Source of the DNA: Trichosphaerium sp. ATCC 40318
Taxonomy: Eukaryota > Protista > Tubulinea
Direction of reading: 5' to 3'
Assembly: GCA_038496445.1 (NCBI GenBank)
Contig: JALMLS010000502.1
Coordinates: 78,939 to 142,938, forward strand
DNA: 64,000 nt
Below the pieces are notes generated by a model. It was not told the DNA's origin and made no database searches. It was given only the letters and a program-made list of their open reading frames with translations. The first letter of the stretch is position 1. Each line of letters opens with the position of its first letter. Made by a program: the position numbers and the translations under genes. Shown here one piece after another: positions 1 to 64,000 of the stretch.

Positions 1-644
1 GCTACTTTTATGGTGTACCTTGGCTTTGGGCTATTTCAGTTCTAATTATGTAAATATCCTTGCGTCTGTCACTCCTTTATGATAAAGACATAAGCAAAGA
101 ACAGTGATATCAACACAACACTTTGAAATGGAAGCATACCACTCCAATCCAAAATGTGCTGATTTTTTCGAGATTCGATCTTCAAACATTTTGTTTTTTA
201 TTTAAATCTTCTTAAACACTAGTTATTTGTGCTCAGGAATTCCTTTTTTCTGTGTACACAATCACAATTATTAACTCCGAGATTTCTTTATACAGCAATA
301 AACACTACAAACCACGACGATATTAACAAAGGACGAAGAGAATAAGTTGAATACCTTTCTCCTACAGAAAACAAAGCAAATGTTAGGCTTTCATGATTGA
401 TATTATCACGTTTATGAGTCAATGAATATGTAACCAAATGTACACTATCAGCAGCGCACAAGATAACCTAGGATCAGCGAAGCTCAAGCGAGCCAGTGCC
501 CTTGAGTTACTACAGCTGCCAAAGTAGTTTGCATAACTGGATACAAAGCTACATTTATTAATAGGTGCTATTTTAATTCTCAAACAGCAGCCATTGTGAG
601 TGGTATACATTCACCAATACGACGAAGACATGTTGGTTCTATAA

Positions 645-3600
645 GAGAATTTTTTGCTAAGTAGTTGATTATTTTAAAATAATTCAATTTCACATCACAG
701 CTTAATCTCACCAAACCAAAAGTTATATATGTTGTGGCATATATATACAAGTTTATAGGACTCGACTATCAAACACTTCTGAATAGGACAAAGATAGTAA
801 TTGTACAAATATAGACTTTTATTGTAAAAAAAATGTAGTTTTTTTCTTTATTTACGGAATATACTCCTTTTGTCCATCCTCAATCGGCTCATCTTGTGCT
901 AGGTGTATATAACTAGTTCCCCTAGAGCGTATTCTACGTTTTGGATTTCTTCTTTGTTTGTCTCTCTTAGTATTCCATCCATCTTTTTTTGTTGGTTTGG
1001 GACTGTTATAACTGAGTTGTATCCTCTTGTCCTCAAGCACCAACTCAGAACCATAACGCATGGCTACCGTCACAGGCAAAAATCGGATAGGATCACGTCT
1101 ACAACCCCCACAATTGTGGTTACATGTTCTGTTTGGGCCTTTAGGATCACAACTATATTTAACAGAAAATTAGTACTCGCATTTGTTTTTTGCTAACGCA
1201 CGTGTGTTCACAGTCATCAAAACCATTTTCTGGTATGCCATAGCTAAATTGAAATGCATTTCGCATAAATGTATCACCAATAGGTTCAGCTGGTTCGAGA
1301 ACAGGAAAATCATTCACCATGGCTTCTAACATGTACGTATTTTTGAGAGTACGACAAGCATATGCAAGGTGCGACAGTTCACTCAGTACAAAGAAATTTC
1401 GTATGTACTTATTTTGTAGCTTTTTAGAGCTTGCTGCGGAACCATCAGCTCTGTTGTGAGCACGAAGTGGTGCCAAAAACCGCCATATAATATTGGCTCC
1501 TGGATCACGTGTTTTTAAGCGCTGTTGAATATTGGCAACAACAGCATGTATAGGGTATGTTTTAAAATGTTTGCCACATCCATCTGACCTGTAAAGGGTT
1601 AGTTGCTGAATAAAGAGAAAATGAAACAACAAAAAAGGTACGTGCCATAGAATAATTTCTTTGAACAGGTCAAAGAACTTATGTTGGTATAGAAGCTCTA
1701 GAACCCACTGTACATAGTCAGCAGTTTGTTTTACCTTTTTATTCTTTTGTTCTTTTTTAACAGTGAAGTGTAAGTATGTAACACAAGGTTTGTATGTTGA
1801 GCGGTTAATAGATGGAATACTTTTCAATTGTGGAGTTGGTTTAGCGTCTTGTTTAAGCTTTTGTGTGTGTGACATTCGTCGTTTCTTAGGGTTTTTTGCT
1901 TGATCTCTTTCCATCTCTTTCTTAGTGCGTCTTTTTCTTTTCTTTTTTTGAGGTTTGTCGAGAGTTATATTTGATGTTGATGGTGGTTTTGTAGGTGACA
2001 CCATATACTTCTTCAATGTTTCTGGCAATTCTATTTTGTTCTTCGTTGCTAAAACCAAGACAAGGATAATGTAGTTAGTTTCCATGTTAGTTTGAGAAGC
2101 TGTAAAATCTAGCGTGATAACACCTCTATCAGGTTTTGCTTCAAGATCAAGGTGATCCTTTACATACTCATATATCCTAGCACGTGCAAACTCATCTATT
2201 GTTTTTAGGTTGGCTATTTCTTTTCGTAGCTTTTGTAGACTTTCCTCAGGTATGCCACTAGTCACCTTTTCATTCAACTCTGTTACCTTTTCTTGAAGCT
2301 TAATAGCTTCCTTAGATTCAAATTTATCACCCTCTCTGACTTGAATTTGTTCGGCATCTACAAAACGCTCAAACACTGGCCTGCTCACTGTGTCAAGACC
2401 TTGTTCTTCTGCCCATGCACAATATGTTAGATACATTGCTTCTTTTGTGCCTCTAAAACGCCGATTTGTACTACCTAAATGGTTTTGTTAATAAACACAT
2501 TTTTATTTTAGCCAAAATTGGTGGACTATTTCAACGTGTACTTACCCGATGGAACAACACAATTCATCTCAAGCCATTCCAAAATTGTATTCCCCTTATT
2601 TCCTAGTTTGTCCCTTCTGAACCCAAGGTCTCGTAGAAAGTAATCAAGAGGTGGACAGCTTCTAATATTTTGTCTGGCTTTGTTTACTGCTTGAGTTGTT
2701 TGGCTGATCATCTTAGCTGTATTCTCTGATATAATCAGCACCAAAAGGTAGTCACAATTACGTACTATCATCAATGCCATCAAAGAAGGAGAGCAATGCA
2801 CTTTTACGAACTGGTGAGTTCTTTGAAAGACTCAAATACAGTTGTATTACTCTGTCGACAACAATTTTATTCCTCAGTGCCTTTGTTGGTGATTGAGATG
2901 GATCTGAATACCTTTTTCTATATGCATTAACCAGCTTTGGATCTCTTTGAGCAAGTAGATGGTCAACATAAGTTATTATTTCTTTGTGTAAAGCATCCAA
3001 TTTTCTACGAAAAAATTAGTTGTTTGGATTTTTATGTAAAAAGTGTCAATACCTTTTGCGTTGCTGATGTGTCCGCAGTGCTTCAAATTGTACTACAGGT
3101 CTACCTGGGTTACGCTAAATGCTAAATAAGAATGACATTTTGGCGCTTTTTTTTAGTTGATTGGCGAAAAACTTGAAACCAGAGGCCCCACCGCCAAGGC
3201 CTGCTTTGAAAAGTTGTACACACGTGTAATTAAGCCACAGCTTTGTATACGCAGCTTCAAAAAAGCAGGCGGTTTCGGTCTACCATACCTTTAGCTCATT
3301 TGCATTTTTTTTTCGGCATGTATTGCAAGCAAAGCTGCCCGTAGCGTTTTCTACGCGTGCTAAAACGCATGGCGAGTATCCAATGAAGTATTCACCTTCT
3401 ATTTTGTTTAACCTGTTTTCTCCTGACTCCCTATGCTTTTTTTTATCGCAGCACACGCAAATAAACCAAATCCTTTCACTTGGATTGCGTTGCATCTGTT
3501 GTTGACCAGTAATATGCAAAACTTTCCAAAACCAGAAAAAAACTCGTCAAAAATAGTATTTAATTTTTTTACGCATTTGAGGTACACTTTAACCACAGAA

Positions 3601-3671
3601 ACTTTCTGTGCATGTTTTACACGCATAAATCGTTCCATTGAGAGGTATCAACTGCTTAGCAAAAAGTTCTC
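645..3671 (-). mobile_element. Cut-and-paste DNA transposon (Sola-like DDD transposase), 3,027 bp, inserted in the last exon of RTX-like gene copy A
   Basis: Left TIR 645-669 GAGAATTTTTTGCTAAGTAGTTGAT matches the reverse complement of 3647-3671 (GAGAACTTTTTGCTAAGCAGTTGAT) at 23/25. Flanked by AA (643-644) and AA (3672-3673). Removing the element plus one AA restores ...TCPPVIEPTCLRRIGECIP, collinear with the intact paralogue at about 9030-9090. Confidence 0.92.
852..3495 (-). CDS. Transposase, multi-exon, with putative DDD triad; 3' end possibly frameshifted
   Basis: Exons join ORFs 3280-3519, 2758-3000, 2526-2801, 1159-2436 and 852-1079. Motifs ITLDF, W-SDGCGKHFK (after removing intron 1589-1645) and WRFLAPLRAHNRADG. 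N-terminal Cys cluster (CVCC...CNTC) and a GRPVVQFEALRTHQQRKR segment. Lies wholly inside the TIRs. Confidence 0.78.
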
Positions 3672-6119
3672 AACAGGTGGACATGTTTCATCTTCACAAT
3701 TGAATACTTCAAAAACAGAAGGATCTGCACGAGAACAGCAACTACAAAGTAAATCTAATCAGAAAACGAACTGTATCAAGAAAAACTGGTACCTGTCATT
3801 GGGATCGTCAGCTCCACCACCATTTATTCTTCCATTAGTTATACCCATGTTTTGAGTAAGGCTTTCAACAAGGATTCTATCAGCTCCGTCATCACCATTG
3901 ACAGCATTCCGATTTGTTGAGTCAGGTTCTACAGTAAATATTAAACCGCTAAAACATCTCAAGTAGTTTCGTACGTATTGTGACTTCTGATACAATCATT
4001 ACATCATCACCGTTATTACCTCTCATAGCTACCATCAAAGAACACCTAGCATACATGACATCATTCTCACTCCCGCCTTAAACAGGTAAGATGAAATACT
4101 TTTATAGAATCAAAGGTTTGTTACCTTCAATATCGAGAACGTCACTGGAGAGAACCTCAACACAATCAGTACCAGTAGCTCCAATAACATTTCCCATGGC
4201 TGTTGGAATACCGTTGAATGAAGTTACTTTTATACAATCGTTCCCAGAAGCTCCATTCGCCCTTTTTGATCACTAAGTACACAACTACAACCTTTTTAAA
4301 CCCGTACTGTGCTCTCACAAACATCATGGTTCCTCGCTTTTCCATCGCGTCCTTTACTTCCAGCTGTCGCAAAATACTTCCTTCAATTATTATATCGTCA
4401 TTTCCGTCATTTCCTAGAATATCTCCCGTAGTTGCTTGAGTCGCTCTTATACAATCATTATCTTTGCCTACATGTCAAATTAAAAATAGTGGATCTAAAA
4501 ATAGTTTGATTTCGGTTTTTCGAACTCACCTCCTATTGTACGTTCCTGTACTATTGCTCCATCGTTGATTATAATACAATCGTCTCCATCTCTACCATGT
4601 ATTTCATTTATGATTGCCCCTGAACCTCTTACAAGGATGCAATCATTGGCATTTGTTCCACGAATCTGTCCAGTTACAGCCGATTCTACAATCACACAAT
4701 TGCTGCCAATGTCGTCCAACCGCACTAATAGTCATCATTTATAACTGTACAAGATTGTTTACGAAACTGAAAGTAAAAAAAGTTCAGAGAATTAAATGTG
4801 CGACAACAAAAATATGGTAAAAAAAAAGATACCAAAAAAAAAAAAAAAGGTAAAAACGTCTGTTCACTTTTGCGCAAAAAGAACTTACCATCACCGTTAC
4901 CATCTGCGGTTGCCGTCATACAACCAGATTCAAAGTCGCAAGCACTACAAGCCATACACTCACAGTCGCATCCAGACGCTTCTGGTAAAGGTGGTTGAGC
5001 GTGGTACATGCTTAGAACTAATATTGGTTATTTACAAAAAGTTGGTGGTGTATAGATACAGATAGTAATCCATAGAATACAAGCCAAGTTTATTGTAGTT
5101 GTCATCTGTTCAGCTGTTGTAATGAGTGTGTTGTCTTTTGCTTTTGTGGTTTTCAAATCTCGGCGTAAAATTGTGAATCAATACCGGAGTGGGTGTGGCT
5201 ATAAATAAGGCGTCATTGGAACGTTTTACTTATAATCAAGAGCCTGTAGACTGGTATTGTTTGACTAATTTCGAAAATGCGGATTTCGACAAAGAATTCA
5301 AGCGGAGAGAGCTCTGTTTGCTTTCAGTCGGGTACAAATCACGCTGAAGGAATATTGTCTGCGTGAAGACTTTCGTTTAAAATTGGGACATTGTTATTTG
5401 GGCTAAGGACTTTTGTGATGAATACCTTTACGCCCACAGATACTACACAGCAAATACTACCTAAAAGTTTGTACAAGAACATAAAAATTATGAGTTTTCT
5501 TGTAGGGACTACGGCCTGTAAACCAGCCAATTACGTACCATTTCTTAGCGCAACAAAAGGGTTTAAGAGATCACAGGCACCTAGAAAACTCGAATTTTAT
5601 GCTCTTGTACAAAAACGTAACTGAAAAGTCGGCATTCACAACACTTCAAAAAACAGAATGTCTGTCGCATTCAAGTTTCTGCCTGATCAGTCAGATCTGA
5701 CGGATTTGACACTTCTGATAGGTCGTGCAGACTCACTTTTTAAATGTGATCTACCCTCACTTGTCTAGCAAATACGACCGTTTCAAGCCCACGTGATGTA
5801 ACAAACTGATACAGAAACTTTTCAAAAATAAATCGACACCTGGCGGCGTTTACGAAGCCTAAAGCAACGTTGATAGTGTATTGGAAGGTTTTGACACTAT
5901 TATACCTGCTTATGACTTTGAACGCTGCGAGAGTGCTTCCGTTAGCGTGGGATAGGCACCAGTGTTGGCGCTTGTGTAAAACACGTGCGTTAATGTTTTT
6001 TAATCAAACATATCCCAAATAGTGTTTGAGGCATTCATACCGCTTTCAGCAGTAATGAGATAGCATTGTAGGCCATCGAACCACTTAAATCCGCTTTTAG
6101 CTCTTTGAAGACTTTGATC

Positions 6120-6790
6120 GAAACTTGAATGAGACAGACAATATGCACGAGAACAAGTTAAAACAATTTAACCATTGGTATTAACATGGACAACAAGCTT
6201 AGCTCTACTTCTTCTAATCTAATGTCGTCACTGTTATCCCCTCTGCTAATTATTCCTATTGTTGATGCAGTACTGCAATTATTGCCAAGCTCCTGAAAAG
6301 ATACATACAAAGTTATCATCAAATATCATTCGTGAATGTTACCTTTGGTTTTTTTCCGCACCTGTCCATGTGTATTTTTCAAGATTGCTATTGAATAAAA
6401 TCACAATTGCTTTGAATGTCCTCCATTAACACTAAACATGCCTTAGCTTGAGAAAGGGTAGCACTTGATTCAAATCCTTTCAATAGACGTATTTTTAAAT
6501 CACGTGACACAAAAAAACAAAACTAGGTGAATAGAATGGTGTACTTTAAACAAAGCGCGAAATAACGTTCCAAAGCCATCATCGCTAGCTGTTACAGTCA
6601 TACAACCATTATGAAAATCGCAAGCACTACAAGCCATACACCCACATGCGCATCCAGACGCTTGAGTTAAAGGTGGTTGGGCGTGGTATATGCTTAGAAC
6701 TGACAATTGGGGGTAAGGGTGTTCAGTAATTTAAAAATTAGTCTCTAGATACAGATTGTAATCCACGGAAACAGATCACGTTCATTCACT
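6120..6790 (-). pseudogene. Degenerate, truncated RTX-like paralogue (copy B)
   Basis: Retains the YHAQPPLTQASGCACGCMACSACDF exon (6500-6706 ORF) and eroded remnants of later exons; frameshifted first exon. Confidence 0.75.
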
Positions 6791-6887
6791 ATTGTGCTAT
6801 AGGTAAACACAAAGAACTTTTAGTGTATTCACTGCGTCTTTAATAAACACTTTCTGTAGTATTAGTGCACTATTTCAGCTATAGCTA

Positions 6888-7892
6888 TTAATAATTTATT
6901 GCTACTGCGCTACCTTCTGGCATAGTTAGGTAGTCAGTATCTAAAATACAATTTACATTTTCAAATGAAACCTCGTTCATACTATCACAATCCATAAGCT
7001 CATCTGTTATCTCTTCAGGAACAAAAGAGTAAGGCAAAAAATCTACGTCACTTTGCACGTCTAAAACGCCACCATCTTCAAGGTTGTTATAATTACCAAG
7101 TTCGCAAGGGCTTAGAGGCTGTGAATACGAAAAATCAATGTCCATTAGATCAGGCTTAAAGAACATACTGACATCGTCATCGCAAGTACCTGTACCAACA
7201 TAAGAACAAGGTTCACTCGACAGTGAATCACTACAAGAAGCACTATCGTGATCGCTGTAAGAGTTTATGTATATGGGCGCCATAGGCCATGTATAGGGAG
7301 CCTTCCATCTCATAGAGTGTAAAGAGGATGGTAGCTGCTCATCTGTACCATTATAGACGGCATTGATAGAAACTGTTGTAAGTAATTCGTGTCCTTTGCA
7401 ATCTGAAGCTCTAAGTTTTTTTGTTGCACCAGGAGATAACCAATGAGTGTCGTCTGATGTTCTTTTAGGTTGTCCGGAGCCCCAGTTTCCTTTTTGTTCT
7501 TTCGGCGGCGGTCTTTCGCCACGTTCTCTTTTTCGGCGTTTTCTTGTCACACGCCCATTCGCTTTTTCAAGAATACCCTCCAGAGACCGTAACTCAGCTG
7601 TTGTAAAATTACACGGGACTTTTCCCGATGTTGTTGTTTTTGTTCGTTTTTTCAATAAACATGTCTTGTATAACGCTGTTAAGCGTTCCATACAGTCACG
7701 TAGGTCTACTTTTGCTTCTTCATAGTTTTTGTAGGACACGCTTTTTTTCTGCTTTTTCGTTGTTTGAGTTGTCACTAGTACACCGTCCTTGTAATGCATT
7801 TTTATAAGTATAGATTTATTGTCAACGAGATGTTGCACTTTAACAAATAAACCAAAAAACGAGATAAAACGACTCAATCTTGAACGCATCAT
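6888..7892 (-). CDS. Intronless hypothetical protein, basic N-terminal half (NLS-like RKRRKRER) and acidic C-terminal tail; possibly nuclear
   Basis: 334-aa uninterrupted ORF in AT-rich DNA; likely start is the Met at about 7799. No recognised domain. Confidence 0.6.
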   Translation of the reverse strand: MMRSRLSRFISFFGLFVKVQHLVDNKSILIKMHYKDGVLVTTQTTKKQKKSVSYKNYEEAKVDLRDCMERLTALYKTCLLKKRTKTTTSGKVPCNFTTAELRSLEGILEKANGRVTRKRRKRERGERPPPKEQKGNWGSGQPKRTSDDTHWLSPGATKKLRASDCKGHELLTTVSINAVYNGTDEQLPSSLHSMRWKAPYTWPMAPIYINSYSDHDSASCSDSLSSEPCSYVGTGTCDDDVSMFFKPDLMDIDFSYSQPLSPCELGNYNNLEDGGVLDVQSDVDFLPYSFVPEEITDELMDCDSMNEVSFENVNCILDTDYLTMPEGSAVAINY

Positions 7893-9018
7893 GTCATCAA
7901 ACGTTTTTGCGAAAATTGCGAGTTTTCTACGATTTTTCAGGATACTAAAACGCCCCTTGTGATTTTAAAAATGCAGATTGTTTTTACGCCATCACGGTTG
8001 CTTACAAGTCACTACGAGAGGGGTTTCTGAGTGAGATTTTTTGATTCAAAACAAGTCGTAATGACGTGTGTGCCCGTTTGATCTGTTCCCCAATTTAAAA
8101 CCAAAAAAGCCGTTAAATGATAGACGCATACCGTAGCATTATTAATGGCATAATTATTTCAGGAATGACGTGTTTTGTGAGTTCCACGGAACATTGTACA
8201 AATTCAGAAACTGGGAACCATCGCAAATGAGATATAAGGTTTCAAGCATACTTTAGGGCACTTCTAACGTAATCATACCAGCTCTTAATTTTAATTCCGA
8301 GTCTGCGTAATCTTTTTTACACTTAAAAAGCGCCGAAACGTATAAACGCGCATAGCAATTATACACTCTAAAAACGCTTTGTAGTTTTTTGGCAACTTTA
8401 TCTCATAACGGTAGTTTTGAGTCACTGAATAGTTTTTAGAAAAAAAAAACACCTCTAAGCTTTGCCGCAAGCACGCAAAAATATTAATTAGTGATTAACT
8501 AGACGTTTCGTATTCTTTAAAGAGTTTGTAGGGATATACAAATTAATACTCCTTAGTCTTGTTTCATATCCTTGTACCGCCTATTAGGGCTGTTACGAGA
8601 ACAAACGAAGGAAAACAATCAATTTCAATTCAAAATTTACAAAAAGTGCACGCGTTTAGCGTATAAGTATCACACAAGCACGTACGTAGTTGAGAAAAAA
8701 ATAATGCAAAGCTTTAAACAACTTTACACACAACGTCGCGGTAAACCTATCATTGAGTGAGCGAGGAATCACTTTATTAGGTCTACAGGAGAAATAACCT
8801 TTCCGGAGTACACCAAGCGTATTTCGCCTGCTACAAACCGTGACATTTATCACTACAACGCGATAAATCAATTCTTACAACCTAGGATCTTATAACTTTC
8901 GTTTGACGTGTAAAAAAACTACTCTCCCAAAATCTCTATGTCATTTCAGTCGTGGTTTCTAACTCGAAGATTTTGATGGGTTGATCTAGTTTTTAATACA
9001 ACTTGTTATCATTTATTC

Positions 9019-10479
9019 TCAAGCCATGAATGGTATACATTCACCAATACGACGAGTACATGTTGGTTCTATAATAGGTGGACATGTTTCATCTTCACAA
9101 TTGAATACTTCAAAATCAGAAGGATCTACACGAGAACAGCAACTAAAATTTGTAAGTCTAAATCAGAAAAAACAAGTTGAAACAATTTTTGTATATAGAC
9201 CTGTCATTATCGATGCCAACTCCACCAGTTATTCGTCCACTACTTACACTGTTTTGAGTCAGGCTTTCAACAAGAATTCTATCATCTCCAGAACCACCAT
9301 TGACAGCATTCCGACGTCTAATAACTGCTAAAGTGAGTTGTCAGTTACACAAGTGTAAATCTTAAAATAATCTCAAATTTTGGGGATTTTTTTACGTATT
9401 GTGACTTCTGATACAATCATTACATCATCACCACCATCTCCTTCCATAGTGTCCATCAAAGAACAACTGGCATATATATGATCGTTCCCATTACCCCCTT
9501 AGTATGATAAGATTACATGTCATGTACTGTTGAAGAAAATCAAAAAAAGCAAAACAAGTACCTGAAATAGCGAGTACGTCACTAGTTTGAACATCAACAC
9601 AATCATCATCACCACCTCCATTAACATCTCCTGTAAATGGTTGAGCACCATTAAATGGAGACAATCTAATACAATCATTCCCATCGTCTCCATTTATTGA
9701 AGTCCTTTAAAAAGAATGAACAAACACAAATCCAACTTTTATATATCTTTTCTTACCGCACTGTCATTCCTCGTTTGTTGCGAACAAACGAAACAGTGCT
9801 CCCTTCAACTAGTATATCATCATTTCCACTTCCTCCTTCAAGTAGAAAGGCATTCGATGTAGTTACTCTTACACAATCATTATTATCTCCTACACAAGGC
9901 AATGTTAGTAGTTTTACAGCACTAAGTTTTTATTTGCCTGCATCTATAGCTCCAGCCATTGCTCCATCTGTTGCAATAATACAATCATCTCCACCTCTAC
10001 CATTTATTCCTAAATTTATACTGGAACCTCTTACAAGTATGCAATCATTGTTATCTGTTCCACTAATCTCTCCAGGTACATCTGATTCTACAATCACGCA
10101 ATTGCTACCAATATCATCAAGCTCCACTAGCAATTTTATAGTTAGCGAGCTCAGAAAAGAGCGTTTGGTAAGCTAGAGATACTTGCGTTACAATAAATTT
10201 TCAAGAGCACGTGATGAAAACGTTACGAATTGAACAATTTGACAAAGAACTTACCATCGCCGTTGCCATCTGCGGTTACAGTCACACAATTATCACTTTG
10301 AAAATCGCAAGCACTACAAGCCATACAATTGCAGTCGCATCTACGAACTCGAGGTAAAGGTGGTTGAGCGTGGTACATGCTTGGAACTAACAATTGAGGT
10401 TAGGTTATCATTATTTACTTTATAATCGGTTGATACATGTTGTAATCCATAGAATAAAAATCACGTGTATTGCCTTCAT
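9019..10479 (-). CDS. RTX-like Ca-binding repeat secreted protein, copy C
   Basis: MKAIHVIFILWIT.. signal, Cys-rich N-cap, repeats GTDNNDCI, GRGGDDCI, GDDGNDCI, C-terminal CPPIIEPTCTRRIGECIP; about 8 exons with GT-AG introns. Confidence 0.85.
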
Positions 10480-11865
10480 ATTTGCTTCAGCTGTTGTAAT
10501 GTCTGTTGTGCGATTTTGTGGTTTTATCAACTCTGAAATTTAGTGATTGTGAATCCAAAACCGTGAGTGTTGTAGGCTTGTGTTCTTACCTTATATGTTA
10601 CAAAATGGAGCGTTTACTTGTATAATTTACTATGAAGGTAGATTTCATAGTTTATCCGCTAATAATTATTTCCCCGATAGATCTGGCGGGTTCATAAGAA
10701 AAAACTCCCGGTTCATAAGAATTTCAACTTTTTTCAACGCAACCATACACACAGCAGTCAACTTTTAATTGTTTGTTTCTTTTTTACAGGTATGGGAATC
10801 ATGCTCAATATTCTATACAAACAGCAAAATCTCATATTGAAGCATTTGATAGGCCAGGACATGACGAAATTCACAGCGTCCACATTTTTCTGGTTTTTTT
10901 AGCAGTGTCCATGAATTGATCACGCACCACCTGAGATAATACAAAATAACGTGATATGGTTGGTGTATATGCAAGTGACGTAGAGTGTACAATACAAGAC
11001 CCCATTGAGAATATCAATGTCATTAAAATGAGTGACATACATTTCCCAACGTACTGAAATTTGAGAGTTTGGTAGTAATGCACTTGTAGTCATTGTAAGA
11101 CTCTAAAATGTCTACAAGATAAGTGCTAGGGCAATAAAATAGATGTGGCTTCAGTTATGGATCTTTGGAGTTGTCACATACTACACATGCAGTGACACGC
11201 AAAATTCAAGCAACCGGGCAGACACTTAAATACGTACCCTTTGTGTTGAATCCAACGTTGCGCCATTAATTGGTCGTTTTGAAACTTTCGCTACTAAAAT
11301 CGTTGGTACGATAAACGAAGTTGTAGAAGATCCTTTATGAATTGTAACGCGTGATTAAGTTGTGTACAAGCTTGTTAAACCAGAAAATGTTGTAATGTAC
11401 ACTAAATGACACGCCATGACAAACTACGTACTGTTTTTATGCCATGTGATTAAGTTGTATGAATGGGGATATTAAGGCTAGGATCTCGGCAGTAGATGAG
11501 TACATTGATAAATTACTACACCAATTTTTCAAGCGCTACGGCGCTCACTTGTTACGATTTAAATACGCTGGTACTTTAAAAAGTTCCAGGCCCAACCAAA
11601 CGAGTACGAAGCTATATATTCGATTGGATTCGCCGCCCTGTTGTGAACAAGAAGCTGAATACAAAGGTAGTGGTTGAATTGTCTTTTTTTTTTTTTTTGA
11701 AAAGTGTTGTTTGATGTTACCACTTGGCGTCACATGCCAACATGTTGTAAAGAGTTCCTCGAGTACTACAATCTAGACGTAGTAAAACAGTTTTTGTGAC
11801 TAACTTTAAGTGTTTACCAAAGATACTCTACAGCCATCTGTAATAGAAGTTGGTTACATTTATTC

Positions 11866-13346
11866 TCAAGGTCTGGTAGCCACGAATGGTATACATTCAC
11901 CAATACGACGATGGCAAGTTGATACTCTAATAGGTGGACATGTCTCATCTTCACAATCGATTACTTCAAAAACAGAAGGGTTTGCACGAGAACAGCAACT
12001 ACATTTAAACAACAAAGATCAGAAAAGAATAAACTATTTTTTTGTATGTACCTGTCATTAGGATCAGCTCCACCACCAGTTATTCGTCTATTAGTACTAC
12101 CTGTTTGATCTAGGCTTTCAACAAGAATTCTATCACCTCCAGCACCACCATTGACAACATTCCGCTTAACAGGGAATGCAAATCCTAAGCGGAAATCTTA
12201 GCTACAATATCATCTCAAGTTATTTCGTACGTATTGTGACTTCTGATACAATCATTACATCATCACCATCACCTCCATTCATGTTTGTCATTGAAGAACA
12301 ACTGGCATACATATGATCGTTCCCATTGCCCCCTTAGATGATAAGATAAATGAAATGTCAAAGTTGATAGTATTGTAAAATACCTAAAATAGCAGATACG
12401 TCACTAGTTTGAACATCAACACAATCATCATCACCACCTCCATTAACATCTCCTGTAAATGGTTGAGCACCATTAAATGGAGTCAATTTAATACAATCAT
12501 TCCCAGCTTCTCCATTTATTGAAGTCCTCATGAAAGTACTGTAAACTGAATTAAAACAGCTTCCAACATTAACGTATCTTACGGAGACGTCATTCCCGGG
12601 CTGGGACCCTCAATCTGTATAACGCTCCCTTCAACTATTATGTCATCATTTCCATTGCCTCCTTGAATATCTGAAGCTGTTGATGCAGTGACTCTTACAC
12701 AATCATTATCATCTCCTGAACAACTGTCAAATTTAGAGATCCATGTCAACACTGTCTGTTTTACCTGCGTTTGTTATTCCCAAAACTGTTGCTTTATCCT
12801 GTATAATAATGCAATCATCTCCATTTCTACCATTGATATCTCCTACCCTTACACCTACACCTCTTACAAGTATACAATCATTGTCATTTGTTCCAGTAAT
12901 CTCATTAAGCACATTTGATTGTACAATCACGCAATTACTATCAATGTCATCCATTGACACTACAAAACTGATGATAAGCTCCAAAATGAACCGACGGAAA
13001 AAAATAACACTTAATGGATGCTGACAATAATAGCACATGGCATTTCAAAATTCTTTGAGAAGCTCTCACGTGGTAACAGATTAGTACAATGACTACAAAA
13101 CAGCAAATAAAGAACGCACCAATTCCATCACCGTTTGCAGTTACAGTCACACAACTATTTAGAAAATTGCAAGCACTACAAGCCATACACCCACAATCGC
13201 ATCCACGTACTTGCGGTAAAGGTGGTTGAGCGTGGTACATGCTCAGAACTAACAAATTGTTGTCAGGTTATCATTATTTACTTTAAAATTAGTCTCTGGA
13301 TACAGATTGTAATCCATAGAATATAAATCACGTTTATTGTATTCAT
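11866..13346 (-). CDS. RTX-like Ca-binding repeat secreted protein, copy D
   Basis: Same exon structure; GTNDNDCI, GRNGDDCI, GEAGNDCI repeats; ends ..CIPFVATRP*. Confidence 0.85.
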
Positions 13347-26294: not shown

Positions 26295-27708
26295 CTAAAA
26301 GTGATTGTAATGCTCCAGCAGCTTCTTTGATGAATCGGCATAGATCAGTTGCTTCTTGTAAAGGAACACCAGATTGGATACGAATTTGTGCCTAAAAGCG
26401 CACGTGTTAATAAATAGAGTACTCAAGAAAAAAATAAGAAAAAAAAGCCTTACCTCTTTGATTTCATGTTCAAGCGTGTCGGCAACATCACTAACCCATG
26501 CGTACGGATCACGTGCAGTTTGATCTGTATCACGTGTCTTCTTATTACCAGAATTTAATTTCTGTCTTTTAGCGCTCTGAGTCAAATCATGAGTATAGTG
26601 TAAAACAATGGACTGTACCTGAACGTTATTGATGTATTGCTTTCGTTTTTGTTCAAAAAAAGAATCAAGTTCTTCTAGTTCTTCGTCTTCATCTTGTTCA
26701 TCTTGTTCTTCTTGTTTTTCTTGTTCATGTTCTTCTTCCTGTACAATTTCAGGCTCAACTTGGTCTTGCTTTCCTTCATTCTTAGACCTTCGTTCTACTT
26801 CCTTACGTTCCATCTAAAAAAAAACAAGTTAAAAAAAACAATCAAGGTTAACTGTACCTCTACCAACTCTTCAGGAGCATTGTGCTTATTAGCGAGGTGA
26901 TACTTTTTTGGATCAAAATCTTCTGGACGCATTACCCAACTCTCACATACAACACAAAACATCCTTCCACGTTTATCCTGCATAAGAGGAGCCTAAAGCG
27001 CTTGTAAAAAAACCAGAAAAATATGACAAAAAAAAAACAATCGATCGTTAGCTAACCTGCCCCCCAACGTACGCTACACTTATCAGGACACGACATTGAC
27101 AACCTAGACATGTCAAATTAGTACGTTTGATTGTACATATTCTGTTACATACATTGTCCAGCCTTCCTCAAGCTTTGTAGCTAATTTGGCGCTTGTTTTA
27201 TCTGTTTCTGTTTGTATTCTCGATTTAGGTGGCCGTTCTGCTTCTAAAGGAAGGGAATTGGTATATTAACGTATTTTTAAACGTCTGGAAGGTAGTAAAT
27301 ACCTATTTGCGGTTCTGGTGGCGTATTATTTACAACTGGCTTTTCTGGTTCTTTTGGTTCTTCCTTTGGCTCTGTCTGTTCTTCGGCGATGCTTTGAGCT
27401 GCTAGAAGGCGCTCTTTCTCTTTTGCGGATAAATCTTCTTCTCGTACAAAGCTTGCTTTACACGATACACATAGTATCTGTCCCTCGCTTGTTTTTCCAA
27501 CAAGTGGAATCTGTTTGTGTCAGTGTAAATAGTAAAATACAATAAGCGCTCACGTTACACCTTGGACACGCATCTGCAAGTAACGTCCATCCTTTTAGCA
27601 TGTATTTACCTACACTCATGTAAGTAGTAGCCAATAACAGCGTAAGGCAGTACCTAGTAATACTGAGACTTCTAAGCCATCATCAGGATCTTCTGGTTGA
27701 AATTCCAT
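26295..27708 (-). CDS. SSSCA1/ZNRD2-like protein with two Auto_anti-p27 zinc ribbons and an acidic linker
   Basis: Spliced: GKYMLKGWTLLADACPRCNIPL...LCVSC, and a second unit LATKLEEGWT..SCPDKCS.APLMQDKRGRMFCVVC; E/Q-rich region at 26630-26810. Confidence 0.8.
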
Positions 27709-27801
27709 GTTGTAAGCGTGCGTTGAACAATAAACAAATGACTCCAAAAATTATGAGTTTTCTGCTTGTATTCAGCCAACTTTGTTAATTCATAAACAAC
27801 T

Positions 27802-29488
27802 ATGTCGGCAAGACTCGTATGCTCAATAATTAGCGCAAAGCATCTTCCTGCTGGAGATTTAAACGGTAGACTGCTACTGCTAAGTTTAAAACACTGAAGC
27901 TTATATTTTATAGGTTATTCCGATCCGTACGTTGAGATATACTTGAACGGCTTCCAAACCAAAACTCAAAAGAAAAAGAAGACTCTAAACCCTCAATGGC
28001 ATCAAACGTTCACTCTAAACGTCACAGATCCAAATACTGGCGTTTTGTTCCTTCGCGTTAAAGATTGGTACGTTATTTGTTTATTTTACGTTACAAAACA
28101 GCTAGCTGAATTCCTATTTGCGTTACCTGTATTTTCGCGACTTACACATTTTAAAGGGATCGATTTACAAAAGACGACTTGGTACGCCTCTTTCTAAGCT
28201 GTACTCGGCGTAAACGGACACTTCAAACCCTTAACAATAATTTTCCTAGCAGTTATTTTTATTTTCTGTTTTTAACCGTATCCTTTAGCTCGGAGAGGCG
28301 CAAGTACCTATAAACACACTACCAATGAATAAAGAAAAAAACTTTTGGCTTCCATTACGTAATTTAACGAATATTTCACTTTATTTTCATCTGACGCGTC
28401 TAAATAGGTGGAAAACGTGGTAGAAACGCTGGGCAGCTTAATATTTCACTTACAGCAAAGGGTTTTGGAAAGAGTAAGCGGCATCATACGTCATTTTTCG
28501 CAACTTTTTTTTTTCTTTTTGGTTTTGAACAACAAAAATGTATTTTTCTGACTTTGTACCTAGGACCAGCACCTCGTGTTGCCTATGGATCTAGTACAGT
28601 AACTCGTGTATATACAACACAGCCTTGTACGTATTTATTACTTGTTATAAAGTGAGATTGACATGTGTAAAAATAGCGGCTGTAGATTTAGCATCTTTAG
28701 CTAGATCACCAAGTTTTACTCCAACTTCTTTACCAAATGGATTTACGCCACCTCCGCGTCCTGCCCAACCCGCACGTGCTGCTACATATGCCGGACATCG
28801 TGTACACATTAAAGCCATCTCTGGATTGTATTAACTAGTTCTAGCCTGCACCTCAAGTACCGCCACCTGGAGGACCACAAGGAGTAAGTTGGTTTTTTTT
28901 GAAAAATGCGAAAAGCAGCAATTTATGCAAAAATTAAATATCTATAAAATCCATCGTAATCTTACTTTCGTGTAGATGATGCCACCAAGCCCATATGGTT
29001 CTCAACCGCCTTCAGGATATCCACCCCAGCCTACACCAAGTTATCAACAACCACCTGGTGGTTATCCTCCTCAACCAACTCCAAGTTATCAGCAACCACC
29101 TGGTGGATATCCACCTCAACCAACGCCGAGTTATCAACAACCACCTGGCGGTTATCCTCCTCAACCAACGCCAAGTTATCAGCAACCTCCTGGTGGATAT
29201 CCTCCACAGCAAACACCTAGTTACCAACAACCACCTTCTGGTTATCCTCCTCAGCCTGCACAGAGTTACCAACCTCCTAATGGTAGTGGATATCCCCCAC
29301 GCGCTGCAGCAAGCTATCAGCCTCCACGCGGATCAAATGGTTATCCACCTCAACCAACACCAAGCTATCAACAACCACCTAGTGGATATCCTCCGCAACA
29401 AACGCCAAGCTATCAACCCGCTCCTGGTTATCGGGGTCAGGCACCAGGACATGCTAGCAGTTATACACAGTTTAAAGCTCCACGGTAG
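27802..29488 (+). CDS. C2-domain protein with Pro/Gln/Tyr/Gly-rich repetitive tail
   Basis: Spliced N-terminus SAKHLPAGDLNGYSDPYV...KKTLNPQWHQTF...VKDWDRFTKDDLLGEA is a canonical Ca-binding C2 domain; the last exon has GGYPPQPTPSYQQPP repeats. Confidence 0.9.
29010..29430 (+). repeat. Coding tandem repeat, 45-bp unit (GYPPQPTPSYQQPP[GS]), about 9 units
   Basis: Visible in the DNA and in ORF 28976-29488. Confidence 0.9.
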
Positions 29489-29882
29489 TGCACACTGGCC
29501 TATCAGTTTAAGAGCTTGTAAATACACTTGTATTAAAACAAATAAAAAAACTAACGTACATAGAATGTCACAATGAACTAATATAGCAAAGAGCGCAAGC
29601 ACCCACTACAGCAATATATTTGTGACACATCACCAGTCATTTTTATGAAACACGTGATTTTTTTTTCATACTCAACTATAGGAGAGGAAAATAACTGGGC
29701 TAAGTTGTTGACGCAGTGCAATTTTATGGTGAGTAGCAAAAGTGGACGCAATGACCGCCGTTTTCTGAAAACCCGTTATTAAGCTACATTTCGGGTTGTA
29801 AGGGAGCCTACATAGCTTAATCTCATTAATTTGGATTACGTTTCGGTGCTACCGTACTCGCTCTTGTAATACAGTACGTGAA

Positions 29883-32488
29883 ATGGAACCTTCCGACGAT
29901 GGTAAGTATAGGTGTTAAGAAATTACGTTAAAGCGTTAATTTAACTTCAGGATTATCTTTGGACGACTTTGAAAGCGTCTCAGAAGGTAGCGAAGGCCCT
30001 TCAACCAAAAGTAGTACAAATGCCCAAGATAGTAAAGCGCATAGAGCTACAGCGTTTTACAAGCGCGCTTTGAGCAATAAATCGCAAAAAGGAAGAAAGC
30101 CTAAAAAAACAGCATCAAGCGCATCAAACGCAACAAACACTAAGCTCAACGCCATAAATAAGCGCGAACAAGAGCTAAAAGCGCTTCAAAAGCAATTACA
30201 AATCAAAGAATCTAAAATATCCGAAAGAGACCGTGAAACGCAAGAAAACAATACTAGATCCCAGGTAATTTATTTTCCTAAACTGTTGTACCCGCCTGCA
30301 CTGAATACTCAAACATTCAAGAAAAAACAACCAAAAAATAGTCAGTTTTCATCGAAACAAGACAGTTTTAGATGTTGTCTCATTTTATTTCTTTTTAGAT
30401 GGCTATAATGTTACAACGTGTAAAACATGAAGCACGTGTTAGAAAATTTGAAAATGAAGTAAGGGCTCTTGAAGATAAAGTACGAGAGCAACAACTTCAA
30501 AGACGCCGCTGTGAAGATAAAAGACGAGCATCTTTTTTAAAGACACTAAACAGGTAACACGTGATGCAACTTGAGGAATTTTTTAGAGTTCCGTACAACT
30601 ATAGTACATAAATCACGTGATTTTAACCATTTCTTAAATTATTTGCACAAGGAAGTGCTGACCGTTTTGATTTAGGTGGGAAGAAGAAATGTTGCCGCTT
30701 TTGAGGGAGCACGGTATTGATATGCCTGAATTTAATGAATTGTTGCAAGATGTTAAACCTGTGGAAAGCGCCCATGATACTGTTATTGTACAAAAGCAAG
30801 AAACTACTACGATAGATAGTGAGCACTCAGATGCTAATCCACAACCACTCACAAAGAGAGGTGAGATAGCAGATCAGTTTGTCTAATACTTACTTGTTTT
30901 GCAGAAAAAGCGCTTGGAAAGCAAGAAGAGGAAGATGAGGGTAGTGAACCTAAAGAAAGATTGATTATAGATTCTAAAGATGAGGGGAAAGATACAAAGA
31001 TTGTAACAGTACAAATTGCACCTCCTGGTAAGCAAATTGGGTGATGTTTGGAAAACGATTGTAACGCCTTTGTTCAGAAGAAGACACGTTTCAATTTGTT
31101 GGTCCAGAGGCTGAACAGCCTAAAGCTACAGCTGTAACGAGTCAATGGGTCTTTTTAAAAGGTATTTAACCATCGTATCAATTGGTAAAGATGTTTACAG
31201 AATGTTGTCATAGATGACCCTGATAGTCCAAACGTAATGCCTAAATCAACTTTCTTTTCAAAGGCAAAAAGGTTTACAAACCGAATGTCAGCGAATATGT
31301 CAAATGAAGCAGGCGGTGTAATACCAGTAAAAAATGAACAATCTCAAGGTATGATGCATTCACACAGGGATCAATTTCGGAAGATGAGATCTGAGAGTGT
31401 CAAAGAGCAATCAAATCAGCAAGCCAAACATATTGAGCGTATTTTGCCGACAATTGAGGTACAGAAAACAACAATCTTCTCAATGATCTCATCATTTTGG
31501 TATAGCGAATGAGCAACGGTAAAACACCCTTGAATATAGGAAAGAGCTTGAGTAAAATAAATCCAATAAAGAACGTGGCTTGGAGCTTAAAAGTACGACA
31601 TTGTCAAAGTGCTTTTTAATTTCTTATTTTTTTCTTAAAGGATACTTGGAAGGCTTGTAATAATTGTGGTGATATGTTTGATAGAATGGCTAGAAAACAT
31701 GCTTGTGGTGTATGCGAGTTAACATTTTGTTCAAAGTGTAAGCCAAATTTAAAAGTAGAAGCAAACATGACTCTGCTGGGCTTATTTGAGTGCGGTACGA
31801 TTCCAGAACTTTCCACTAAAATTGTTTGACAAACTTGTAGAGGAATCCATTATCATATTAGACTGTTGCAATATATGTGAAAAAGCTCTAGCTGGGTTAA
31901 ATTGGAGGCATCAAATGAAGGAACAAACACAAGAGTACGTCCAGCATATTTTTCCATGTTGTTAATAATTTTCTCTTTAAAATTACTGAACAGTTCCTTA
32001 AAACCTACCTACCCAAAAAGTATAAGGAGTCTTTCAGAAATAATACTACTGACTACTTTAAAGGCCTGTTACAGTTGTTTTTTTCATTTATGTTGGCTTC
32101 AAACGTTTGAATTTCGTTTTCTAATGATGTTTTCTTTTATAGTCCTCAATCTCAGCAACTTGAAGCTGTTTATGCTCAACGCACTCAGCTTTTAGAATCA
32201 GTTAGGGATATATTTGAGTCTGCAGAGGATATTGAAATGCCAGATGAAGTTGCTAGCAAGCTTGGTCATCATGTTTTAAAGCTTGACAAGATTCGAATGT
32301 ACTGCAGAAAAACAGCTTTGGCATTTGTTAAATCAAGTGGAGAAGGAGTTGAAGCTACTCCAGAGGCTAGAAGGAATGGCTTATTATATGCCAATATTGC
32401 TAGATCTCTAAGCACACAACTTGCACAGATTAAGATAGAGATTGCACAGCGAGCAAAAGCAAAAAGAAAAAGAGCTGGAAGTCTTTAG
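29883..32488 (+). CDS. Coiled-coil plus FYVE-like zinc-finger protein
   Basis: Multi-exon; WKACNNCGDMFDRMARKHACGVCELTFCSKC at about 31645-31745 resembles the FYVE R+HHCRxCG core; coiled coils at both ends. Confidence 0.7.
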
Positions 32489-32726
32489 TTCGTTTTGAAA
32501 AAAAATTGTAAAATAAAAATCAAAATTGTTCACAAAAAGCAAATGTACTTTACTCAGTTACACTTATGCCTAATGTTGTTGTTTGCTGTTAAATATCTTT
32601 TTAAAGCAAGTGATTTGGTGATTATACAACAGTACAAGGCCCAGAGGCGATAGTAGTTCGTAGTGGTTGAGTTCCTTTGAACATTACTTATTGACTCGAT
32701 GGATTGTGCTATTCATTGATGATGAT

Positions 32727-33720
32727 TTACAATCGTGAACGGTTTTTAAGTAATCGTGAACGGTTCTTAAGCTTAGTCATGGCTGTATACAACATTGTGT
32801 ATGATATCTTGACAATAAAAACAAGAGCACTTGGTGGGTTTGTTATTTGTGAAAGAGGCCTTGTACCATCTTTGAGTATGAATGAATCCCACTGTTTTTC
32901 ATTTAGAGCAATGGTTCTGGTAGTTTTTCTATGAGTGGTGGGATGTGTAGCTACTCCATAGATGCACTTGTATCCTGCTTTTAGTGCTCCGTTTAACAAC
33001 ATCCCAGACTAATACAGATGAGTATGTGAAAGGAAAGGTAGAATCGATCTAATGGGTACCATGTATGCCAAGTGCTGTTTTCTAGTGTAGCCTTCCTTCA
33101 GTCCACCTATTACTCCATACATGATGTTTCCATGTGTCAGTGGAATACCTTGACGTTTTAAAGAAGGTAGAGCTTCGTCTTCACATTGAGATATGAATGA
33201 CTTCCATATTTGTATCTTGGGTGAAAGATCATCAGTGTAGATTGTGTCCTTGACTGTGTAGTCAAAACATAGATTAAAGCCAATAACTTGAGAATCAACA
33301 ATAGTGATCACCTTTGATTATTTAGAATGATGAGTTTTTCATTGTAAACGTAAACAAAGTTTATCATTGACTAAATGTTCACGTGAAGAAAAGCGTACTG
33401 ATGGGTATTCTGCACATTGTTCTACTAAACGTGTAAAATAAGGTCTGATTTCATCTGTTGTAAGTTCTAGCGCTTGTACAATTGTGTTTGAGCCAAGAAA
33501 TACTTCCACAGCAGTATCAATCGTCTGTTTGAAGTGCTCACGTGTTAGGTACTGTATTGATGTTTTTTTGCTTTGTCGGTGGAGAAGCCTATTACGCCTT
33601 TTATTATTATACCACTCCTTTATTTTATGCATAGTACCATTTTTGATTCTGAAGGAAGGTTTTATCGAGGTGAAGTCCGGTTTTAGTTGGATTTCGTAAG
33701 CATAATTGATTTAATGGTGC
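32727..33720 (-). pseudogene. Disrupted intronless gene with divergent homeodomain-like N-terminus
   Basis: AYEIQLKPD-(20 aa)-WYNNKRR has homeodomain spacing. The downstream coding region is broken into ORFs 33339-33632, 33009-33311 and 32727-33002. Confidence 0.5.
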
Positions 33721-34224
33721 GGCTTTGGTCAATTAAATTCTGGTTGAACCTACTAAGCAGCAGTGTCAGATCGAACGACAACAGCCTTCAGACTATCCCA
33801 TTTTGCACTGAAAAACCTTTGTACTTGATTTTCTTGTTATCTTTCCTAGTTGTAATGTAAAACATAAGTTGCACAAAAAGTTTAAGATTAGCTTAGGCTT
33901 TGAGAAAGAGCTAATCCAACACAACATTCTACTTGTTTTCGAACTCATTACAGTATACTTGACTGCAACAAAGTGCCAACTCAGACTGTATGTAACCCGT
34001 GGCACTAAAATCTGTGTCTCTCTTCCCATGAGAACTGTCTAGAGTGTGTATCACAAGCTCTACAGTGGCATAACAATCACGCAGGATAGCTGAAACCTTC
34101 AACAAGGTTTAGGAATCACAATCTTATGCACAGTAAGTCGTACTCCATTTGTAGAACTTTTTAGACAAGGGATTGTAGTGAGCTCCAGTGTTTTTATTGG
34201 ATGACATCTTAAGGCATCGTATTA

Positions 34225-35136
34225 CAGGTTGACTTATACCAGTTCAGCGATAGCTTACATCCAGAGATTGTAGCACATATCTTACGTCAAACGACAAAAA
34301 CACGATTTGCAGCATGTCAAACCTGCCACCAGTTTGCATCTATCATTCACGATGTTGTTGGTTATGAAAGCGTTAAAATTACATCTCCAGAACAAGCAAA
34401 GGCGCTTTTAAAACACGCTAGTGCTCTACAACAAACAAAAATAAGGCTTAGCGGCAATTTTGATAGTAGCAAAATCAAAGAGTTTGCTGGTGTTCAAACA
34501 ATTGACCTTAGAGCTTGTAAAGGTGCTACAGATTGCTGGTGTTCATACCATAAAGCTTGGTAGATATGGAGGCTTTACAGGTGAATGTATTAAAGCTCTG
34601 GCAGGTGTTCATACAATTCATCTTGGTTGTATAAGTATTACTGATGAAGGTATCAAATCACTTTCAGGTGTTCATACTATCGACCTCGTTGATACGTCAG
34701 TGACAGATGAAGGTGTTAATCACTTGCTGGTGTTCATACTATTGATTTGTCAATCACTTCAGTAACAGATGAAGGTTTAAAATCTCTGGCAGGTGTTCAT
34801 GCAGTTCATCTTGGCGGTTGTATAAGTATTACTGATGAAGGTGTCAAATCACTTGCTGGTGTTCATACTATCGACCTTAGTGATACGTCAGTGACAGATG
34901 AAGGTATCAAATCACTTGCTGGTGTTCATACTATTTTTCTTGAGGGTTGTAAATACATAACAGATGAAGGTATTAAATCATTGGCTGGTGTACATGAAAT
35001 CAACCTTAGTTACACTTCAATCACAGATGAAGGTATTTCAGCACTTTCAGGTGTTCATACTATACACTTAGAAAACATAAAAGTAACAGATGAGGGTGTT
35101 GCTGAATGGCTAGATAGGGCTAAGGTTTGCCGCTAA
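34225..35136 (+). pseudogene. F-box plus leucine-rich repeat protein, frameshifted
   Basis: F-box-like LHPEIVAHILRQ..TRFAACQTCHQF, then 22-23-aa repeats (LAGVHTIDLSDTSVTDEGIKS); apparent deletion near 34533 and 1-nt loss near 34719. Confidence 0.8.
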
Positions 35137-35573
35137 TTCAAAAGCAATCTTGTCAACCTAACGAAAACAGCATGTTTTGTATATCAATAAAAAGGATTGC
35201 AAACAATTCAGTAAATTATTCGAGTGATATTTTTCTTTCGCGCAGTTTTTACTTTGGCTTTAATTTTTCTTTGATAATGTGGCATCTCATGAAGGTGGAT
35301 AGACCTACATAGGGCCAATCATCAAGCAAATGTAGGACACGTGCTTTCTTAAGTTTTTCATCAAGTGCATAGGTAATATTTTTCTTGGCGTTGCACTATA
35401 GTTTGAAGCGTTCAAACAAGATATATATGCTCACGACTGCCTACAGTAAAGGAGTAGCAGTTTATGACAAGGTAGCACACATTTGCAAAACAACAATAAA
35501 CACGTGATGTTTAGTGACTTTTGTGACAGTTTTGGATGCGATTGTGGTTTATTGGAGGTGAGTTTGGGTTTGT

Positions 35574-36697
35574 TTAACCTGTCTTTTTATAAGCTCTTAC
35601 ATACTCAACTTCATACACAGAAGGTAGAGTATCAAAAGGAGGTAGACCAAACCAGTTTGGCATAGTTTCTGAGTCGAAATCCATAAACAAAGGTCTAAAA
35701 AGAAATAAACACTCAAACGAAACAACAAAAAAAAAAGGTTTCTCACGTGTGAAAGCAAGTGTTATCGACAGTGCGTATTGGCTTGCCGTCTATGTACCTA
35801 AAGGTATGTTATATAAATCCCAAAAACAAAGTAAGAACGAGAAGGGTCACATACCATACAAGTTTATCACTATCCCATTCAAGTCCGTAGACATGAAAGT
35901 CCGATGCAAGTTTATAAGGCGTTGTAAAAGCTGTAAAATAAAATTTGTTAGTTTATTCTAATCTACAAGATTCTTACCTTCCCCCCAGTTCTTTTTATTT
36001 CCAGGAGGGCATTTTGTGTGGTACTGGTCTGGAGATTCGAAAACGTGAAGATTCATGTGATACATGTTTTCGAATCCTTGTTTCCCTGCGCCAACTTCAA
36101 AGATATCAATCTCTGTACGCCAACCATTTTTAGGTCCTTTTGACTTACTGAACCACCACGCAGATGAACCTTTTTAAAACGCACGTGAGCTTGGTTTCGC
36201 GAGCAAAAAAAAAAAGTTGTCGTACCTGCGCTATTCATTGGTTTCGCTTTTACCTCAAAGTAGCCATACACAGTGTTAACTTTACTTTGTACAGCAGCAG
36301 ATGTATAATCATGGTATCCAGTTGGCTCATTTGGAGGTGATGCGTGTTTCATTGTGAGCGTCAACATTCCATTTTTTACGGCGACATTTTCAGGGTCAAA
36401 CCACCCTGGCTCTCTTCCTAACCATGAAGGATTATGATTATTCCTATTTCGGTTGAAATGAGTAAAAAGCGTAAAGTTACAGGAAGATTCAAAAGTGATA
36501 CCATTTAGAAAAGTTGAAACCTTGTTCAAACTCGTCTGTCATCGGTTCAAATGGCGTCCAGTTTCCTGGAGGTAAAGAAAAACAACCTACAAAATAAGTT
36601 TGTTTATCACGTGATTTTAACCATATACAGAGGTTCAGGTTGTATTAAAATATGTACCTATTACGAATAAAGCGAGGACAAATGATTTAACAAACAT
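35574..36697 (-). CDS. Secreted GH16 glycoside hydrolase, beta-porphyranase/agarase-like
   Basis: Signal peptide; NHNPSWLGREPGWFDPENV, YGYFEVKAK, catalytic EIDIFE, DFHVYGLEW, FDSETMPNWFGLP, YEVEYVRAY; about 7 exons. Confidence 0.88.
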
Positions 36698-36867
36698 GTT
36701 TGGCATGAGGAAATAGTTTCGCAACTTTCCATTTACAAGTCACGTGCTGTCAACGACATTTAGCATTGCGTATTTAGGCTCAATAATTAAACAACTAAAC
36801 TAGTTTTATTTTGACGACGATGATTCAGTTGATCACACTCAGGCTATAAGTCTAGCAGCGTGTCATG

Positions 36868-37656
36868 TTATTCTCGACTTATCAAAGCGCCTAATCTATT
36901 CCATCTCTGAAACTTTCCTACTATTCTGTTATCTTCGTAGTTGCCTTGACACCATAATTGGCCGTTTGAATACCATTTCTTGAACATTCCATTAATTTTG
37001 CCATTTACACAAATGTAACACTCCTTCAGAACACCAGAATCGTACCATTCCTTACATTCTCCTTCTTTTTCACCGTTCAAATAGTTGAAGTGCTTCACGA
37101 GTTTACCATTATAACTCCACTCCTTGTGCTCTCCTTCTTTTATACCAAGGTAATACTTACATTCGCTTTGAAGGCGACCATTTTCCCACCACTGGTGATG
37201 CTCATTGTGAAGTCTTCCATCCTTGTAAAAACACATCAATGATACTTGACCACTGTCATACCAGATTTTTGTTTCTCCTTGCTGAATACCATTGACAAAG
37301 TGACTTTCTTCCTTCAATTTACCTTGAGGGTACCACCTCAATTTTCTTCCGTGTAGTTTGCCGTTTTTGAAATAAGCTTGGCCTACTATTTTCTTCCCTT
37401 CGTGGCTTAAAGGCTTGTTGGTATACTTACTTAATAATTTCTCAAGTGTATTTGCTTTAACGATTGTATGTTGTATCCATTTTCCGTGTTTTTCCAAAAC
37501 ACCATCAAACCTTGATGTTGTTGCTGCGCTTTTAGAAAGTAAAGGCCATATTAAATACACGTCATTGTCTTTATCAACAATATCTAACTGTAGCTCGTCT
37601 GGGAGGTTCAAAAGGTAGCATTCTGTCACATTTTCACCTGAACAGTTAACGTTCAT
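36868..37656 (-). CDS. F-box-like N-terminus plus MORN-variant (YwqK-like) repeats
   Basis: LLNLPDELQL..WPLLSK..T..FD..L.KHGKW, then about 7 repeats of W[YW]xNGxLxxExxYxNGxxxG; intact 262-aa ORF. Confidence 0.85.
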   Translation of the reverse strand: MNVNCSGENVTECYLLNLPDELQLDIVDKDNDVYLIWPLLSKSAATTSRFDGVLEKHGKWIQHTIVKANTLEKLLSKYTNKPLSHEGKKIVGQAYFKNGKLHGRKLRWYPQGKLKEESHFVNGIQQGETKIWYDSGQVSLMCFYKDGRLHNEHHQWWENGRLQSECKYYLGIKEGEHKEWSYNGKLVKHFNYLNGEKEGECKEWYDSGVLKECYICVNGKINGMFKKWYSNGQLWCQGNYEDNRIVGKFQRWNRLGALISRE

Positions 37657-38157
37657 CTAGTGACTGTCTACACCTACTTTCAGGTGAGTATTTTTACTAA
37701 ATTATTCAAGTAATGTCAAGTTGAGCTTCGTGTTTATAATATGTATTGACTGTGTTTGACATTGAAGTAACGGTTTTGACACGCTGTCTCTCGGAGCACG
37801 TGATTCCTCTGAGTACGTTCATTGAATCTGTAGCTCGAATCCTCTCGCTACAAACGTCTATAGTTGGTAATTTTGGGACTGGCTAGAACCGGGTAAGAAA
37901 AATAAGGGAAAACTCAAGCCTTTTTTGAATTTTTTTGCTTGATACTGGCTTTGGACCTATGTGTCGTTCTTAAAAACAGCAATATAGCTCTTTTGCTTTG
38001 CATTGTCGGCCATGTGTACTTTGCAATGGTTTTATTGTTTATTTGACAAGTCTTCAATGGGCAGTAATGCTAAATACTTATCTGGATCTCTTTTATTGTT
38101 ATTGTGTACCCTTCAAGGCAAAAATTTAAATAATTATACCGTTGTTTGCTTTTTTAG

Positions 38158-38948
38158 TTATTCAGAAGAAGAATCCTCTTCACAGATACCAGCAATCGAT
38201 TTAATACATTCTATTGTACATTACGAAGGTACTAATATGACTGGTATGAACACCACTAATTGCATACAAACCTTCATCTGTAATGTTACTATTTGAGCAT
38301 CATGTAAAGCTTTAATACCATCATGTCGACAAGAGCCTAAATCAATTGTGTGAACGCTAGCTGGTGCCTTGATTCCTTCATCAGTTATAGTGTAGCCTAA
38401 TGTGATTGTATGAACTCCACGCAGAGCTTTATAACCAACATCAGTTACATTGTAACAGTTATACAAATTAATTGTGTGAATACCAGCCAGTGCTTTGACT
38501 CCCTCATCGTTCACTGATGAATACGTTAGATCGATTTCTTGCATACCAGCACGTGATAGTTGAGATAGATGAGCAGTTTGTAATTTCTTACTAGAGCTAA
38601 GATTGATACTCTTTATTTCGTAGTTGGAGAAGTCTAGACTCTTCGAGAGGTTGTTGCCTTGTACTTTAAGATTTTGTACATCTTGCAAATACTTCGAGTG
38701 CTTTTGCTTGAGTTTGAATAGTACAATTATTTTATTTTTCGAAATAAGAGAAGGTGCTTCGTTGAATAGTTTTTTTAGGTCTATTTTTTTGGCGAGAAAA
38801 ATGTTTCGTATGGGTTCTTTATAATTCAAATGCTCTATTGCGATAGTGCGTACAACCGGATCAAGCGTAGAAAACTCGGAGAAGAACTGTAGAATACGCA
38901 CAGTTACTTCAACGGTATCTCATCAAAGAATGCGGTGGTTTTGTTCAT
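38158..38948 (-). pseudogene. F-box-like plus LRR protein, frameshifted
   Basis: FFDEIP/VEVTVRIL N-terminus with a frameshift; LAGIHTINLYNCYNVTDVG-type repeats with internal deletions near the 3' end. Confidence 0.75.
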
Positions 38949-39062
38949 AATTGTCGCACAGCGTCGTTTTTGAACCGTAGTGATCTTGACTTTTTTAACG
39001 GCCGAAATCAGCTTGTGCAAAGACTGACGTAACTTGATTTTATTCTCTTTTGACGTGGTAGT

Positions 39063-41136
39063 TTATTTTTGCGCCGTTACAATCTTGAACGTCCACATGT
39101 GCGACATTAGACTTGGGGATAATGGTGGTAAAGATACTGCAAGTCCTACGTTACCAATAAGATTCCTTAACGCGTGTATTCAAAAGGAAAAGAACGAACC
39201 TGATGATGTCGCTTTGAAATTCAAACTATTTGAATAGCCAAACAGCAAGACTTTTTCTGGTTTTTGAGCGAAGCTCTCAAGCAGCACTTTACCATCTACA
39301 CTGCGCGTTAGCTTATTATCAATATGTTATATCGAATAAACTAGGGTACCTGTTGGCCATTCCTTTATGAACGCATATACGCTGGAGAGAGATTTGTTTT
39401 GTGTGTACCAAATACTTATGTTTGCCTCTTTTTGTACAGTCCATGGCTTAGTATTGTATATACCTTCTCCATTGACTGACAACCACGTTCCCATCTGTAA
39501 TATACGTTCTGCTTGAATATCATCTATTCTTCCGTCCGCTGTTGGTCCTACAAAACAAGAAATTGTTACAATGATGATCGAAAAAAAAAAATTTACCAAC
39601 ATCCAATAACAGATTACCATTATGGGCAACTAATTAAAAAGTAAGCACCAATGCTACTAAATCGATAACAAAAACCTGTATCAACAAGCAATTGAACGAG
39701 TTCTTCAGCCGTAGAGTAAATAGTCACCTACATTTAACTGTAAAACCGACGCTAAAAATAGATGTGTAAATTTCTCACATTTTCCTGTCTGTTGTACCCA
39801 AACGAATACCCAATACCTCTGATATAGCCATTAGTTATTAAATCAAACAAAATAGAAATCGAACCTATTAAATTCCCATTTTCTTTTGAGGTATTCAGTG
39901 CCATGACCGTACTATGAACGCCTTAGCTACTATTTTTAAGAACACTTGTAAAATACCTCAACTGTTAAAAATCCGCCATGTTTCCCAAATGCATCAGGTC
40001 CCCAGCGATCATCAACGACTACATAGTCCTTGACAGGCGATTCATTATATAACCAAGCTAATAATTCTGTGCTATTCCACCATGACGACGGATGGTGTAC
40101 AGCATAATCAGACCATACAATTTCAGGTTTGTATTTATTTATCATATCCTTGTACATCGGCATCCATGTCTAATACGAATTAAGAGTTTCAAGTACAGCG
40201 ATCTGCGATACCTCAGTGACATAATCATGTGGCGTCGAGCTCAACAATTGATCATTGTACCACTCATAAGCGCAGCAGTATAATCCTGTATGAATACCTC
40301 TTTTTTTGACAGCATCAAGCAAAGGCCCAACAAGATCACGTTCTACAAAAAACACAATAAAAACGAGTCACGTTTCTTTAAAATATAGCGCACGTGGGCC
40401 AACATCTGCAGCATTCCAGTGTTGTTTCTGCTGTGCAGGCCAAAGAGCGTATCCGTCACAGTGCTTCGAAGTCAAAACGATGTATTTTGCTCCAGCTTTT
40501 TCGAATAAGTCTGCCCACCTTGTAACAGTGATTACCCACGTTATTATAGTGTATGCGTACCTATCCGGGTCCCATAGCGTAGGCTTAAATTTGGGAGCAA
40601 AATCAGTGTAAGAAGCGCTTCCATACGTCGCCTTGTGAAAGTTGTACACTAGTATCACAATCAGATAGTTCCGTCTTTTTTTCTTGTTCTCACCTGAAGT
40701 GTTTGGTTGCCTCATATTGTACTGATACCACTCTCCTAGTTGCTGAGAAGTTTCATAGTTTAAACCAACTTCTGCCCATGCCGGTACACTAAAAAAATAA
40801 GTCAAGGAAACAATCAAGTATCTGAATTGACGTGCCTGTAAACACCCCAATGGATGAAAATACCTAAACGAAAAAGTTAGATGATGCTTCTTTCAAATTC
40901 AATTGTTGTTCAAAAGTGACAATACCAAACTTCGCTTTATCATACCACTCTGGAATAGGACGAGAATCTATTCAATACCTTTTTTAGAGAATGAGGTAAA
41001 ACGGCAAACTGTTTTTTATTTTAAATCACGTGATGAGGCGCTATCTTACCATCTTACCTATACTTTTCCAATTTGGCTCATATTTTGCTTGAGCAATACC
41101 ACAAAGAGCTAATAAAGCAAAAAGTAGGATCTTCAT
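39063..41136 (-). CDS. FUCA: Alpha-L-fucosidase (GH29)
   Basis: Signal peptide, [86 protein letters not shown]; many short introns. Confidence 0.95.
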
Positions 41137-41708
41137 TGCTAGTTTCTAACAGAGAAAGCTTGCGTTACTGTTTCTGTTACACAACCGTGTTTTATGTCAA
41201 AGATTTTTTCACAAACTTTTCAAACATTTTCCATCCATAAACAAACCGGTAACCACTCTTGTCTTTAACTCCTCAATACTCACTGTATACAATAAATGAT
41301 CATTAACGTACACGGACGCTATTACGAGCGTCGCCAGCAGAACCCACAGTGTTCCAAATCCTTTTCACTGAAAAGTTATTTGATATAAATCCCAAATTAG
41401 AGAAAAAAGGTTTCGAATTTTATTTCTACCTAATACACTTCATTAGAACGTATTACGATCACATGTATCTCTGACTCAGTTGGGTTATAAATAGTATAAG
41501 CTTTTGTTACGTCCATATACCTATATCCTGCATTGAATAAGCTAGGACACCACTACAAAGACCTCATTAGTCTCAATGTTTTAAACACAAAAAACTGCGT
41601 ACACTATACTTTAAGGAATCTCTAAAGTCTGTGTCTACACTTGAAACGTAAGCATATGAAACACTGTCCAAACTTGTAAGTCCTTGAAAACATTTAAGCA
41701 TCTTGGCG

Positions 41709-42900
41709 CTAAGTTTTTTGTGTATGTGCCGAGCTGTAAACATTAGTTGTGATATCAATATACTTCATTTTATTTGGCTTACTTTCGCTTGGAAATATGA
41801 AGGGTTCTTCATATCCTTCTGGAGCTAGGAATATTCTGTTATCGTTTAATTCAATGTTCATTTGTTTCTCAGCAAGGTCTTTTAGTTTATCCAAAGTAGC
41901 ATGCACTCTAAAGAGATTGTAAGCAAAAAACAAGAATTAATGCTAATTGTAAGCAGTCACGTGTTTACAAATTTTACAACACTTTATGTACTCACTTCTA
42001 TCATTTAGAAATGAGCGTACTTGTTCTGATATGAACAAGATATCTGTTAGAAAAGAAAATGATTCAAAAGCAGAAAAAAAAAAGAAAAACTTTCCAACAT
42101 GCTTACAGTTTTAGAGGAACCGAGGTTCTATGTGTTGTTTCATCTACACCAAGTGTAACATATTCTTGTGAAAACAAGGTATTATCTTGAGCTTTTAGAG
42201 ACACCATAATTAAAGCCATTCTCTGTGCTCGTATGATTTTATCATGTGTTAACTTTAATTTCGGCTTTGGTAGCTTAAAAGTGTTACATTCGTAGTCTTT
42301 TGCTTTTGCTTTAATCCCTGTGTTCCCTCTAGTACTGTACAAAAAATTATTAGACAATTATAGTATGGCACAAGAAGAAAAAAAAACAAAGGTATTTTAA
42401 CGAAATATCTGAATATTTTCTGAAGAATTGGTTTTGATGTTAATCAAACTCATGTCAGTTGCAAAGAACGGAACGTACAGTTCTGCGACAGCACTCTTAA
42501 TACTACTTTGTAGTGCTGAATCGGTATCTTGTATTTTGTAGTGTGTTGGAAATGTGAAGTAGTTTTGTAAGCACTCGTCTTTCCAGCTGAAGAACTCGTA
42601 ATCGTCTGTCTTTTCTGGATTAGCGTTTACATAATGTAAAACAACTGTCAACGCTTGATTGCGTACATCTACATGGTCTAGAAGCATATATTCGCGTTTA
42701 TAAAGATATTTCCACAAAATGTCGCATTCCGCCACCTCATTCCATTCCTACGTATTATGTGATGCGATTGAGACGTAATTTAGTATTTGTACCTTTGATA
42801 CTAGACAACACACGCAGACATCTCTGAAATTGTCCAATAACTTCATAATCGCGATGATCACATCTAGATTTAGCCTTACAGGCGTAGCGTCTGTCGACAT
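41709..42900 (-). CDS. Intron-containing F-box protein
   Basis: LNLDVIIAIMKLLDNFRDVCVCCLVSK-EWNEVAECDILWKYLY is a typical F-box; the C-terminal part is unassigned. Confidence 0.75.
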
Positions 42901-42991
42901 GAAGACCGTTAAATGTGTGGTTAAGGCAAACATTTTGCTTTTAAGTCAAATACTGCATAATTTCGTTTTACTTTTCTGTTTACCACAGTGG

Positions 42992-44994
42992 ATGTATTAT
43001 TCTTATTTATACGCTCTATTTGCGTTTGTTCTTGTAACTAGCGGTACAAATTAGTCGTTTAAGCACAAAAAACGAGACGTAACAGGCATATTAGGTCAAA
43101 TAACAGATGTGAGTAGTATTGTGACCACTGAGGGGTTTGTAGTATCATGGCAAATACTTGAGAACAAGTACCCCACATTAAAAGTCACGTGACGTCAGAT
43201 CTTACCCAAAATTAGATATATATCAATGACGGTAACGGCAACCCAGGTACAATTTATATTCAACCTTTTTATGGAAAATTTACAGTATTTCGTTGTAGAG
43301 CGCTTGGATAGGTGTTGGTTGGCATAAACCTGGAGAAACTAATAAGATGAAGTTCGCTGATATCGCTGTAGCTATTTTTGATGACAACGGAAAAGTTAGT
43401 TGTCGATAACGCAACCAAGTTGAATACGGCTGACATGTTTTCTAGATAATAGATGTTACAGATAGATTTTTTGCTGGTCCCAATCCCGTAGGATTTCCTG
43501 ATACTGATGTGAACCAGGCACCCTCATTACTTTCAAACTTTCTTTAATTTACCTGTGTTGTAGGGTGGTACAGATGATATCATAGAGTTCTCTGGATATC
43601 AAAGTAACGAACATAAACTGAGTACATTTACTTTTCTTAAATTATTGGATACACACGACAAGATGGATAACCCAATTACAAATGACTCTTACCCGCACGT
43701 GATAATTTTTTTTTATTATTGTTAATCTTTGATCTCTTTAGGCTCATATACGCTTATGGTTCATCAAATACCTTTGCTCATCACAGAGCAGCAGGTAAGT
43801 TTTTTCTTTCGTAAATTTTTGAAAACGTCTTTTAGGGTTCGCTCCTGAAGAAGTCAACTTTTTTACTGGTAAACCTGGTAGCCTAGTTGGAGGTAATCCT
43901 ATGGATGTGTACCACCAAGCCCATGGCATGCTTATGTTTGTTGCGTAAGACAAGACTACTGCAGTTAATTGTTTTTATTTCTAAATATGCAACTCGTAGA
44001 TTTGGTGTATTGATCTTCATTGGCGTATTCGTTTCAAGATTTATGAAAGGATACAAATGGTGGTTTCCTTTACATATTATTATTCAATTATCAGGCAAGT
44101 TAACAAGTCAAAATTGTAGACTGGCAAATCTCATTTTTTGAAGTTGATTTTTGAACTTGAAAAAATAACTGTCACGTGATTTTTGTATTTATATTTTTTT
44201 AGCGTTAATATTCGGGCTTGTTGGATTCGCTCTTGCCATATACATGGTAGAAGAAGGCAGTGTATGTGAAACTTGAAATCGCGTTGCTAACATACATTCA
44301 ACTGGCCTGGCTTTTTTCTTAATTATTTCTTACAGTTTCGTAGGGATTACATTTTACAAAAATCCATCACTGGTTTGGCCTTATTACACTTTTAATAATG
44401 TGTATTGCTCCAATACTCGGTTATTTAGCAGATTTATTGTGGGATCCAACTAGAGCTGAAACTCCATTATGGCCTGATAAGCTACACTGTATAAAACCTT
44501 TTTAGTGTTTTTTTTTATTTCAAAAACTGACCCTCGACTTAAGGGTGGATTGGAAGGTCTACTATTATCATGGGTTGTATATCTATATTCCTTGGTTTAT
44601 TTTTAGTCGTTGACAGATTCCTTCGTACGTTCAATACAAAAGCAGAAGCCAAAACTTGTTTCGCTTGTTAACATTTCCAGTTATTCTGTTCGGTGTCTTG
44701 ATTTGCTTCTATGTATTCGTACTCATCTACATTGAGTTCTACAAGTCATTTAACGGAGACCTCGTTGGGTACACATACGATAATACACGCATTACTTAGT
44801 TAAATCTTTTAGGGAATATGATACAACAGCACCTTCTGTAGATTCGTCGAGATTGATTGTGGAACCTAAGTACCAAAAGTTTTTTTAGTTTATTAGATTA
44901 GCTGTCTTGAAAGTACTTTATTAATTCTATTTCTTTAAGAGGACCTAAGAGAGGAAGAGAGAGAACAGGATCAACTGTTTACAGCTCAATGTAA
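42992..44994 (+). CDS. DOMON domain plus cytochrome b561 (ferric-chelate reductase-like) membrane protein
   Basis: Signal peptide, WIGVGW..MKFADIAV, DVTDRF (DOMON); HQAHGMLMF, WWFPLHIIIQ, HHWFGL, PIWPDKLHWWIGR (b561 haem-ligand histidines). Confidence 0.85.
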
Positions 44995-45281
44995 CGTTTA
45001 ATGAAACATCAGTACATGGCAACTAAGTTAGATTCTAGTGTTACCAATTAGAAAAAAACCTGCAAAGAGTAGTTTGTCCGAATAAAGAGATAGATTCACG
45101 ATATTAAATACTTTTATTTAGAAACATACTCTGCCTTTTCTTTTTTCTTTGTGAAGGGTTTGACGATTAACTACAGTTGCTGGGCAAAGGCGTATCTAGG
45201 ATTTTAACTACTGTGTCAAAACAAAGGAAATCAGTGACAACTAAATCTTGCAATGGAATTGTCATTTAAGTTACTTAGGTC

Positions 45282-46020
45282 TCATTCGCCAGCGCTATTT
45301 GGATCCAACCATCCTACAAAGAAGGTTGCTACGTCAGTAAAGCCATAGTCATCAACTAAAGCCTCCAACATATTGCAGTATTGTTTTTCTTTATCAAACA
45401 TTTCAGTATAGCGATATGGCAAACTCCACCAACCTCTCCTACCACTCCACATAAAAGGATGAGCCATGTGAAAGTTGTGAAGTAATATTTCAAGCCGTTG
45501 TAGCGGTTCTAGAGCAATCAAAGCACAATCGCTCTACATCATATCCAAAAGGCAAAGGATTTATGAAATGTGAAAGCCTTGCGTTACATGTGTTACAAGG
45601 GATATCTATACTATACCAACAGTGTTGTGGCATACTGGATAGCGATCTAAACCTTCTAACCATGACACCAGCTTCATATGCATAGTGGCTCCATATAGAG
45701 TCTATACACTTTGTGCTGTGGTGGGTGTATAGCATGAGTTTGTATTGCTTGTGTCTAATGCTCTGCAAAATTCTTGGTTTAAGCATTCGTAGTATGTACA
45801 GTACTACAGCGTCTTTTAGGAGCCATTCTTGACCAAGAGTTGATTGTTTGGTGATATTAGTCAAACGTTTATTTACACAAAGCAAGCGAACAATTGCTGG
45901 TGGTTCATCTTGTATCAACAACTCAAGCAGTAAGAAAATAATATCGGCTGGAATGTTGCCTAAACCCCATATTTCCTCTTCTTTACGTGTATACGATGCC
46001 TTACAAGGTATATCCGACAT
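45282..46020 (-). pseudogene. Intronless F-box-like protein with CxxC motifs, frameshifted
   Basis: LGNIPADIIFLLLELL...IVRLLCVNKRL (F-box-like); CNTC...CFDC; coding appears to continue in another frame at about 45500. Confidence 0.55.
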
Positions 46021-46346
46021 GCTGATACTACTGTTGCGATTGTTCAACCACGTTCTGGTTTTAGGTGTCTTTTATCACGTGGACTAAGTAAAAGTCTTTA
46101 AAAGGTCAACAAGCATAAGGCTGAAGCTTCATACCAACGATTACTTCATGCAAAGGTAGCAAGATAACTGATTCTTGTAGCTTAAACACATCTAGTATAA
46201 GTGGGTCCTTGAAGCCGCAAAATATTCAACGACTCATAGGTTGTCATTTTTAGCAGGTATTTAGTGATTGAAGAAACTATTTTGGCTAACTCAAAACCAT
46301 GAAGGACCAGCAAATACAAAGTACGCTGGACTTGTTTTGGATGTGT

Positions 46347-47850
46347 TTATTGATAATGAGACAAAAGTCTGTACCGTTTGTGAAAATTAATGATAGTATG
46401 GACATTTTCTAGGTTATACAAGTCCGCTTCTGATAGCCCTCTGACATTACACTTTATAGTGTGAATATTTTTCAGTCCTACTATCACATCACGAGGAATG
46501 GGACAACTCTCCACATTAAGTGTATATATGCCATCAAACTTATGTACTTCACTCTTGTCATCTAGTCTGGCATTCATCAAATTCAGAGTGCATAATGATG
46601 TCATCTGAGAAAAATCTGGGAGGCTGTTTAAACCTTCAACAGTTAGCTCCTGAATACTCTTGAGATGATAGAAACCTTTACCAGTCATACTGGTTTCACT
46701 CAAGTTTAGTATTTTGACATTAGATAGAAATACTAAACCTTCATCAGTGATGTTACAGTATGATAAATCAAGGTATTCTGCATCTTTGAAGTATTCCAAG
46801 TCGCTATTTTTAACTGAATTTCCTATCACTGATATTTTGTGTACTCTTGAAAACCCACTGTAGTCTGTGAGTTTTTCACAATAAGAAGCATTAATAGTTT
46901 CAAGGTTCTTAAGAAACTTGATACCAAATCCAATCAAGTTTGGATTGTCTGTTATATCTAACTCTGTTACAGCAGAAATGTGTTTCAGTCCCTCATCGGT
47001 GATATTGCTGCAACCGCTGATATCAATTGCCTGTAGACTGCCAAGAGCTTTGAGTCCTTCATTTGTAATTTGTGTACAAAGTGCAAGGTCTATAGAATGA
47101 ACGTTTGATAGAGACTTTAACCCGTCATCTGTTATTTCCTTACACTCTGATAGACTTATTACATGAACATTAGAGAGGTAAGATAGACCAACATCGGTGA
47201 TGGAAGTGCGATTTAGACTGATTGAGTGGACATTTTTTAAGAACTTGATGCCTTTGTCTGTTATAAGCGTAGATGATAGATCAATACAATGAACTGATGA
47301 TATGTTTTAAAGTTTCATCTGTAATAAGACAACCTTCTAAATTTATTGTCTGAACCCCATGCAATTTCTTGACGCCATCATTAATCATAACGCTCCTACA
47401 TCTTTCAAGCTCAACTGTTTTTATACCAGAAAGTAAGGCTATACTTTGGCCATCAAGAGAATTTGATGACAAGCTTATGTAACAAGGCTTTCTTGAACCT
47501 GTGTTTTTTATATTGTTCATCAACATATGTATACTTCCGCTTGTTATCTCTAGGTAATGTGCTAGATCAAGATATTGCGCTCCAGCAAGTATATCATGTG
47601 AGTTTATTGTATGCTGCTTGTGTGACGCTGTAACATGTATTATTGAGTTGTTTAGAATGCCCTTACACTTTGAAACGTGCAGTACTGCATATATAGAAGA
47701 AACATAAACGTCCATGAAGCCAACACATTGTTTAATAACATCTGACAAATAACGACAAGTTTCTGCTATTTCATAGCGGTCAGGGTCATAAAGGAAGCTT
47801 ATTATGAGTACAATCATCTCTAAAGGTAAATCGAGTATATTATTACAGCT
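46347..47850 (-). pseudogene. F-box plus LRR protein with one frameshift
   Basis: ILDLPLEMIVLIISFL..DRYEIAETCRYL, then continuous LRRs (VHSISLNRTSITDVGL...). The frame changes at about 47295. Confidence 0.8.
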
Positions 47851-48271
47851 GTAAGTAATGTAAGAATAAAACTGCTGGTTCTGAAAAATATCACGTGATT
47901 TTTATTCTACGTGGCGACAAAAAGCGATTTACGATTGTTTTGCAGGGTTGAAAGCGTACTTTTGATTGTAGTCAACTTTTATAGCTGATACACCTCTCAT
48001 TGTTATAGAGATAAAGGGTTACAGCGTTAGAGGTATAAAGTAATGTATATAAGCGAACTAGTTTAAGTTCAGGTAATGTATGGAAGAGAATTTTTTAAAT
48101 AGATACCTTCGGAATATAATTATCAGGCATGTGGTTCACAATTGTTGATACTTAAGTGACAAGTAACGGGAATATCACACTTAAGTAGTATTAGAAGGTA
48201 TTTTACCACTTCTAAAATGACAAATATAACAAGCAATTGTTATTGTTCTCAATAGTATTTACACTAAGCCT

Positions 48272-49084
48272 TTATACCTCTACACCTTTACAGAACATAC
48301 AAGAATCTACTAGTACCCCATTTATGTCCCATTCTTTATACTCTCCTTCTTTGACACCATCCTTCATATAACAAAGAACCTCTAATTGACCAGTGCTAAA
48401 AAACTCTTTAGCTTGTCCATTCATTTTACCTTTAATATAATATTCTTCACTCTTTAATACTCCATCACTATACCACTCTTTACGCACTCCTTGTCGTTCA
48501 CCTTTTTCATAGTTAACAAGAACCTTTAATGTTCCAATATCATGATAAACCTTATACTCTCCATGGAGAATATCTTTCTCATAGTGACACCTAACATTCA
48601 TCTTACCAATTCTGTACCATTGTTCATAAACTCCTTCATACAAGTTATCCTTATAAAATCCACTCCAATGAATCTGGCCATTATCATACCAATCATAGTA
48701 TGGTCCTTCAGCCTTACCATCCTTGTAAAAGTATTTTGCCTTCATTTTACCGTTTTTATACCACTCGATGTTCTCTCCATGTGCGATACGATGTTTAAGT
48801 CATTTCAGTTGCGAAATCTCGCCTGTACTGTACCAACAACGCCATTCACCGTGCGGAACTAAGTTATCATCAAAGTGAGTGGTTAGCGCTGTACGTTTAC
48901 AGAGCGTATGCCATGTTATAAACGAATACAATTCTTTTTGAAGGTCAGAAGGGAGGTATAACCAGCTCCAATTAGAGGCTGTAACAATTTTATTAGCGAT
49001 TATTCTTTTATAAACGTTGTGGAGTATAATGTACTGGGTCCAGAAAAACATACCATTGGCAGCGGGTTTAAGGCGTTTCTCCAT
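48272..49084 (-). pseudogene. F-box-like plus MORN-variant repeat protein with one in-frame TGA
   Basis: LYLPSDLQKEL..W..L.K..T.FD..L.PHGEW. ORFs 48800-49084 and 48272-48745 are in the same frame, separated by TGA at 48800-48802 plus 18 sense codons. Probable short intron near the 5' end. Confidence 0.75.
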
Positions 49085-49440
49085 GTTACAAAAGATAGTT
49101 CCCAGAAAAACTTGAGACTCATGTTGACTATACTTACGCTTTAAGAATCAGTAGCGGCTCAGACTATGTTGTTTGTAGTCGGAGCACCAATAGACCAACG
49201 TTTACCCAGAACTCATTAGCGCAGGTAAAGTTGTGCAAAGACATCTTTGATATTTCTAATTACGCTATTCTCTCAAAATACAAGAAACTCGATATTCAAA
49301 ACGATTTAATTGTCAAACTATTTATTAAATAGACATACAGAAAAGATGTTTTTACAGTGTAGGAGCCTTATTGTTATTTCGGTTTTAGATAATCAATCAA
49401 ACTAGTTTCACTTGAGATTTTGCTTGTTGACTCCGGAATT

Positions 49441-50589
49441 TCATGATTGCACTAAGGCCTCAATTCTCTCAAGTATTCTATTTGCGAGACCTAACGGTAC
49501 TCTCAAAGCAAGCAATGTCGCTCTATCCAGAGTGAGGAAGTCTCTGCCCCTGATGGTATTGTAAGTTGGTTGTGCAGTTACAAGTATTGGTGCGTACCTT
49601 ATTTCTTGATCTTTGAGCATCTCAACCAGCCTTGGATCAATATTATGAAGATCATATAACACCTGCTTAACTGTCCACAACTCAGGAGCGATAGTATTAA
49701 CCACACAGCTATGCTTGAGCTCTCCTTCTTCAATAATATACTCAGCACAATGAGTTACTATTTTGCGCTGCTGTACGGACCAACTAGCTTCGCAAGAAGC
49801 CCCACAAGGAAGCACCAACGTCCCTCTCTCGTTAGGTTTACCTTTGATCCATTTTCCAAACCATTTGCTTCCGTTTAAAAAACAATACTCGCCATCGCCG
49901 TTTTGTTGATTACAAAGGAAGTTGCCTTTGTATTTTGTACCATCTTCCCATGTCATTGTACCTTTTCCCTCACGAGAGCCAGTACTAAAGTTTCCAGCGT
50001 ATACTCTTCCAGAAGGCCATGTTAAGGTACCAGCACCTTGGCAATTATCGTCTTCAAAATCGCCAATGTAGTGCCTTCCGTCAGGCCACGTTTGAGTACC
50101 TTTTCCTTTTCTTCTATCTGCTTTATACTCACCAACATACTTAACGCCATCAGGCCACACCAGCGTTCCTTCACCTTCTCGATTCCCATCAACGAAATCT
50201 CCTTCGTATTTTAAACCGTCAGGCCACGTTTGCGTTCCTTTTCCCTGGCGTATATCATTGGCAAAGTCTCCAACATACAACTTCCCACTAGGCCAAGTGT
50301 ATGTTCCTTTTCCATGTCGTTTGCCGCTCTTGAATTCTCCAACATAAGTGTTCCCGCTAGGCCACGTGTACTTTCCTGACCCATGGTACTTGTCATTATC
50401 AAAGTTACCTTCGTACTGCTCTCCGTTATGTTGTTTTAGAACGCCAACACCATGGCGAAGATGCCCGGTGATCTCTCCACTGTAAGTGTCTCCGTTTGGC
50501 CAAGATATATCCCCAGATTCGATAACTTTTATGTTTATAATTAACCCTTTGTCTTGACGTGTTCTAGTTTCGTATGGTTCACTCATCAC
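49441..50589 (-). CDS. Classical MORN-repeat protein with C-terminal SAM-like domain
   Basis: About 10 YxGxFxxGxRxGxGxxTWPxG repeats. The C-terminus WTVKQV...LKDQEIR-GRDFLTL....LLALRVPLGLANRIL fits SAM after removing an in-frame 45-nt intron. Confidence 0.85.
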   Translation of the reverse strand: MMSEPYETRTRQDKGLIINIKVIESGDISWPNGDTYSGEITGHLRHGVGVLKQHNGEQYEGNFDNDKYHGSGKYTWPSGNTYVGEFKSGKRHGKGTYTWPSGKLYVGDFANDIRQGKGTQTWPDGLKYEGDFVDGNREGEGTLVWPDGVKYVGEYKADRRKGKGTQTWPDGRHYIGDFEDDNCQGAGTLTWPSGRVYAGNFSTGSREGKGTMTWEDGTKYKGNFLCNQQNGDGEYCFLNGSKWFGKWIKGKPNERGTLVLPCGASCEASWSVQQRKIVTHCAEYIIEEGELKHSCVVNTIAPELWTVKQVLYDLHNIDPRLVEMLKDQEIRYAPILVTAQPTYNTIRGRDFLTLDRATLLALRVPLGLANRILERIEALVQS

Positions 50590-51483
50590 GTGGTTTACAA
50601 GTTGCGGTTATAGATGTTTGATTGATGAAATAAAAAAAAGTTCATACTGGAATTCTGTTTACTTTGCCTTCTTTTTGCTAAACAATGGTATCACGTAGTC
50701 CCCTAATCCTAAGGAAATGCAGTAAGCTAGCCTCAATCGAAATTGGAGCTATAAGAAGCACAAAACGGGAATGCGTGTTAAGTTAGCTATGTCTTAGTTA
50801 AGTCGTTGTAGAATACCGTAGCAAGATAGGTGTTTCTCTTATTAGCTTTAGTGACGATAGTACTCTCTCCTAGTTTTTGGGCTGGTTTACGCTAGGCACT
50901 GGGTAATATTATTGACTTGAAATACGTTTTAACCTCCACAGAGAGTTTAGATTCTTTGTATACTTTTGAAACTTTTGATATCAATGCTATACGGGAGAAA
51001 CCAGACTTTAACTTGATAAAACGCAACTCACTGTCCGAGTCTTTCGTCAATCCTGTCAGGCGTATGTATATATTTATATCGAAGCGTATAAAACTACCAC
51101 GTGAGGAACTTCTCAAGAAAACAGTCGGCACTCTTTTTTTTTTTGTATTTTCAAGTTTTTCCTTCATCACGTGATTTTTTTCTCGACAATTTTCAATCTT
51201 CATTGGTTATCTTGACAGGTACAAAGTAAATAGTAACAACTGAGGGATTAGACAAATAACGGCTTCTCTTCTTAAGGCACTAGAAAAAAATTGAGAAATA
51301 GAAACATCCCATCATCTCGTTGTATTCAGCCCTCTGCAATCTACTATACTTATCCAGTAGAACTATTGCTACGAATGCAATAAGGCAGACAGATATTCCG
51401 AAAAATGAATGAATTCGTAAATGAAATAACGTATTCGTCTTGACTTAACCGCTAGTCGAAAATAAGTTATTCCAATTAACAGG

Positions 51484-53308
51484 ATGACAATGAAAGTACT
51501 AGCGCTCTTATTAGCGTTTTTCGCTGTATGCACACTAGCACTAACACAAGGGGCTATCCCTGGCGAAGCTTCTGTCGTATACGAGTGGAAATGGTTGAAT
51601 TTTACATTTGAAGACACTGCTTCATACGAAAACTACTATAACAACGAATACTACAAGCACTGGTACGTAACTCCGTTACTAGCGCGTGGTGAAACCGCTG
51701 TGGCAAAGTTGAACCGATTTAATTCTTCAATAGCATGCTTGCTGGTGTTAAACTCTCTACCGATGGTAGAATATTTGTTTCTGTTCCTCGATGGTAAGTG
51801 AATCTTTTGTCAAACGAATTCGTATGACAAGCACGTGATCACTAATTGGTGTTTTTAAAAGGTTCATTGGTGTACCTGCTACGCTTTCTGTATTAGATAC
51901 ATCTCATTCTCCACCTTTATTGAAGCCTTACCCATCATGGGAAGGAAACAAGGTAAAAACCTGTTTTTTGTTTTATGTTAGCAAAAACTTTGGGTTGTTT
52001 TTGGTTTAAATTATCGCTTATGTGATTAGATCGGAGATCCTTCAAAGCTTCAAAGCGTACTAGGGTTTGAGATCGATCCGTTCAATAGATTGTGGGTACT
52101 CGACCAAGGCAAGGTAAGCATAATTCGGACGAACTTTCATAAACCATTTCTCCTTTTTACTATTTTTTTTTTTGCTTGTTTTGTTCAATATCACGTGCTC
52201 ATACAATTTTTATCAAGATTAATAACCAACCTGCTATCCCTGGTTCTGTAAAATTGCAGATTTTCGATCTGGCAACCGACACATTGATAAGAGAATACAT
52301 TTTTTCTGAATCTGAAGCATCACTTGCTAACTCGTTCTTGGTAAGGTTTTTCTTTCTATACTGAAAGGTACCTAAATGTTGTCTAGAACGATATTGTCAT
52401 TGATGTCAAACGGTCTTTTGCGTACATATCCGATACAGGTATTGGAAGCGTACCTCTTCATGGTGGAATCCTAGTGTACGATTACGGTAAGCAGTTAATC
52501 CAAACTTTTTTTTGTTTCCTTCATCTAATTTCTTCGAAGAGAACAATCTTATGAGACGTGTTCTAAACCAACATGTGAGTACCCAACCAAACATGAACCT
52601 CTGGTTTAGCATAAATGGCAACAAGGTAATTACTCCGCCCGTATAGTCAACCGTACAGCCAAACTAAATCATTGCTTGCAGGTTCTTGCTGATGCACCTT
52701 TCTTTGCTGGAGCCGATGGTATCGCTCTCAGCAATGATGCGAATACACTTTACTATACACCATTGAGTAGTAGAATAATTTATAGAATTGATACAGCTAC
52801 TCTCAGAGACTTTAAGCAACCATTGAGCAACGTTTCATCGAAAGCGCAAATGTACAAGGTACGAATAGACTTTATTTTACCAAATTTATTTACTTATGTA
52901 TTTTAGAATAAACGAACAACTTCTGATGGTATGGCTTGTACAAACGAGATTGGAGATATTGTATACGCTACTGGACTCGAATTTAGCGGCATATTGAAAA
53001 TAACACCTGAGGTATGTACCAAGAAAATAAGGGATCTTCGTTTTGGCATTTCTTTTAATGTTTTTCCCTTTCATCTACTATGACCCGGCTGATCTTTCTC
53101 TTAGAATGATGTATTGATTGCAAATAACACTCAAGATATGGTTTGGCCTGATACTATAGGTTTTGATAACGAAGGTTTTATGTACTGGACAACAAACCAG
53201 TTACATTTATTTTATCAAGGAAAGTTAACTTATGATAAACCTAACTTTAGAATATGGCGTTACAATATTGGCGCTAAGTCTTATATGTATCCACCAGACG
53301 AAATTTAA
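51484..53308 (+). CDS. Yellow / major royal jelly protein family, secreted
   Basis: Signal peptide, VVYEWK, IFVSVPRW..GVPATL, LKPYPSWE, DPFNRLWVLDQG, SFLNDIVID, AYISDTG, ADGIALS, MVWPDTIGFD. Confidence 0.9.
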
Positions 53309-53781
53309 GCCACATACCTGTTTACCTGTCACTAATAAATAATCTACACCAGCTTAAGCATTGTGAACGTCCTTTATTTCATGTACTCTGCGCTCATACG
53401 CATTTTAATTGTCCACTAAAAAAGGGAAACACAAACATATTAACTCACGACTCGTTACCTTTATATCTCTACCAACCACGTAACTATAAACATTGTGAAA
53501 GTGCTTTATGGAAGTCCTGCACTGAAAATACCGCCCTCTCTTTCAAAGGCTGTATGGTGTACGGAACAGTTTCCGCAAATATTGTCAACCTTTAAAATCA
53601 ATTACAGATAAAGGTACCAAGGCGTTAGTACTTATAAAACCTATGTAATCTGTACAGCCTCAAATGTTGTTCAATGACTGATATTGAATGTCCTTCCCGA
53701 CATTAATCTAGTGTTCGTGCTTACAACACAAGCAAGTTGATGTATTTTCAAGCTTTTTTTTGGGTAATTTTTTTATTTGGT

Positions 53782-56389
53782 CTAAGAGCGCACAAGATCG
53801 TCTGATGTGTTTGGGAAGCTTCCAACTACACGTAAAAAGGTTGTAAGATCTTTTAATTCCTTGATTGCTTTCTTCATTTTTTCATCGTCAACATGCGCTA
53901 CAACCAACATATTAGTTTTTTCTGAGAAACAAAAGAAAGAAAAAAATAATGAAAGAATGTTTGTTTGTGACATACCTTCGATTTCTACCAAAAAGCGACT
54001 TTCAACACCAACATGCTTTGATGTTGTCAGACTTCCTGTCAAGTGATGAGACTCAATTTGTGTTAAATTTATTTCATTTGAAGCGAAAATTTGAAGAGCC
54101 TTTAGCAGAACACCAACAGTATCCTAAAAAAGAATTAATCCACCATGACACGTGAGCAAAAAAAGCTGTTGTTGCAGCAGTAGCATGAGAAAAAAAAATC
54201 TCGTACACGAAGACCTATGACCATGAGAGTCTTATCCTTTCCTGTTGGTTGAGGAGGTTGTGTGCTCTTTGATAAAATGAGAAATCTTGTAACATTCTTT
54301 TCCAAGTCATCCTGAACGTCTCTCATGATGATTTCTAATCCAAAATGCTTTGCAGCTTCTTCACTGCAAATAGCGGCAACACCAGTTTCCTAAAGATACA
54401 TTAAACCACAGTATCAAATAACATTGTTCTAAGCACTATTTAGCTACGTGCCTTGCTTGCAAGTTCTGCAGCACGTGCAGTACTTGTTAGTTCAAATACA
54501 GGAACACCTGCGAATCTCTGTGAGAGTGTCTTCTTTGCTTCAGCAAGAGCATGAGGGTGTGAGTATCTTGGGTCAAAAATTAGCCAAAAAACGTCAAATG
54601 ACAGTCTATAGTAAATCTTTTCGCTCGTACATTTTCTTTACTTGTTTAAGTTGAGTTCCCTTGGCAACTGCAACATGAAGGTACACTGGAATAGTAATTT
54701 CTCCAACAACCTACAAAGAAAAAGGTAAGACAAATAAATATCGACTCCAAGACTACTACGTACTCTCGCTTGTGTATCAAATAGGATATCATTAGTTGTT
54801 CGTACAATACCAACAACAGATGCTTGGATTGGTGCCACTCCATACGCAGTTTTATTACTTAGAACACTTGAGAAAATATCCGGAATCTAAATGGTCCATT
54901 ATTTACAAAATTATTGTAAAATTAAACATTACCGTTCGGCATGGGAGAAGAGGCAAATTTGCGCTCTTGGAAGGGCCTTGTGATCTATTACTACGCGCAA
55001 AATAACGTAGAGTGGCAGTATGAGTGAAAGAACCCTACAAAAGCACTTTAATGGCATGTACAACATTGTGACATACCTCAGGACCTAAAAACGCTACAAG
55101 TGGTGTACCAGTCTCAGTAGCTCCACGTTGTAGTAGGTATTCAACTTCTACCTAACGAGTGACGTTAAACAATGCGTAATTCTTCTATACTATGCTAATA
55201 TTTCTCGTAGCAGGGTTGTTGGTGTTTGGTGCCCAATATATAAAGAATATTTTAGTATGAAACGTGCTTTCTTTGTTAATGGGATGACTACGTCTTTGTA
55301 CAAGTTGGCAACAATTTCAGCGAGTTCTCCTGATGTTTCTGCCTTTAATTCTTGCCCATAGTTTCGTGCTTTCGCACGTACACGCTCTAAAAGAGCTTCT
55401 TCTACCTTTGTAAAAAATAGATTAGAGATTTGCTCATTTCTTTTACTGTAAATGATGGATGTTGTTGTAACGTACTTTTGAGTTTGTTATGGCTTCCATT
55501 ATACCTTCCTCATCGTTTTCATCGATGAGCTTAGCATACTTTGGTTGCTCTGCAAGGAATTTAATCTCTGCAACGTATTTACCATAGTGAACACGTTTAG
55601 AAATAGCATTAAGAGCTTGGATATCACAGTTCGCTGCAGAACCGTATTGCTATTTAGTAAAAGAGAGTCAGTTATGTTTGGATAGGTTTGACTCCATATT
55701 GAGGTTTCAAAGTGACATACTTTATCATCCTTGTCTTCAGTTATAAGTGGAATAATTTGTTGCTTGTATTTTCTGAGAATAAGTGGGTTGATATTGATTG
55801 TATTCGGTTTAATGACTTGATCGTAGTTTAGAAGAGGAAGTATAGGATCTGGTAAGTCTCCTGGGAAAAATGCGTGTTCATCAGGAGATGTAAAACGACG
55901 CATGAGTGCGTGAACCTGAAAATGTTAGAAAAAGCATAAAATTAAAGTATTCACTAAAGGATCATCATACCTTCTCTGTTTCGCGCAACATGTACCCCAA
56001 GAAGTCAGCGTCGTCACCAATACCTGCCTCAGCGAGAAGACCATGATCACCTTTCTCATAAACCTAGTAACGAGTTAGTATTTCATTTTACGGACTCAAG
56101 GGCTACCGGGTTGTTACGAGCAAATTGTGAGCGCTCTATCAAACTGAAGATAATGGTTTCTTCCTAATATTCGTTAATACAACCGTAAGTACAACTTTGA
56201 CGCTGTCAGAAGGTGTTTAACCCTGATACATGTTCCCAAAAAAAAAAAATCGCTGTACGCGCGTCAAACAGACGATATATATCATACCTGACGAATGAGT
56301 GCGTTTCTGATGTCGTTGAGTGTTAACTTGCCTAAGCCAGTTACATTTTCCGGCAAATCGCTACTAGTACCGGGTGTAGCCTTGTGCAT
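53782..56389 (-). CDS. Bifunctional eukaryote-type chorismate mutase (ARO7-like) fused to prephenate dehydratase with ACT domain
   Basis: LNDIRNALIRQ, IIFSLIERSQF, RRFTSPDEHAFFP, SKRVHYGKYVAEIKF, IPLTK..EVEYLLQR (CM) continue through splicing into VAFLGPEGSFTHTA, HPHALAE, STARAA, NVTRFLIL, FLRVVGSFP (PDT/ACT). Confidence 0.9.
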
Positions 56390-56557
56390 TGTTCTTAGTG
56401 ACTTTGTTACCTTCTGATTTGTCAAAAAAGTTCTTTAGAAGTACAAAACGTCACCTTATTACAAAACAGCGACTGACACTCCTACTATACTTGTGAAATG
56501 CAGTAATGAGTTTCATTAATAAGCGACATTTATCACGAATTGCTTATCTGTTCAAAA

Positions 56558-57635
56558 ATGGCTAGACAAGAGATAAAGCACATACCAAGCCTCGCGCCAA
56601 CGGGTTCAACACGTCAAACGTGGAATGATGCATGGGACAAAAAGACATGGTGTCTTGGCACAGGTACACAATATCGCGTTATAAACGCAGTTCTAATGCA
56701 AAATAGGGTTTATTATCGAGGGAACAGTAGTTAACAAGCGCAGCCACAGTATAATCGTTAAATCTGCTACAGATTTACCAACAAAGTTCATTGCGTTAAG
56801 AGTACGTGCTACACTGCCTAGATAGCAAAAAAGAAGGCGAAAAAAAATCTCAACCGAATTTAATTAAAGTAGGTCCGTTTAACGCGACAAACCTTGAAAC
56901 GCCATTTCGATGCAACAGGTAAAACAGAAATCGAACCACAATACGAGCAAGAACGTAAAAAAATGACAGGCTATTTATCGTTTCGTACGTTATCTGTTGC
57001 TATTTTAAAGTATCGCAACCGCTCACACACGATAGAAACTACAAAAGCAAAGGCTTTAGGAGCCGTTAGCGCAAAAGATCTTTGTGATATGCTTGGGAGA
57101 GGCACTGGGTTGCCAGCACCTAAAGGCTTCCTAAAACAAGACTCTTTGAACAACTTACACCCGAAAAAAAGTACTACAAAGCGTTTTGTAGTAGTTTCTC
57201 AAATTGACTTTTATTTTGCACCTTAGTGTCAGTCTTTGAATTTTGGCTTGACGTCCATGACTTCCAGAGCAAAGATATTCATGTCAATGATAGTAAGTAT
57301 TATTTACTTTGTTCACAAATAATAATATCACGTGATAGATGTTCGTCTTAAGACACGTGGAGACTCTATTATTGTTGAATCAATTGCAAAGTTAGTTGAA
57401 GATAATAAGCTCTTAAAGAATAATAACTTCTTTGCTGGTGGTAAGTCTTGCGTCTTAAAGACGCTATGTGTCATAGTCTTCTTTCTTTCGTATGTACCTT
57501 AACATTTTGAAAGGTACTGGAGTCAGCGAAGGATGGACTGATAAGATCATGAAGAATAAGTTCGATAGTGACGATGAAGAAGAAGAAGCACCAAAAGAAG
57601 AAGGAGACTGTGCTGAAGATGATGAATGGGATTAA
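56558..57635 (+). CDS. ARPIN: Arpin (Arp2/3 inhibitor)
   Basis: KRHFDATGKTEIEPQY..KKMTGYLS, EFWL, VRLKTRGDS.IVESIAKL, NFFAG..GWTDKIM and the acidic tail GDCAEDDEWD* match Arpin hallmarks. Confidence 0.88.
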
Positions 57636-57940
57636 AACTTTTTGTAGAAATCTAATGATTGATAGAAATAGTTTAGTAGAAATAAATCTTAGTAAGTTCA
57701 GCCTCAAACCATTAATTCATTTGTACATTTGTACTTTTGACAGTGTGTTTTAGTGAGTTATGGCTTGCAACAGAAAATTAAACGGCCAACCTCTAGTAGT
57801 AGCCGATAATTTTTTCAAAAAAATGAAAATCGCTACGAGAAAAAGCGGGTTTTAGTTCTCTTAACATTCCAAAAGTGTCTTAAAAAGCCCAAAATTGTGC
57901 ATTGACCTTTTCGCAGTTTTAAGTAACCATACGAGCAACA

Positions 57941-60745
57941 ATGCAAGTCGTTCTTTTCGTTTCTTTGGTTCTTATTGGAACTGCGCTATCTAGTACAGTA
58001 TTAAACTCAGGTGGCCATATTGGTGATACTACAGTAAGCTTACATTGTTTGTGAACTGGTTTATTTGTTTGTAACGTACTTGCTTTAGTTTTACAAGGAT
58101 TCAAGTCCATACGTAGTCCAGGGAACTTATACTATCGTTGGAAACCTATTCATCGAGGCTGGAACTCAAATACGCGTAATACTAAACTATTGCTTTTTTT
58201 GTGCAACGTGAATACATGTTTAACTTGCCTTTAGTACAAATACAGTAGCAGTACACTTTATGTGCGACGCGGGGATTTGTATGTCAATGGCACTGATGCA
58301 GAACCTGTTCGTTTTGTTTCAAGTAGTAACAGAACTGGACAAGCAGTTCAGGTAGACAAAGGAACTAGCTACATAAACTTTGCTATTTTCAAAGGATTTT
58401 TCCACGCTTTGTACGTCGTTTGTTTTTTTTTCTTGGAAACTAATCTTGCAAGAAAACTAGTTCCTTCTTTGGTTCTGACGAGCTTACTTTTTTTTAACTT
58501 TAGGAACGGGTATGCGGTCGTTAGTAATTCTGTATTCCTTGACAACTACCGTCCTTTGTCACGTGATACCGTACAGAGAGTAACAGACAGTGCTTTTATT
58601 AACAACACGAACATCCAACTTTACTACCCGTCTCAAGTTGAAGGTTCATATTTTACTGGATCTGATATGTTGGACCTTGGAAACGAAGTCAAGAACTCGT
58701 ATTTCTACAGAAATAAGGAAATTGAAGGGCGGTTTGACACATGTGTATTTGAAGAGAACGAGGTATCATGGTCTTTTTTTTTTTGAAACATTTTTATTTT
58801 TGACCTCAAACTGTTGTAACTAATAATACAATTAACAGGTTGGTTTCCAAGGCAAAGCAAGTCACTCTTTGGTAATTAACAATAAGGTTGGATATGTTCA
58901 ACCTCGCTACAGGGAAGATGTGGTTAACTTTGAAGGAACAAACTTTATCAACAATGAGCTTGAGGTCAAGCTAATTTCAAGCAATGATGTAACACTAAAC
59001 GGTGCTTATTTTGAATCTTTCGGATATGAAGAAGAAGGTCAGGAGTATGTAAATCATTGAGATATCCTTGAAACTAATTCCTTGTTTTTAAGATATATTT
59101 GGGATGTACATGACGACTTCGGGCTTGGATGGGCTGAAATAAATCCATCTCTTGTTCCATTCGATGTGCCAACAAGTGAAACATTGTGCTTGAAAGTACT
59201 TAAGCGCTTGGAAAATGGCTGGCCATACGTTCCTGTTGGAGAGATTACATTTAGTATTCCATGCTACCGTAAACCATTAGCATCTGGTAATGATTCAGCT
59301 AATACCACCGCACCTACTTCTTGGTGGTCACCTCCATCTGGTAATGGTACAGCTAACACTACCGCACCTACTTCTTGGTGGTCCCCTCCATCCGGTAATG
59401 GTACATCTAATACTACCGCACCTACTTCTTGGTGGTCTCCTCCATCCGGTAATGGTACAGCCAATACTACTGCACCTACTTCTTGGTGGTCACCTCCATC
59501 TGGTAATGGCACAGCTAACACTACCGCACCTACTTCTTGGTGGTCCCCTCCATCCGGTAATGGCACATCTAATACTACCGCTCCTACTTCTTGGTGGTCA
59601 CCACCATCCGGTAATGACACAGCTGCACCTACTTCTTGGTGGTCACCACCATCCGGTAATGACACAGCTGCACCTACTTCTTGGTGGTCCCCTCCATCCG
59701 GTAATGGTACATCTAATACTACCGCTCCTACTTCTTGGTGGTTCCCTCCATCCGGTAATGACACAGCTGCACCTACTTCTTGGTGGTCACCACCATCCGG
59801 TAATGGTACATCTAATACTACCGCACCTACTTCTTGGTGGTTCCCTCCATCCGGTAATGACACAGCTGCACCTACTTCTTGGTGGTCACCACCATCCGGT
59901 AATGACACAGCTGCACCTACTTCTTGGTGGTCCCCTCCATCCGGTAATGGTACATCTAATACTACCGCTCCTACTTCTTGGTGGTTCCCTCCATCCGGTA
60001 ATGGCACAGCTAATACCACTACACCTACTTTTTGGTGGTCCCCTCCATCTGGTAATGGCACAGCGAATAATACTAACGGACCAACACCCGGTAATCAGTG
60101 GCCTACAAATTGCAGCAATGTCAAAGTGGTATGAGTTTTTTTACAAAAGTAATTTATCACTTAGTTCTCTTAGGCTGTATTCTCTGTTGCTACTCTAGAC
60201 TGTGAAGACCCTAGACTTGTCTTGGAAAAATATAAATGTACGTACAAAAACAGCCTCTTGTGTAAGTGCACGTGCTAAAATTGATTTTCTAGATATTATG
60301 GAAGAAGCATCAGATATTACTATTGTTTCATCAACCTGTAACACTGCACCGAAGGGCACAATGGCAGGCCATATCACATTCGCTTTTGCCTATACAAAAG
60401 ATACCTACAAATCAATACAAAGTAAGTTTTGATAGTAGCAACAAAACTGCAGCCTTGAGTTGTAACACTTTTGTTTTTTTTCGAAGAATAATGCAAAGGT
60501 TCTTTGCTAATACTGTATTGTTAGGCTATAGCTCAAGTGTTGGTTACATTGTGAGCTCACAAGGTAGAGCACTTGGAGAGGTTACTGAGAATCGTCCTCA
60601 GAAATTCTCTGCTGGTTCACTTGCCATAGCGATCGTTTTATCTTTTTTTGCTGGACTTGGCATTGCAGCTGTTGTTCTTGTTATTATCTTCAGAAAAAAG
60701 TCTGGCTCTACAAACACTAGTAATAGTTATGTACGGTATGCTTGA
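57941..60745 (+). CDS. Type I membrane glycoprotein: right-handed beta-helix-like head, repeat stalk, TM helix, short tail
   Basis: Signal MQVVLFVSLVLIGTALS; SPYVVQGTYTIVGNLFIEAGT, LYVNGTDAEPVRFVS, IWDVHDDFGLG (pectin-lyase-like fold); TM LAIAIVLSFFAGLGIAAVVLVIIF followed by RKK. Confidence 0.8.
59300..60075 (+). repeat. Coding minisatellite of 54- and 45-bp units, 15 copies of TSWW[SF]PPSGN[GD]T..
   Basis: Direct in the DNA and in ORF 59082-60134. Confidence 0.95.
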
Positions 60746-61171
60746 ATAAAGTAAAAACTGGCTATTAGCCCCTTTCAACATTGTTTTCTTGTACACGAGA
60801 GTGGTGACTAGTATTATAAACTTTGCAACACGTTTCATGTAAAGAATCTTTTGTCTGAGAGCTTTAACAAGCTACCACACAAGCTTGAATAAGAATATGA
60901 TGTTTGCTAGTGATTGTCATGTCTAATAGGCCTACAAATGATTTGGTAAATGGCCGCATTAGTCATGCTAAAAAACTGAACATGTGTGGAGTTTGGAAAG
61001 GAGTTGAGCCGTTTATTTACAATCACCAGTACGACGAATTTCAGAAGGCAAAATCCCAACTGTAGGCTGCCATCGTACCCACTAAAGTTATGCCAATGTA
61101 CTCATAGAATCACAGGGGTTTCAGCAACTGAAACGAAAGTACTGTACAGTTTAGATTTTGTTGTATTTTAA

Positions 61172-62933
61172 TTACTGGGCAGTATTTTCTGGTTGTACAA
61201 CACGTGCTGGTGGCTGAGGTATTGGATCTGGAACCACATGTACACCGTTCTTCATAAAAATAGAAAGTTGTAAATTTCCATCTTCATACCACATTTTACA
61301 TTCTCCTTCTTCCTTACCGTCAATCATATAACAATGCATCTTTAATTGTCCATTAGCATACCATCTCTTATACTCACCATGTTCTTTACCATCTTTCATT
61401 GTACACAACCACTGTAACTGACCATTAGGATGCCAAGTCTTATAATCTCCAAACTCTTTACCACTTTCCATAAAATAAAGTTTTTGTAACTGTCCATTAG
61501 GATACCACCTCTTTACTGTACCTTCTCTTTTACCATCACTCATAATAAATTTAGACATAATTTGTCCTTGTCTATACCAAGCAAGACACTCACCTTCCTC
61601 CTTACCATCCTTCATTGTACACTGTCTATGAAGTTGTCCGTTGTCATACCATTCTTTATACTCACCTTCTGGTTTTCCTTTAGAGTTCGTAGAACGCAAT
61701 AACAACTTTCCATTAGCATGCCATTCTTGACATACACCCTCTGATAACCCGTCTTTCATAATATAGTGTGACCGTAATTGTCCATTCTCATACCATTCTT
61801 TAAACTGTCCTTCTTTTTTTCCATCAACGATAAACGATTGAAACTGTAATTGTCCATTTTGAAACCAAATCTCGCTTAAACCTTCAATAACACCTGCTTT
61901 CATTTTACCTTGAGTATGTATTTGACCATTAGAATGCCATATCTTAATATCACCTTCCTCTTTACCATCCTTCATAATACATTGTTTATGTAATTGACCG
62001 TTTTCATGCCACTTTTTAAACTCACCTTCCTTAACACCATTTTTCATTTCAAATAATAACATGAGTTGATTATTATTATACCACTGTCTAACCTCTCCAT
62101 CCTCTTTACCATTCCTCATAAAATATTGAGCTTGTAATGCACCATTAGGATACCATATCTTATACTCGCCTTCTTCTTTATCATTCTCAACAAAAAACTC
62201 AAGATAGAGTTGTCCGTTATCATGCCACTTACGACATCTTCCTACTTCTATTCCGTTTTTCATCACACATTGTTTATTAAGTAACCCATTGACATGCCAT
62301 TCTTTATACTCACCATCTACTTTACCGTCCTTCATTGTAGTTTGTGCATATAACTGACCATTACTATGCCATCTCTTTAACTCACCTTGTTCAACTCCTT
62401 TTTTCATAAAACATTTTTTCTGAAGTTGTCCATCTTCAAACCATGCCTTAAACTCTCCTTCTTCCTTACCAGAACACATATTAAACTGTAGTTGAAGGTT
62501 ACCATTCCTATGTATTGTCTACACTCTCCTTCTTCCTTACCATGACGTGTTGTACATTCAGTAAAGAGCTGACCATTATCATACCAACGCTTAAATTTTC
62601 CTTCAGATTCGTTGTTAAGTTTATCGATTTGAAGCTTTAAAACTCCGTTTTTATGCCATATTTTTGTTTCTCCATGCGCTCTACCATGCTTCCAGTGTAC
62701 TGACGCCCATAACACTCCATCAGCATACCTACAGTAACGTCAAAATTACGTCAAAGAAAACGCTTTAAAAATCAATCTTACCAACCGAGCCATTTGCCGT
62801 GTTTCTTCAATTCGCTGTCGTAATGAGTCATTTGCGCCGCTTTCCGTGATAACAGATGCCATTTCGTAAAAATATCCGGTGCGTATGTACACATCTCTTT
62901 CTGGAGCTCCGCTGGTAATTGTAGTAATGTCAT
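61172..62933 (-). pseudogene. F-box-like plus about 20 MORN-variant repeats; one intron and one frameshift
   Basis: Exon 1 MTLLQLPAELQKEMCTYAPDIFTKWHLLSRKAAQMTHYDSELKKHGKWLG; GT-AG intron at about 62729-62781; 24-aa repeats; 1-nt frameshift at about 62510 between ORFs 62404-62715 and 61172-62479 (mutation or sequencing error). Confidence 0.75.
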
Positions 62934-64000
62934 CTTGTTTGTTGAGGCGGTGGAATGCGCTAGAACGAATTAGCAACACTGATTGATAGAAAGTCGTCGG
63001 TACATTTTTGGTTTGAGGTTCTTTTAACATTTTGTTTGGATTTGTTCTGTGGCTATGCAAAGGTAAGACGACGTAAAAAATGAATAGTAGTATTATTAGT
63101 GGCATTACGCGTTATTTTGGAATTAGCATCAACATGAACGCCATAACCCCGAAACGGCATTTATGTGCCGTATGACCGCGAATTACGTACTTGTAATTAA
63201 TAACAGGGTGATACGTTATCAAGCAGCGTTAAAATACGCTTCAGCAACCCAAAATGGTTATATGCTTCCTAGTACCAAGTCTTTCGCGTTGAAAAGTGCA
63301 AACGGTAAGCCAGCAGCGAGACTTAATTTAGTCCCAAAAAACTGAAATAACAATTTTAGTCTTGCACTCGAGTGTCACATCTAATGTTTCTTATTACTGG
63401 TTTTTTACGCTCTCTACTTGCTATATACTGTATCCGCTCATCGCTCGCGTTGTTGAAACAGGGTAGGCAATAAAAATCGATTGGTACTAAAGAAACCATA
63501 TTTCTCCTACTTACGCCAATAGGTGATGGCACACTAAATATTGTTGGCGAAATGATCAAAAAGAATCAAGAGACGTAAAGGCCAAAGGAAGCTCTTAAAC
63601 AATATAGTGGACTTCAGAAATCTATCAGAAGTCACGGTAACTTCGTTGATGCGTTCAAAACACGCGACAAAACCTAACTCTTTGTATAGAACTGTGCCAC
63701 TCTTTCTCATCCTTTTGGCGTTATGAAGCCAGCAGAGAAGGTTCTGTATTCCAAAGTTAGCTGTACACATTTGAACGTTTTTTTAATTTCAAAGCTTATA
63801 TCTTAGACTCTAACTCTTTATAAGCGTGGTTTGTTCGTAGTGGCTAAGTTTTGCATGCGACTTTGGTATGATGGGCGCACGAAGACAAGGATTTGGTATG
63901 TCCGAAAGCGGGCAAATGATTGCCCAAAAAAGTTTTTTCCTTTTTTTTTTTAACTGAGTTATGTATCCATTTTTTAAGCTTTTCAAGCACACCAGTACGC

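Follow-up and report, generated by a model that had tools for sequence, protein, structure and literature searches.

The element at positions 645-3671 of the window (the whole 64,000-nucleotide stretch of Trichosphaerium sp. ATCC 40318 DNA that was analysed) raises the question of which transposase lineage could combine Sola2-like motifs and termini with a target-site duplication (TSD) of 2 bp. The original prediction had described 25-bp terminal inverted repeats (TIR) that start GAG and end CTC. Both are found, bounding a 3,027-bp DNA transposon, and the 25-nt ends are complementary at 23 of 25 positions. The element and its insertion site comprise the following features.

645-3671, minus strand (that of the transposase gene): whole autonomous element, delimited from five copies with 98-100% identity and identical ends
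645-669, plus strand: left TIR, starting GAG, pairing at 23/25 positions; 64 genomic matches, none for the control
3647-3671, minus strand: right TIR, ending CTC, from its pairing with the left end and a genome pattern search
643-644, unstranded: left TSD copy, AA, from the flanks and the 2-bp paralogue overlap
3672-3673, unstranded: right TSD copy, AA, from the same two lines of evidence
9067-9081, unstranded: 'empty' site, lacking the element, in the adjacent paralogue, from flank matches, genome BLAST and the reading frame

The insertion lies in a coding exon of a member of a tandemly repeated gene. The sequences flanking the element match the neighbouring paralogue with 92-95% identity (597-644 with 9027-9077, and 3672-3747 with 9073-9148), and in the genome BLAST these matches share exactly 2 bp, the 'AA' at C164:88011-88012, equivalent to 9073-9074 in the window. 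The 2-bp duplication originally read from this paralogue is thereby recovered. The rebuilt empty site is in frame, encoding PPVIE where the paralogue encodes PPIIE; as both length and reading frame are preserved, a small flanking deletion, which had been named as a caveat to the 2-bp reading, can be excluded.

Searching the 70-Mb genome with the pattern of the ends gave 64 matches, against none for the reversed control pattern. These include 26 complete copies, of which four are approximately 3.0 kb in length and the remainder are non-coding derivatives of 0.73-1.9 kb. About 22 such complete derivatives were found, mostly of around 0.8 kb, having only the ~25-nt ends in common with the full-length element. 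The palindromic contig C530 yielded no usable flanks. Among the 26 complete copies, the flanking dinucleotide is TA on both sides in 21, AA in two, AT in one and TG in one, with a single imperfect case, such that 25 of the 26 have a perfect 2-bp duplication. At one copy, L004, comparison with the empty site is better fitted by a 3-bp duplication with one substitution than by 2 bp; for the family as a whole, duplications of 3, 4 or 8 bp were rejected on the basis of the copy table. Hence the predicted length of the duplication holds across the genome, while the AA seen in the window proves to be a minority target, the consensus being TA. The AA and TG flanks are direct rather than inverted, which indicates that the flanking bases are duplications; a reading in which TA belongs to the TIRs was likewise rejected on the basis of the copy table.

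These data bear directly on the possibility of a typical Sola element whose duplication of 4 bp has lost 2 bp at the window site. Such would be the prior expectation from the literature alone, as a 4-bp TSD is the hallmark of Sola (PMC10741241; PMC3627910; PMC3845634). However, none of the 26 complete copies has a 4-bp duplication, and the rebuilt empty site shows no local loss of length or frame. This explanation is refuted by the copy table, and its probability is considered negligible.

The same target preference extends to related elements. A sister family in the same genome, found on contig C37, is 39% identical to the window family and has ends that begin GGGAC, giving termini of the form GGG...CCC. 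It is represented by 83 ends and roughly 40 derivatives, and the five ends for which flanks were read are all flanked by TA. The metagenomic locus L069, the sole related locus with both ends of a close relative, has a similar GACAACTTTTAGCTAAC end and is flanked by TA on both sides. Within the window family, the copy on C357 differs from the window element by 11 substitutions and no indels over 3,027 bases. This small divergence, together with the disruption of a gene in a tandem family by the window copy, suggests that the family has been active recently, and it may be so currently.

The transposase appears to be encoded by a multi-exon gene on the minus strand, with five or six putative introns and a predicted product of approximately 650-700 aa. 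Its parts, in the order of transcription, are as follows.

3289-3495, minus strand: putative exon 1, N-terminal zinc-finger-like motif CxCC...RVENA...CxxC, from the open reading frame, with the start codon and donor assigned by eye
3053-3114, minus strand: putative exon 2, basic GRP (AT-hook-like) stretch, from the frame, with splice sites assigned by eye
2766-3004, minus strand: putative exon 3, in which the helix-turn-helix region starts, from the frame and tblastn
2546-2725, minus strand: putative exon 4, helix-turn-helix region, ending ...CVVPSG, from tblastn (2747-2541) and alignment A1
1646-2474, minus strand: exon 5, coiled linker, first catalytic D (LDFTASQ), basic insertion loop and beta3/alpha1, from the open reading frame, homologue alignment and tblastn
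1589-1645, minus strand: in-frame GC-AG intron of 57 nt, through which the 442-aa frame reads as HVPFLLFHFLFIQQLTLYR
1181-1588, minus strand: exon 6, second D (SDGCGKHFKTY) and third D (AHNRADG), from alignments and tblastn
855-1152, minus strand: C-terminal Cys/His-rich region in a different frame, from the frame and a tblastn match (1169-861) to the C-termini of P0001 and P0002

Homologues agree with parts of this predicted exon structure. The sister element on C37 has the CxxC...RVENA...CxxC arrangement too, ahead of its transposase ORF, and homologues have RGRP or RGRK at the position of the GRP stretch. Searches by tblastn with P0001, P0004 and P0037 match 2862-2773 and 2807-2541, and removal of a 40-nt GT-AG intron (2726-2765) restores the alignment to the homologues; the 71-nt GT-AG intron that follows exon 4 (2475-2545) was read by eye. 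For the intron at 1589-1645, every homologue joins ...W straight to SDGCGKHFK, and the intron-free sister ORF shows a gap at exactly this position. The C-terminal region may be joined through a very short GC-AG intron of 28 nt (1153-1180), or by a frameshift common to all copies; no indel distinguishes the copies around this 3' junction.

The first catalytic residue corresponds to D127 of the 442-aa frame and is invariant in 19 sequences. The complete D-D-D triad is likewise invariant in each of the three alignments constructed, A1 (19 sequences), A2 (16) and A3 (36). An AlphaFold model of the homologue P0001, with a pLDDT of 80.5 overall and above 90 in the core, adopts a predicted RNase H fold in which the first D lies on beta1, D465 follows beta4 and D506 is at the start of a helix. 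The DDD catalysis originally proposed is thus in keeping with both the alignments and the homologue's model. The best structural matches of this model are the cores of retroviral integrases (Z 9-10.6), along with Mos1 (Z 9.3-9.4), Metnase (8.9) and Sleeping Beauty (8.2), while Foldseek against the PDB returned nothing below an E value of 0.018, and only weak matches to RNase H folds. As retroviral integrases score as highly as Mos1, or higher, the structural match is informative at the level of the fold only. In addition to these structural matches, the LTR-type integrase core (rve), including that of Ginger, resembles the transposase in two of its motifs, 'DFT' for the first D and 'SDGxxxF' for the second D. 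It differs in its third residue, which is E rather than D, in its termini and in its duplication length, and no rve match was found in Pfam.

The TA target gives the family an insertion signature that looks like that of Tc1/mariner, and descent from the IS630-Tc1-mariner group with extreme divergence would account for the TA and the D-D-D triad, as well as for a compact catalytic core and a helix-turn-helix at the N-terminus. The resemblance is greatest to the D-D-D mariner-type elements: both have a 2-bp TA duplication (here in 21 of the 26 copies), short inverted ends and a compact RNase H core lacking an insertion domain, and the many short derivatives are similar to Stowaway-type MITEs. 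Besides the Z scores for Mos1, Metnase and Sleeping Beauty, weak Pfam matches to HTH_23 and HTH_38 in some family members could be viewed as favouring such an origin. However, when all ORF pieces and 35 family members were compared with Pfam, weak helix-turn-helix matches were all that was found; DDE_1, DDE_3 and Transposase_1 were not matched by the 35 members at E values up to 1, and a profile search of PDB sequences did not retrieve Mos1, Sleeping Beauty or Metnase at E values up to 10. In Pfam, the protein thus matches none of Tc1/mariner, pogo, IS630, rve or the other transposase families, as the original proposal of a separate lineage requires. Furthermore, Tc1/mariner is described as strictly TA-targeting (PMC10741241), whereas AA, AT and TG targets are used here, such that targets other than TA account for ~20%; the elements have GAG or GGG ends, the sequence surrounding each catalytic residue follows other motifs, and retroviral integrases match the structure equally well or better. 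Membership of this group consequently appears improbable.

The relatives that could be identified are metagenomic, amounting to 32 homologues by word search and 515 by profile, and those listed or looked up have neither names nor Pfam families. Seven proteins, none usefully named, were returned when the A2 profile was used for a word search. The window family (A1) and the CxxC-bearing group A2 are clearly homologous (hhalign probability 100%, E value 1.6e-40 over 365 columns); identity between groups within the clade is approximately 11-20%. The transposase belongs to a large clade found in uncultured eukaryotes and unnamed in the databases searched. A lead from a protein language model, which pointed to DUF7869 and DDE_Tnp_ISAZ013 (ISAzo13), was dropped, as no family HMM matched; the DUF7869 elements of this genome lie elsewhere, and their ORFs have E values of 0.003-0.45 against the A1-A3 HMMs, in what was a very small database.

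The Sola superfamily was reportedly defined by Bao et al. in 2009, the criterion being that a transposase is significantly similar in sequence to the Sola references. Published examples of Sola2 include Sola2_DFa-2 and Sola2_PPa-1 from dictyostelids (Bao and Jurka 2013, PMC3627910). The DFa-2 transposase contains, in order, ...CPYC..., VLMDFKEN, FFWSDGAKHFKS and YHGKSDVDRHF (PMC3627910), and its DNA starts GAG (gagc) and ends CTC (...ggctc) (PMC3627910). Comparison by eye with these published sequences reveals four matching blocks in the same order: CxxC...H, hhhDF, WSDGxxKHFK[ST] and YHGxSxxD. The shared features are a D-D-D triad on an RNase H-like fold, with hhhDF, W-SDG-xx-HFK-[ST] and, after a spacer of ~40 aa, H-x(3-5)-D, preceded in group A2 by the upstream CxxC...H. 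The elements are also alike in being a few kb in length, bounded by terminal inverted repeats and found in protists. Their termini follow the pattern 5'-G(A/G)G...C(T/C)C-3', the window family having GAG...CTC as in DFa-2 and the sister family GGG...CCC. The Sola2-like motifs originally noticed thus find counterparts in DFa-2 and PPa-1, and in the ends of DFa-2, through what is a reading by eye. Against this, the Sola2 duplication is of 4 bp and AT-rich (AWWT), whereas that flanking the 26 complete copies is of 2 bp and mostly TA; the window family also lacks the CxxC, has AHNRxD in place of YHGKSxxD and contains an additional ~100 aa in its core, in the form of a basic loop.

These differences could alternatively mean that the elements constitute an independent D-D-D lineage at the level of a superfamily, in which the TA target is ancestral and the likeness to Sola2 is generic to RNase H-fold transposases. 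The lack of any Pfam family for the 35 members or of any match among PDB sequences, the absence of Sola's defining duplication length, and the size and depth of a clade of 515 proteins all argue in this direction. Yet four ordered motif blocks are close to those of the published Sola2 proteins, as judged by eye, and the termini are shared with DFa-2; this explanation seems unlikely. The motifs instead suggest a Sola2 ancestry, and the elements probably represent a Sola2-related lineage of transposons with a 2-bp, mainly TA, target and an insertion signature resembling that of Tc1/mariner. A broader proposal, that an unnamed clade with hundreds of members in protists has a Sola2-like ancestry, exchanged a 4-bp target for TA and its 2-bp duplication and so arrived independently at a signature of the Tc1/mariner type, can be put forward only tentatively.

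Under the Sola2-related reading, 645-3671 would be an autonomous cut-and-paste DNA transposon. Its transposase would comprise a zinc-finger-like motif, an AT-hook-like GRP, a helix-turn-helix, a coiled linker and, as its catalytic domain, a compact core of the RNase H fold with the triad motifs LDF..., SDGCGKHFK and AHNRxD. This protein would bind the 25-nt GAG...CTC ends, excise the element and insert it at a cut with a 2-nt stagger, the probable cause of the duplication, with repair generating 2 bp that are TA in ~80% of insertions. The same transposase would mobilise the non-coding derivatives of 0.73-1.9 kb through their common ends. The closest described relatives of the clade would be the Sola2 transposases, with the G(A/G)G ends retained and a 2-bp TA target in place of the 4-bp target of Sola.

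Duplication length is used as a hallmark of transposons at the level of the superfamily, and is the main key by which non-coding derivatives are classified. In this genome, Sola2-type motifs and ends yield the TA signature of Tc1/mariner. This implies that pipelines based on the TSD would file such derivatives as Tc1/mariner or Stowaway-type elements, affecting approximately 22 complete derivatives of the window family and, in the sister family, the 83 ends. Should the Sola2 ancestry be correct, both the stagger and the target preference can change within a single transposase lineage, and relatives with 4-bp and 2-bp duplications could be compared in order to find the structural determinant of stagger and target choice. 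As the family is large, with 515 proteins in the database, and has neither a name nor a Pfam model, a profile of it would improve the annotation of protist genomes.

The arms of the window element (645-669 and 3647-3671) are each 25 nt long and complementary at 23 of 25 positions, starting with GAG and ending with CTC, which confirms the terminal inverted repeats originally predicted. The sequences flanking the element, at 597-644 and 3672-3747, recur without interruption at window 9027-9148 with 92-95% identity. By BLAST against the genome, the left-flank match ends at C164:88012, on the window's own contig, and the right-flank match begins at C164:88011, giving an overlap of exactly 2 bp, the 'AA' at window 9073-9074. 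The empty site rebuilt on the minus strand, CCA CCT GTT ATA GAA (PPVIE), remains in frame and is equal in length to its paralogue (PPIIE). Hence the T/C difference beside the element represents a codon difference between paralogues and not a deletion scar; a flanking deletion at this site is ruled out, and the 2-bp AA duplication proposed from the paralogous empty site is upheld.

The insertion interrupts a gene from a tandem family, within its Cys-rich last exon. The disrupted gene occupies window 3672 to about 5100, with tandem paralogues beginning near 9073, 11929, 14058, 16604, 19571 and 22726, and the family is also found on contigs C12, C91, C199, C200 and C204. Its genes have many introns, GGxGNDxI/GxDGDDxI-type repeats and a Cys-rich C-terminal exon; the repeats look like RTX calcium-binding nonapeptides. 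Such genes are unusual for a eukaryote.

The assembly containing the window is eukaryotic and comprises 70.3 Mb in 642 contigs. Five copies of the 3-kb element are present, at 98-100% identity: that on C357 differs from the window element by 11 substitutions and no indel, those on C168 and C312 have deletions breaking the frame or removing the SDGC codons, and that on C269 is truncated. At up to 3 mismatches, the 25-nt end occurs at 64 sites in the genome, and the reversed pattern used as a control at none. With their flanks added, these sites yield 26 distinct paired, complete elements. Four of them measure approximately 3.0 kb, twenty measure 0.73-0.83 kb, and the other two are 1.9 kb and 1.25 kb long. 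The short elements have only the ~25-nt ends in common with the 3-kb element, and are non-autonomous, MITE-like families.

Dinucleotides flanking the complete copies (left, right)
TA, TA: 21/26
AA, AA: 2/26
AT, AT: 1/26
TG, TG: 1/26
AT, AA (imperfect): 1/26

The AA and TG pairs are direct repeats rather than inverted ones, which identifies the dinucleotides as duplications lying outside the inverted ends. The flanks of other genomic copies, which the original prediction had proposed as a check, have 2-bp duplications in 25 of the 26 cases and 4-bp duplications in none; no flank match reaches a third or fourth base. The sole exception to the 2-bp pattern is L004, the copy on C312. Its empty paralogous site, at C41:251775, has the sequence GCTAGTAAGTTAAC (...GTAAGTT...), and L004 itself sits in GCTAGTAAT-element-AAGTTAAC (...GTAAT-element-AAGTT...). 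A 3-bp AAG duplication plus one substitution fits this junction better than a 2-bp event, so that the family may occasionally produce 3-bp duplications.

Two short interspersed repeats, unrelated, adjoin other copies. The repeat flanking the C357 copy (L002:5266-5590) is ~325 bp long and occurs more than 35 times, its copies being 85-100% identical; that flanking the C312 copy (L004:806-1170 with 659-804) is ~370 bp long with a 140-bp companion and occurs more than 40 times, at 91-93% identity.

A sister family in the same genome is represented by an element at C37:174419-177138 (L156:2920-5639), whose ORF of 631 aa lacks introns and shares 39% identity with the window's frame. This element has ends GGGAC(T/G)ATTTTTG... 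and is flanked by TA on both sides. The pattern of its ends recurs 83 times in the genome, against none for the control, and many of these matches are paired ~1.32 kb apart as MITE-like derivatives. TA adjoins all five of the distinct ends read among these matches. The similar end GACAACTTTTAGCTAAC... occurs in a relative from a metagenome (L069, 38% identity), which is likewise flanked by TA on both sides. The 2-bp stagger is genuine and holds across the lineage, in that the duplications are observed directly; the staggered cut itself is deduced from them.

Downstream of the C37 element lies a 1.16-kb repeat (L156:7078-8238), of which the genome has 20 or more copies, 91-97% identical. On C530, positions 1-6910 and 7808-14714 form a near-perfect inverted duplication (99.7%), with a transposase from the broad clade of the window's family in each arm; the palindrome may be genuine, or may have arisen in assembly. 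Five metagenomic loci (L073, L075, L077, L086 and L087) represent a distant family of this clade with ends (A)TGTTCAAGTCCCCCAGAAGC. If these elements start at GTTC, AT flanks both sides in 4/5 copies; as AT is palindromic, it may either have been duplicated or belong to the end itself.

The transposase gene is split, and lies on the minus strand.

Coding pieces and putative introns of the transposase gene (all minus strand)
1162-2487: long frame, 442 aa, most of the catalytic domain
2862-2773, 2807-2541 and 1169-861: further coding pieces, from tblastn with full-length homologues
3115-3288, 3005-3052, 2726-2765 (40 nt) and 2475-2545 (71 nt): putative introns, splice sites read by eye
1589-1645: in-frame GC-AG intron of 57 nt directly before the catalytic SDG, from homologue comparison

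Every homologue, like the sister ORF with no introns, runs from ...W straight into SDGCGKHFK, skipping the 19 read-through residues of 1589-1645. Positions 1153-1180 hold either a 28-nt GC-AG intron or, in all copies alike, a frameshift. The remaining introns are 40-174 nt long with GT-AG boundaries, as read by eye. From this organisation, the host may have short introns and often use non-canonical donor sites. A CxCC...RVENA...CxxC motif is encoded by the putative exon 1, and is also found upstream of the sister element's ORF.

No Pfam family was matched by any ORF piece of the window element. By word search, 32 homologues were retrieved from metagenomes and run assemblies; they are 260-740 aa long and have neither names nor Pfam domains. 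A profile built on 19 of these detected 515 proteins at E ≤0.001 among 1.84 billion representatives. Among the columns invariant in the 19 are LDFT..Q and SDGCGKHFKTY..H, and also AHNRxD..AA in those extending far enough. In the more distant relatives, set A2, CxxC, DF, DG and D are invariant; A2 aligns with the window's family over 365 columns (hhalign probability 100%, E 1.6e-40). An AlphaFold model of homologue P0001 (36 sequences, mean pLDDT 80.5) has an RNase H core, beta1-beta2-beta3-alpha-beta4-alpha-beta5-alpha, in which D317 sits on beta1, D465 follows beta4 and D506 lies where a helix begins. Foldseek returned RNase H-fold matches only, all weak. A wide structural search matched retroviral integrase cores (Z 9-10.6), Mos1 (9.3-9.4), Metnase (8.9), Sleeping Beauty (8.2) and IstA (8.2), and residues 101-162 to a ParB-type helix-turn-helix. 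The profile motifs, model and structural matches thus indicate a compact D-D-D transposase/integrase core with N-terminal DNA-binding modules; the modelled structure does not discriminate between superfamilies.

The original prediction had allowed that the protein might group within a known superfamily making 2-bp duplications. The searches did not bear this out: neither the window's family nor A2 matched DDE_1, DDE_3, Transposase_1, rve, DDE_Tnp_ISAZ013 or DUF7869 at E up to 1, and profiles of both against PDB sequences did not retrieve Mos1, Sleeping Beauty or Metnase. A protein atlas lead pointed to DUF7869, elements of which are present in the genome at other loci; this lead too was not borne out, with no HMM match and E values of just 0.003-0.45 for the genome's DUF7869 ORFs against HMMs of the window's clade in a very small database.

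Sola elements have D-D-D transposases and 4-bp flanking duplications (PMC10741241), AWWT in Sola1 (PMC3845634) and AT-rich in Sola2 (PMC3627910). Two Sola2 transposases, DFa-2 and PPa-1, are printed in supplementary file 3 of the latter. DFa-2 has ...TDTCPYCHLY..., then ~60 aa on VIVLMDFKEN, followed by IFFWSDGAKHFKS and AQYHGKSDVDRHF; PPa-1 has CPMC, ILCDFKEN, FWCDNARHFKS and YHGKSECDQHF (PMC3627910). The A2 consensus blocks (CPxC, VVQDFTQ, IWSDGGPKHFK and NHGHSxCDAxAA), compared by eye, follow the same order with similar spacing. By the same comparison the window's family keeps the last three (LDFTASQ, WSDGCGKHFKT and AHNRADG), but has lost the CxxC and gained a basic loop of ~100 aa. This is a good match by eye, and the GAG...CTC ends are also those of DFa-2, the DNA of which starts with GAG and ends with ...CTC followed by its 4-bp duplication (PMC3627910). 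The proposal of a Sola2-like lineage with a different stagger is partly supported, by the 2-bp signature and by the motifs, read by eye, and ends on which Sola2 is the closest described family; the 4-bp duplication by which Sola membership is recognised is lacking.

Directly observed are the inverted ends, an intact-looking transposase gene in two near-identical copies, its D-D-D core, duplications of 2 bp and non-coding derivatives that carry these ends too. The transposase would bind the ends through zinc-finger, AT-hook and helix-turn-helix modules, excise the element and cut the target strands with a 2-nt offset, preferentially at TA, joining the 3' ends of the element to them, with gap repair then duplicating the target dinucleotide. 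The same enzyme would move the non-coding derivatives in trans.
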